Of a DNA stretch of 64,000 nucleotides, positions 1 to 64,000 are shown piece after piece. The DNA lies in the NCBI RefSeq assembly GCF_026210795.1, contig NC_089435.1, forward strand, positions 868,001 through 932,000. Reading direction: 5' to 3'. Position 1 is the first letter of the stretch, and each line of letters starts with the position of its first letter. The notes under the pieces were generated by a model. That model ran no database searches and had not been told where the DNA came from. It saw nothing but the letters and a program-made list of their open reading frames with translations. A program made the translations under genes and the position numbers. Source of the stretch: Rhizophagus irregularis (Eukaryota).

Positions 1-306
1 ATTTCATTGGTTAATATTGTTATAGCTCACCGCAGCAAGGTAAATACTAGTTAATAATAATACTATTAATTCATATCTTTTCATATCTTTGTTGATCTTT
101 TTTCTTATTAATATAACTATCGTGCTTATTCATTGAATCTATCAATGATGTTCTTAATATAAATATTCTCCGAGACTTATATTGCTTTGCAAATAAGTAT
201 GTAATATTATAAATATGTAAAAAGTTTATAAAAGTTTATAAGTCGAAATTACAACAAAAAAAACCCAAGTTCCTACAATGCGATCTATATAAAAAAATTG
301 AAAATC

Positions 307-2732
307 TCATTTTTTATCTGCTTTATCTACTTTATCTGCTTTATCTGAGTCTGTCGCCCTTGAAGTACCCGGTTTCTCTGGGAGTGAATGATGTCTGTAT
401 TCTTTTTTTGAACGTTTTTTAGGCTGATCAGAATTGTCTTCCTGTTCATCACCATCTGAACCACGTCTTTTTTCCTTACGCATGCGTTTCGAATTTTCAG
501 GAATATCTTTCCGTTCGTCAGCTAACCCTCGCCTATTTTTTGAATGTTCTTGATTAGCAATATAAATACGATTACGTTTTTTATTAGGCTCATGGTCACG
601 CTGTCTTTCTGGACTTCGTGCTCTCTTTGACTTTTTACGTTGTTCTCTTCGATCATACCCTTGACGTTTTTCTGTCGACGTGATTTTTGAAGACGTTTCC
701 TCTATTTTATTATGTTCTTTCTTCTCTTTTGGTTTATTACGCCGATTGTACTCATGACTTGACTCATATTGTGGTAAGCTGATAATAAAGATCACATTAG
801 AACACTATAATACTATACGAATATGGTTTGTAACTTACTCTTTAGGTTCTGCAGGTAAAGGATCTGTCCAGAGATAATCATGGTCCAATGCTTGAAATGC
901 ATTTAGCCGTTGTCTTGGATCAAGTACAAGTAATTTATCCATTAAATCAGCTGCTTGTTCACCATATCTTAAAAATCAACAACTTTAGATTATTAGTCTG
1001 ATCAAATAAATCAAAATTTGTTTTTTTTTAAAAAAAAAAAAGATTATTCTCTCAACCTTTCGTATTCAGCTATTACTTTTCGTGGAGATTCTTTTTCAGG
1101 CTCGACTTGCAGATCTGATATTCCCAAGTCTTTAAAGGTATCAGTTGTTGGTGTCCCGCACAATTTATAGATAATTTCTAACTGATGAATATCAGAATTA
1201 CCTATAATTATATTAAAGCAATAAACGACACTTAGTTATTGTTAATATCTCTGATATGGGCTACACTATATTTTATAATTTTGTTAAAATTGACAATAAC
1301 CCATCAGTATTGGTTGTCTTTTTAACATCTCGCCAAAAACGCAACTAGAAAAAAAATTTCATAAATGAGTATAATGTATAATAATTAAGAACAGTAAAAA
1401 TTTTATTATCTACTTACCCAATTGCCCACATATCAATCGCGGGTGTATATCGTTTTGCACCGAGTAATAGTTCTGGTGATCTATACCACCGCGTTACCAC
1501 GCAACCTGTTAATGATTTATCGTTTATTATCGGACGGGAAAGGCCAAAGTCTGCAATCTTAAGAATGCCGTTATTATCAATTAACAAATTGGCAGCTACA
1601 AGAAAAATTAATTGTACAATTGTGTGAGTGTGAATTAAAATTTAATTAAAATTCGATTTATTATTTTTTTTTTTCTATAGTTTTTATAGAGAAATACCTA
1701 CCTTTCAGATCACGATGTAATATTCGTTGCTAATTAAGAAAATTCAAATTAAATATAATATCTTCAAGATTATTTTACAAATTAAATTAAAACTACACAC
1801 TTGATGCAGATAAAAGGTCCCTTCTAATAATTGCCTTAGATAACATTTGATTTGTGGAGCAGCGAATTGGACATCTTTATTTTCTAGGAGCCCAGCTAGA
1901 TCGTGATCCATATAAGGAAAAACCATATATATTGAAGGTTGATCTTCCTTATCACCTTTAAAAATAAATTTCTTGGTTACGATTTGCGTTTTTTAATAAT
2001 TAAACTGAAGAAAATTTACCAAGAAAATTTACCATATTCAAATGCCATATCACTCAATGTGACCACATTTGGGTTACTAAGTTGCCGGAGGATCTTGATC
2101 TCTCTAATCGCAGTAATTGGAATGCCTTCTTTTTCATTATGCATCAAGATCCTTTTCAGAGCAACAACGTTCTTTGTCTTTTTATGAATGCCTTTGTGTA
2201 CCTCACTATTATGTAATTGTAATTAACGAATTACAGTGAATAGACGCAAATGTAACTTCGGAAACAAGTATTGGAGATCTAATTATAAACTTGTATATTT
2301 TCATACCCAAATGTTCCCTCACCAAGTTTATCCTTTATCTCATAGTCAGTTATTGAAGAACACCCTACAAATGTGTGATCACTAAAATAAAAATAAAATT
2401 AATATATTAAATAATTTAAAAAAATGAATAAATGAACTCTTGTAAAGATCAAAATATATTTCATACGGATAAAAGTTATGGGGAGGGCTATAAGATTGTA
2501 CATTTTTCGGTGTTTTAATTCTATAGGGGGAACCGGCGGGAGTAACAACACTACAGCCTCCATTTTCGTCACTGTATATTCCTTGAGCTTCATTGCCAGA
2601 ATCATTGAAAGAAAAATGTTCCTCTTGCGATGAAGGCCTTGAAGGTGCATCCGCAGGACTAATTGGATGCTCATTTGTTTTATAAGTAGATGAGGGAGAG
2701 GCTGATAGGTTTAAAGCATCGTCAGCTGTCAT
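307..2732 (-). CDS. BUR1: CDK9/BUR1-type cyclin-dependent kinase, multi-exon, with a basic low-complexity C-terminus
   Basis: Spliced exons give [33 protein letters not shown] (PITAIRE), [28 protein letters not shown] and [15 protein letters not shown]; short GT-AG introns. Confidence 0.88.
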
Positions 2733-2991
2733 TATGTATTTTGAAGGTATAACTAAAAATTAGAGAGTTTTTGCTATTATGAAGGAAGGAAATATTTATT
2801 TTTTTTTTTATTTCAATAAATGGAGAATTGAACTGAAGATACTCTGAAGCTCAAATATTTATACAGAACATTATCAAACTATCATAAGTCACGTGCTTTG
2901 ATGTAATCTTAAATCAACATAATTACTAACTGGCTAAATTACTCATTAAAAATATCATTAAATATAGTATTATATGCATAAACTAATAAAC

Positions 2992-4031
2992 TTAGTACGG
3001 AGATTTTCCAATTCTTTCACATAAAGTTTTCCAATAAGTTTCATGATGATATTCAAAAGCGTTCGATCCGCCATACTCCGACTCTAATTGATTTTCGTTA
3101 ATAAAATCTAAACAATTAACCCATTGGGCGTTTTGAACCGTTTTACCAGGATTATGTATATCTACGAACTTAATTTTGTTTTTTGTAACGGGATCAATAA
3201 AGGGAGATAATAATTTAAAAAATCCCCAAAAATACCAAGGAGCTAAAAAAAAAAATGAATTTCATTTAATTTTTTTTAAAGAAAGAAATTAAATATAAAT
3301 ATATATATTTATATATTCACCATTAATAATCAAAGAATATCCTAATCGTTCAGGATAATGAGAACTCAAGGCATGCATAAATTCTTTAGCAACTCCCAAA
3401 CCGGGACTACTTCGAGCGGTACATTTATTAAAATCAATAATAATTACAATGTTTTCTACATTTTCCGGCATTATTGTAATTGCGCTTTCGAAATTAAATA
3501 TTACAAAGCGTAATTGATCAGGACCAGGTAAAGTATTCTCCAATCCAGGTCTCAAATAAAAAATTGGGCGACCATTATTATCAAATCCATTTAAATGTTG
3601 TTTACCTGTAACAGCCTTAATTAAATACATAAAAAATTCATCAGCAGTTAGCGTTTATAAATACTTTTTATATAGTAATCATTAATTAATACCTCTGCTT
3701 CAACCGTTTTAGGATCAATATCCGAAGGTTTATATTCTCTTCTCCATTCTAGACTATATTTTATTCTATTCTTTGCATCTGTTAAATTCCACTTAGCTGC
3801 TCGCAAATTACGTTTTAAGCAAGCATCAGATGCCCAATTTTTTTCTTCTTGATAACGATCATCTTCCTTTGGGAGTAAAATGCTATCTACGTATTCTCTG
3901 ACTTTACTAAATTTTTCTTCCTGTTCTGCAGTAAGTTCAGGAGGAACGGGTAAAGTTACATTATCAGGACAAGTTAAAATTGGAATTTTGGTATATAGGG
4001 ATTTAATATCTGTCTCTTTATTATTTGTCAT
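2992..4031 (-). CDS. CRAL-TRIO/Sec14-family lipid transfer protein (PDR16/17-like), 3 exons
   Basis: CLKRNLRAAKWN...SLEWRREYKP (CRAL-N), GFDNNGRPIFY, HYPERLG..LIINAPWYFWGFFKLLSPFIDPVTKNKI, QLESEYGG; TAA at 2992-2994. Confidence 0.9.
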
Positions 4032-6846
4032 TTTAAATTTTTAAAAGTAAACATTAAAACAGTAGAAAATTTGAAAAAGAAATATTCGGACATTTTTATA
4101 CTTTCTTAAGAGATACGGAAAATAATAAATCCTTTTTTTTTTGATGCAGCTATAAATACCGTGCAAACATTACTGTAACACCTAAGCACCTAAGATTATA
4201 GGGGTCGTTGTCACACATTATTCCTCGTTTATAAGGTAAAGTTTTCTTTAAGATGCATAAGTTCCGTATCCAATTAATTTCCTTTGAGTTGTAATATAAT
4301 CCCTTTAATGTCGAAAATATACCAGCAACGAGATGAATAAATAGAATAAATAAGTATTTTTTTTATTATCATTTTATGATGGAGCTTGTCAACCTCACTT
4401 TTTTAAATATGAATTTCAAACTGAAGTTGATCAAGTCTTACGTAAGATGGTTCGAGATTCAAATTTTTTAATCACATTATTTGAAAAATTGTATTAAACG
4501 TGGGGATTTCCGATCCAGATTTCTTCCAGCATCTGAAAGTTCTTTACGAGCGAAACCAATAAAGAAATAAAATAAAACCTCCATAAATGCGTAGTAGGTG
4601 GACATTGTACAACGGAACTGCGCATTGAAGTATCTCGGAAAGTCTAGTTGTCTTTGTAAGTTTAAAAAGAACATCGAGAATCCCCCAACAAGGGGAGAAG
4701 ATTGTGACTTTTCCTGGAGAGTTGTATTCCCGTTAAAATTCCAGGAGTTGCAACGGTAGATATAATTGCGGGAAACTTAGATATATCGAGAATTTTATGA
4801 AATTCTTTGTAAATGCTTGATATTCTTATGCTTTTTATGCTTTTATATCTGTTTTAATTTAGCACATTAATGATTCATTGTTAATGCAACTTTGGAAATT
4901 CATGATAATAATATTAAACAAGAAAAAGTCTTATCAACCTTTTGGAAATAAAAAAAATACATCCGTAATTTATTACTTGTCAAAGTACAATCGGAATTCT
5001 TAATGTCTGAATCAAATATTTAAATATTTAGATAATGACTAATTTTCATAGGGGAGAAGACCTTTGTAGTTTGTGATTATAAAAGGTGATCGGGCAAGAA
5101 TTTATTTTTAGAACTAAAATGAAAAATAATAGAATTCATAAATCAACTTTTTTTTCTCCTTTGTTTTCTCAATTTTCTTAGCTTTCTTGACTTTTTGGAC
5201 TGACATCTTCAACGCCCAAACCGGTTTCTTCAAGTTCAAGGAAGTCGCATCATGCTTTCAACATTCCTCTTCAAAGAATTTCCAAAACATTTCAGACATC
5301 ATGTCAAGGTCAAACACGTGACTATAACAGTCTAATAAACGCCTTACAAATGATGATATATGATTGAACAAAATCATAAGAGAATGATGTTATAAAGATG
5401 TTATAAACTTTTCTTCATTCTGAAGTGAAAGGATTATTTTTTAAAAATCGTCCATCTGAGTCTTATTGGGTTTAAATCATGTTCTTTGGCACCTTTCTTA
5501 TTTCTTTATTGTTGCGCCTCATCATTGAGATTATTACTGAGACCATTGGCGGTCACTTCCAGTTGTCTCCATCATCTGAATCAATATAATCTTTAATAAA
5601 TTTAAGTTGGTTAAATATTCTCTGAGATCCTATTATCCGTTATCCTTGTTCGTGATATCGATTTTTACATAGGTGATATCCATTATTATTGGTAGTTTTA
5701 TGTTAAGCTGAAACATGAATGTCGTGAACTTGTTTGTTTTGTGTTGGATATGCAAAAATTATCAAATGTTGATAATATTCGATTTGCACAAAATTTCCAT
5801 AAGAAATGCTACCTGGATCTTAAATGTCCACAAGAGGCAATCATAAGAAATTGAATTATTTGACATTTTGACTGATTAAAGGTTTTTTTCATCGATTCCA
5901 ATTCTCTATTATTTTTTATAAATAAAATAAAAAATATAAAGAATGATAAGAAAAGAAAGAAAAAAATAAAGAATTTAATAAAAAATTAAAAAATAAAAGA
6001 AAATAAATAGTAGAAATATCAAGAATTAAAAGAAAAGATAAAAGATTTTAATATTTTGTATTAGTTATTTACGGGGCGCATGAAAAGTAGGTTTGAAGGA
6101 GGGAAAAGAAATAGGTAAGGATATTAAGGTGACAAATTGCGTGACGACCGTATAATGATTTTTTTTTTTAGAAATAAAAAATAATGTTTTATTACACAAG
6201 GTTGACATGTGATTCCTATATTTTAACCAATATTGTATATATTAAAAAATAAACGTGTTTCACAGAATTTTGCTAAGTTAAATAATCATTACATCATATT
6301 TTTTTGCGCCAATTTAAAAATAAGTAGTATGTTTTGTAAAATTTATGCCGCGCCATCATTACTTGGTAAGGTTATGTATTTTATTCTTTTATCCTTTAAT
6401 TTTTTAATAGCAAAAGAAAGATTGCAAGTGAAATTATAGTGAATGCAATCAATGGTCAAATGTTTTTATTTGTAAAAGCTATGCTACATATTATAAATTA
6501 AATAATCAGGTATTAATTATGTACTTTGTCCTAATAATAAATTACATATTCAATAATAAAATAAATATTAACAATTATATATATACATATGATAATATGA
6601 TGATTTTTTTTTTTTTAAAAAAAAAAATAAAAAAAATAAAAAATGTTTAAATTCTATATAACAAAGGAATTTTTTTTTAAAAAAAAATTATTGAATTATT
6701 TCGCGAATTTTTTTCGTATGTTAGTCCATCAAAAATATTATGACAATTTTTGTCCAAAACTTCCGGTATCTGTATGCTTTTCATACAGACTATACTCGTT
6801 TTTTCAACAGGGAAATGATTTTATCAACGATGTAGTCAAATGATTA

Positions 6847-9741
6847 TTAGAGAGGAGGATCATCTAAAGAATTGCAGTTGTATCAGTAAGTGATGAAACA
6901 TGAATACAAATATATCTCCTGAATGATTTGGAAATAGAAAGAATATTAAAGTTCTTTACCATCTGGAAATTCGCGGTTATCATCATCATCTGCTGCAAAG
7001 TTAATAGCATGAGTATCAGAATAGAACATTATCGAACAAGAAAAAAATTTTCTTACCATCCAGAATTTCATGGTCATCATCATCTGTTGCAAAGTTAAAA
7101 TTGGCGTGAGTATTAAAGATAGAACTTGAATAAATAAGAAAAAAAATGTTACCGTCTGGAATTTCATAACCATCGTCATCTTTATGTTAAAATGATAAAA
7201 TAGGGTAAGTATCAGGATAGAGTATGGACAAGTAAGAAAAAAAGAATTGTATAAGTTTCATACCATCCGAAAGTTCCTTACTATCATCCGGAAGTTCTTT
7301 GCTAATGCCTATAAAGTAAAGTGCGTGAATGTCAGAACAGAGCACGAACAAATAAGAAAAAAGTATATAAAAATTTCTTACCATCCGGAGGTTCTTTGTT
7401 GTCGTTCAGAAGTTCTCTGCTATCATCCGGAAGTTCTTTGCTAATGACTGTAAAGTAAAAATGCGTGAATGTCAGAACGGAGCACGAACAAATTAAAAAA
7501 GTATATAAAATTTCTTACCATCCGGAGATTCTTTGTTATCATTCAAAAGTTCTTTGCTATCATCCAGAAGTTCTTTGCTAATGTCTGTAAAGTAAAGGTG
7601 CGTGAGTATTAGGACTGAGATGAATAATTAAGATGAATACAAAAGTTCATACCATTTGGAAGTTCTTTGCTAATGTCTGTAAAGTAAAAGTGCGTGAATG
7701 TCAGAACAGAGCACGAACAAATAAAAAAGTATATAAAAATTTCTTACCATCCGGAGATTCTTTGTTATCATTCAAAAGTTCTTTGCTATCATCCAGAAGT
7801 TCTTTGCTAATGTCTGTAAAGTAAAGGTTCGTGAGTATTAGGACTGAGATGAATAATTAAGATGAATGTGAAAGTTCATACTATCTGGAAGTTCTTTGCT
7901 AATGCCTGTAAAGTAAAAGCGCGTGAGTGGATTGAGCATGAAAAATTATTAAAAGAATGCAAAAGTTGTTTACCATCCGGAAGTTCTTTACTATCATCTT
8001 GAGATTCTTTGCTAATGTCTATATATAGTAAAATGCATGTCAGCATAGGACATAAGCAAAATAAGAAAAAAAATTGTAAAGATTCCTTACCGTCGGGACT
8101 ATCGTTATTATCTACAAATTAAAAAGATGAATGAATATAAATATAGAATAAACAAATAAATAAAAAAGTAGATTTCCATTACCATCTAAAAGTTCATCAT
8201 CAATATCTGCAAAGCAAAAACACGTTAGGTGTTAAGATGAAAATGAGAAAATAAGAAATACTGTATGTAGTATAAATTTTCTTACCTGGAAGTTCACGAT
8301 CTTGATCATCATCAACTTCTGCAAAAGTTAAAATTGGATGAGTTTCAATATAGGGCACGAACAAATAAGATATGATTTAAGAATTTACCTGCAGATGGTT
8401 CTTGCGGTTTAGGAGGTGGATTATATATTTTTGCACGATATCTTCTGTCCTCTTTGCTTTTTTCATCATCAGCTTCCTCAAATTGTTTCGCTTCCTCATC
8501 ATTGCGGCTCACCTCAGTAGGAAACCAACCAAGAACGGATTGCCATTCCATTATTTTTTCTTTAATATCTAGCGCAGTTGGCCGTTTTTGTGGATCACTA
8601 TTCCAACAATTTCTTATCAAAGTTGCATAACATTCAGGCATTTCTTTGGGAATGTTAGGTCTTCGACCTCTCTTGATCTGATCGGCAAGTGCTTCATCAT
8701 CGGCGAGATCTGCATAAGGTTTTTCACCAGTTCCCACTTCCCATAAGATCATTGCAAAGCTATAAATATCAGATGCTTCAGAGTATGGATTTTTATTTAA
8801 TACTTCAGGAGCAATGTAAGGTGTGACACCAATAATTTTTTCCGTTTTTTCTTCACTGGCTTGTTTAGATAACCCCAAGTCGGTAATTCGTGAGGGATAC
8901 AGAAGATCTTTGAACTGCAAAATATTTCCAGTATGGAGATCACGATGTGTCATACCAGTCACATGAATTATTTCTAAGCCCGCGACTATGTTTCGAAGAA
9001 TATCAAGTTTCCGACGCCAATATAATTTAGCTTTGTTATTTTGAAGATATGTTCGTAAATCACCATTTTCAGCGAATTCCATTACTATTGCATAATCTTT
9101 TGTATCCGGATTTTGAGTGATACCGAGATAGCTAATAAGATGACGACTAGCACATTTAAAATATGCTTCAAGCTGCAAATTGAATTGTTTAATAAGTTAA
9201 TTAAAAAAATGGTGGCATAATACAATTAATGACATTAATAACGTTGAAATATGTATATGATTATATAATGATATAATACCTCAGTGATAAAATTATCACT
9301 AATATTGTCCTTCATAGTTTTTATAACAACTTGCATTTTTCCTTGTCTATGCCATTGTTTTTTATTATGATTCCATCGTACAACATAACCATTTATCCAA
9401 GTTGCCAGAGATATTGTTCCAAAACCACCTTCAGCAAAATCTTTTTTGTCTATTTCAAGATCTTCATAGGGAATCCATTCAAGAAAAAGGATAGTGTTAA
9501 TAAGGGAAGGCCTAACGTATTTAACTAATTTGTCAATTTTTTCGTTTCCGCATGACCAATTTTCATATTCTTTTTGATATCGCTCTTGAATACAAGGTTG
9601 GCAAGGGAGTTTGTCTATTTTACACTGATTACATTTTGAACAGTTGTGCGGCATTGGCCTACGTAGAAAATCAAGATATGAAAAACAAGAACGTGCTTTG
9701 ACTCCTTTCTTTCCTATTGTGAAAGGATTTGTAAAATACAT
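6847..9741 (-). CDS. TKL protein kinase with intact motifs and a micro-exon-encoded acidic tail (~586 aa, 16 exons)
   Basis: Exons 9741-9280 and 9172-8389 carry CxxC, AEGGFG, VVIK, HRDLHTGN, DLG, APE and SDIYSF; then 13 micro-exons (8318-6960) and a last exon 6863-6847. Total 1761 nt, in frame. Confidence 0.85.
6960..8318 (-). repeat. Tandem exon-intron repeat array of 13 micro-exons, with a 21-nt internal unit (DSKELPD)
   Basis: Recurrent TTTACAG acceptors and G|GTAAG or G|GTATG donors; near-identical 229-bp duplication (exons at 7519/7748 and 7653/7882). Confidence 0.9.
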
Positions 9742-10805
9742 GTTTTTAAAATTAAATAAGACAAGAAGAGAAACGAAGAATTATTTTATAGGTTACCCAA
9801 TTTATAAATTCATTAACATACACAATTTGATAACAAATTCTTATTGGAAGGAAGAAATTTCTGAACATGCTACAAATAGGAGATTCCTTTTTTGGAATGG
9901 CATGATTGGGATGAATTGATCAACAAAAACAAATAATTCTTTATAAAGTTTCTTTATTTCTCAATTTCATTTTTAAGCTGAATAAGCACAATTGCCACAA
10001 AAAGTTTATAATTAATCATTTTCATTCGAATAATAAATAATAAATTTAGTTATTTTTTTTAGGATAAGGTGATTTATTTAATTATTTACGGAATCCAAGG
10101 CCGCTCATATTGCTATTATGTGTCACACTGTGAAGTTATCCGTTGCACAATTTAATTACAATGAAAAAAATTTGGCGTTTTAAGGAGAGAACATTCTGGG
10201 CAAAACCACAGAAATATCCAAATTTGTCAAATTGGCTTAAATTCTTTAAATTTTTGTTTATTTTTTTATTTACATACACGGAGTGAGTTTATGCGAGTGT
10301 TACAGAATTGCATGCATTGTTGGATTTGTTTGTAAATTAAATTAAATTAATTAAAAATATTTAGTGTTTACATTTTTTTATATAAATAGAATATATAATA
10401 AAGCCAAATCTTAAAAGAGTATTATTGGTTATTTACCAGCAAAATAATTTTTATTATATTTTCGATCGTTGAAATTATAAAAGATTATATATTATAATAA
10501 AATCTTTTTCATCAATTCTTTTTATTTGGTATAATGAAGACAAATTTAACAAGCAAATGATTATTACTATAATTATAATTCTTTATTATATAAAAAAAGG
10601 AAAAAGTTTCAGAATTTGTAGAATTTGTTTGGAAATGGAGATCAGCTCATCAGCATGTGTAACAAATTTATTTTTTCTAGAGAGTGGAACGGTATGAATG
10701 GATGCCGTGTTCCATTTAATAGATATCATATAAATGACTGAATAGATTTTAAAAATTATTTAATTATTTTATTTAATTATTATATTGTAAAAGAAAACAA
10801 TTATC

Positions 10806-13157
10806 ATGAAAGAAACATTTTCTAGTTTTACCGTTGATATGTCAGAGTGCGTTAAAGATCATGGAATAAATATTATACAAACAACCGCAGATATTATTCA
10901 AAATTTAGAACCACATTTTGATATAGCAATTAAAATAGCATCTTATATATTAGTTATTTATGATAAAGCTAAAACTAATAAAAAAATTTGTAGAGTATTT
11001 GCTGATAGAGTAGATTTAGCTTTAACATCAATAAAATATTTACAAAGGCATATTGATAAAAATATTGAAAAATTTCATGAAAAAAGTTATTTTGAAAGTT
11101 TTATGCATTTTATTGAAGTATTAGAACATATTAAAAATTTTGTTGAAGAAGTTTCTGAATTTAAAGGTTTTAAAAAATTTTTCGTTGCTAGTGTTGTTAA
11201 TCAACAACTTAATGAAATTAGAGATGATTTTGATAATTGTTATAAATCATTACAACTTGCTATTGCTATTGATGATGTTGTTAATCGTGAAAATGAAAAT
11301 GAAGAGATAAAAAGTGATTTAAGTCAATTAAAAGGTTTTTTTGAAGATATTAAACATAGTTTTAATATAACTGATCAAAAATTATCAATTATTACTGCAA
11401 AAATTGAAATGTTGGAAAAAAATTCTTCGATTTTGGATAAATCGAAACCGCCTACAATTGGTCCGGAAAATCTTATAGTACCAGAAGATATCATAGAACG
11501 TAATAGTGTTGTATTAAGAAAATATAGAAATTTGGATGTCGCTTGTAAGCCAACTAAATATTCAACTGACGATAATAATCCAGAATCAAAAAAAGCTGGT
11601 GCAACTTTAACGATTTGGAATGAATTAAGTGAATGTCCTTATATAATTAAATTTCTTGGAGTTTCAAATTTGGATATTTATAATGAAAATGTTACGGTTC
11701 TAGAATGGGCTGAATTTGGAGATTTAAAAAGTCTTTATGAGAGTAAGAATCTTAATTGGAAACTTAAATTAAGTATGGCGAGAGATGTTTTTCGTGGTCT
11801 TTGTTTCTTGAATCATATTCGTAAGTTCCATTTATTTTATTAATTGCCGGTATTTTACGTCCGTGAACTAATTTCATATGAATAATAGGTGTTTTACATC
11901 ATGATGTTAGATGTGAAAATATTTTGGTAAGTTCTTTGATTCATCAATATACTCTAATTACTCTATGTTGAATTTATATTTAATTTATATATTTTAAATA
12001 CTGTAGGTGGTTGAAGGATTTAAATGTAAAATAACAAATTTTACTTTAAGTCGTAAAACACAATATGTAACTTCCAAAGTACATGATGGTGAGAGTGTGA
12101 AACAAATGATGCGTTGGATGGCTCCTGAGAAACTTAAACCTTATCAAAAATCAAATCAAAATACGAAGATAGAACCATATACTTATGCATGTGAAATGTT
12201 TAGGTATGTCGAACGAATTGGCTAAAAAAGATTAAAAAAAATAAATCTTTTAAAATTCTTTCCTTTTTTTTTTTTTATAGTTTTGGAATGCTTCTTTGGG
12301 AACTTTCTTTTAATAGAGTACCATATAAAGATATGGAATATGAATATGATGAAATAGTTGAACATGTTATGAGTGGAAAACGAGAAACGTTAAACTTTGT
12401 AAATTGTCCACCTGATATAATTGATGGTTTCACCGAAATTATTACATCGGCATGGCAGCATGAAAATCGTAAACGTCCATCAACCCAAAAGGTCTCAAAA
12501 ATTCTTGAATCATTATATAAATCTCATGAAAATAATTTGTTAAATTTAAATGAAGAAACAAATTATGAACCTCAAAAATCTCAAGAAAGTTCTTTTACTA
12601 CCTCTACCATTTCTACCAATAATAACGCTATTGAAGTTGTTAATAAACATGTCATTGATCTTTTACCATTATCAGATGGTATTGAACATCATAATACAAA
12701 GGCTAAGAGAACAAAATCAAAACAAGATTATAAAATTTGTTGGGAATGTTTCAATGCACATGCAAATATTGGTAATAAAACGGCTATGTATTGGAAAGGT
12801 CTTTATTTATGGAAAGGTTTTGTTGAAAAGAATCAAATTGAAGCAAAAAAATTATTTAAAATTGCAGCTGACGCTGGAATGGCTGATGCTCAATTGGAAT
12901 ATGCTTTTGCTTATGATAGTAAGAATCTTAAAAATCCTGATTTACCTTTTGATAAAAAAGAATGTTGGAAATATTTAAATATGGCCGCTGAAAATAATAA
13001 TTCTATAGCATTATACCACGTAGGTATTACTTATTATAACGGAAAAATGGGAGTAAAACAAGATAAAGAAAAAGGTATTGGATATCTTAAACTTTCCGCT
13101 TTACAAGATAATCCTAAAGCAATTGAAACATTAGATAAACACGGAATTAATCTTTAA
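10806..13157 (+). CDS. MLKL-like N-terminal helical domain + pseudokinase + C-terminal Sel1 repeats (~708 aa)
   Basis: Exons 10806-11820, 11889-11926, 12007-12203 and 12281-13157 (2127 nt, in frame). N-terminus YDKAKTNKKICRVFADRV...LEHIKNFVEEVS..GFKKFF resembles MLKL_NTD; kinase fold VACK, HHDVRCENIL, ITNFTLSR (DFG changed to NFT), RWMAPE; Sel1 motifs AADAGMADAQ and AAENNNSIALYHVG. Confidence 0.85.
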
Positions 13158-13361
13158 TAGTTAGTTATCTGTTATCTAAATTTCTTTATTTTATTTTGTT
13201 TATATTTATTAAATTATAAATTATAATAGTCTTTATATGTTAACATTAAATAAAACAAATCATATCTTTATAAAAAAAAAAATTATTATCTAGTATTGTT
13301 TGTTTATAATTTATAATTTTACAAGTTGATGATAAATTTAAAGGTACTGGAAATTACAAAA

Positions 13362-14959
13362 TTATTGATTGTCCTTATCATCTTCGGGTTCTTCAAACTC
13401 TTTAGATTCTTCGAGTTCTTCAGGTTCCTCAGCTTCTTCAAGTTCTTCAAGTTCTTCAGATTCTTCTGGTTCTTCAGGTATAAAGAGACTAATACTTGCA
13501 GAGCCTAATAAAAAAGAAGAAAAAAACACGTTATCATCCATTAGATTCTTGAGTTTGAATAAAACAGACTAAACTATAAAGTTATTTACCTCCAGCAATT
13601 TCAGGTGTGATCTCATGACGTTTGAATTTCCGACTAGTATAAACAGGAGTCTGTGGAGTGATAGTTTGACTATATATAGCGCCGCTATAACTCTTGTCAT
13701 TCTTGTTTTTGGCGTCATCTGCTGCTTCAAATTGCGATGTTTCAGAATGTTCCCTACTACTAGAAGTTGGAAACCAACCAAGCACTAATAACCATTCATA
13801 GATCTTCTCTTTAATCTGACTGGCAGTTGGACGTTGTTTAGGATCATCATCCCAACACTGATTCACTAACGTGCTGAAACATTCTGGGATTTCACTAGCA
13901 GCTGTTTCTGGAATGATGGGACGCACACCATTATGAATATCCACGACAAGTGAAGTATCATGAGAACGATCAGCGAAAGGTCGACTACCACATGAAATTT
14001 CCCATAGAATCATGGCGAAACTGTATATGTCCGAAGCTTGGGTGTATGATTGACCTCGTAAAATTTCAGGCGCCATGTATGGTAAAGTACCTTGAATCTC
14101 ACCCGACGCGATATTTGGAGTATATAAACCAAGATCATTTATACGAGCATTTACAAAGACGTTTTTGACTTTGAGAATGTTGCCAGTGTGTAAATTGCGA
14201 TGAGTTATACCAGAATCATGAATGATTTCAAGGCCAGAAATTACATCTCTTATAAGTTCTAATTTGCGACGCCAGTAAAGCTTGAACTTGTTGGCTGCCA
14301 AAAATTGGCGGAGATCACCCGGGTCGGCATATTCCATTATAATTGAATAATCACTTGTAGCTGTTTCTTGTGAAATTCCATAGTAGGTTATATGATATTG
14401 ACTTGCACATTTGAAATATTCGTCAAGCTTTAAAATTGAAATATGTAATTTTTGTAATTAATTCATTTTCGGTTTGGTTCAAGTATAAATTGAAATAAAA
14501 AAATATTCTTACCCCGGCAACATAATCATCAAGTTTGCTCTGGGAATCTTTTAAAGTTTTGATAGCTACTCTTGTCTCACCAGTTCTTATCCAACGTTTT
14601 TCGTCATGACTCCATCTTACGTATTTTCCATCTAACCAAGTGGCTGTAGAAGTTGTTCCACCACCACCTTTTGTCAAATAAGTAACATCCTTCAAACGGT
14701 CAAAAGGTATCCATTGAAGAAAGGAAATATTATCATCTTCAGAATATCTGATATACTTAACGAGGTTGTCAAGTGTTTCATTCCCACTAGAAAAATCTTT
14801 TTGAGTTTTTTCATAATGATGCTCAAAGCATGACTTGCAAAATTTTTCGTTTAAACATTTATAACAAGTGTCACATTCATGGGGTGAAACCTTTATTCTC
14901 TTAGTTGTAGGTTCTTCACCCGAAAGTTTATGTTTGGAAGCAGAAGTAGTAGGTTCCAT
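13362..14959 (-). CDS. TKL pseudokinase, paralogue of the 6847-9741 kinase, with an (xEE)n acidic tail (~475 aa)
   Basis: Exons 14959-14513, 14427-13590 and 13504-13362 (1428 nt). Shares KLYWRRKL and WLLVLGWFPT with the neighbour; catalytic loop is HRNLHTGN. Confidence 0.85.
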
Positions 14960-17169
14960 GGTATAAAATTTGAGAATTGGGTAACTGAAAAAATTATGAT
15001 TTTATAATTTTGAAAATTTGGTTGAACAAATAGCTTTTTTTATAGGAATTGGAAGTATCGGAAATAACGGAAATAACGTACCGTAATTTTAATAAATTCG
15101 GAGATTTTGAAAGTGACCTAAATGAATATGTTAAACGAAACATGGAAGTTTTCAATGAAGCGTAGTTTTTTTTGGAAATATTTAAAAGAAAAAAAAAATT
15201 TTTTTTTCACTCTGTTTAAATTACCTTAATTAGACTTGAAGGAAATAAAAAAAGAAAAAGAAGAGAAAAAAGGAAAAAATGAGAAAGAAACCGTATATAT
15301 TCAAAAATTGCATGTTTATATGCTTCATTTTCCAGTGCATGAATTGAAACGTAACACGATGATCCAATGAAACCAATGAATTTAAGAAATTGATGTTCAA
15401 AATAACGACCTTATTTGGCTACTAGAGGGATTTTCCAATCAAAAGTGGAATATTTTCTTTTCCGGAATTTAGTTCCTTAATGATTTATACGCATGCAGTT
15501 TATTCTTGCATTATAACAAATTTGGTTTAATTGAAATAAAATAATGAAATAAATGATTGTTTCGCAATAATTAGTAAGGAAATAAATCAATGAAGTAAGA
15601 ATCGCTCAGATAAATGGCGCATAAAAATTAAAGAATCGTCTAAAAAGAAATATGAAAATAGAAGGCTCGCCTTAAAAAGAAAAAATAAAGATCGTCTGAA
15701 AAGAAAGAAAAGCTCTTGAGATGTTCTCAACAAAAATTAGCCGTCAAATTATCCGACCGAAAATTATATTTTATCATCATATTATAACAAAATATAATTA
15801 ATTACTTGGATATCTTTAGTTGAAAATATTTTTATTGATTATCTGATTATCTCTGTTATATCTGATTATCTCGTTATGAAGAACGCGTAAAACCGCGTAT
15901 AAATTATTACGCGAAAACAATTATTTATATATTTGGATAGATTGATCAATTGATCAGTAAGTACTGTAATGAGTCATTGATGTATTTTTTGTATATACTC
16001 ACTTTTACATGTCATGACTAATTTATGGAAAAGTTTGTATAACCGAAAAATATATAAAAATCCCTTATTTTTTTTTTGAAATTTCTTACTCTCTCTCTTT
16101 ATTAAAACCGAACTTTTTTTTTATAAACATATTTCAAAACAGGAGAAAGTAATACAAAAGGAGATGAAAATAGAATGGTTATCTTATTTTTTCGTCTTCT
16201 TTTTTAAATCTATCTTCTCTCTGTCTAGTTCTTCTCTTTATTAGGTCTTCTTTTAAGCTCTTTTTCCTTACATCTTCTTTTAGGTATGTAGGTTGGGAGT
16301 GTGGTTGGAAGTGCGGGTTTGTGTGTGAGTTGGGAGTGTGAAAGTGGGGTTTGTATGTGGGTTTGGGTGAGCGATGTTTTATCTTATTTTTTGTCTTCTT
16401 TTTTTAGGTCTATCTTCTCTGGTCAAGCCACAGGACATTAGATTGCGAAAAAAAGAAGCAATGAAATTTCATTAGATCTTACAGACAGACAAAAGCTCTT
16501 TACCAGTTTTCTAGATGTGTGTAAAATGGCTTAGGAGACTTTAAAAGAGGTGTGTATTTTTTTATTTGCAAAGTGAGTAACTTCCTAAGCTAAAATTAGA
16601 ACGGATAACTCATTGAGTCGGGGAGTTCACAAATTTTACTTAGGAGGGTACTGGATTTGTTTGTTTGGTTGGGTAAGGGTGAGCAAAGTGGGTAATTCCT
16701 ATGAAATTACCTGCTTTTTCTTTTTTATTTTATTTTTATTTTTATTTTTTTATTCCCTTTTTTTCTTCTTTTTTTATTTTTTTTATTTCTCTTGTTCACC
16801 TGATAATCAACTCAAGCAGACAACATCCTACTTTGTTATTGGTAAAGTCAGCTAATTCTAAAGGAGGAATTGGCTATGTCTTCTTTACCATTAAATAAAA
16901 ATTTAGCACATTATTAATAATTTCTTTTTTCTAATAACAGATAATAGGCAATGCAGAGATTTACAATCACTGGAGTGCAGTTTATTATATATTATAAATT
17001 GGATAACCAACTCTAACTGTAACTTTTCTACTACGAAATAAATAGAGGATAATGAAAAAAGTGCAGCATAACATTAACGATCACGTGAATATATATTTGT
17101 AGTTCAGGCCGGGAATTACAGGTTCGGCCTGAATTACCGCAACGCATTAAAATCATCATCTGCGTTAAA

Positions 17170-17632
17170 TTAACAGTATGAGGAAATTGATGCTGTTCTT
17201 GCTATATGTTTTTGATTTTGTTTATTTTTTTCCATTTATATAAAAAGTAACTTCCGAATGATAGTAATAATGCCAAATGAAGATCCGGTTATAAAAATGG
17301 GGATGATGAATCCATAATATTATTAGGAATTGAAGGATCAAATATTCTTGTCCATATGTATTCATATAACCATATATTTTCCAATTACGTGTGCTTTATG
17401 AAAAATTCTGGATTTTGGGATTTTTCCAAAAATAATTGGAATAGACCATTCTCCTTTCCCTCCAAAAATTATTACTTTTTTACCATCTAATCCTATTAAA
17501 ATAATAAAAACGATTAAAAACTGAAAATCCAAAAAAAAATTATTTATTTGTTTTTATTTACAGTAATACATGTACATACCGAGTACAACAGATAAATCAT
17601 ATCTTTTCGAAGGTATTGAACCTGAAGTCTTC
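17170..17632 (-). pseudogene. Fragment of a Kelch-repeat (galactose-oxidase-like) membrane protein gene
   Basis: KTSGSIPSKRYDLSVVL|GLDGKKVIIFGG, WSIPIIFGKIPKSRIFHKAHVIGKYMVI, EYIWTRIFDPS and FGSYFLYKWKKNKQ, with deletions and stops. Confidence 0.65.
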
Positions 17633-17724
17633 TTTAGTTAAATTATTAGTTGTTATAATTATTTATAGTAACAATAATGATATAATGATACTAATGATAA
17701 TGATAATACATTTTGACTTACTTT

Positions 17725-18205
17725 TATTCGGGTAGCTTCCGATCTTTGGAAAAAGTGGAACCAAGATTCGTAAGTAAGTACGAATCTTGGTTTTATTTTT
17801 TTTTATTTTTTTTTAAAAAAATACTATGAACGGTTACTAATAACCGTTCTTTTCTTTTTTATAGGTTCGGGTGGACTTCCGACGAATGGAGGAACTAAGA
17901 TTCGTAAGTACGAGTACGAATCTTGGTTTATTTTATTATTATTATTTTATTATTATGAACGGTTACTAACCGTTCTTTTCTTTTCTTTTTTATAGGTTTG
18001 GTGTCTCGGGTGGGCTTCCGAAGAACAGAAGTTTCGTAAGTAGAATCTTAGCTTGGTTTTTTTTTTTTTGCTTTTTTTTAATATTATGGAACGGTTACTA
18101 ACCGTTCTTTTCTTTTTTTATAGTTTCGGTGGGTTTCCAAAAGATCAAGATTCGTTAGCGTCGCCTCCAAAAAATGGTAGCCGGATCTAATTTGCCGGGT
18201 TACAC
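17725..18205 (+). repeat. Degenerate tandem repeat (cttccga..ccaagattcgtaagt / gaacggttactaaccgttc), probably a TE end
   Basis: About 4 imperfect units, each with short hairpins (AAGATTCG..CGAATCTT; GAACGGT..ACCGTTC). Confidence 0.55.
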
Positions 18206-19028
18206 GTGATTTCGGTTCATACCATTGTAAAAATAAAATAAAATAAAATATTATACACATCTCAATTGACAGAGTTTTATTAAAACACAACATACATATT
18301 TTATTTAAACATGTTTCTGAAAATTTAATACTATAATAAGAATACAAGGTATTGGGAATAGTAATCTTTCCAAATTTTTGGCCTAGTTCTACGATTTTCA
18401 AGTGCTATAATATCAATTATTCATTTTTTTTCCAATGAGTTAAGATTAGAACGAACATTTTTTAAATCATAAATGCCGTTTTGGCTTGTTACGAGATTCT
18501 TCTAATAACTCTTAATTAATATTTACATCAATAAAAAATTTAAAAATTAAATTTTTTATATCGTAATATTCGTGTATATCTTTTTTAGTATTTCCTGCAA
18601 GTAGTCTTTATATTATTTCAGTATTATTTCGGCAACGTAAACACTTTTTAAAGCAACACCTTTTATATTCAGAAACATTTAAAACATGACACCCTTTACA
18701 GACTTTTGTTTTGTTAACTTGACATAATCAAATAATAAACAGTTCATTAAAATGAAGAGAAAAAAAAACCTGATTCAAAATTGATCAAACGAAAAAGTTA
18801 TGCCACGTATCGACGATACGTCAAAGCGACGCTAGCCGTGATCAGAAGTAATGTGATCTAAAAAGTATTTACTTATAAATTAATGAAACAATTATATGAA
18901 AATAAGAGATCAAAAAAAAGATATATATTCAACTGAAATTAGGATGTATGAAGAATAAGTTTTTTATAATTGATAATTTTGAGATGAAAATAATTTACTT
19001 AAAAAACTACGTTTTTGATTATTAAAGT

Positions 19029-19262
19029 AGGACCCAGAAATATATATAAAAGGGTCAGGTTTGAGTTTGCGTATTTTGAACTAAAAAAATAATGAAAATC
19101 TTTCCTTTTTTAGATAATTTTTGATAATGCCAGTCAGGATTTTATTTCCTATTATAGTAACTGACTGGCATTATCATAATTCCGGCCCTGAAAAAATGCG
19201 TACAGCTTCATAGTAAAAAATTTTTTTCATCACCTGACCCTATATATATATTTCTGGGTCCT
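19029..19262. mobile_element. MITE, ~234 bp
   Basis: ~30-bp TIR AGGACCCAGAAATATATATA..AGGGTCAGG; flanking direct repeat ATTAAAGT at 19021-19028 and 19263-19270; internal GATAATGCCAGTCAG inverted repeat. Confidence 0.8.
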
Positions 19263-21724
19263 ATTAAAGTCCTCAAAATTGTAAAATACTTTTTATTTAT
19301 ATTTGGAATAACAACTTCAATAACAAATATATGAGATACTTCGTTTTTTTCTATGTTAGGCAATATTTGTTCATCTTTTATAATTTTATCTGAATAGGGT
19401 ACTTCCGAATAGTTGAGAATAAACATCGCGGTTAATCATTACAATTAAGAATCCATCAGAGTTGATCCATCAAAGTTTATCCCGAAAGAAAATAAAGACA
19501 ATGTCCAAGCGTTGAAATATTTGAGAAAAGGTTTGTTTGAGATATGATAAATTCATGCGTCTAATCATTAAATTATTTATTGTTTTAAAAACAATTTCAT
19601 TGTCTAAGTTGAAATTTAAGAATAAAGAATAGTTTGCTGTCTAAATTCAAATCGTTTTGTCTAAAGTATCTTGAATATTATAATCTGCTAATGCATATGC
19701 TCTATTATGTGCAGCAAAAACACTATGTCTTCTTGAATAAAAGTCATAATAAAAATATTATTTTTTATCAATTTTAAATAAGTGGAAAAAAAAATGAATT
19801 CGTTAAATAAATAAATCCTTAAAGAGCGAAGTATGCGTTTAATTGTACGACTTTTTTTTCTAAGTTAGGATAATTTCAATTGTAAAAATAAAATTTTCTG
19901 AGATTTGCTAGTGGTTTAATAATTGAATAAACCGAAAACAATTATTATATTTTAAGGTAAACTTCCCTTTTTTCAAAAAAAAAAAAAATAACAGATAATT
20001 TATCCATGTTGTATATTATTGGTCGCATGAAAAGACAAACTTCAAAATCGATATCATAATAAAGAATATTTTCAAATATTCTTTATGTACCATAACTTCT
20101 TGTAAATTTAGAAGTTTTTAGTATTTTAACTAATTCTCAAATTTGAAAAAAAAAATAACGAATGAAGCTCCGATAATATTTAAATCATACAAAATAAATA
20201 ACTTTGTCTTACGTAAAAATTTTTAATTCTCAGAAAAAAAAAATACTATTAATTAACTAATTTACTATAATAAATAATACTTCAAACTGAACATTAGGCA
20301 AAATAATATAAAAAATATTAAACCTAATTTTTTGTACTCTCTACCATCAGTTCCAATGGTAGGTATTCTAGGTAATATACTTGGTATTTCGATAATTTGT
20401 GGTATTTCAGTTTTTTTTCCACTTAAATCTAATAATTTAATTTAACGCCAATTTCTATTTTATATATGTTTCTTGTGATAAGCTATTTTTTTTTTGTTAT
20501 GATAGCATTTGTTAAAAGATGTTTTGAGTTTGCTTTAGAAGGTGATCCTGGTATCGATGTTATTTGTAATGAAAGTCCTGTAATTATATCAGTCACTAAA
20601 ATCAATAAAATCACAGCACTACATTTAAATAAATGAATTATTCGTTTATTTTTTTTTTTGAAAAAAACTAAAATATTGGATTTGAATAACTTACTTCTTT
20701 TGGGGAAATCCGCAATGTCATTTCTAACGAAGGTTTCTCAAAAGAATATAATTATATTCGGACTTAATCTATAAAATCTCCATTTTTTATTAACCACGAT
20801 TCTCTTCCCAAGACTTGTTGTGGAATTCATGGAACATTTGTAGTGTTTGCAACACGAACCCAACCTCCTGTTATTAAACAATTTAATACGTTGATTCTTT
20901 AAAAATTTATATGATTCCAAATACAGTACAATCTACTACGTAAATTCTTACGTTACGAATATATATATACAGTATATATATACATGTATTAGTATTTGTA
21001 TTAATTCAAAATCAAAATCATCTTAGATTTAAAAATTAAATTATTTACCTCATTGTCATCTAATTCTAATTCTTTATTTATAAACTTCCAACACAATATC
21101 TCTTTCAAATTCATATAATTGTTTTGTCGCTTCATCTCTTAATAAAAATTTTAATTGACTTCTCACTAAAGTTTAAAGCTTGATCCTTTAGGAAAGTCAC
21201 CAGCCTTGAGCCTTCCATTTCATTCCATAGTCTTGAAAAATGATTTGACAATTATATAATAAATCTTTTCAAATGTTAGCTTAATTCTTTCGATGTTAAG
21301 AAAATCAAGTTAGCTTGTTAGTCAATCATCTATGACAGCTTAATACGATCCATTAGGTTACATTTTAAAATCCTATTAACATTATTATTTATAAATTATT
21401 GGTATGCACGACTGCACAAGTTCGTACAAAAATGAAAATATATCTCTCTTTGCATTTATAGGAAAGATAAACGGCGAGAAGAAAAAAGAATAATATATAC
21501 ATATAATGTATAAAAACATACATGAAAAAATGTTTAAAATAAATGTCACCTAACAGTTTTTCAAAACGGAAAAATTTTCTTAATTAATTCATAAGTTTTT
21601 TATTTTTTATTTTTAATTCACAAAATGAACCGAGTTAGAGTACAAATTACCGGACCCTACATACTAGGGCCGAAAGCAATTTACAAAACTGAAAACCAAA
21701 CACGTCTGACCCTTACGGAGACAG

Positions 21725-21902
21725 TATAGGTGTCGTCGAAATTAATTACGGCATATGAAGCTTATACCGTAATACCATTCTACCACAATTATGCCGTAAT
21801 TATTTAATAAATTATTGAATGCCGATCTTGATATTTTAAGGCCAAATTCCCATTTTGCCGTAATGCCGTAATTATATATACGGCATTTCGACGACACCTA
21901 TA
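21725..21902. mobile_element. hAT-like MITE, 178 bp
   Basis: Perfect 18-bp TIR TATAGGTGTCGTCGAAAT; 8-bp TSD GGAGACAG at 21717-21724 and 21903-21910. Confidence 0.88.
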
Positions 21903-23084
21903 GGAGACAGGGTGTTGCCATCTTGATTGGAAAAAAATGTAAATGAACGGGAGTGAGGTGAACTCTCTTCCGGACAAAAAACCAAGGAACAAAACATTAA
22001 ACGAACCGTGAATAAAAAATAAAAAGTCTATACTATAAGATTACAAATAAAAGAAGTATTATAAAATGAGACTTTATTATGAGGTAAAAGAAAAATAGAA
22101 AATTCTCTATGAGTAGTCCAATCTCCTCCATGTAAAATACTACTCTAGATATCCAGCGTATATAGGCAGATTCGTTAATACGGTTTACGCTGTTATTGTA
22201 TCCTAAAACGTTGGATCGTGCGAGGTTGAGTACGATGTGTAATTATATTGTCTTCACGTAACATATCAGAATGTTCTATTTTCCCGAAGCGTTGATGATA
22301 AGTTTTTTTTTTGGGCATAGTAATACCCAGAGTTAATTCCCGTTCTTTAATGGCGTTGGCGTGATCTCGTCAAATATCATTATTGATGTCTTTCATAAGT
22401 GGAGTGATGAATTCTAATAAAGCACTATTAATTCATAAGTTTTCTATGCACAATTTTTTACTCCTATTGGATCATGTGACTTTTTTTGCCGCTCTTACCC
22501 ATTTTTAAATTCTGTTTTCCTACCAAAGAAATATTTTTATGGTACAGACTATTTCTTTGATTATTACTTTATTATTCGTAGACTATTACATGATTTATTA
22601 TTATTATTGTTGTTATTTTTTGTATGACATAAAGTGCATGTGATGAAAAAATTTCAATATTTTATTTCTTTTATTGTTAATCGGACTTTGAACTCAGAAT
22701 CTGGAATCAGTGTGATTAACTAATTTTGGCAAATTCCGACTTTTTATTTCTACTTTTTACTTTGAAATTTTGACTGTATTCCCAAAAAGTATACCCGATT
22801 TTAGACCATTATCTCAATTCCCAACAGATACAATCGTGACTCAACAGAAGATTAGAAAATATACTTCATTCTGCCATCTTTAATTTACATAAACGATCTT
22901 CTAGGGTGATTTATATATGATTTAAGGTTAACTTTATTAAGCTATATATACGCGTCTTAAATCTGATTAAACTTTTATTATGAGGACGCGTTTTGCAAGT
23001 CAGGAGTATGTACTGATCTTACTGATGATTATTATGTTAAATTAAATTAGTCAGGAGTTGCAGACCATCAGTTCTCTTCGCATT

Positions 23085-25735
23085 ATGGACTTTTTTGATG
23101 AAACCGACATCCGCCAATGGACGTGCAACAACGTTATAAAACACTATAAAGAAAAAAATGTCGAATATGATATAACAAATTTTCGATACCATGAATAAAG
23201 ATATTAAACATGTGGTAAGGTCTAATAAAGATCCGTCGCGTAGAGAAAAGGCCCAAAGTATACTCAATAATTGGAAAGTATGTTAATATTGTTTTACTAG
23301 AAATATTGTGGTGAAAAGATATTTAAAGCATGGCCAAGCTGTACACTCTTAATCGATCAGTTATGAACTCTTAGTTCGTGCCTACTTTAACTTCCTTTGG
23401 CAGAAGCCGTGCACTCTTAGTCGATCAGTTATGAACTCTTAGTTCCCTGCCAAGAGCATCAAAGCCTTACACTCTTAGTCGATCGGTTATGAACTCTTAG
23501 TTCGATGCTCTAATGAATACCAATATTGTGCATTTAATTATTAACCTGTTGAACTTTGCTAATTATACTTCTTTTCACTTAGAGTTGGGTTAATGACTTC
23601 AAAAAATTCAATCGGGATAATAAAAAATTGCAAAAACTAATTTCAGAACGTAATAGTATTTTGATGGTAATAATCATTTAAACGTATTTATGTGAGAAAA
23701 TGTACTTAACTATGCGAGAATTAATTGTTTTCTTTCCTTTCTTATTTCATAGGCAGTACAAAAAAATGAAATTATTAAATTTACAGTAGTGAGAGATAAG
23801 GTAGCACGTACAATGCTTACGCGACAATTAGAAAACTTCAAGGATGAGAGGCCAAAAAAGTGCATGGTATTTTAATAACTGAGAAATATCTAGATATTGC
23901 TTCTATATATAATATATCTAACATTATCTTTGTATATAGCATATAGAACAAGATCCAACTATTCAATCTCATCAAACTCCACAACCCATTGAAATCATTG
24001 AGATTTCAAGCGATGATGACAATTCGGATATATATTCTGACTTTGATGACGAAAATAACAATAAGGACGATTTAGAAATTGTGATCGAAGTTGGTCCAGA
24101 TATTGCTCCCACCGAACTAAAGTCAAAGGGAACTATATCGGTATATCCGGCTGAAGATAGGCCAACAGACACTTGGGTGTTGCCCTCTGGAAAGTTTGTG
24201 GCTGATGCGATATGTGGTCCCCCTACCCTTCATAAATCCCAGTAAGTTCTATATCTTTATCTTTTTTTCATTGCTTAACATTCTAACTTATTTTTTATTT
24301 AACTTAGTCCATCTAATATGGGGATTGTACATCTTGGAGCAAAGGTCTAATGACCCGAGTGGATAGATAAGGAAGATTGGGAGTATCTACAAGAAAGTGT
24401 CGAATATCCCAATGATACTCTAAGCCCTGACATAGAAAAACTTTTCAGTGATTTATTAGAAACTGTAATTATTTAAGAAAACTTATTATAATAATGCACT
24501 AGTGTATATTTATTTTATTATTAACTAATTACAGAATTCCCTTGTGGAATATTCGGAATATCTCCACAATATAAGATTTGATACAAAAAATAAACAGATG
24601 GAATTCGCCATAAATATACTCTGGTGGTTGTAAGTATTTTTATATAATGGTACATTTAATGTTGTTAATACCTTAACCATTTGATTTATTTTAATTTTAA
24701 GCACGGACGTAGTGTTTAACCCATGTAGCGCATTCCATTGTCCTTGCGAACAAGAATCAATTTTAGGGTCACTTTTAATACATCCCATTTTGCAATATGT
24801 TTTAAAACATTCACAACAAATATGTATATATACCGTATGTTTCAGATTTCAATATAAAAATATATGTATATCTTTTTTTTTATTTGCTTGTAATAAATAA
24901 TTAAAAGCTTTCTTTTAAATAGAGGCGAATTCTACCTTCAAACAAGCGCAAATCAGCGCTTAATTCAGCGTAAACTTAAGCTGGAAGATGGCAATCCATT
25001 AGGTCTTAAGATTGATAGAGTTTTCCAGTCTGCTGATAACAAGCCATTCGAATTTGGGATGATAGAATTGTCTGGTGGATATAATACTAATGATTTTCCT
25101 CGATATCTAAAAGATCATGTTCGTGGTTGCTGGGGTATGCAAAATAACATTGCAACAAAGCTTGCATTTGGTGATTATAAGAATATGAGGCAGCTTCGTG
25201 CGTGGTTCCTTCATACGCATGGTGGTAAGTGAAGTGTGAAATTTTGAGGTTTAACTTCTAAATAACTATTAAATCAAGTGTCTTTGTTTACTAATAGGAC
25301 AAGACGTTCAAGTTTGGGGAATGGATATACCCGTCAGTTAAGAAAGTTTATTGTATGTTTCTCCTTGGCGCTTTTCGGTTCCCGATCAACTGGGAAGATC
25401 ATCATGAACTTTTGCACGCACTACCAATATTATGGAATTTCGGTGTAAGTTCATGATTTTTTTTGTAAAGTATCTGAAGTATCTCATTTCTGATCTTTTT
25501 TTTTATACAGAAAGGTTTAAATGACACTGTTGATGTACTTGAAAATTTAAAGAAGTCACACAATCGCAATTCAATTATATCTAAAAAATCGGAATTAAAA
25601 ACATATATTTATCATATTAAACAATCTCCAAAAAAACCTACTGGCAAAAAAGCGCATAATATCAATCCAATGAAGCGTGAAGAAATCAAGGATCCACCTT
25701 CACCTTCACCAATGCCAAAAAATGAATCTTTTTAA
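23085..25735 (+). pseudogene. Multi-exon pseudogene of an uncharacterised family; the C-terminal part has a possible PD-(D/E)xK-like signature
   Basis: MDFFDETDIRQWTC..., a frameshift near 23180, TAA-TGA at 24348-24353; KIDRVF..FEFGMIELSGG..YLKDHVRG; canonical introns. Confidence 0.65.
23323..23510 (+). ncRNA. Candidate structured RNA motif, three tandem copies inside intron 1 (23278-23582)
   Basis: A conserved ~42-nt core, AAGCYKTRCACTCTTARTCGATCRGTTATGAACTCTTAGTTC, each copy closed by a different complementary stem. Confidence 0.55.
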
Positions 25736-28700
25736 TAGCCAGACAAAATAGACAGAATAATAATATATGAACATTAATTTGTTTAATTGCAAAGAAACAA
25801 ATCTTACAATGTATACAAAACTTTTAGCTAAAAAAATAATAAATATGCATATATACGGTGTATTTTATTTTTATCGTAATTGAAGTGATTGAAGAGGTTA
25901 GCTAACGTTTAATTTGAAGAAATAATTCTAAATTTTTATAGGTTGTCGAGCTCTTTATCCCGCCCTATTTGTTAACCGATTTTGGCACATACGCATTTCT
26001 TTATTAATAATTTAAATATAAAATAATACAAATTACGTTACATTAAAGGATATATTTAGCAGTTAAACCTTATTTTCGGAGCGTAACGGAAGTTAGTTTT
26101 TTGTACTAGTTCTCTGTAATGTCTAAACGGAATAGTCTAACCAAAAAATTCTATATAATTATAGTGTATATATTAATTTCCGCAAAGTCTAACCTAAAGT
26201 CTAACTCAAAAATTCTAATCGAAAATAAAAATCTGACCAGAATATCCATGTAAAAATTTCGTATAGTAATTAATGTGTTAGATTCTGAAATGTCTAACCT
26301 AAATTGTCTATCCAAAAATTTTTAACCAACAATTGTTTAGCAAAAGAAACATATCTAACCGAAAAATATCACCAAAAAATCGTATGAATATACAAAAAAA
26401 AAATAATTAAATTAAAAAATTCGGGTCAGAAAAAAAAGTAAAAGAAAAAGGAGGAAACTAAAAAAAAGTTTAAATATTATATGTATTGTATTGAATGAAG
26501 TTTTTTTTTATATATTTTTAATACTTTATTATAAAAAAATCATTTTTTCAAGTTACTACGCAACATTTATACTTTATAAATGTAATCAATTATTTGAAAA
26601 AAATAAATAAAATGAGTGGCTAACAAACAAATAAAAAGTAATTTTAGGTATTTTTTTTTTCATCAAATGAAGGTATGGTTAAAAAAAAATATACTGTAAT
26701 AACAAATTTTATGAACCCCTAAAATTTCTGCAAAGTGTTAAACCACATTTAGTTATAATTTGAACAAATTTGGTAATTGTAGATAAATCTAAACTTAAAA
26801 TTATGCGCGATTGGATTGTTATACGATAACTAATAGATCATGCTTATAAATATTTTATCATTAGTTAATTTATTAGATTTGGTTAACTTCTAATTTCTAA
26901 TTTTGATATTCCTATTTAACACAAAATTTGAGACGTCATAGCGAATTTAAGAAAATAAATATAAACTCTCAAGTTTATTACACAATTTATGATTTTGCAT
27001 AATAAAAAAAATATCACATTTTTTTGCAAATCTTTTTATATCAGAAAAAAAGTTTAATTTTGACGTACTGTACTTTTTTTATAAAAAAATAAAAAAAAAA
27101 AATTAGGAGAATTTTATAAGTATTAATCCTGCGACATGTCGAATTAGTAAATTCTATTTTTCTTCCAATTTATTTTGTAATATAGCAGAAACAATATAAA
27201 TCAAGTATGATAACGTTACTATAAAGAGTTATGGTGTAAAACGTACGACTTGTTTAACTTTAAACCATGGTTTCTTATTAGTCAACAGTGAATTTTTTTT
27301 TTAATTCTAATGTTATAATTGCTTAATTTAAAGCACAAACTACTATATTAAACAGAGGGTTATATTTAATGCACCAGATGATTTAATTCAAAATTAGTTA
27401 AACGTAATATAAATTCAATATAAATAATTATGCATGTTCATCATCAAGTGTTTGTAAAATTTTCAAATTACATAATCTCTTTTTACAGTTATCACGTGAT
27501 TCAGAAATTCTTTTTTATTTATGCACCTGCAGCCCCTGCAGCACAATTTCATCACATTAATCATCACTCTATTTATCACCTGTACCGTACAATATTTATT
27601 TATATTATGCATGAGCGTGACAATTAACTCGTTTGCTTTGTTTACGAAATTTTGTGAAACTCGCTCCGGAATTTGTTAATCCATAAATTTCATTTTTAAC
27701 AAAAAAAATTTAAAGTACGCTACTTAGACAAAAGTATTGGACCTTCTATTTTGTTAATTACTCAAACAATAATACTTGAAATTTTAATATGTTGACGTAG
27801 ACCCTACAAAACATATATTCAAAATTTCGTAGTTCTAGCCTTCATATAACTATGTTAATTAAAAAAGAATTTGGTAATTGTTACATTGGATCCTCTATTT
27901 TTGTTAATTACTTAAAATTACACATAATAAAAATGCTTGAAATTTTAATGTATTAATTAAAAAAATTTGAAAAATTTCTGATTGATCGTTAAATTAAAAA
28001 AAAAAAAGAATAATTTTTTTTATAGATACTTGTTAATTTCTAAAAAGACAAAAATATAAAAAATTCATATATTTTATCCTTTAAAACTTTGGCTTTCAAA
28101 CAATATAAAATTAAAGCATTTTATTATATAAAATTTTTGATAAATATAAGCGTACAGTACTGTTATTATTTTTAAAAATTAATTTTCTCCCAATTTTTTT
28201 TTATATTTTTAATTAATGAAAAAATTACATTTTATCTTTTTTTTTATTCATTTTATTAATTGTTTTTTTATTATTTAATAAAATTTGTGCAAAAAAATGC
28301 AATTATCATAAATAATTTTTTGGGTAAAAAAAAAACCAAATTCGGAAATTTTTTCATCTAAAAAAGCATTTTTTTAATGAAAAGATAAAAAAATCAAGAA
28401 TCAGAATCTAAAAAGTATTTTTTAATGTAACAAAAGAAATTTTAGTTCAAAAAAAAAAAAAGAAAAGAAAAAACTGACAATAAAACATTACCTACCAGCA
28501 GCTTCCATTATGATCGGTTCCTTCCATTTAAAACGCTAAGACCAAACCTAAGGTGAGAAAAACAATTCTTTCCGATGGGTCTCATTAAGAAAAAAAAATT
28601 ATTTATTAGAAATAATTGTCATTTTTTTTTTAGTGGAATAACCTACCGATCATCCGCAGCAAAGTAGTATCAGAACGTGGGTGCGACCTACTGAAAAAAA

Positions 28701-28991
28701 TTTTAAACAATTAATAATTAATAAATGTATTACTAATCAGTCAATAAATACCGATTATCTTGAATTTTAAGGTAATTAATTAACTAAAATAATAAAATAA
28801 GAAGTTAAATTATTGACTAGAATTATTTGAATAAATAATGATGAAAAAAATTAACTGCAGCAAGTACTTTGCATTAAATGAATGATTTTCATAATTTGCA
28901 TTTTCCATGTAATACCAAAAATCACCCGATAGTCTAATAAGTTGAATAAAAATCTACATTCGCGAAACTTAAATTATTCAACACGAATATA

Positions 28992-30534
28992 TAGAAAGTA
29001 AGTAACGGAAATTGGCAAAGTAACGTAAAGTCACATGATCTATTACGTTACTTCTCTTATATAAGGTACGGAACGTAAATTTTTTTGGTAAATACTTAAC
29101 GCTACTCCTTATATTTGCCACATAATCACGTCATGTTTATTTGTTTATCAAATCTCGTTTTCAATATAGGTTCATTTCCTCGGTTCCTTCCGGTTCTGCA
29201 ATTAAGGTTCAGTTGTTTTTTTATTTCATTTCAGTTCTAAAATTAATAAAGGTATTTTTTTTATTTTTTTTATTTTTTTTTATTTCGTTTTTATCTTATA
29301 TTTCGTTTCTTACTAACTTCATTTTTTTTTACTTTATGGTTTATTTTTACTTGGTTTCCTATCATTACCCAACCTCCTATCATGATCATTTTTTTATTTT
29401 TTGTCTCTCATCATTTTCACCTCATATTACTTCTCATTATTCGTCTCCCATTATTTCTATTACATCTTTTTATTTTCCATTATTTCTTTTTCTCTCCTGT
29501 TTACTTCCTATCATTTCTTTTTGTTTCTCATCACTTCCTTTCGTCTTCCATCACTCCTCTTTGTCTCCAATCACTTCTTTTCGTCTCCCATCTCTCCTTT
29601 TCGTCTCTCATCACTTCTTTTCGTCTCCCATCACTCCTCTTTATCTCCCATCACTTCTTTTCGTCTCCCATCACTCCTATCACTTCTTTTCGTTTCCAAT
29701 CACTCCTTTTCGTCTCCCATCATTTCTTTTTGTCTCTCATCACTTCTTTTCGTCTCCCATCTCTCCTTTTCGTCTTCCATCTCTCCTTTTCGTCTTCCAT
29801 CTCTCCTTTTCGTCTCTCATCACTTCTTTTCGTCTCCCATCTCTCCTCTTTGTCACCCATCATTTCTTTTCGTCTCTCATTACTCATCTTCGTCTCCCAT
29901 CACTCCTTTTTATCTCTCATCATGTTCTATTTCTCCTTTTTGTTTCCTATCACTTCTCATTGCTCTTTTTTACTCCCTTTCATCTTCTATTACTTTCCAT
30001 TACTCCATTGTTATTTCATTTTTTTATTAGCATCTTTTTCCTTGATCATTATAATTTACTTATCTTTTTTATTTATTGTTATTGTTTTTTTTATTTTGTA
30101 TCACTTCATTAAAAATAATTAAATAAACATGGTGATTATTTCTTTAAAATCTAAAACGTGTGACTTAAATTTTAATATTTACGAATAAAATTTCATTAAA
30201 TAAGATTATTTTGAATTAAATATGTTTGCAAAAAAAATTTTTTAAAAATATCTTCGCAATAAAATTTTAAGTTTAACCGATCAAAATTAGCTAAGTTAAA
30301 ATGATCAGATCAGCTATCAGCCGATTCTCTATATATTGTGCATCATGTGACAATTGTGGACTTCAAAAAAAACCCAGACGATGATCGATGATCGCCCAGG
30401 CAACCCTATATTATTTTCTGTACCTTACTTATATAAGGGGAATATAATTGACTTTACGCTCCGTGAGGGAGTAACCTAAAATAGTAATATTACGTTACTT
30501 ACTTAGCCAATTTCCGTTACTCACTTACTACCTG
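28992..30534. mobile_element. Non-autonomous DNA element with TIRs and an internal 21-bp minisatellite
   Basis: Inverted repeat AAGT(A/G)AGTAACGGAAATTGGC at 28996-29016 and 30506-30527; the right half recurs at 52983-53888; no TSD identified. Confidence 0.7.
29430..29960. repeat. 21-bp pyrimidine-rich minisatellite (cttttcgtctcccatcactcc)n
   Basis: More than 20 imperfect units; these explain the spurious F/S/L-rich ORFs in three frames. Confidence 0.9.
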
Positions 30535-31120
30535 CCGATAAAACAACATCTATAATATTTTAAAAATATTTTAAAACTAATAATTTTTATAAAATTGTCT
30601 ATTTTTTACATTTTTCAAATAATATAACTAATTCACATTAATTTATTATACATATTATAGGAACTTTAAACTCAAACTGATTGTAAAACATATGTACTTT
30701 CAATTTTACAATAAAAATCCCAGAAATTATTGTGTAAAGTGGATCCACAACGGATATTATCAATATTATCAGAGTCATATTTAATATATTTTGGCTTAAA
30801 AGAAGACCAAATTATTGTATAGAAAAAATTTTTTAATGTTTGTCCCCAATCATATTGTGACTTATGTAATGCTTATGTAAATCAAAAAATTAAACATGTT
30901 GATTATATAAATTTTAGAGCGCAGTAAATTTGTGTCACATGAAGATCTTATGACACAGCTGAACAAAATGGATCACGTATTAATTAAGTAAAAACTTATG
31001 GCGTAGAATGTAGTTTTGCTAAGTGAAATTAATTTGCCATCTGAAATTTCAAGTTCAAAATAATATTATCTAACTATGATAGAAAAAGCGACTATTTATC
31101 TATTGATTTTAACAACTACC

Positions 31121-31306
31121 CCAGTCGCACCGACAAAAATTTAGCACTACGGCATTATGCATGAACACGTGAAATAAACAAATAAGATTTTACCTACTCA
31201 AAAAAAAAAAACCTAAGTCCCTCAGATGAATAGAAACCTGACGGGGCGACGCCGGCGACGGGGCGTGCTGTCTGTGATGATCGCTAAATTTTTATCGGTG
31301 CACTGG
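31121..31306. mobile_element. Degenerate MITE upstream of the Sel1 kinase
   Basis: Inverted repeat CCAGT(C)GCACCGAYAAAAATTTAGC at both ends. Confidence 0.55.
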
Positions 31307-31506
31307 ACTGGTTGATTTTTAACTCAATGCAGATCACTTACCGGAAAAAATATGACCCAAAAAAAATCAATTTTATTTATTTATTTTTATTATTACTTCT
31401 TCTTTTGGTAAAATATTCCTTTTTTGTAACTCATTCACGATGATTTAAAAATTTTGTCAAAAAAAAAAATAAATTCTTTCAATAAAATAAGTTTCTAAAT
31501 TATAAA

Positions 31507-34500
31507 ATGGAAACGAAATTTAGCAATTTAAATATCAAAAATTGTTTATATTGCAATAACCCTTTTACTAAAGAATTATGGTGTAAAGAATGCATTAATT
31601 CTTTAGAAAAATTAGCAGAAAATGGTAATAAAGAAGCAATGTTCAATTTAACCATACATTATGGAAATGGAATGGAAAAGAATTTAGAAAAAGCCTTTTA
31701 TTGGTATCAAAAAGCAGCAGAAAATGGTCTTAAAGATGCAATGCTTAATTTAGCCATACATTATGAAGGTGAAGAAGAAACAGAAATGAATTTTGAAAAA
31801 GCCTTTCATTGGCATCAAAAAGCAGCAGAAAAAGATCATATTAAAGCAATTATTAATTTGGCCATATTTTATAAAAATGGAAAACAAACAGAAAAGAATA
31901 GTGAAAAAGTCTTTTATTGTTATCTAAAAGTATTTACTTTAGCCCTACGTTATGAAAATGGAGAAGGAACAGTAAAGAATTTAGGAAAAGCCTATTATTG
32001 GTATCAAAAAGCAGTAGAAAATGGTAATGAAGAAACAATGCTTACTTTAGCCATGCGTTATGAAAATGGAGAAGGAACAGAAAAGAATTTAGATAAAGCC
32101 TTTTATTGGTATCAAAAAGCAGCAGAAAATAATTTTATTATTGCAATGGTGTATTTAGCCTTTTGTTATAAAAATGGAAAAGGAACAGAAAAGAATTTAG
32201 AAAAAACCTTTTATTGGTATCATAAAGTAGCAGAAAGGGGTATTAATGAAGTAATGCTTATTTTAGCTATACGTTATGAAAATGGAGAAGGAACAGAAAA
32301 AAATTTAGAAAAAGCCTTTTATTGGTATCAAAAAGCAGCAGAAAATGGTTGCACTGATACAATGTTTAATTTAGCCATATGTTATGAAAATGGAAAAGGA
32401 ACAGAAAAGAATTTAGAAAAAGCCTTCTATTGGTATCAAAAAGCAGCTGAAAATGGTATTAAAGAAGCAATGATCATTTTAGCCTTATTTTATGAAAATG
32501 GAGAAGGAACCGAAAAGAATTTTGAAAAAGCCTTTTATTGGTTTCAAAAAGCAGCAGAAAATGGCTTTATTATTGCAATGTCTATTTTAGCCATATATTA
32601 TATAATTGGAAAAGGAACAGAAAAAAATTTAGAAAAAGCCTTTTATTGGTATCAAAAAGCAGCAGAAAATGGTGTTAAAAAGGTAATGTTTAATGTGGTC
32701 AATAGATATTATAATGGAGAAGGAACAGAAACGAATTTCGAAAAAGCTTTTTATTGGTATCAAAAAGCAGCGGAAAATGGTGTTAAAGAAGCAATGATTA
32801 ATTTGGCCATATGTTATAAAAATGGAGAAGGAACTGAAAAAAATTTAGGAGAAGCCTTTTATTGGTATCAAAAAGCAGCAGAAAATGGTGTTAAAGAAGC
32901 AATGATTAATTTGGCCATATGTTATAAAAATGGAGAAGGAACTGAAAAGAATTTAGAAAAAGCCTTTCATTGGTTTCAAAAAGTAGCAGAAAATGGTATT
33001 AAAGAAGCAATGCTTATTTTAGCCTTATGTTATGAAAATGGAGAAGGAACAGAGAAGAATTTAGAAAAAGCCTTTTATTGGTTTCAAAAAGCAGCAGAAA
33101 ATGATTATACTGATGCAATGTTTAACTTAGCCATATGTTATGAAAATGGAGAAGGAACAGAAAAGAATTTAGAAAAAGCCTTTTATTGGTATCAAAAAGC
33201 AGCAGAAAATGGTATTAAAGAAGCAATGACTATTTTAGCCTTCTACTATGAAAATGGAAAAGGAACAGAAAAGAATTTAGAAAAAGCCTTTTATTGGTAC
33301 CAAAAAGCAGCAAAAAATGGTTTTAATATTGCAATGTCTATTTTAATTGTATATTATGAAATTGGAAAAGGAACAGAAAAGAATTTGGAAAAGGTCTTTT
33401 ATTGGTATCAAAAAGCAGCAGAATATGGTGATAGTGAAGCAATGTTTAATTTAGCCAATAGGTATTATAATATAGAAAGATCTGAAAAGAATTTAGAAAA
33501 AGCTTTTTATTGGTATCAAAAAGCGGCAGAAAATGGTGTTAAAGAAGCAATGTTTAGTTTGGCCATACGTTATAATAATGGAGAAGGAACAGAAGAGAAT
33601 TTAGATAAAGCCTTTTATTGGTATCAAAAAGCAGCAGAAAATGGTCACACTGATGCAATGTTTAGTTTGGCCATATGTTATAAAAATGGAAAAGGAACAG
33701 AAAAGAAATTAAATGAGGCTTTTTATTGGTATCTAAAAGCAGTGGAAAATGGTCACACTGTTGCAATGTTTAATTTAGCCATATGTTATAAAAATGGAAA
33801 TGGATCAGAAAAGAATATAGATAAAGCTTTTTATTGGTATCAAAAATCAGCAGAAAATAGTATTAAAGAAGCAATGTTTAGTTTAGCTATTTGTTATTAT
33901 AATGGAGAAGGAACAGAAAAGAATTTAGAAAAAGCCTTTTATTGGTATCAAAAAGCAGCAGAAAAAGATCATATTGAAGCAATGAATAATTTAGCCACAT
34001 GTTATGACAATGGAGAAGGAACAGAAAAGAATTTAGAAAAAGCTTTTTATTGGTATCAAAAAGTAGCAGAAAGTAATAAAGTGAACCCCAATACTAAAGT
34101 TGAATTATGTAATGAATGCAAACAACCATACACTGATTATCAGTGGTGTCAACAATGTAATGCTAAACAATTTCAACAAGATTTTTCAAAATGGACTAGT
34201 AAAAATAAGTTTATTGATAAATTTATTCGAGAAGCACAATCAAATGCTAAAAATAGTTATGAAATTTTGGAATGGATACCATATGATAAACTGTCAAGTA
34301 TTAATTATTATGATAAAGGAGGATTCAGTGAAATTCATAAAGCTATCTGGTTAGATGGACCTATTTTTAGTTGGAATTTTGACAAAAAACAATGGAATAG
34401 ATGTAATTTTCAAACAGGTTACGAGGTTATTCTTAAAACACTTAATAATTCATCAAATTTAAATAATAAATTTCTTGAGGAGGTATGTTATTTATATTAT

Positions 34501-35444
34501 TTAATATCAAATTTTATTTTCTCTTGCAAAAATTTAATAATTTATTATTATTTATATAGTGGAAATATCATTATAACTGTCAGAAAAAATCATTTTCAAA
34601 GTTTATTCAATTCTTTGGAATTACTCAAGATCCAAATAGTTTAAATTATATAGTAGTAATGAGTTATGCAAAAAAAGGAAGTTTGAGAAAATGCTTATCT
34701 GATATAATTAAGTTTAAGTGGCAAGACAAATTACAATTATTAAAAAAAATTATATTAGGACTTAAAGTAATCCATGAATCAAATTTAACTCATGGTGATT
34801 TTCATGATGGCAATATTTTAATGTCAGATAATCATAATGAATTATTTATTATTGATTTAGGATTATGTAAACCTATAAATGATTCACAGGATTCTGATAA
34901 TGAAATTTATGGAGTTTTACCTTATATGGCGCCTGAAATATTAAGATATAATCCCTATACTCCAGCAAGTGATATTTATAGTTTTTCAATGATAATGTGG
35001 GAATTTACATCAGGTATTCCCCCATTTAAATATGAAGCACATGATCATGATCTGATCTTGAGTATTTGTAAAGGAGAACGTCCTGAAATTATAAAAAATA
35101 CTCCAAAATGTTATGTGGATTTAATGAAAAAATGTTGGGATTCAAATCCTGCCAATAGACCAACTATAATAATGCTTGAGAATATTATATCTGAATGGAT
35201 TGAATGTATTAGTGATTATTATAGAATAAACAGGGATGGAAATTATATATTTGATGTACCTAATATTGATAATCAATTAAAAGATGTTATGTTGGAATTT
35301 GTTATAGCAAACAAATCTTTATCACAGGAACAAGTAAATCCTTCTATTACACAATCTCATCCACAAGCACATTATACAAGTCGCAAGCTTGCTGAAATTT
35401 TAGTTCAAGAGACTCAGGGTTTTGAATGTGTAATTGAAGATTAA
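31507..35444 (+). CDS. Sel1-repeat (~23 x 36 aa) TKL protein kinase (~1286 aa)
   Basis: Exons 31507-34482 and 34560-35444; 108-bp repeats EAMFNLAICYENGEGTEKNLEKAFYWYQKAAENG; kinase motifs KGGFS, VILK, HGDFHDGN, DLG and APE. Confidence 0.93.
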
Positions 35445-35546
35445 CATATCTGTTGTTTATTCTTTATTTATTTTTTATCAGTTAATAATTATTATATAGT
35501 AAATAATTGTGCTATTCTACCATTTTTACAATAAAGTAATCATTGG

Positions 35547-36698
35547 CAAGATTTTTTACATTCTTCTAGTTATTTTATATTAATTTTAATTTTTAGTTAC
35601 AAAATTATGCAATTACATGAAATAAATAGATTGAATATACTGGTAAACCATAAACTCTATCTATTAATTAATATTCGCTAATATTAATGATGATATTGTA
35701 TTTAATTATTAATATACCTTATTTAAATCATTTATATTGATTATCCTAGCTTTAAAACTAATTTTTATATCTTCAGTTCTTCACTATTATAATTCCAAAA
35801 GTAATAATACGGTAATACTTTTTTAATATTCTATATTAGGTACTATAAAGTATAAGTAACTAATAGCAATGCTAGGTATCCATCATGACGAGAATTATTT
35901 GCTTGTAATATATTAAAATGGATATAAATTTGAAATGAATAAATAACTCGTAATGATAGAAATGTATTATATGGCTAATATTAAAACGGAAAACGATTTA
36001 ATATTAAAGATCTTGGATCTTGTAGAACAGCTATACTTCATATGGTTCCCAAAGTTATACACATATTAATATAAACTTTTAAATTAAATATAAATTTTTG
36101 TTGAACGACTATGCTTTAGTAATTTTTTTTAGAAATTTTAGTAGCTAAAAATTAAGAAAGCAGAGTTATTTTTGTTATTTGAAAAAAGTACGCGTTTAAA
36201 AAATACTTATATATATATTGAATTTTATTTTTCATAACTTGCTAGTTATATTTAGATTATTGGTAAGGTTAAACAATCATGAATAATTTCTTAATTTATA
36301 AAATTCTAAATTCGTATTTATTTTAAAAATATTTTAATGGTAAAAATTATAATAAGTAAGATTATATAATAATGTTATTTAAATATGATGATTTTATAAT
36401 TCATATCGATATTTTGAATATACTTGAATTAAATAAATCGATAAATATTTGCATATAATTAAGTTTTTATTTACCGAGATTATCTAATTTTTGAATCTTC
36501 GGATTTAAATCCAAGTTCCTCCGATCGGTTCGGATTTAGGTAAAAACTTTCCGCTTCTGTGTTTTATTTTTACAAAAGTAAAAATTGTTTTTTTTTCTTT
36601 CCGGCCATTAAACAACCAAAACTTCTGCGTAAATTATTACAGCAGTAATAGATTATATTTATTAGAGATATGGTATAATGAAAGGAATCATCGACTCA
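35547..36698 (+). repeat. Non-coding segment duplicated in inverted orientation at 56078-57248
   Basis: Near-identical reverse complement over ~1.15 kb, with one ~20-bp indel. Confidence 0.92.
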
Positions 36699-37366
36699 AT
36701 TTTCAAGTGGGCGGACAGATGTACATTTTTGTGTGACCGTCATTCACGACTAATAATTCTATTCTTAAGATTTTCATCTTTTGTAATTTCGTTTTATAAA
36801 TTCATCGTGGCCATTTTAGAAAAGGTTATGACGGCAAGAGCGAAAGAAAAATTTGAAAAGTAATTTGCAAGAAGTGCAGTATATAATAATTTCAGCGTCT
36901 AATCTGAAAAGGCGTGATAGCAAACATAAAATTCGAAGGAAATTTTGTTGAAAATTTAGGTAGTATCTTCATTATTATAATCTGTTAATCTTATCAATTG
37001 TAGTAAGAACTAAGTCTTCTCGAATAGTAATCATAATGTTTGAAATATAATTTTTTTTTGTTAAAAAATGAAATTTAAGTGTGAACTTGAATTAATTTTA
37101 AACATTTACCACGTCTCATTCGTCTCAGGCCAAATTTTATTAATAGATTATAATAATAATATTTAATATATTTATTTGATCAAACCATAATCCTATTTGA
37201 AAAAAATAAAAATATTTTTTTCTTTTTTTTTTATTCATGATATGGAAAAACTAAAAAGTACAAATAAATAAATAAATAAAATAAATATACAGTATTGTAT
37301 ATACATCATATATCAAAAAAAAAATATGTATAATAATTTTATTTTACAATTTTACATTGTAAAAAT

Positions 37367-38884
37367 TTAATTCTTCCTAGCAAGAAAATTATAATCAAAT
37401 AAATTCATGGTAAAATTTGAAATTTTAATAAAATTATTTCTAAAAATAGAACCAATATATCCAACTGGAGAAGTTTGTTTTAATTCTATAAATCTAGAAT
37501 TTAGAACGTCAGCAGAACTTCGTTTTAACATTTCAGTTTCATATTCTTTAATACAAGAAATATAATTTTCTGAAGAATAATTAAGTAATGCTTGAGAAAG
37601 AACTTCAGCATCTTGAATAGCATTATTTGCTCCTGATGCTAATACAGGACTCGTAGCATGAGCGGCATCTCCTAATAATGTAATTCTATTACTTGTCCAT
37701 GTATTGACAGATAATGGATCAATGTCTTGTAGCTTCCTTCTTCGTGTAGGATTGTAAGTTTTAGAAGTCGTTTTAGGAACCAAGTCCCATAATTCCAATA
37801 TAATATTAGTCAATTCACATTCTGGTCTTAATTTTCGAATCATATACTTAACATGATCAGCAACAGATGCGGGATCATTATCATCAACATTAATTTGATC
37901 ATCATCTAATTTAGTTGGATATTCAAAAAATATTGTTGTCCTATAATAAGATTCACTCTTATCCTCATCATTGTTTTGTTCTATTGGAATAAAACGAAGA
38001 ACAGTGGCCGTAACTTCTCCATTTAATCCAACAGTCCCCTGAAATGTATCATTTCCATTGAGTTTAATTAATCTGTCTATAAGATTTTTAGGTGCGGTCA
38101 CATCTGTAACAATTATGGTTACTCCATAATCAAAAATTTGTAATTCTGGTAATTTTTGTTTTCGAACTAAAAGAGAGAGAAAAAGAAATACGATTAATTA
38201 TTAATAAAAGATTAAATGTTTTAAGTATCTTTATTTTTATTTGACTTTTTTACCTGGAGAATTGATACCATCTGCACCAACTAAAATATCACAAAATTCT
38301 TTCGAATCATCTTCAAAAAGTACCCAAACACCATCATCAGTTTCTTCATAACCAATACATTTTTTACCCCATTGAACTGGTACATTTTCTAATAGAACAT
38401 GTCTAAGTTTATCACGGTAAGTTATAATTACTGATAAACCAACAGATGTATTTGCAACTTCGAAAACATCTTTAGCTTGTTTAGTTGGAGGTCTTAATAA
38501 CAGATTTCCTGTATGGTCGGAGAGTGAAAATCCATGATATTCTACATTAGGAACTGGATTTGGCATTGCTATTGGAAGGTTTAAAGCGATTGACGAAGGG
38601 ATACAGTTTATAAGAGATCGAGCTCCATAATTGTTTATGCATATATGATAACCTTGCCATCGATCTAGAAATTAGTGTTCGAGTTAGTCAAGTGATTCTT
38701 TAAAAAAATATTATGAAAAATGATTATACAATATATTTTTACGTATACCTTGAGGACTGGATTCTCGATCAAAGATTTTTACATTGAATTCTTTTTTATC
38801 TTTATTTTTTATCAAGGCGTGATAAAGGGTAAGACCTCCTAGACCTGCACCAACAATAATTACAGTCGGAAGTTTTTGTTGCAT
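37367..38884 (-). CDS. FAD-dependent monooxygenase (FAD_binding_3/UbiH-like), 3 exons, ~448 aa
   Basis: VIIVGAGLGGL, DILVGADGINS and RITLLGDAAHATSPVLASGANNAIQDA; exons 38884-38749, 38664-38254 and 38166-37367. Confidence 0.93.
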
Positions 38885-41103
38885 TTTTTTTTAAAAAAAA
38901 AAAAATTATTTTTTGGACGAAATAAACGTAAAATTTGCCGAATTATTATAGGAGATTGAGGATTTACGTAATCACATGTCAGCCGCCGAACCATAACACA
39001 AATGACATATGATTACGCTAGATGTGTTGTGATGAGATCACGTGATTGTGCGTAAGCTTAGCCAAATAAGAATAAAACTTTCTTTTTTGATCATTTTAAC
39101 TACTCTTTTAGAAAAATATAAATGATACCAAAAAGGGTCGAACATATAATTTTACTTAATTGATCTTAGAAATTATATAAAAAAAAAATTGATGAGATCA
39201 CAATTTAAAATAGGATTTTAATAACATTTGAAACAAGGTTTTTGTAATCTTCTGCGGCGATTACGAACTTGCTTTCATATGATTGTAAAACATTCATTTG
39301 ATTATTAAAGTAACCAATAACCATAATAATAATTGTCCGAAGCGTAAATAATTTTTTTTTATTAAATATAGATATAGGTTTATTCTTATAGTTATTGGGC
39401 GTATAGATGGAAATCGGAGGCTTAGAGATAGGTGGCTAAGGTCAAAGAGGATTTAAACAGGCAAAATCGTCTGATCAGCGAATTTGACCGGAAGGAGGAT
39501 GGTAAATTTGTCCGATAAGCAAATTAGTACCGGATTTCAGACGATATATATACGACCGATTGTGAAGGTTTTGTCAATATAAGATAATGAACACTATAAT
39601 CAAATAAACGAATACAATATTACTGCCTCTGTCGGCGCTCTGTACGTATATGTCGGTCGATTTTTGGATACATTTCCATCAAGAGAGTAGATTTACGGAT
39701 TTATTTCTTAATGTTTTAATTTTTTTATTTTATTTTGTTTTTCTTTTTAGTTTACATCAATTTTTTTTTTAGAAAGTACAATTTTTTAGTGTTTGTTTTT
39801 ATTTTTTTCCTTGAAGTCAATAAATATTTCAACGCTTTAACTCAGAGAAAATTTTAGAAAATACAGAAAACAGGAAAAATTAAAAAAAAATTAAAAAAAA
39901 ATTTCAAAAAAATATTTTTAGATTAGTAGTGCTTTTTACACAAAGGATAGATTTTGGAAAGACTAACAATTGTTTTTTAGATTTATCTTAAGTATTTTTT
40001 TCTTTCTAGGTGTTATAATTTTTTATGTAATCAATGTTTTAAATAAATAACGCGCTACTATTCACCTTTTGTTACATATTGTTTAATTGTCTTCACTATT
40101 TGCGCACACATAATCCGATTTACTTCACCACTTGATATTTAACGTCATATTATCTTGCTAATTATTAACCGGTCCTTATTTATCTTTCTGTTACTACCTA
40201 ACCGCATGTTATAAACCGGTGGTAACACACACAATATTCAATAAATATCACTATATCAGTATGATCTTCGTATAACAAAGTTATATATAAAAAACTAAAC
40301 GTTATAATTAATTCATTATTAAGCACTATTTATTATTTGTTTCACATTTTGTTTATTTTCTGTTGTGAAGCTTTCTTATGAACTTGAAATACTTTTTGCT
40401 GTCCTTGTTACTTTGATCGTGATTGTTCCTATTACCTCAATGTAAGAGACCTCCTGCACTTGGCCGTATTTTAAAACTCATGTTATTAATATAGAATACG
40501 TTATATTTCTATATTCCAATAAATTATTAATAAAGGTTCATATATACATTTTATTAGTTTAAATCCATTCAAATACGAATTATTCCTTTTGTTTATATTT
40601 TATTTGACCTAATTGTAATTAATCAATTCATCTCTTTTTTTTTGTGATTTTGTTTACTATAACGATATTTTTAATTTTTCATCTTATATTAAGTAAATAG
40701 AATCCTATAAATTAATTAAAAATTTATTTAATAACAGTTACATAATTGTTTAACTTGATTAATAGACCAACTATAATTAAAAAAAATCCAGATTTATGAT
40801 ATACCCTTCCGACTTTTGTACGTTAGATAAATATACATTATCGTTGTGGAATATTTTTATTAGTCTATATTTTTTTGAACCTGTTCTATCGCGATATTCT
40901 TCAGATCTTTTATTAATCAATCAGAAATTTATTTCATGTTTTAGTTTAAATTTAAAAGTATTAATTTTAATTTTAAATTTATAATTACACGTTACATATT
41001 GAATTGAAGGCTATAAATATATATGTCGCTATAAATTTAGTATGTAATAATTTCGTGAACTTAAACCCATCGTTTCAATATCAACGCAAATACTCAAAAT
41101 TAT

Positions 41104-42656
41104 TTACTTATGTTTTAAATCTTTAATCATGTATTCATCTAATAAAATGGTAAAAAAAATAAGAATTAATTTTAATCATTATTTTTTTTTTTGGATTACA
41201 ATATATTACTTATTTAGACATACCTAAATTTTCGCTAATAAATTCATTATCATGTATCAAACATTCATTTAATTTAGTTGAATAATTAATTTTTCTGCTT
41301 GTATAACAAGATTTTGGATGATATACAATTTCTGGTTCGTAATCTATAATTAATTAAGAATAATTAATAAGTAAATAATTAAATTTAAAATTCAAATTAT
41401 ATATTACCAGGAACAGGTATTCTTTTTTTATCATCATTTTCTTTTGGATATTCATCATCCCATTCATCAAAAATCATAAACAATTCTTTAGCAGTTGGTC
41501 TTTTTTTAGGGTCATTATCCCAACATCTTTTCATTAATTCTACATATTCCGGTAAAGTTCCTTCTATAATTTCTGGTCTAAACCCTTTACAAATATCTAA
41601 AGAAAGTTGAAAATCATGAGAAATATCATGAAATGCTGGAATTCCTGATGTCAACTCCCACATTATAATACCTAAACTATATACATCAGCAGCTTTTGTA
41701 TAAGGTTTACCACGTAAAACTTCTGGTGCAATATAAGGAAGGACACCAAATATTTCATCATTTGTATTTGATTGATTAACTGGTTTACATAATCCAAGAT
41801 CACTAATCACTGAAGTACCATAATATATATTAAGTATATTTCCACTATGAAAATCTCCATGAATTAAATTTAATTTATGAATTGCTTTAAGTTGTACTGT
41901 AATATTATATAAGATTCTAAATTTATCATTTGGATTATATTTTATTGTTAATAAATCATCTCTTAAATTACCCAATGCTACATGCATTACAATCATATAA
42001 TTTAATGTATCTGGATCCTGTGTTATTCCATATAATGAAATAATAAAAGAACCATATGCTCTTGCTTTATGCTGACATTTTAAATGTAATTTCCACTATA
42101 AATTTAAAAATATAAATAAGAATAATTATAATATTAACGAATTTTTATTAATTTAGACAATTATATTTACCTCATTTAAGAAATCCTCTTTAACGTTTGA
42201 TGAATCATTTAAACTTTTAAGAACTATTGGATAAGCATAATTTTCATTACTTTTAAGAGGATTTTTAATTTTAGGATCATTTACTTCATAATTTATTTCA
42301 TAAGTATCACGATTCCAATCTTGTTTCTCATAATCCCAATTAGTTATTAATCCATCTAACCAAATTCCTCTATAAACAGTACTAAAACCACCTTGTGCAA
42401 GAAACTTAATATTCCTTAATTTTGTATAAGGAATCCATTCAAGTAACTCATATCTATTCTTTGCTTCTAATTGTGCTTCTTGAATAAATTTATCAATACA
42501 CTCATTTCCGCTGGTCCAATTATCAAAATTTTTCTGAAATCTTTTAGAATTACATTCTTTGCACCAATTCACATGTGTATTTGGTTGATTACATTCAGGA
42601 CATAATCCAAATTTTTGATTAAATTCTTCTTGCTCATATAACAGGCTAATATTCAT
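41104..42656 (-). CDS. TKL protein kinase, 4 exons, ~442 aa
   Basis: Exons 42656-42171, 42095-41408, 41343-41224 and 41138-41104; CPEC..WCKEC, AQGGFS, IVLK, HGDFHSGN, DLG and APE. Confidence 0.9.
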
Positions 42657-42719
42657 TTTTTTCGGATTCGGAATAGAAAAAAAAAAATTTTTTCCGTTTT
42701 GATTTACCTTTAATATATT

Positions 42720-43030
42720 GTTCGTGTTACCACCGATTTATGACTATTCGTAAGGTAGTAATAATCAAATAGGTAACGATTATATAACAAGCGATAACAA
42801 TTAACAATAAAATATATCAAATTAAATAAATAGTGTATATATGATTGAATCAAAAACAATCGTTAACAATAAGTCATATAAAGTCTATTAATAAATTAGA
42901 TAACAATCGGTAGTAAACTAACAATAAGAATAATAACAAAATGTATAAACGGAAACTGATCGGCGGGTTTCTTTATTAACGAACAAAAAGGAGTTTACAA
43001 TATTACTGCCTCCCTCGGCGCTCTGTAATA
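42720..43030 (-). mobile_element. Probable LTR remnant
   Basis: The end AATATTACTGCCTC..TCGGCGCTCTGTA is shared with 39617-39643; CGGTGGTAACAC (PBS-like) is shared with 40216-40228. Confidence 0.4.
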
Positions 43031-44708
43031 TGAATACAATTCTATCTTTCAGTTAATAATCAAATTCCACATCTTTTACCCCAGCGCAAACTCATCCTAT
43101 ATATATATAGTTCGAAACTTGGTACGATTTCGTCCAAAGTCCAATACTGGTTGCCGGCCAATTTGGTTTCCCGGCCGATTTGTCCAAAAGCCAAGATCGT
43201 CTTCCGGTCAATTTTGTCCGAAGTATGAAATCGTCCATGTTTTACCACCCAGCCTTCCGAATCGGCCAAGCCTCAATTCCGGTTTAATGTCCCACTAACC
43301 ATAAAATATACTATATATATAAAAAAATAAACTAAAAAAATAAACAATATATTCAATTAATGTCTATATTTAAAATATTCCGTGATTTAACCGAGATTTA
43401 CACTCTAAACTTATTCTATTTGATCAACTACTAATTTACTGTAGTATAACATTCGATAATTGTAAAATCGTACATATTCGGAAATCGGAACTCGACATAA
43501 TGACTATATGATATAACGGTAAGTCTATCATTTTTTTTTTTTCGTTCAAAAATATCGATATTCATTAAAAATTAATTATATTAAAAGTTGTATGATACAG
43601 TAGTATTTTTGTTAATAACAATTAGAATATGACGATAATATTAATTAAATTTCAATCTTGTATTCATTCCTTTTATCTATGTTTATATATTATTTTGAAT
43701 TTGAGCAAAGCAAAAAATATGAAAAAATATTTTATTTTATTAATGAGAAATATCGCATACGTATTTTGATTATCTTGTTACTTTTTTGTGATGTTCATGA
43801 ATTTTTTTCTTTTTATATATCGAAACTGAATTGATATTGCAGCAAGGTCATAATTAAAATTTCATAGAATTAAAATAAACATAATAATTTCAGTAAAAGA
43901 ATAGAAATCATTTAAAAATAATTAACTGTTAATAAATGATTTATTTGAATAAAATAATATTTATATTAAATTATTAGTATTTAGTTATATTTATATATGT
44001 AAAATGTGAAATGTACAGAATTATGCGAAAAACAATTGGATGCGGTCATAAATTGATAAATGTCTAAATTAATGATCTACAAAGGATAAATTTAAACGGG
44101 ATCCGTACAAAATCCCGTTTATTCGTACCAGACCCGTTTCAGTTACCATTTTGTTCATCCCTATTGACCAATACAAACATGGAAAATGTCGTGATATATT
44201 ATAATTTTGCGGACAAATATGTAAAGAAGCGAATGTTCACCATATGAAAATAATCGTACACATAAGAATAGTCAATAATGCATGTTTTATTTATAAATTA
44301 AAATTATGTATGACCTTGTAAAAAAAATTTATTAATGAAAATTTCATAAAATTATAATTCGAAATAACAAAAACAAGTTTTACTATGATAAATTTCTAAT
44401 CTTACTAATATATTATGACTCTAAATTCTTTTTATTTTATTCATTCAAATTCTGCAAAAAAAAAAAAAATTCTCTCATATTAAAAGACATTCATGTTTCA
44501 ACAATAATGTAGTATAGTTTTTTTGGAATTATAATAGTAAAGATAATCTGCAATTTAAGTAATCAATATAAATGATTTAAATAAGGTTATATTAATTAAT
44601 CATTAATGTTAGCGAATATTAGTAGATAGATTTTATATAGTTTACCTATAATATTCAATCTATGTATCTTTATATATTTGTATAATTTTGTAACTAAAAT
44701 AAATTAAT

Positions 44709-45611
44709 TCGTGATCTGCTACACGATTTTCATTCCTTAAATAATGCTCACCCACGTATTTTAATACATAATATTTATCCAAAAATTTCAAATAGTTTGT
44801 TTTTTTACAATAAATTTTCACATGATTTTTCACTTTTATTTGACGTCACGACAGATTCCCATTTTCTGCAGATCGTTCGCAGGGGTGAGCGGACTGAGCG
44901 GTCAACTATGTAAATCAAAACTCTATATGGTATCATATAAAAATTTACTATTGAAGATTTTCACGTGTTAATTCCATTATATTTTCCTAATACGATTTTA
45001 TAAATACAATAATACTGCAACTATAATTAATAATAATCACTATTGCCTATGATACAATTAAGAAGGATTGACGCAATAACTTCCCCTGCCATGGGTAATT
45101 AATTGACTTGTTATTTCCTTGATAGTATTATTATGGTCATGTTTCTAGACTCTTTTGGGCTGCTTTCCGAGCTTGATACTTTCGTTTATATGATTTGTAA
45201 ATACTCATGCTAAATTTAGATGTCTAGCCTTAATTCTAACTCGTTTTGCGACCAAAAACATTTTAAAGTTCAGAATAACAGAGTTACGTTGCTAAATTTG
45301 AAATATTTTACCAATTAATGAAAAAATAACCTTCTTTTTACTCAATATTAATATAGAGAGAGGAATACAAAAATAACCAACGTAACTTTGTCAGAGATAT
45401 GTATGAGAATGGATATTTTAATATAAAAAAAAGTAATAAATAATAAGAAAGTTCACTCTAGACATTTAAAAATTCGTGAACTATTCTTTTATTATTGTGG
45501 TCTATGTAAAAGAGACTCTCTATTAAGTATCTGTTATGATTTAAAAAATCTTTTAATTAAGCTACCTGATTTACATAGTTGACCGATCACCCATTGACAC
45601 GTGGATCACGG
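44709..45611. mobile_element. ~900-bp non-autonomous DNA element
   Basis: Short TIR (T/C)CGTGATC flanked by ATTAAT on both sides; the paralogous region shows the empty site with a single ATTAAT at 57211-57216; internal inverted repeat GGTCAACTATGTAAATCA. Confidence 0.75.
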
Positions 45612-46092
45612 ATTAATATATAATAACTAGAAGAAATATAAAAATCTCGAGAGAGTTCTTAGAATAAAGATTTGTTGCTTAATAGATGACATTGTTTATT
45701 GCAAACCAGTATCAAAAGAATTTTTAAATTATTCATCTATTTTACGAAATATTATGACTTGGCTTTTTTTTTTGAATCGTAGATTGATTTGATCCTTGGT
45801 TGATAAATTTAATCATTTTATCTAGTCTTTGAAATTCATCTCTTATATAATTTGCTAAAATGATTATAAAGAGCAAAAATTAATAACATTAATTTCAACG
45901 TTTTATAATTTTTTCATTATGATATTCTACATTTTTACAATAAATTAATTTTACTGAAATAATCAACTAAATTTTAATTGCTTACTAAAAAAAAATTGAT
46001 TAAGGTTTAGAAATTTTAAAAATATCAAGTATATAAAAATAAAATTTATGTTGTTTGTATTGCAAAATATTTTAGAAAAATATTATTGACTT

Positions 46093-48043
46093 CGATACCA
46101 GAAAAGGCCGGTACTTCTTGCTTGCACTACGAAGCAACAAAGACTTACCCTGTCGATCATTAACGATTTCAAAGTCTACACCATTAAAACATTTTGTAAC
46201 AATTTGTTTGGAAAATTGTCTATTTAGGGAGAAGAAGAACATGTGATACTGAGATAAGTCCCTAAAATGTGACTAAAACTGGGCTTGCTAGATGTAGATC
46301 GAAATGTGTGTTGATGTTCACATGAAAGTTCTATGTCATTGGTGTTGCGCCAACTTCTGCAAGAAAAACTTCTTATCATACCAATAATACCAGTAATAAG
46401 AATAGAAGGACTAAAACGTATATTCGTTTCAGTTCGTGATTCATTTAGGATTTTACCTCAGATGTGGAACCGAATGTGAACAACCTACCGCTGTCGTCAT
46501 GTCTAAGAACCGTTGGCGTTGCAGAGCTCATATTTATTGAGGAACATCGGTACAGTTTACCAAAAGAGCCTAGATTTTATAAAGAACAAATGTCGAAGTT
46601 ACTGACTCCTAGCGCCCTCAAAAACAAATGCAACACCAAGATGGTACATTCGGAACGTCTTGGATTGAGCTACTATGCCCTATAAAAAAAGAAAATTCGG
46701 AATTTGTCCTGAAAAGTATGGAAAATGTCCGGAAATTTTCCGTGCGTCCGGAAAACATTCGGAAACGGTCACGTTTTGGAACATTTTCCGGACGCACAAA
46801 TTCCAGACATTTTCTTGACACTCCAGAATTTGTCCGGAATTTGTCCAGAATCGAGCGTCCGGAAAATGTTCCAAAACGTGACCGTTTCCGAATGTTTTCC
46901 GGACGCACGGAAAATTTCCGGACATTTTCCATACTTTTCAGGACAAATTCCGAATTTTCTTTTTTTATAGGGATGACGTCACTATACGAAAATATAAAGA
47001 TCTCCCAAGCAATTCTAAAGCAACGGAACGCCCGTACTACAAAGCGTACTCCCGTTTAGAATTTGACGTCGTTCGTTCGCCCCAACAAATCGCGCGTTGG
47101 AATGAATAGATTGACGAAAAGTGTTCTCAATTATGAATATCACTCGAGGTAGGCCAAATTATTTATTCTTAAGACGCCTACTACCACACCAAGACGTAAC
47201 AACCCTACTGTCTTCAAGCAACTTCAACATCTTCCTCGACGACCGCGTGCTGTCGGTCCACCGAATGGACTCCATACCGCTGCTAGGACAGCCGAATACT
47301 CGAAAGCAAGAAAACGTGAAAAAATTGGCTCCGACGTATTAAAAAGCGCAATAAGGCCAAGAAACCTTTACCTGCCTTACCACCTGGTACTCCTGGTGAC
47401 CCACGCATATTCTATCTCAAAACGTACTACAACATCAGCCTATTTGACTACAAGGTCCGACGTCGTTTTGACGTCAGTTCCATCCCTCAATACAACTACA
47501 GTTATCACAAAGCTACAATTTCGCTCCTCCGTGACGGAGGACGGAGGACCTCGCCATCAACTCCAACACCAACAACGTTCACTTCATTATTAGTGAGAAA
47601 GATCAAGCTATCATTAATGCACCGGAGGTCTACTTTAGACGCACTCCACCTCCGGATGACGCTTCAAACATTACAACGAGTGACGTCTCATATACTTCCG
47701 CTGCCGAAACCATGGCCTGACAGTGTTTACGTACAACAACACCGGGCGCGATCGACGATGTTGAAAGAAAAATACGTGTATCTATATCGAAGTGTAAGTA
47801 GCCTACCTGAACTCTTTTTTAGCTTTAATTAGTTTTCTTGCTCAACGATATAGGTATGAGACATAAGGTTACACCTATAATTTTTAATAACAGGCAGGAC
47901 AACTCCGTTAGGGGTTGGATGTTAACTTTCGTATAGTTTATTTTACTATTTGTAAAGGTGCTAACTTACATGGATTTCCTTAGTTGTTATCACCCCAGTG
48001 CCCAGTCCACGTCTATATTGAATAAAATAAAATAAAACAAATA
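46093..48043 (+). mobile_element. Degenerate non-LTR-retroelement-like insertion
   Basis: GC-richer block absent from the paralogous region near 57.6 kb; broken ORF (HSERLGLSYYDVTIRKY..YYKAYSRLEFD); ends in an (AATAA)n tail. No RT motif seen. Confidence 0.55.
46678..46972. mobile_element. Foldback MITE (CMC/CACTA-like), 295 bp
   Basis: Perfect 118-bp arms (46678-46795 and 46855-46972) starting CCCTATAAAAAA; 3-bp TSD ATG; removing it restores the host reading frame. Confidence 0.93.
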
Positions 48044-49073
48044 AACCTTTTTGTCAATAGTAAAGAAACCTTACAAAATAGTTAATATTTCGTTATTAGT
48101 AACTTTAAATTTTTAAATTAAATAATAAATAATTCAATAATATCTCAATTGTATTGGGTTGAGAGTCAAACTATTAAGAAAAAGAAAAATTTTTTAGAAA
48201 TAAAATTTTAAAATATGGATTACTTAAGAGCATGGTTTAGGAAACGGAATCCCGTTATTATCGTTATTATCGCCTTTTTCAAATTAATGCGATCCTTACA
48301 TAACACCTCAATTTGCAATTTTATTGTACCATTATATAGAAATGGCTAATTATCAGCGATTTCTGGAAGAAATTTTAGTAATTTCTTGATTCTTAGGGTA
48401 ATTTCATTATAAACGAATTTTAAAATTTTGTACAACACTAACGTTTTTGGCAAGGAAACTACTCTAAGAATTGAGGAATTACCAAAATTTCTCTTTTCTA
48501 CATATAAATGATACAATAAAATTGCAGATAACTCACAAATTAAGGGGTATTTCGGGCGCACTAATTTGAAAAAGGAGACAAGTCCGAAATGCTATTTTAG
48601 GTCTTAATACTGTTTTATTATTGTATATCATCATGTGCTGGACGGCATATCACCTTGCGTAGAATTATGTTGCTTGCATTTCAGACAAATTCGTTGATTA
48701 TAGTCATGTGTATCCAGAAAATTTTCTATATTTCACTTCCTAATATTCCATTGATCTTTTCCTATGTAAAGAGTAAAGGGCTTTCAGATAATACCCTAAA
48801 AAAAATTTTTTTTTAATATTATTATATGTATTTCAGAATTTTTAATTTATAATAATCATTTATTATTATATGTATGTAACTATCATATTTTTCAAATGAA
48901 CAGAAATCCAAAGCGAAATAATTCAGTATAATGATTTTCGTGCTAAGTTTTATATATGAAAATATTCAATTTACTTATTTTTCCAACAATTTCATTGGTG
49001 AAAATGTTGATAAAAATGCTTCTTATAATCTTATAACTTTTTCAAAAATTAAACTTTTTTTATTTTTTTTTTA

Positions 49074-49245
49074 CATCAACATTTTCTTAATTATGGAAAA
49101 AATGACTAACTTATTTTATCGATATGGTTTTGACGTAGATCGGTTGGTGATCTGGAACATCATTAACATTTTCTTAATTGTGGAAAAAGTGACTAACTTA
49201 TTTTATCGAAATGGTTTTGACGTAGATTAGTTGGTGATCTGGAAA
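49074..49245. repeat. Tandem duplication of ~84 bp
   Basis: Two copies of AACATTTTCTTAATT.TGGAAAAA.TGACTAACTTATTTTATCGA...GGTGATCTGGAA. Confidence 0.8.
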
Positions 49246-49570
49246 TTAATCTGCATTAGCTTTCTACTTTTGGCTAAAATACTATTTTTCTTAATAATTC
49301 ATTCATGACATTCTGCGTTCCGTCGGGCGGAATTCAAAAAATAGGAAATTTCAGCGATGCATTTATTATTAATTATTGTTGTAATATGGACTACATTTTG
49401 GTCTGAATTTTTTTATTGGTTCACTTTGCAGATCATAGTCGTTTGCAATAATAAAACTCATAAATCCCGACTTCTTTTCAACTGACGCCCTCCCATATTT
49501 TTTTTTTTGAATTCTGGCGGCATATATACATAACGCATACTTACAGTAAAATAAATTTCTAAAAAACTAA

Positions 49571-51025
49571 ATGGGAACTAAATATAGTAATTTTAATATT
49601 TCAGATAAAGATACTGATACAGCAAGCACTGCTAATTGTTTATATTGCAATAAACCTTTTATTGAAAAATTATGGTGCAAAGAATGTATTAACTCTCTAG
49701 AAAAATTAGCAGAAAATGGCGATAAAAAAGCAATGAATAATTTAGCCAATAGGTATTATAATGGAGAAGGAACAAAAAAGAATTTAGAAAAAGCCTTTTA
49801 TTGGTATCAAAAAGCAGCAGAAAATGGTGTTAAAGAAGGAATGCATAATTTAGCTATTTGTTATAATAATGGAAAAGGAACAGAAAAGAATTTAGAAAAA
49901 GCATTTCATTTGTATCAAAAAGCAGCAGAAAATGGTGTTATAAAATCAATGATGTATTTAGCTATTTGTTATTATAATGGAAAAGGAACAGTAAAGAATT
50001 TAGAAAAAGCCTTTCATTGGTTTCAAAAAGCAGCAGAAAATGGTATTAAAGAAGCAATGTTTATTTTAGCCGCATGTCATAAAATTGGAGAAGGAACAGA
50101 AAAGAATTTAGAAAAAGCCTTTTACTGGTATCAAAAAGCAGTGGAAAATGGTTATACTGATGCAATGTATAATTTGGCTGTTTGTTATGAAAATGGAGAA
50201 GGAATAGAAAAGAATTTAGAAAAGGCCTTTTACTGGTATCAAAAAGCATCAGAAAATGGTGTTAATAAAGAAGCTATGTTTAATTTAGCCACACTTTTTA
50301 AAAATGGAGAAGGAACAGTAAAGAATTTAGAAAAAGCCTTTTATTGGTATCAAAAAGCAGCAGAAAATGGTGATGAAAAAGCAATGTTTAATTTAGCCAT
50401 ATGTAATTATTATGGAGAAGGAACAGTAAAGAATTTAGAAAAAGCCTTTTACTGGTATCAAAAAGCAGCAGAAAATGGTATTAAGAAAGCAATGTCTATT
50501 TTAGCCATATGTTATAAAAATGGAGAAGGAACAGAAAAGAATTTAGAAAAAGCCTTTCATTGGTTTCAAAAAGCAGCAGAAAATGGTGTTAAAGAAGCCA
50601 TGTTTAATTTAGCCACACTTTTTAAAAATGGAGAAGGAACAGTAAAAAATTTAGAAAAAGCCTTTTATTGGTATCAAAAAGCTTCAGAAAATGGTGTTAA
50701 AGAAGCAATGTTTAATTTAGCCATTTGTTATGAAAATGAAAAGAATTTAGAAAAAGCCTTTTATTGGTATCAAAAGGCAGCAGAAAATGGTGTTAAAGAA
50801 GGAATGCATAATTTAGCTATCTGTTATTATAATGGGGAAGGAACAGAAAAGAATTTAGAAAAAGCCCTTTATTGGCATCAAAATGCAGTGAAAAATGGAA
50901 ATGGAAAAGCAATGTTTAATTTAGCTAGATATTATGAAGATGGCAAAGGAATAGAAAAGAATTCAGAAAAAGCCTTTTATTGGTATCAAAAAGCAGCAGA
51001 AAAGATTATATTTACACCATTATAA
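49571..51025 (+). CDS. Sel1-repeat protein (12 repeats), a truncated paralogue of 31507-35444 lacking the kinase domain
   Basis: Same N-terminus NCLYCNKPF..LWCKECINSLEKLAENG; homology breaks at ~51012 (AAEK|IIFTPL* versus AAEKDHIEAM). Confidence 0.82.
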   Translation: MGTKYSNFNISDKDTDTASTANCLYCNKPFIEKLWCKECINSLEKLAENGDKKAMNNLANRYYNGEGTKKNLEKAFYWYQKAAENGVKEGMHNLAICYNNGKGTEKNLEKAFHLYQKAAENGVIKSMMYLAICYYNGKGTVKNLEKAFHWFQKAAENGIKEAMFILAACHKIGEGTEKNLEKAFYWYQKAVENGYTDAMYNLAVCYENGEGIEKNLEKAFYWYQKASENGVNKEAMFNLATLFKNGEGTVKNLEKAFYWYQKAAENGDEKAMFNLAICNYYGEGTVKNLEKAFYWYQKAAENGIKKAMSILAICYKNGEGTEKNLEKAFHWFQKAAENGVKEAMFNLATLFKNGEGTVKNLEKAFYWYQKASENGVKEAMFNLAICYENEKNLEKAFYWYQKAAENGVKEGMHNLAICYYNGEGTEKNLEKALYWHQNAVKNGNGKAMFNLARYYEDGKGIEKNSEKAFYWYQKAAEKIIFTPL

Positions 51026-51469
51026 TGTTTACTGAAATTATAATTAACATATTTAGAAAATAATTTTGATCAATTGATTTGGAATATAACTTTGCCAATC
51101 CTTATTTTGATCTAGCAAATTGATCGACCAATGTTATGATCATAGTACTGTTATGATGTCAGTTCTTATACGCTTATAAAAATAAGCTATACATTAAAAA
51201 ATGTTTATATTTAATAAAGCAGAAGGTAATTTTAAGGATCAACGTATATGTTAAAATCAATCCAATCAGATGTGAATAGAGTATCGCTTCACACTGGCGC
51301 ATACAATCAGACACAAATAAGGGAAGGCAGATTAACCATATAAAACCAAACTTAAAATTAAGGTGTATACTAAAGGGTAAACATTTTATTAATTAAATTC
51401 TTCACACATGTTTCTTATATTAAAATTCAGGTCTAATTACAGGTCTATATATACATAAATTTCCAAACT

Positions 51470-51682
51470 AAAAATGTTTAACATATGCTACATATGCTAT
51501 ATATCCTATATGTGCTATATGTTCTATATATTCCATATATACTACATGTTCTATATATCCCATATATGCTACATGTTCTATATATCTCATATATGCTACA
51601 TGTTCCATATATTCTATATATTCTACATATCGGACATATGCAACATATCAAACATGTCAAACATATTCGACATTTGCTACAT
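51470..51682. repeat. Low-complexity ACATAT-based tandem repeat (~9/27-bp period)
   Basis: catatatgctacatgttctatatatc(c) units upstream of the transposase. Confidence 0.8.
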
Positions 51683-51924
51683 TGATCGGCATCACGGGTC
51701 CAGTTATATCACATGATTGCTGCGCAACATTTTACTGGGTAACAGTACTACAGTTTACGACATAAATATTCGGAATTTTTATTTTTATGCATAAAGGAAT
51801 GCTGTCATACCAAGTCTTGTGCAACCAAAATAATAATTAAAATGGAAGTTGATCAGCCCTTTTTAAACATAAATATAGCGTGAAAAATTCTCACCTGATT
51901 GTTTATCAGCAGCAAAATAAAATC

Positions 51925-52946
51925 ATGGCACCCACTTCGGTATTTGAAATGCAAAGGTTGACTGTTAAGGAGCTATGGGATAATAATATACGAAAACCCT
52001 CTGAAATAATTAAAATGACTGGTTTTCCAAAGTCTACAGTATATGACATTATCAATCGTCTAAAAAAACAGGAAGTGTTGAACACTTACCCGTTCCTGGT
52101 CGTCCTCTTGTTCTGACACCAAAAAAACGTCGATATCTTGGCCGTCTTCTTAAAAATGATAATGCAACAACTTCAGCTTTAATGACAACAAAGCTGAATA
52201 ATTTGTATCCAGATCTTAATGTATCAACCTGAACTGTACAACGTACTCTTAAAAATAAACTTAATTATATTGTTTGTAGACCATGGTCTGTTCCTCTTCT
52301 TAAAGAAAGTCATGTTGAAGCTCATCTTCAATGGGCCTTAAATCACATCCAAGATGACTGGACTCACACAATTTTTTCGGATGAAAGTACATTTCAGACG
52401 TTTCATAATACTCAAATTGTACGTTACAAGGCTGGAAACCCACATCCAGTACATCCTATGGTAAAACATCCATATAAGGTTCATGTTTGGGGTGCATTTT
52501 GCCGCCAAGGGCCAATTGGAGTTGCATTATTTACAGAAAACATGAATTCTGCTAAATACCGTGAAATCCTTCAATCTCAACTACTTCCTAATGCTTATCA
52601 TGCTGGTTATGGATGGAATTTTCAGCAGGACAATGCGCCAATGCATACCGCGAAGCTTACTCATCAATTTTTTGTGATTAATAATGTTCCGGTTATTGAT
52701 TGGCCTGCAAACTCACCTGACTTGAACCCCATCGAAAATTTATGGGCGATTCTTAAAGAAAATGTAGAAAGAAGGGTTAATAATTGGGTTATGAAAAAAA
52801 AATCACTTGGTGCTAATGATTTTCAAGGCATAATTCAGCAAGAATGGGATAATATTGATAAAAATCTCTTCTTTAGTTTAGCAGATAGCATGTCAGATCG
52901 GATTAACATGGTCATAGAAAATAATGGTTATACGATAAATTACTAA
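51925..52946 (+). pseudogene. Tc1/mariner DD34E transposase pseudogene
   Basis: HTH region (PKSTVYDII..GRP), FSDES, FQQDNAPMH...WPANSPDLNPIENLW with 34 residues between D and E; frameshift in the A-run near 52065 and an in-frame TGA near 52230. Confidence 0.92.
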
Positions 52947-52982
52947 CTTTTAAAGTATGTTTATCTGCACATCTTAAGCTAT

Positions 52983-53888
52983 TTCGTCTCCCATCATTCC
53001 TTTTCGTCTCCCATCACTCCTCTTCGTCTTCCATCACTTCTCTTCGTCTCCAATTACTCCTCTTCGTCTCCCATCACTCCTTTTCATTTCCCATCACTCC
53101 TCTTCGTCTCTTACCATTTCTCTTTGTCTTACATTACTTCTCTTCGTTCCCAATCATTCCTCTTCGTCTCCCATCACTTCTTTTCGTCTCCCATTACTCC
53201 TCTTCGTCTCTAATCACTCCTTTTCATCTTTCCATCACCCCTTTTCGTCTCCCATCACCCCTCTTCCCATCACCCCCTTTTCATCTCTCATCACCCCTCT
53301 TCGTCTTCCCATCACTTCTTTTCGTCTATCATCACTCTTTTTCATCATCTATCATGTCCTATTTTTCCTTTTTGTTTCCTATCACTTCTCATTACTCTTT
53401 TTTACTCCCTTTCTTCTTCTATTATTTTCCATTACTCCATTGTTATTTCATTTTTTTATTAGCATCTTTCTCCTTGATCATTGTAATTTACTTATCTTTT
53501 TTATTTATTGTTATTGTTTTTTTATTTGTATCACTTCATTAAAAATAATACAGTGATTTTTTACTTTAAAATCAAAAATGTGGGACTTAAATTTTAATAT
53601 TTGCAAATAAAATTTCATTAAATAAGATTATTTTGAATAAATATATTTGCAAAAAAAATTTTTAAAAATATCTTTGCAATAAAATTTTAAGTTTAATGGA
53701 TCAAAAATTAGCCAAGAAAAAAATCAGCCATCAGTCGATTAATAAATTTACTTTATATATTGTACATCATGTGACATATTGAAAAAAACCCCAGATGATC
53801 CGTGCCTTATATAAGGGAGTAACGTAAATTGACCTAAAATAGTAATTTTACGTTACTTATTTAGCCAATTTCTGTTACTTACTTGCTA
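52983..53888. repeat. Second copy of the 21-bp minisatellite plus the right end of the 28992-30534 element
   Basis: Colinear similarity to 29430-30530. Confidence 0.85.
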
Positions 53889-54788
53889 TAGTGCTTTGAT
53901 CCGTGCATGGATAAAACCGCGGTATCTGGATATCCAGAAAAAAAATAGCTATCCAGATACCACGGTTTTTATCTGGATAAATATCTGGATAGAAAATATC
54001 CGGTTTGACCGTTATCCAGATATAAAAAATTTTTTTTGTCATTTAAATTACTTATTTATTGACATTATTATCTATTAAATTACCATTTATTAAAATCATA
54101 ATCTATCTTACTAAAATTACTAGTAGAACATTCGATGGTCAGTATAATTCAGGCCATTTATAATGCCAGCCCAAATTTTGCGAAATTGCTTGATATTTGT
54201 CAAGAGGCAGCAGTTTTCGGACCAGCTAAACAAAATTTGGGATTTTTGTAATTTTGGCCGCAATTATATGTTTGGCCCAAATTACTGTCGATACATTATT
54301 TAAAAAAAAAGATTTTTTTTTTCTAATAGATAGGTTGAATTGATTAATTTTAAGTACAAAATAGTAAAAGTATAATAAAAATAATTAGATCATGCCTAAT
54401 CTTCTATTATTTTACGATTTTACTGTATTTTTTATATTTGTGATAATGTATTTATTGCAAAATTTTACATTTTTCAAATTTTCAAAAAATTGTCATAATT
54501 CAGGCAAAATTCGTAGTGCTGGCCAAAATTAAAATTTATTTTATTTAAAATTAATAAAATATCACTAATTTAGTTAAAAATATTAAGTCAAAATTTAATT
54601 AAGTTAATGCAACTGATATTATTTGTTAAGATCGATTAATGAAAAATAATTTTATATATAATCTTATCCGGGTTTCGGTTTCTATCTGGATATATCCAGA
54701 TTTATATCAGAACTGGATAATCCGGATAAAAACCGGATAATTTTTTTAATTTATCCGGATAATGGTTTCTACCTGGATCAAAGCACTA
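53889..54788. mobile_element. hAT-like non-autonomous element, 900 bp
   Basis: TIR TAGTGCTTTGATCC; 8-bp TSD ACTTGCTA at 53881-53888 and 54789-54796; subterminal ATCCRGAT motifs at both ends. Confidence 0.92.
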
Positions 54789-55190
54789 ACTTGCTACCTA
54801 CTGATTTTATAGTTAGGTTATTAGCTTGCTTTACTCTGTTACGGATTTATAATTACATAGATTTGACAAATAAATTCATACAAACCTATATGTTTGCTGA
54901 TCAAATAAATGGCCTTAACTTTTAAGTTTAAATCAGGCACTAAATCATGCGGTACACAATTCAAAAATTATTTATACAGGCTAATCTAAACGTTAGAAGA
55001 TCAACATGAATTTTTTTATTATATAGATATAGATGATCATCATTTCGATAATTTTTTATTTTTATTTTTTAGTTCTAAAAAAAATATTATTATAAGGATT
55101 ATTTTCAAAAAAAAAAATTATAATTAATGTTATTATACCTATAGTCGAATTATAATAATTTTATTTGTAAGTAATTTTTTTCTATAGTTA

Positions 55191-55725
55191 GGGGATGACC
55201 AGAAATTAAGGGGGAGGCACATCTGAAATCTGTGCCAGGTTATGCCAAGTTTGGTGACAAATAACAGGTGACAAATAAGTTTTGGACCACAAAAAAAATC
55301 CATCCCTCAGATGCAAATGTATCGTTCTTATACGATCAGCTGCTATGTTTTTATACAACGTATATGTCACATAATATAGGTTGTATAAGATAGTATGTCA
55401 TACATGTATAAGAATGACACATTTGCCCCTCAGATAAATATTTGGAACTCGGGCTTGCACATGATCATGTGATGCTAAATGACGCTAAACATCACCCCTT
55501 ACTCTAAAGCTAATATATTCGGCATAGCCTGGCAAAGATTTCAGACCAGCCATGATGTTATACATCTTCTATTTTTAGACACTTGTAGTTAATATAATTC
55601 TATCCAGAATTATGTTTTAATTTTACATTTCCTAAAAATGAAAATAAGGAATTTGACAAGTCGATCTATATGAAGTATCACGTGATAGACTCTACCCTTA
55701 AATTTCGTCATTTCTGGCCATCCCC
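55191..55725. mobile_element. PIF/Harbinger-like MITE
   Basis: TIR GGGGATGRCCAGAAAT; 3-bp TSD TTA; inner inverted repeat CTGAAATCT.TGCCAGG.TATGCC. Confidence 0.82.
55313..55426. mobile_element. Mutator-like mini-MITE (114 bp) nested in the Harbinger-like element
   Basis: TIR GCAAATGTRTCRTTCTTATAC; 9-bp TSD CCCTCAGAT at 55304-55312 and 55427-55435. Confidence 0.85.
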
Positions 55726-56077
55726 TTACAAAAATTATTTTTACTTCATTGTAAATCATTTATATAATCAGTTTTTTTGTTGTCATTATTTTTTTATGTG
55801 AATTTTAATTAAGTTTTTTTTTATTAATTATTAGTAAAATCTTATAAGATGCTTTTATTAATTTTTATTAGGTCTTTGATCACGTAACAGATCTAATATT
55901 TTTGATTGGACATATGATCATGTCATCATTTTCAGTATAGGTTCATTTCCTCAGTTCTTTCAGTCTCAAGATATTTTTCTTTTCTTTTATTTTTATTTAT
56001 AACTTACATTCTGCTTACACTTTGTTTCTTATTAACTCTATTTCATTATTTTTAGGTCCTAATAGTCCTTCTGGTTC

Positions 56078-57248
56078 TGAGTCGATGATTCCTTTCATTA
56101 TACCATATCTCTAATAAATATAATCTATTACTGCTGTAATAATTTACGCAGAAGTTTTGGTTGTTTAATGGCTGAAAAGAAAAAAAAATAATTTTTACTT
56201 TTGTAAAAATAAAACACAGAAGCCAAGATATAATGGAATTTAGGAAAGTTTTTACGTAAATCCGAACTGATCGGAGGAACTTGGATTTAAATCCGAAGAT
56301 TCAAAAATTAGATAATCTCGGTAAATAAAAACTTAATTATATGCAAATATTTATCGATTTATTTAATTCAAGTATATTCAAAATATCAATATGAATTATA
56401 AAATCATCATATTTAAATAACATTATTATATAATCTTACTTATTATAATTTTTACCATTAAAATATTTTTAAAATAAATACGAATTCAGAATTTTATAAA
56501 TTAAGAAATTATTCATGATTGTTTAACCTTACCAATAATCTAAACATAACTAGCAAGTTATGAAAAATAAAATTCAATATATATATAAGTATTTTTTAAA
56601 CGCATACTTTTTTCAAATAACAAAAATAACTCTGCTTTCTTAATTTCTAGCTACTAAAATTTCTAAAAAAAATTACTAAAGCTTAGTCGTTCAACAAAAA
56701 TTTATATTTAATTTAAAAGTTTATATTAATATGTGTATAACTTTGGGAACCATATGAAGTATAGCTGGTCTACATGATCCAAAATCTTTAATATTAAATC
56801 GTTTTCCATTTTAATATTAGCCATATAATACATTTCTATCATTACGAGTTATTTATTCATTTAAAATTTATATCCATTTTAATATATCACAAGCAAATAA
56901 TTCTCGTCATGATGGATACCTAGCATTGCTATTGGTTACTTATACTTTATAGTACCTAATATAGAATATTAAAAAAGTATTACCGTATTATTACTTTTGG
57001 AATTATAATAGTAAAGAACTGAAGATATAAAAATTAGTTTTAAAGCTAAAATAATCAATATAAATGATTTAAATAAGGTATATTAATAATTAAATACAAT
57101 ATCATCATTAATATTAGCGAATATTAATTAATAGATAGAGTTTATGGTTTACCAGTATATTCAATCTATTTATTTCATGTAATTGCATAATTTTGTAACT
57201 AAAAATTAAAATTAATATAAAATAACTAGAAGAATGTAAAAAATCTTG
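56078..57248 (-). repeat. Inverted copy of 35547-36698
   Basis: Direct reverse-complement match. Confidence 0.92.
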
Positions 57249-59294
57249 AGAACTAGAATTTCTCCTTACAATAAAGATTTATTGCTTAATAGATGACATT
57301 AAAAATGGAAATTATTGCAAACCAGTATCAAAGAATTTTGAAACCATTCATCCATATTATCCATATTATGAAAGAGTAATGTATGACTTGAATCATAGAT
57401 TGATTTGATCACTGGTTGTAAATTTAATTATTTCACCTGGTCTTTGTTGTAAATAATTTGTTATGTTTGAAATGTTTGGCTATAAAGAGCAAAAATTGAA
57501 ACATTAAATAGCCAGCCAAATTTTAATTGCTTATTAAAGAAAAAAAATTTGTTTAAGAGTTTGAAATTTTAAAATATTAATATTTAAAATTTAAATATTC
57601 TATAAAAAAAGAAAGAAAATTTTATTGGCTTGATTTAGAATCATGTGATCGGTTGTTTTCTGACCGATTTTAAATTTTTGTAAAACCTTTGTCAATAGCA
57701 AAACAATTAACATTTCATTATTAGTATCTTTAATTTTTAAATTAAATTACCTCAATTGTATTGAATCAGAAACTTCTAAATCAAGTCATAAACTTTTCGA
57801 GAGAGGAAACTGTTATTAAGTCCAAAATCTCTTTATTGTTGTACATACATCATCACGTGCCGAACGACTGGACATCAGGTTCTTCTTAAACTTTGGACTA
57901 TCAAGAAATTCTGTTGATTATTATTTTCTGGCTATTTATTTTTCTATGCATTATGAACTTGTTTACGATATCAAATAACTACCGAACTATGACGTCCAGG
58001 AAATTTTCTTTATCTCACTTCCTAATATTCCTTTTATCTTTCTATGTACTAGTGTTAAGGGCTTTCAGGTAATACTCCAAAAAAAATTTTTTTTTTATAT
58101 TATGTGTATTTGTGAACATGACAGGATTTTTAATTTATAATAATCATTTATTATATATATATATTGTCAAATTCTTAAAAAATTACTATTGAATGTAACT
58201 ATCACATTTTCAATTATATTAGTATAATGACTTTCTATATATACTGTATTTAATAGTTTTATTGAGTATATTCAATTTATACTCATTTGTCTACCAAATT
58301 TTATTAGATAAAGATGCTTTTCTTATAATCTTAAAAATTTTTTTCCAAAAATTAATCTTTACTTTTTTACATTAACATCTTTTTATTATGGTCAACGCAG
58401 TGAATATTATAGAATTATAGAAACTATTATATATATTTCAAATTAATAGATAGCAGATTGGACTGATTGGATTTTATAATCAATCAAAAAATTTTGGAAA
58501 ACTCAAAGTAATACTTTAAAGTGCTAATAAAAGATGGGTTGAAGAGATAAATATTTGAAAACGTTATTAAAAAAAATTGTATGATGCGTTAATATATATT
58601 GTTGTTGAAAGAAATTTCCACGTTTAATCAAACATACAAGGGTTCTAACAGAAATCTTGCTGTCATATCTGATCCTAGGGAGGCATGATCTGAATGTTTG
58701 CTTCTATTTTTTCATCAATATTGTGAATTACGTGACCTGTAATATCGTAATATTGTTTCATTTTGCGTGTGGTAATATGGAGAGTTTCTCCAAGCTTTGA
58801 GAGCATCATTATGTGTCACCCAAGAAAGACGTCAAGAAATCAATCATTTTTAGTCTTGGGAAATTTTTTCGTATAATTGGAAGGCGGTCAGTAGCCCTAT
58901 AAAAAATATGCATACGGTTTTTACACTGTATACATGTATCTTTGATACGGTTCGTATTTTTATATACTGTATAACAGTATAATGTATACTGTTCGCAAAA
59001 TGTGTTTAGCAAAAAATACAATAAAGTATACGGTAAACATACTGTGTGATACGGTATCTAAATTCATACGTTTGAAACGTATACTATTTCTACTGTATAT
59101 CAGTATTTTGTATACTGTTCGCAAAAAATATTATAAATGAAGGATACGGTATATTTAATCCATACGTATATAATGTATTATTCTAAAGACTGTGTATACT
59201 ATATTAAATTCATACGTTTATAACGTATTTTCTATAGTTGTACTGGATATTGTATTTGTTTTTATTGTTTTTATTAACTTTACAACTTTATACT

Positions 59295-59740
59295 AGATAC
59301 GGCGTTGTCAACCCTACATACGGTAGACCCCATGCTCAACTTAAAAGAATACACTCCAGTAGGTTAGATGTCAGTTATAAAGTCACACTACGAAAATACC
59401 ATACAGAAAAAATGAAGGTTATGGAAAATCCTGCTAATATTGCTTACGATCACTCAGTGACACTCACCAAAATGGGTATATTATAAAGAATATTCCAAAT
59501 TGCGATTTGATATCGAACGAACGCCAAATCAAGTGAAACGATAGAATAGACTATCGCATAGTATTTTAAATCAGGAAGATTTTTCGAATCAACTTAAACC
59601 CTTCTTGTTACATGGACGCCAATATAAAAATGGTAAAAAATTCAATTCCATAATATTTAAACAGATACAATACGTCACCGAAAAATATTTTCTCGAAAAA
59701 ACACGCTCGGAAGGCATGAATATGATCTTTCATCATATAC
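59295..59740 (+). pseudogene. Gene fragment inside the CACTA element, homologous to the ORF at 46.6-47.2 kb
   Basis: IHSSRLDVSYKVTLRKY..YYKEYSKLRFDIERTPNQVKR*NRLSHSILN. Confidence 0.6.
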
Positions 59741-60229
59741 CACATCGCATTCATTAATAAAAATTCGGGACAATTTCCTTAATAAATTTTTTTTAAAGTA
59801 CAAACCCTGATCAGTAAAATTTTCTTATTACTGCTTATTTTTAACGTCCAATTTAAATTACGATCATCAATAAAAATTCGCGTGAAATTTTCTTAATAGT
59901 ATTTAATCTTTAAAGCGCAAAATACTGCTTAATTTTAATGTTCAAAGTCCGATCTACATCTACTGCTTAATTTAAGAAAAATTCGCGAAAATTTTCCTTA
60001 ATACCGCTTATTTTTTAAGGTTCAACCGATCTACTGCTTAATTTAAGAAAATTCGCGAGTATTTTCCTTAATATCGTTGAATTTTTATTTTAAGTTCAAA
60101 CTATAAGAAATCTGTATATGGAAATGATACGTTTTATATATATTTGATATACGTTTTTATAAATTCCGTATTAAATTCCGTATACGGTAAAAAAAAAAAA
60201 ATAAAAATAAATTCCGTATACGGTAAACT

Positions 60230-60815
60230 AAAAATCACGATTTCTAGAAAAATTCTCGCGAATTTTTCTTGATACTGCTTATTTTAAAGTTTAAAGACCG
60301 ATTAGCAAACTGAAATCACGATTTCAAGAAAAATTCTCACGAATTTTTCTTGATACCGCTTATTTTTAAAGTTTAAATAAATTGAAATCACGATTTTTTA
60401 AGAAAAATTCTCGCAAATTTTTCTTGATGCTGCTTATTTTAAAGTTTAAAGACCGATTAGCAAACTGAAATCACGATTTCAAGAAAAATTCTCGCGAATT
60501 TTTCTTGATACCGCTTATTTTTAAAGTTTAAATAAATTGAAATCACGATTTTTTAAGAAAAATTCTCGTGAATTTTTCTTGATGCTGCTTATTTTAAAGT
60601 TTAAAGACCGATTAGCAAACTGAAATCACGATTTCAAGAAAAATTCTCGCGAATTTTTCTTGATACCGCTTATTTTTAAAGTTTAAATAAATTGAAATCA
60701 CGATTTTTTAAGAAAAATTCTTGCGAATTTTTCTTGATGCTGCTTATTTTAAAGTTTAAAGACCGATTAGTAAACTAAAATCACGATCACTAAGAAAAAT
60801 TCGCGAGAATTTCTT
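60230..60815. repeat. 155-bp tandem repeat (a dimer of palindrome-containing subunits)
   Basis: GACCG ends at 60300, 60455, 60610 and 60765; each subunit contains AAGAAAAATTC-TCGC-GAATTTTTCTT. Confidence 0.9.
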
Positions 60816-60907
60816 ATTTATGTAAATTCAAAGAAAAAAAAATTTAAGCAAATATTTCTTATTTATTAGAGAATTAATAATATGAATTTTCAAGGTAAAG
60901 ATTTTTA

Positions 60908-63900
60908 TTACCAATTTTCATATTTATCTATTATATAATAATATTTTTTTTTTTCAAGGAGTACTTCAAAAAATCTGACATTTCTATCAATACCAATTAC
61001 TTCCACATATTGTAAAGAACCAAAACTATCAAAAAATTTTAAATTCACACTACTATTTTTCTCTAATTTTTTGATTTTTCGAATATATGCAAACATTCGC
61101 TCTTGATTTTGAAATTCATGAACCATAAAATATTCAATTTGTCCAAAAATTTCTTTTTCTCTCAAATTTAGAGAAGCACGGTAATTTCTTTCTTGTAAGT
61201 CAACAGTTAAATTAATCTATATAATAAAATTATCTTATTAATATTTTGAATTTTGAATATATAATGAAACAATAATAATAATTAATATATTTATTTCTTA
61301 CAGCGACGCAAAAATCATTTCGACTACTATCATTTTCTTTTTTCCACCACTTAGATGATATAATGTTACCATCCTTTGTACGAAGTTTTCCATACTTAGC
61401 ATAGTTTTCTTTAATGTTCTATATAAAAAAAATTATATATTATTTTTTTTAAAAAAGAATATTCTTATACATATTATTATGTGAGTTATAATATAAAATC
61501 ACCGTAATTTCGCTAGTATTCTTTTGAAATATAGCTGCATAACATTGCTTTAACTTTATGACTTCATTTTTTGTTAATACACAATTAACAAATGGTGAAT
61601 AAAATTCGTATTCGTGAACATATAATTCATTAGAATATACTCTATGCACCAGCCATGTTTTTTTTTCTTTTTCTTTAAAATTGGAAAAAACTTTTTCATT
61701 ATATATTGGTAAAAGTTGCAGATACTTAAATCTTTCTTGCATCAACACATTATTAAACAAATTCACATATGGTAGTTTTCGAGAGCTAACAAGTGGAATT
61801 AACATTCCACAAAACCTCTCCATCGGAAACTGCCAAAATCCACGACAAGGGCCAAAGTCTTCAATCAAATCTATTACATGTAATAAATAATGAAAAGAAA
61901 TTAAAAATGCCGGTAATCTTTCTCCTCCAATGCCATATAAACTATTGCACAAAAAAAATTCACGCGATCAATAAAAATATCGTTTTAAGAAAAAGGCATA
62001 TATAAATTTCATAAGAAAATTACTTTGCATAATGATTGTAAAATTCTATTAATAAATTTCGAATTAAATCTAGCTCTTCAAATTCTATTAGAGGTTGAAT
62101 GCATAACTTGACAGCTTCAACAAATCTTGACCATCCTAAGAGGTTACTATTATTTTAAGTTAAATAATGTTATCAGCAGACTTTTTATTATTTTATCTGC
62201 CAACAATTTGATTTTTTTTATTACCTTTGCGGCAATCGCCCTTTTAGTAATGGTAAAGAGAATAAAATGATCCAATTAGCCCACTCTACAGCTTTAAACC
62301 CAGCTGAATGTTTAACGATATTGCGTGGAGGACGTCCAATATCAGGTGGCATATGAGATCTACTTCGTTCCATGATTTCACCAATTTCAACCCATGTTTT
62401 AGAACTTATTGTATATTCATTTGAGTTCCATTCATTATTTTTTGGATAGAATTTTCCTATCCAATGTCGAAACATATGGGGTGCAACATTTTCGAAAAAA
62501 AGGTGCATTATACACAGGTCGAAAAGTGAAAAATCAGGCACCAATCGGTCACCAATCAGGTAGCTGATTGGTGACTGATTGGTGCCTGATTGGCATTTTC
62601 GCCAAATACCGTCACCAATCAGGCAGTTTACTAACTTTTGATCCAGTGATCAGAAAAGAATGAAATATAGCTCATTGGAATCGTCTCAACAAGACGAATC
62701 TAATGGTAGTAAAATTGCATTTCTAGGATTAATACTTGATGAGAAATTAAGTAAAATATAAAAATAAAAATGTATCATTTATATTTTATTTAATTTTTTA
62801 TTAACTTTTAATCCTAGAGATGCGATTTTACTACTATTAGATTCGTCTTGTTGAGACGATTCCAATGAGCTATATTTCATTCTTTTCTGATCACTGGATC
62901 AAAAGTTAGTAAACTGCCTGATTGGTGACGGTATTTGGCGAAAATGCCAATCAGGCACCAATCGGTCACCAATCAGGTACCTGATTGGTGACCGATTGGT
63001 GACTGATTGATGCCTGATTTTTCACTTTTTGACCTGTGATATCTACTGGAAATGAACGTGGAAAATTTATAGAAGATAACTCAAATAAAATACTCTTTCC
63101 TTTAATTCCTAATTTTTTTTATTAAACAAAAAATTTTTAAAATTGAGAAAATATATTAATATTAATTACTAAGAATTTATTTTTATTTTAAAATATTGGA
63201 CCAACCGCAGTCACGTATATAAGTTTCTCTACGATCTCCCTCCAGACGTTCTATTTGATTTGTGCTATTCAGTATTTCATCATGTGTTCGAATTGGTAAT
63301 CGTTTAGGATTAATATTTTGTTACAATGGATAATACACATGTCTATTCGTTTCATTTAAAGTCCCTCGAAGATTACAAAATCTGCAACCTGAGTATGAAT
63401 TATGTCCTGTTAAACATAGAACCTTTAAAAGGGCAGGGATATCGCCGGTCCAAGCCAGAATGTTAGCACGTAGAGTAAACTGTTCCTCTTTGTTACCATC
63501 GTAACAAGAGATTCCATCTGTAAATATTAAAAATATTATTAATAAATATTACATTTATTACGTACCATTTATTTAAAATATACCTTGTAAGAATTTCATT
63601 TCTTGAATTAATGGATAGAGAAATGAATTAAAATCTTGAGGTTGTTTTGGCCCCGGGATTATTAAAGTTACCATTAAATTTTCTTTCTTTACTCTTAATT
63701 CTTGAGGTAAATTATTATTTAGAAACAGGAACACCCAACAATCATCGGTCTTTTGACGAAATATTTGGTAGCCGTCGCAAGAAGCAGTAAATGCGATGTC
63801 TCTTGGATCGGGAAAATATTCGTCATTTAATAATTCTTGATAAATCTGTCTATCAAAGATGTCACCTATGTTATTATGAGCAAATTCTCCTTTATTACAA

Positions 63901-64000
63901 GTATAATTGTGCCTATATAATAGTTCTTTAGATCTTTCAGGGTTTTTAAATTGAAGCTTTAAACGCTCAATTATAGAAGTAAAAGGTAGATTTTTTCTCG
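60908..64000 (-). pseudogene. Tnp2/Transposase_21 (+DUF4218-like) transposase, multi-exon, disrupted
   Basis: IAFTASCDGYQIF, NNNLPQELR..ENL..IIPGPKQP, TGDIPA..GHNSYSGCRFC, FPVDIMHLFFEN and HYLLH..FGPCRGFWQFPMERFCG; TAA at 63321-63323 and a MITE insertion. Confidence 0.9.
62513..63038. mobile_element. Palindromic CACTA-like MITE (526 bp) inserted in the transposase
   Basis: CACAGGTC...GACCTGTG termini, ~250-bp near-perfect arms and a 3-bp TSD ATA; excision restores FPVDIMHLFF. Confidence 0.93.

What the first reader, a model, noticed from the sequence alone, without database searches (positions are those of the whole stretch)
6847..8389. Kinase tail assembled from 13 frame-symmetric micro-exons
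Seen: after ...QEPSA G|GT the minus strand has GT-AG-bounded exons at 8318-8286 (33 nt), 8206-8183 (24), 8111-8091 (21), 8018-7974 (45), 7905-7882 (24), 7813-7748 (66), 7676-7653 (24), 7584-7519 (66), 7447-7382 (66), 7308-7264 (45), 7179-7153 (27), 7083-7057 (27) and 6989-6960 (30), then a 17-nt last exon (DDPPL*). All are multiples of 3, all are phase 1-1, none contains a stop, and the introns are 67-96 nt. The central exons are 24+21n nt, built from a DSKELPD heptad, and a 229-bp two-exon block is recently duplicated. Known: runs of symmetric micro-exons generate combinatorial isoforms in schistosome MEG genes. Inference: any subset of exons could be skipped in frame, tuning the length and charge of a ~166-aa acidic tail on a signalling kinase. 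The ORF track misses this structure entirely.
Basis: partly seen in the sequence, partly recalled or inferred. Interest (0 to 1): 0.86.

Follow-up and report, generated by a model that had tools for sequence, protein, structure and literature searches.

The report
Micro-exon-built acidic tail on fungal kinase
A kinase gene of the plant-symbiotic fungus Rhizophagus irregularis splices 13 tiny exons into a long acidic tail that is predicted to be floppy and likely grew by copying small exon-plus-intron units; the RNA examined shows no clear exon skipping, so the tail's variety likely lies between strains rather than in mix-and-match splicing.

Summary
All 13 micro-exons are GT-AG-bounded, phase 1-1, multiples of 3 and stop-free. 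They are spliced in four RNA-derived runs. The spliced product equals public R. irregularis proteins GET58786.1 and XP_065993123.1 letter for letter, so the gene model is already annotated. One correction: the last micro-exon mostly uses an acceptor at 6992 (33 nt; 12 reads against 2).

The combinatorial-splicing idea is not supported. No unambiguous skip junction was listed. The only skip-like row joins one of two identical 66-nt exons and cannot be told from normal splicing. Depth was modest, and the central exons are poorly constrained.

The introns resemble one another, so the shared phase is inherited from one duplicated module. Tail make-up differs among strains, paralogs and species, from about 16 to 172 residues. 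The tail (net charge -53) is predicted disordered; its function is untested.

It is not a MEG. It is a clean fungal case of tandem symmetric-exon duplication. The scan has noted similar arrays on other DNA.

The parts
9280..9741 (-). Exon 1 (ATG 9741; second ATG 9654): basic N-terminus, Cys cluster, kinase N-lobe
   Evidence: RNA contigs begin at 9724-9751
9173..9279 (-). Intron 1, 107 nt, phase 0
   Evidence: joint 9172/9280, 10 raw reads and 3 of 3 contig runs
8389..9172 (-). Exon 2: rest of the kinase domain (Pfam PF07714, 144.5 bits) and C-terminal helices
8286..8318 (-). Micro-exon E3, 33 nt
   Evidence: joints with 25 and 19 raw reads
8183..8206 (-). Micro-exon E4, 24 nt
8091..8111 (-). 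Micro-exon E5, 21 nt
   Evidence: its letters lie between joint sides 8019/8178 in 6 raw reads and 3 of 3 contig runs (table 5c)
7974..8018 (-). Micro-exon E6, 45 nt (24+21)
7882..7905 (-). Micro-exon E7, 24 nt (unit a)
   Evidence: joints with 7 and 3 raw reads
7748..7813 (-). Micro-exon E8, 66 nt (unit A), identical to E10
7653..7676 (-). Micro-exon E9, 24 nt (unit a'), 3 differences from E7; absent from 3 public isoform models
   Evidence: its private letters are seen spliced to a 66-nt exon in 3 raw reads and 3 of 3 contig runs (table 5c)
7519..7584 (-). Micro-exon E10, 66 nt (unit A)
7382..7447 (-). Micro-exon E11, 66 nt (unit C)
7264..7308 (-). Micro-exon E12, 45 nt (unit D)
   Evidence: joints with 3 and 4 raw reads
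7153..7179 (-). Micro-exon E13, 27 nt
   Evidence: joints with 4 and 10 raw reads
7057..7083 (-). Micro-exon E14, 27 nt
   Evidence: joints with 10 and 14 raw reads
6960..6992 (-). Micro-exon E15, 33 nt (major acceptor 6992) or 30 nt (minor acceptor 6989): a one-residue tandem-acceptor variant
   Evidence: 12 vs 2 raw reads; both forms are public proteins
6700..6863 (-). Last exon: 17 coding nt to the stop at 6847, then 3' UTR to about 6700
   Evidence: joint 6863/6960 in 12 raw reads; RNA contigs end at 6700-6724
7469..7926 (.). Recent tandem duplication of a 229-bp block (two exons with their introns), two copies
   Evidence: DNA contigs are consistent with two copies

Best explanation
This is a tyrosine-kinase-like protein kinase gene of Rhizophagus irregularis whose 13 spliced micro-exons encode a 172-173-residue acidic tail that is predicted to be disordered, likely arose by repeated tandem duplication of one phase-1 exon-plus-intron module, and is likely included constitutively in most transcripts. 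Step 1 (shown): all exons are spliced into mRNA, and the full product is a public protein. Step 2 (inferred from intron and exon likeness): a module of about 95 bp was copied by unequal crossover or slippage. Because it is phase 1-1, each copy kept the frame, and 21-nt slippage inside exons gave the 24+21n lengths. Step 3 (supported at modest depth): with 64-96-nt introns and strong donors, neighbouring sites pair, and the variants seen are a one-residue tandem acceptor and minor unspliced forms rather than skipping. Step 4 (inferred from protein models): tail length and make-up change in the genome, between strains, paralogs and species. Step 5 (inferred, untested, about even odds): the tail acts as a polyanionic flexible appendage that damps or steers the kinase through charge and keeps it soluble, so bulk acidity matters and exact unit number does not.
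For: Splicing: (runs X24, X6, X12, X13). Identity with GET58786.1 and XP_065993123.1. Intron homology: 54 of 91 tail-tail intron pairs have z>3 against 1 of 42 tail-control pairs, with 90-96% identity among the youngest introns. No skip joint listed except the ambiguous 7447/7748 row, whose reads had at most 49 letters on the short side while 67 are needed. If 2 unlisted skip reads existed per exon, inclusion would still be 0.86-0.92 for E3, E4, E14 and E15. The contig of the duplicated 66-nt exon is 2.07, 1.70 and 2.0 times as deep as the E9 row in the three contig runs, as expected for two A and one a' per transcript (a weak hint, as contig depth is crude). Disorder: FoldIndex -0.53, net charge -53; AlphaFold2 pLDDT 32-48 and no secondary structure after residue 404, against mostly 70-98 in the kinase. 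Germline variation: of 19 R. irregularis models parsed, 13 fall into three central layouts (5, 5 and 3), each on two or more contigs, and the second and third layouts go with a distinct kinase allele. A paralog has a one-unit tail (XP_065993648.1). The syntenic R. clarus orthologue has 121-128 acidic residues and two G. cerebriforme relatives 62-66. The neighbouring paralog has an acidic tail built differently, from 9-nt repeats in one exon, which hints that acidity rather than exon layout is the shared trait. Fungi show comparatively low exon skipping, and skipping goes with long flanking introns (PMC6142364).
Against: Only 217 raw reads from one RNA run (24% of it read) were laid. Central joints have 3-7 reads, so skipping of up to a quarter to a third of transcripts at E5-E7, E12 and E13 is not excluded. 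E8-E11 were not bounded this way, and 14 of 91 possible skip junctions need anchors over 8 nt. Contigs drop rare variants. Three of 19 R. irregularis models skip E9, and two R. clarus models on one contig differ by 7 residues in a way that fits a skipped phase-1 exon. The strain differences are read from protein models, not from DNA that I saw; the three DNA runs laid were picked for likeness to the window and all matched it. The last intron (6959-6864) is not detectably homologous to the others (z at most 2.3). The same paper notes that short exons are more often skipped. Nothing here tests the tail's function.
Confidence: 0.65

Rival explanations
1. Same origin and constitutive splicing, but the tail is a neutral by-product: in a repeat-rich genome a frame-preserving module accretes freely at a tolerant C-terminus and does nothing in particular.
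For: Tail length runs from about 16 residues (paralog P0147) to 172 with no fixed number. Relatives P0034 and P0161 have short, non-acidic ends. The ESM Atlas gave no convincing look-alike for the tail (best 0.75).
Against: All exon lengths stayed multiples of 3 and stop-free through many indels. Acidity (net charge per residue about -0.3 to -0.44) is kept in R. clarus and G. cerebriforme although the sequence turned over. Shared tail units differ at 3 of 164 residues between R. irregularis alleles, against 16 of 414 in the core, so the tail is not decaying faster.
Confidence: 0.2
2. MEG-like regulated combinatorial skipping: subsets of the micro-exons are skipped in particular stages or hosts, tuning tail length and charge.
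For: Every subset would keep the frame. Models CAB5182631.1, CAB4373457.1 and CAB5357023.1 lack E9, and R. clarus GES99231.1 lacks 7 residues present in GES99232.1. Conditions sampled were few and unknown to me.
Against: No unambiguous skip joint in 4 of 4 RNA-derived runs, although a minor 3-nt acceptor variant and low-depth unspliced contigs were retained. E9 shares its first 18 nt with E10, so short-anchor mapping can fake that skip. CAB5182627.1, the companion model of one of the skip isoforms, also drops 118 residues of the core where RNA contigs run unbroken in 3 of 3 runs. Introns are 64-96 nt, not the 0.1-5 kb of MEGs (PMC10526429).
Confidence: 0.1
3. The regulated switch is intron retention: retaining intron 2 (stop at 8345) or a later intron yields a kinase with no tail or a shorter one.
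For: Unspliced contigs at depth 3.6-6.7, against 13-42 for spliced ones, among the pieces shown for X6, X12 and X13. Retention is the commoner mode in nearly all eukaryotes surveyed (PMC6142364). Intron 7152-7084 is in frame and stop-free.
Against: Such contigs can be pre-mRNA or DNA. None of the pieces shown covers intron 2 (57 pieces were not shown). Most retentions would shift the frame or stop.
Confidence: 0.05

Closest known systems
Internal tandem duplication of symmetric exons that encode low-complexity, disordered protein segments (general mechanism; recalled, not from a paper read here)
   Same: One intron phase throughout, homologous introns, repeat unit matching the exon, disordered product, copy number varying among relatives.
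   Different: Here in a mucoromycete fungus with very short introns, and with a second level of 21-nt repeats inside the exons. My searches found no paper on such an array in Rhizophagus.
Schistosoma micro-exon genes (MEGs); passages of PMC4350168 and PMC10526429
   Same: A run of 10-20 very short exons, multiples of three.
   Different: MEGs are secreted, made mostly of micro-exons, have 0.1-5 kb introns and yield pools of splice variants. Here the micro-exons are 28% of the coding sequence of an intracellular kinase, introns are 64-96 nt, and skipping was not seen. The composite VAL-6 gene mentioned in PMC4350168 is the nearer architectural analogy.
Titin PEVK exon array (recalled; the lead came from earlier scan note e1-7396723)
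   Same: Many short symmetric exons encoding a charged, disordered segment attached to a larger protein.
   Different: PEVK exons are extensively skipped by tissue (recalled); no such skipping was found here.
Expanded tyrosine-kinase-like (TKL) family of R. irregularis (passage of PMC4219462)
   Same: Pfam PF07714/PF00069 domain with N-terminal Cys cluster; 248 of 3093 candidates at E<=1e-60, the 120 listed nearly all from Glomeromycota.
   Different: It belongs to a small subfamily found here only in Rhizophagus and G. cerebriforme among named hits. The last 80 residues are 42% D+E, against a median of 17.5% over 136 proteins compared.

Membership tests
Schistosome-type micro-exon gene (MEG) | Most of the coding region made of very small symmetric exons | tested here: not met
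   501 of 1761 coding nt (28%) lie in micro-exons
Schistosome-type micro-exon gene (MEG) | Signal peptide; secreted or membrane-anchored product | tested here: not met
   By inspection only, no predictor run: first 29 residues hold 6 K/R and no hydrophobic stretch; the product is a kinase
Schistosome-type micro-exon gene (MEG) | Long introns (0.1-5 kb) | tested here: not met
   64-96 nt
Schistosome-type micro-exon gene (MEG) | Pool of exon-skipping isoforms | tested here: inconclusive
   None seen in 4 runs; well bounded for E3, E4, E14, E15 and weakly for the central exons; a few public isoform models suggest single-exon skips
Tandem symmetric-exon duplication array | All exons symmetric with one intron phase | tested here: met
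   14 of 14 tail introns are phase 1
Tandem symmetric-exon duplication array | Flanking introns homologous to one another | tested here: met
   54 of 91 pairs z>3 against 1 of 42 control pairs; the last intron is the exception
Tandem symmetric-exon duplication array | Exons spliced into mRNA | tested here: met
Tandem symmetric-exon duplication array | Unit number differs among genomes | tested here: inconclusive
   Three layouts among protein models, tied to distinct alleles; not seen at DNA level, as the DNA runs laid all match the window
TKL-type protein kinase (PF07714/PF00069) | Domain score above the curated cut-off and catalytic motifs present | tested here: met
   144.5 and 124.9 bits; Gly loop, beta3 Lys, HRD, DLG in place of DFG, APE; kinase fold predicted
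TKL-type protein kinase (PF07714/PF00069) | Phosphotransfer activity and substrate class | not testable with these tools
   needs a biochemical assay

The most novel reading that the evidence does not exclude
The array is a working length-and-charge dial on a signalling kinase of a mycorrhizal fungus. It is set in two ways: by stage- or host-dependent skipping of the central micro-exons, which short reads mostly cannot resolve, and by exon copy-number alleles that would coexist among the nuclei of one mycelium. That would be a MEG-like diversifier on an intracellular fungal kinase.
Probability: 0.12. Interest if true: 0.7.

Novelty: new member of a known kind. Interest (0 to 1): 0.3.

Why it matters
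As it stands, it is a tidy, RNA-verified example of a disordered protein tail growing exon by exon in a fungus. Stages from one unit (paralog) to 13 units are visible among close relatives, with apparent strain-level turnover. That makes it a handy test locus for how exon arrays expand, for strain typing, and for benchmarking gene finders and read mappers: several public models read through its introns or drop exons. It would matter much more if long reads showed regulated skipping, because exon skipping is comparatively rare in fungi and the TKL expansion of mycorrhizal fungi has few functional handles.

Tried and rejected
No whole genome is held for this window, so a genome-wide count of such arrays was not possible; within the 64 kb this is the only one.

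A scan of metagenome contigs for orthologous loci gave 9 loci from 165 pattern matches. All were distant kinases (20-37% identity, or 23-residue matches) and none was orthologous, so exon structure in other species was not seen at DNA level.

A three-copy version of the 229-bp block was considered, because model EXX74251.1 has three 66-nt units and RNA contig depth looked high. It was rejected for the three DNA-like runs laid: repeat contig 1.7-2.1 times flank, inner-junction contig 1.1-1.25 times (contig depth is a crude measure). Run X1 was mostly unspliced, with only 2 joints, and said nothing on skipping.

The first AlphaFold2 job (6 sequences) failed, mean pLDDT 34.7; the second (52 sequences) worked. 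The ESM Atlas search with the tail gave one weak hit (0.75), not used.

SP7 effectors were considered as an in-species precedent for repeat-per-exon genes. The passages seen describe only a conserved intron before the first repeat, so this was dropped. PMC5100051 had nothing on exon duplication in the one passage found.

The joint 7447/7748 was rejected as evidence of skipping. Apparent variants at 8153 and 8759 sit on short stretches with loose ends and probably come from other loci. One of the three control introns was cut 2 nt too long; this does not change the result.

Full report
1. Observation. The minus strand of 6847-8389 holds the 13 exons as listed. Each is bounded by AG and GT, is a multiple of 3 long and has no stop. 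All 14 tail introns are phase 1 and 67-96 nt. Upstream lie exon 1 (9741-9280), a 107-nt phase-0 intron and exon 2 (9172-8389). Joined, they give 586 residues with a 172-residue tail holding 70 D+E and 17 K+R. A scan for chains of symmetric micro-exons found a chain of 14 here (13 real plus a spurious 12-nt piece), at most 3 elsewhere in the window, and 2-4 in 20 of 20 shuffled windows.

2. Identity. Exon 2 scores 144.5 bits against PF07714. The best relatives are R. irregularis proteins at 100% identity. The joined translation equals GET58786.1 (acceptor 6989) and XP_065993123.1 (acceptor 6992) exactly, so the structure is already in public annotation. Other public models of the same gene read through an intron or drop an exon. 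The gene sits two genes from a paralogous kinase, and locus tags show the same spacing in R. clarus (RclHR1_04400021 and _04400023).

3. Splicing. One raw poly(A) run (X24; 217 reads laid, 24% of the run read) and three contig runs (X6, X12, X13) were laid on 6500-9900. Raw-read counts per joint were 8318/8389 25, 8206/8286 19, 7904/7973 7, 7813/7882 3, 7447/7519 3, 7307/7381 3, 7179/7264 4, 7083/7153 10, 6992/7057 12, 6989/7057 2, 6863/6960 12 and 9172/9280 10. The 21-nt exon appears as letters between 8019 and 8178 (6 reads, 3 of 3 contig runs). The private letters of E9 appear joined to a 66-nt exon (3 reads, 3 of 3). So the read-through stop at 8345 is not the main end. The last micro-exon is mostly 33 nt, not 30.

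4. Skipping. Of 14 joint rows, one looks like a skip (7447/7748, 3 reads). E8 and E10 are identical, and 67 letters on the E8 side are needed to tell this from normal splicing; the reads had at most 49 and the contigs 30 on the shorter side. Rows need 3 reads to be listed. Allowing 2 unlisted skip reads gives inclusion of 0.92, 0.86, 0.86 and 0.87 for E3, E4, E14 and E15, but only 0.64-0.78 for E5, E6, E7, E12 and E13; E8-E11 were not bounded. The depth of the 66-nt contig over the E9 row was 2.07, 1.70 and 2.0, as expected if E9 is included (weak hint). Minor unspliced contigs (depth 3.6-6.7) were present among the pieces shown; 57 pieces were not shown. Against my reading: 3 of 19 R. irregularis models omit E9, and R. 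clarus GES99231.1 lacks 7 residues of GES99232.1. I give the first little weight, for two reasons. E9 and E10 share their first 18 nt. And CAB5182627.1, from the same contig and series as one skip model, omits 118 core residues where RNA contigs are unbroken. The R. clarus pair I could not test.

5. Origin. With splice ends stripped, 54 of 91 tail-intron pairs align at z>3 over shuffles, against 1 of 42 pairs with three control introns. Introns 7747-7677, 7518-7448 and 7381-7309 are 90-96% identical, and 7881-7814 and 7652-7585 are 94%. The last intron is unrelated. Repeat periods of 92, 137 and 229 bp match one- and two-exon modules. The shared phase is therefore one inherited trait, not 13 independent events. 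It allows skipping, but it is also simply what lets a module be duplicated without breaking the frame (established reasoning on symmetric exons; recalled).

6. Variation in the genome. Of 19 R. irregularis models parsed, 5 have the window's central layout (a A a A C D), 5 lack one a unit, 3 have a A A2 C D, 3 are the E9-less isoforms and 3 are odd (three A units; no C; truncated). Each main layout occurs on two or more contigs. The second and third go with a kinase allele that differs at 16 of 414 core residues, while shared tail units differ at 3 of 164. These are protein models; I saw no DNA of those strains. Three DNA-like runs close to the window fit two copies of the 229-bp block. A paralog (XP_065993648.1) ends in one unit, about 16 residues. 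R. clarus has 121-128 acidic residues and two G. cerebriforme relatives 62 and 66 with similar units. A tree of 22 kinase-domain rows, chosen from the closest hits plus four outgroups, puts these in one subfamily with the neighbour's clade as sister; branching inside is poorly supported.

7. The protein. Catalytic motifs are present. AlphaFold2 with 52 sequences folds the kinase (308 residues at pLDDT 70 or more) and leaves everything after residue 404 without structure at pLDDT 32-48. FoldIndex of the tail is -0.53. The neighbouring paralog has a 47-residue Glu-rich tail from 9-nt repeats in a single exon. Two routes to an acidic tail in neighbouring paralogs favour charge as the relevant trait. 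I infer a polyanionic appendage that damps or steers the kinase and aids solubility, at about even odds against neutral accretion; this is untested.

8. Known systems. MEGs are defined by mostly micro-exon coding regions, signal peptides, 0.1-5 kb introns and pools of splice variants (passages of PMC4350168, and PMC10526429). Three of these features are not met and the fourth was not seen. Fungi show comparatively low skipping, and skipped exons tend to be short with long flanking introns (PMC6142364, passages and first part of section 7). TKL genes are expanded in R. irregularis (passage of PMC4219462). PMC11333574 and PMC5100051 were seen in passages only and added nothing. Other papers were seen as search listings only.

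9. In print? Searches for microexon plus Rhizophagus (3 papers, none on this by title), for splicing terms with R. irregularis, for tandem exon duplication with fungi (1 paper, on animal transcription factors) and for six accession or locus-tag strings (0 papers) found no description of this array. The library lacks most subscription papers, and I read no supplements, where kinase tables may list the gene. Earlier scan notes report similar arrays in other eukaryotes and none for this sequence.

10. Verdict. A real, expressed, already annotated array; a new member of a known kind. The combinatorial mechanism that made the finding exciting is not supported at the depth available, though not excluded for the central exons. 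Interest 0.3.

Noticed in passing
window 13362-15046 (- strand): Neighbouring paralogous kinase (53% identical in exon 2) with a 47-residue Glu-rich tail built from 9-nt repeats inside one exon after a phase-1 intron (13589-13505): an acidic tail made by a different route.
   Followed up: partly
window 9655-9741 (- strand) and the first 30 residues of P0149, P0038, P0037: The N-terminal 29-30 residues are basic (5-6 K/R, 0-1 D/E) and precede a second Met. They look like mitochondrial transit peptides, most clearly in the neighbour; inference from composition only, no predictor run.
   Followed up: partly
protein P0002 residues 271-318 against P0005 and P0027: R. irregularis alleles differ at 16 of 414 core residues, 7 of them between 271 and 318 (P+1 loop to alphaG region). 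Possible diversifying selection or gene conversion with the paralog.
   Followed up: no
window 8407-8511 and 8885-9294: A minority of raw reads in X24 carry clustered differences, which suggests a second allele or the close paralog is expressed in that run.
   Followed up: no
window 10791-13157 (+ strand): Gene between the two kinases with MLKL N-terminal-like, kinase and Sel1 domains.
   Followed up: no
window 31607-34072 and 49701-51010: Long 108-bp tandem arrays (about 20 and 12 copies), probably Sel1 repeats by period and sequence (recalled); a kinase follows the first at about 34100-35200.
   Followed up: no
window 29506-29922 and 52983-53337; 60232-60812: Two arrays of a related 20-bp unit (21 and 18 copies), and an 81/155-bp tandem array; not examined.
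   Followed up: no
window 7084-7152 (- strand): This 69-nt intron is in frame and stop-free; an unspliced contig covers it in X13 and one public model (POG70901.1) keeps it, inserting 23 mostly hydrophobic residues.
   Followed up: partly

What the first reader, a model, noticed from the sequence alone, without database searches (positions are those of the whole stretch)
23323..23510. Triplicated intronic motif with covarying stems: candidate new structured RNA
Seen: three copies of a ~42-nt core, each enclosed by a different closing stem. Copy 1 has TTAAAG..GGC/GCC..CTTTAA (23323-23390, imperfect), copy 2 TTGGCAG/CTGCCAA (23397-23453) and copy 3 GAGCATC/GATGCTC (23454-23510). Inside the core, AGCTG/CAGTT in copy 1 becomes AGCC/GGTT in copy 3 (a U-A to C-G compensatory change; mismatched in copy 2). 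A G-U pair favours the sense strand. Two hairpins share an ACU-CUU-AGU loop, one of them GAACU-CUU-AGUUC. Together this predicts a three-way junction. Simple tandem duplication would not change both arms of the outer stem in a complementary way. I cannot match it to hammerhead, twister, HDV or pistol cores. Inference: an undescribed ribozyme, splicing regulator, protein-binding element or small mobile hairpin unit.
Basis: partly seen in the sequence, partly recalled or inferred. Interest (0 to 1): 0.82.

Follow-up and report, generated by a model that had tools for sequence, protein, structure and literature searches.

The report
Ancient triple RNA junction in fungal introns
An intron of a mycorrhizal-fungus gene holds three tandem copies of an undescribed sequence motif that recurs, as inferred from mis-called protein models, in the same intron across at least nine fungal genera; it is predicted to fold into three-way RNA junctions that likely act as protein-binding sites controlling whether the gene is spliced.

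Summary
The three copies are real: a 42-nt block, 38-39/42 identical, in a 305-nt GT-AG intron (23278-23582) of a Rhizophagus irregularis-type gene. Copies 2 and 3 are closed by their own 7-8 bp stems (shuffle P 0.003 and 8e-5). Alone, the window gives weak folding z-scores and no significant covariation. The decisive evidence came from mis-called gene models of other fungi that read into the same intron. A junction signature is codon-compatible in 17 of 74 host-family proteins (shuffles 0.2; reverse strand 0) from nine arbuscular-mycorrhizal genera. It appears in two reading frames, so conservation is at nucleotide level. Loops vary, stems are kept, and one P2 pair switches A-U to G-C. All 16 profile hits are host-family genes: a helical N-terminal 'header' exon joined to diverse nuclease-like tails. 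No Rfam family, known ribozyme core, paper or earlier scan note matches. It is not a dispersed mobile hairpin. Best reading (0.45): a tandem protein-binding element that gates splicing of the header-to-tail intron. A new ribozyme (0.2) is not excluded. No homologous DNA or RNA data could be fetched.

The parts
23085..23277 (+). 'Header' exon: about 65-aa helical N-terminal module ending ...NWK; carries a frameshift near 23174 in this genome
   Evidence: tblastn of P0006 on the window; family of 52 representatives; AlphaFold pLDDT about 80 for residues 1-67 of a homologue
23278..23582 (+). 305-nt GT-AG intron (GTATGT ... CTAAT branch-like site at 23559 ... TTAG) that holds the motif
   Evidence: sequence; exon joins of R. 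irregularis models P0001-P0006
23323..23390 (+). Unit 1: P1 GGC/GCC (23332-34/23380-82) plus an outer 6-bp stem; P2 23338-41/23358-61; P3 23365-68/23374-77, extendable by two pairs
   Evidence: 3' flank conserved in 5 foreign models
23397..23453 (+). Unit 2: 7-bp P1, P2 with one C.A mismatch, P3 hairpin; its 5' arm ends in an AG (23402-03)
23454..23510 (+). Unit 3: 7-8 bp P1, P2, P3; the best-folding unit (P2 and P3 pair probabilities 0.96-1.0)
23404..23442 (+). Possible poison cassette: the AG at 23402-03, used as acceptor by several foreign gene models, opens a frame that stops after 12 codons (TAG 23440-42); use in vivo not shown
23310..23579 (+). Possible outer 10-bp stem (23310-19 with 23570-79) enclosing the array and masking the pyrimidine tract; weak
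   Evidence: pair probability about 0.9, but not beyond shuffles (P 0.049 for 9 WC pairs; 677 of 1000 shuffles as stable)
23583..25735 (+). Rest of host gene: multi-exon hypothetical protein with a K-x-D...E motif; broken here by in-frame stops (24348-24353) and a frameshift near 25335

Best explanation
The intron holds three tandem copies of a motif that, as inferred from protein models, is conserved across arbuscular mycorrhizal fungi, is predicted to fold as three-way junctions in the pre-mRNA, and likely serves as a multi-site protein-binding switch that would decide whether the header exon is spliced to the nuclease-like tail. Shown: three copies, own closing stems, intron position, sense orientation. 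Inferred from codon constraints in foreign gene models: conserved junction (AA, a G.U pair, a C-G pair, N-A-U, a 4-bp GAAC/GUUC stem), variable 5-nt loops, variable upper P2. Inferred, untested: a protein binds the junctions and lowers productive splicing, either by retention (stop two codons into the intron, giving a header-only product or decay) or by the cryptic acceptor at the P1/P2 border of unit 2. The header domain encoded just upstream is the first candidate binder (negative feedback on a possibly harmful nuclease); a conserved host RNA-binding protein is the second.
For: Conservation: P0048 (Cetraspora) matches the translated intron across all three units at E 8e-14. A profile of read-through peptides found 16 proteins among 6997 candidates, 8 of them new: 7 named, all Glomeromycotina, and 1 unnamed. 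The 7 named ones carry the peptide within or directly after the header sequence, and the unnamed one is an out-of-frame header exon (39-nt compatible run, null maximum 28). Signature compatible in 17 of 74 proteins, 9 of 51 found by the header alone; shuffles mean 0.2, reverse complement 0; two frames used. Structure: P2 in register has 14 forced and 1 impossible of 40 pairs, against 3-19 impossible when slid. Pair 5 is forced A-U in 2 of 8 types and G-C or G-Y in 3. Pair 3 occurs as U-A, U-G and C-G. P3 loops range from U-rich to purine-rich. The motif follows the header while tails are 16-33% identical in most comparisons. Most short models end just after ...WK|V. Header has conserved basic residues (K31, K39, R53, R/K54, K56). 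Precedent: RPL7B (PMC12311795, abstract) and P-element IVS3 (PMC7776569, passages).
Against: No homologous DNA, RNA reads, splice data or binding data. The signature was written after seeing these peptides, so the 17/74 count and the first three P2 pairs and all of P3 are partly circular. The plain tblastn count (5 of 61 at E<0.01) is not above shuffles (0-15). 0 of 13 later-fetched cluster members carried the signature (most do not read into the intron), and two Jimgerdemannia models stop short of it. Within-window covariation is not significant. The outer stem is not beyond chance. Header net charge is only -2 to +5 and it has no fold match. The host gene here is broken, so this copy may be a decaying relic.
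Confidence: 0.45

Rival explanations
1. Each unit is a small self-cleaving ribozyme of an undescribed class; tandem copies cut the intron and either destroy unspliced transcripts or release short RNAs.
For: Compact three-stem junction with conserved core and free loops. Tandem ribozymes are known in retrozymes and fungal viruses (PMC13725137, passages). The layout P1-AA-P2 hairpin-N-P3 hairpin-P1 resembles a type II hammerhead (two closed stems, one open; PMC3088659 passages), and AA-G-C...G-U-N echoes the hammerhead stem III side (consensus recalled).
Against: The hammerhead CUGANGA strand and GAAA are absent on both strands; only 0-2 nt lie where that strand would be. Few conserved unpaired bases. 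No Rfam ribozyme hit at E<=10. No loop-loop contact is evident, since loops vary freely.
Confidence: 0.2
2. The excised intron or its units act in trans as an RNA antitoxin or scaffold that binds the encoded header-nuclease protein, like the repeat RNA of bacterial type III toxin-antitoxin systems.
For: Tandem structured repeats inside a gene whose tail has a conserved K-x-D...E pattern, recalled as PD-(D/E)xK-like. Header-plus-REase families are described in PMC5289972 (passages).
Against: No evidence of a stable intron RNA. Nuclease fold not shown (pLDDT below 50). Tails are far more divergent than the RNA.
Confidence: 0.12
3. It is a DNA-level element: a single-strand hairpin or recombination site at the header/tail border that drives shuffling of tails.
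For: It lies exactly at the border between the constant header and the variable tails. Loops look homogenised within a locus, as gene conversion would give.
Against: Conserved G.U and U-G pairs work on the transcribed strand only. Stems, not identity, are kept between loci. No target-site duplication or terminal repeat was established.
Confidence: 0.08
4. The peptide is a real conserved cassette exon and the structure is incidental.
For: Seven models (six of the eight new hits plus P0015) carry a near-identical 24-29-residue peptide in frame between header and next exon.
Against: The same nucleotides are read in different frames by different models, P0084 in two frames at once. The frame closes after 12 codons in the window. 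All six R. irregularis models and others (P0016) skip it.
Confidence: 0.07
5. Neutral tandem duplication with arms made complementary by replication template switching.
For: Template switching can create and repair hairpin stems in one event (bioRxiv 10.1101/2021.04.15.439925, abstract). Folding z-scores and in-window covariation are weak.
Against: It cannot explain retention of the same core, order of units and flanks in nine genera inside an otherwise fast-evolving intron.
Confidence: 0.05

Closest known systems
Autoregulatory intron structures of yeast ribosomal-protein genes (RPL7B, PMC12311795 abstract; RPS13 and others listed in PMC8216456 passages)
   Same: Conserved structure inside an intron of the gene it would control; proposed to bind the gene's own product and repress splicing.
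   Different: Here a three-fold tandem junction in a multi-copy, modular family of hypothetical proteins with no known RNA ligand to mimic; no sequence or Rfam similarity; binding untested.
Drosophila P-element IVS3 (PMC7776569, passages)
   Same: One intron separates an N-terminal module from the enzyme part, so retention would give a short product and splicing the full enzyme.
   Different: IVS3 is controlled by an exonic silencer bound by host proteins and by piRNA, not by a tandem intronic fold; the host here is not shown to be a transposase.
Type II hammerhead ribozyme (PMC3088659, passages; Rfam hammerhead models)
   Same: Three-stem junction with two hairpins and one open stem, about 57 nt.
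   Different: No CUGANGA strand and no GAAA; no Rfam hit.
Crinkler-related (CR) header-plus-REase protein families (PMC5289972, passages summarising Zhang et al. 2016; the original was not available)
   Same: Host architecture: helical N-terminal header joined to diverse tails with an acidic motif; the review notes CRN-like proteins in R. irregularis.
   Different: No Pfam or fold match ties this family to a named CR header or REase; no structured intron RNA is mentioned in the passages read.

Membership tests
Any Rfam 15 family | Covariance-model score at the gathering threshold | tested here: not met
   0 hits in the window; at E<=10, none on the motif in 23200-23800 except an edge overlap and one 12.7-bit partial snoRNA hit (threshold 80) in 23315-23520
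Hammerhead ribozyme | Three stems around a junction | tested here: met
   predicted folds; prediction only
Hammerhead ribozyme | CUGANGA and GAAA core strands (consensus recalled) | tested here: not met
   absent on both strands of 23323-23510
Hammerhead or any small ribozyme | Site-specific self-cleavage | not testable with these tools
   needs an in vitro assay
HDV-like, twister, twister-sister, pistol, hatchet, hairpin ribozymes | Match to the family model or core | tested here: not met
   no Rfam hit at E<=10; hairpin loop-B word absent; no separate pseudoknot descriptor search was run
Box C/D snoRNA | Box C near the 5' end and box D near the 3' end, on one strand | tested here: not met
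   no box C on either strand, box D word only on the minus strand
tRNA-like element | Cloverleaf with T-loop | tested here: not met
   ARAGORN 0 genes; the one T-loop word lies in a stem
Autoregulatory intron element | Conserved structure at a fixed intron of the host family | tested here: met
   indirect, from protein read-through
Autoregulatory intron element | Bound by the gene's product, with repression of splicing | not testable with these tools
   no RNA run held the locus; no binding data
Dispersed mobile element (MITE, SINE, introner) | Many near-identical copies at unrelated sites | tested here: not met
   3 copies in the window only; no other contig laid on the motif in 8 runs, though a filter drops records; 16 of 16 profile hits in one gene family
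CR/REase host family | PD-(D/E)xK fold in the tail | tested here: inconclusive
   invariant D and near-invariant E with a strand pattern, but low-confidence models and no match

The most novel reading that the evidence does not exclude
A new class of small catalytic or antitoxin RNA, held in tandem in a spliceosomal intron and inherited with a shuffled N-terminal exon throughout arbuscular mycorrhizal fungi (possibly also Endogonales), that keeps a large family of nuclease-like genes in check at the RNA level.
Probability: 0.25. Interest if true: 0.9.

Novelty: new variant of a known kind. Interest (0 to 1): 0.72.

Why it matters
Deeply conserved structured RNAs are rare in eukaryotic introns. 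The two fungal screens consulted do not mention these fungi. Here one appears in tandem, tied to a modular gene family of a major plant-symbiotic fungal group, and seems better conserved than the protein it sits in. A 57-nt unit is directly testable for self-cleavage, folding and protein binding. A positive cleavage result would be a new ribozyme class; a binding result would show RNA-level self-control of an expanded nuclease-like family.

Tried and rejected
No whole genome is held for this window, so genome-wide copy search was not possible. Exact-core scans: metagenome contigs 0, viral contigs 0. Prokaryote genomes gave 8 hits against about 14 expected, none with the core. Relaxed viral scans gave 57 and 24 hits: none of the 57 shows the P3 hairpin by inspection and none of the 24 has a closing stem above 4 pairs. 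Phages: 6 hits at E 7; plasmids: none. Host-protein scan of metagenomes returned 2 loci that do not reach the intron; header scan of viral contigs 0. No RNA holder listed; laid contigs showed no splice joints, which says nothing on expression. ESM Atlas: only unnamed Mucoromycota clusters for the host, nothing usable for the read-through peptide. AlphaFold models were poor beyond the header; Foldseek, VIA-align (best Z 6.0), Pfam and PDB-sequence searches gave no family. The outer stem over the pyrimidine tract looked strong in folding but failed shuffles. A palindromic alternative P2 (around GAUC) explains both core variants one-sidedly but does not fit the foreign long-stem forms. Likeness to 5S loop C, U1 loop II, histone stem-loop, IRE1 loops, SECIS and Myb sites was considered from memory and dropped (no Rfam support; words absent or not conserved). 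No covariance model was built: three near-identical sequences carry no usable covariation. Literature searches listed no paper on this motif; Zhang et al. 2016 was not held and the supplements of the fungal RNA screens were not read. Earlier-scan look-ups by sequence and place were empty.

Full report
Source and setting. The window is AT-rich with Sel1-repeat and kinase genes. An exon near the finding matches Rhizophagus irregularis hypothetical proteins at 95-100%. Those models join ...NNWK to SWV..., which places a 305-nt GT-AG intron at 23278-23582; the motif fills 188 nt of it, at 43% GC against 24% for the rest. Contigs of three runs span the locus in one piece with no substitution in the motif, and a fourth covers it. 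The host gene has two frameshifts and two in-frame stops in this genome.

Observation. The copies, stems and the U-A / C.A / C-G series are as described. Copies 2 and 3 are closed by 7 and 8 Watson-Crick pairs with their own flanks (P 0.0026 and 8e-5) and by 2-5 pairs across copies; copy 1 has 3 contiguous pairs (P 0.28). On their own the three copies are weak evidence of a fold: z from -0.7 to -1.8, covariation reached by 337 of 500 shuffles. P2 is favoured on the sense strand. Rfam gives nothing.

Search for other copies. Pattern and BLAST scans of viral, metagenome, prokaryote, phage and plasmid collections gave nothing beyond chance. In 8 laid runs no other contig fell on the motif, although paralogous pieces were laid elsewhere in the stretch in 4 of 4 runs. 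The tool drops some records (0 laid for X8), so this argues against, but does not exclude, near-identical copies elsewhere.

The indirect route. The exon before the intron encodes a 65-aa helical module (52 representatives; pLDDT about 80). It is found in Glomeromycotina and Jimgerdemannia and is joined to tails that are mostly 16-33% identical but share a K-x-D...E pattern. Some automatic gene models read into the intron. P0048 of Cetraspora matches the translated window intron across units 1, 2 and 3 at E 8e-14; the raw count of weaker matches (5 of 61) was not above shuffles. A profile of ten such peptides, scored on 6997 candidates, returned 16 proteins. Eight were new: seven from named arbuscular mycorrhizal fungi with the peptide within or directly after the header sequence, and one unnamed that is an out-of-frame header exon. 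A junction signature (RGU-N-AU-RAAY-N5-GUUC) is codon-compatible with 17 of 74 proteins scanned, including 9 of the 51 found through the header alone and 7 of the 8 new ones; shuffles give 0.2 and the reverse complement 0. The signature was tuned on these peptides, so the count is partly circular. Thirteen later cluster members gave 0 (most do not enter the intron), and two Jimgerdemannia models show only the first half of a unit. The named carriers come from nine genera: Rhizophagus, Glomus, Funneliformis, Acaulospora, Cetraspora, Racocetra, Dentiscutata, Ambispora and Paraglomus.

What is conserved. The signature falls in two reading frames, both in P0084, so the constraint is on nucleotides. 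In 15 of 16 models an AAGCY-compatible start lies 21-24 nt upstream. Over eight peptide types the first five P2 pairs have 14 forced and 1 impossible of 40 in register, and 3-19 impossible when slid. Pair 5, which is not part of the anchors, is forced A-U in two types and G-C or G-Y in three; pair 4 is impossible in one. In the six models of the commonest type listed, P2 runs 10 pairs with none impossible; these are close relatives and count as one or two observations. P3 loops vary from U-rich to purine-rich and the base before AU is U, G or C. The copy-1 3' flank is kept with 0-1 mismatches in 5 of 11 models. The unit is therefore best drawn as P1 / AA / P2 (G.U, C-G, Y-R, variable top) / N-A-U / P3 / P1', repeated two or three times, with ancient position-specific closing arms.

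Mechanism. The element always lies in sense, in the one intron between header and tail. Retention stops the frame two codons in. The 5' arm of unit 2 ends in an AG behind a branch-like word and a pyrimidine run; several foreign models use it as an acceptor, and in the window it leads to a stop after 12 codons. These model choices are probably ab initio and are not evidence of real splicing. Sequence-specific stems around a small junction, free loops and tandem repetition fit a multi-site protein-binding element, as in RPL7B autoregulation (PMC12311795, abstract). A gated intron between an N-terminal module and an enzyme has a precedent in P-element IVS3 (PMC7776569, passages). The header has conserved basic residues but little net charge and no fold match, so its role as binder is a guess. 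An outer stem over the pyrimidine tract appears in folding but not above chance. I put 0.85 on a conserved RNA fold and 0.45 on splice control by protein binding; ribozyme 0.2, trans-acting antitoxin 0.12, DNA element 0.08, coding cassette 0.07, neutral 0.05.

Comparison. It works like fungal autoregulatory intron structures but is not a member of any Rfam family. It has the outline of a type II hammerhead (PMC3088659, passages) but lacks the catalytic strands. The host architecture resembles the header-plus-REase families reviewed in PMC5289972 (passages); membership is inconclusive. Li and Breaker 2017 (PMC5640933; two of eight parts read plus term search) and Gao et al. 2021 (PMC8216456; term searches) do not mention these fungi in their main texts; their supplements were not read. 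PMC12218528 (abstract) shows comparable intronic structures tied to alternative splicing and decay in plants. Eight literature searches aimed at the motif or its setting listed no description of it; subscription papers are not covered.

Verdict. A real, apparently undescribed and deeply conserved structured-RNA family, detected so far only through protein-level shadows outside this window. Novelty: new variant of a known kind; interest 0.72.

Noticed in passing
window 23085-25735 (+): Host gene has two frameshifts and two adjacent in-frame stops; the R. irregularis database models skip the exon part with the stops, so the lesion may be shared by strains.
   Followed up: partly
window 22908-23026 and 24191-24290: Short pieces shared at under 90% with other contigs in the laid runs, pointing to paralogues of the upstream region and of the tail.
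   Followed up: no
window 31486-35444 (+) and 49571-51025 (+): Long Sel1-repeat arrays (21 and 12 Pfam matches), the first followed by a kinase-like ORF.
   Followed up: partly
window 52233-52946 (+): DDE_3 transposase domain, E 4e-18.
   Followed up: partly
window 61449-62649 (-): ORF pieces that look like a CACTA/Plavaka-type transposase (likeness recalled; no Pfam hit), next to an 81/155-nt tandem array at 60232-60812.
   Followed up: partly
window 10791-13157 (+): MLKL-like N-terminal domain (E 1e-8) joined to a kinase and a Sel1-like tail.
   Followed up: partly
window 29506-29922 and 52983-53337: Two related 20-nt pyrimidine-rich tandem arrays (21 and 18 copies), the second just after the DDE transposase.
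   Followed up: no
proteins P0055 and P0099: Read about 35 codons into the same intron and look compatible with a unit that has a longer P2; not counted as signature hits.
   Followed up: partly
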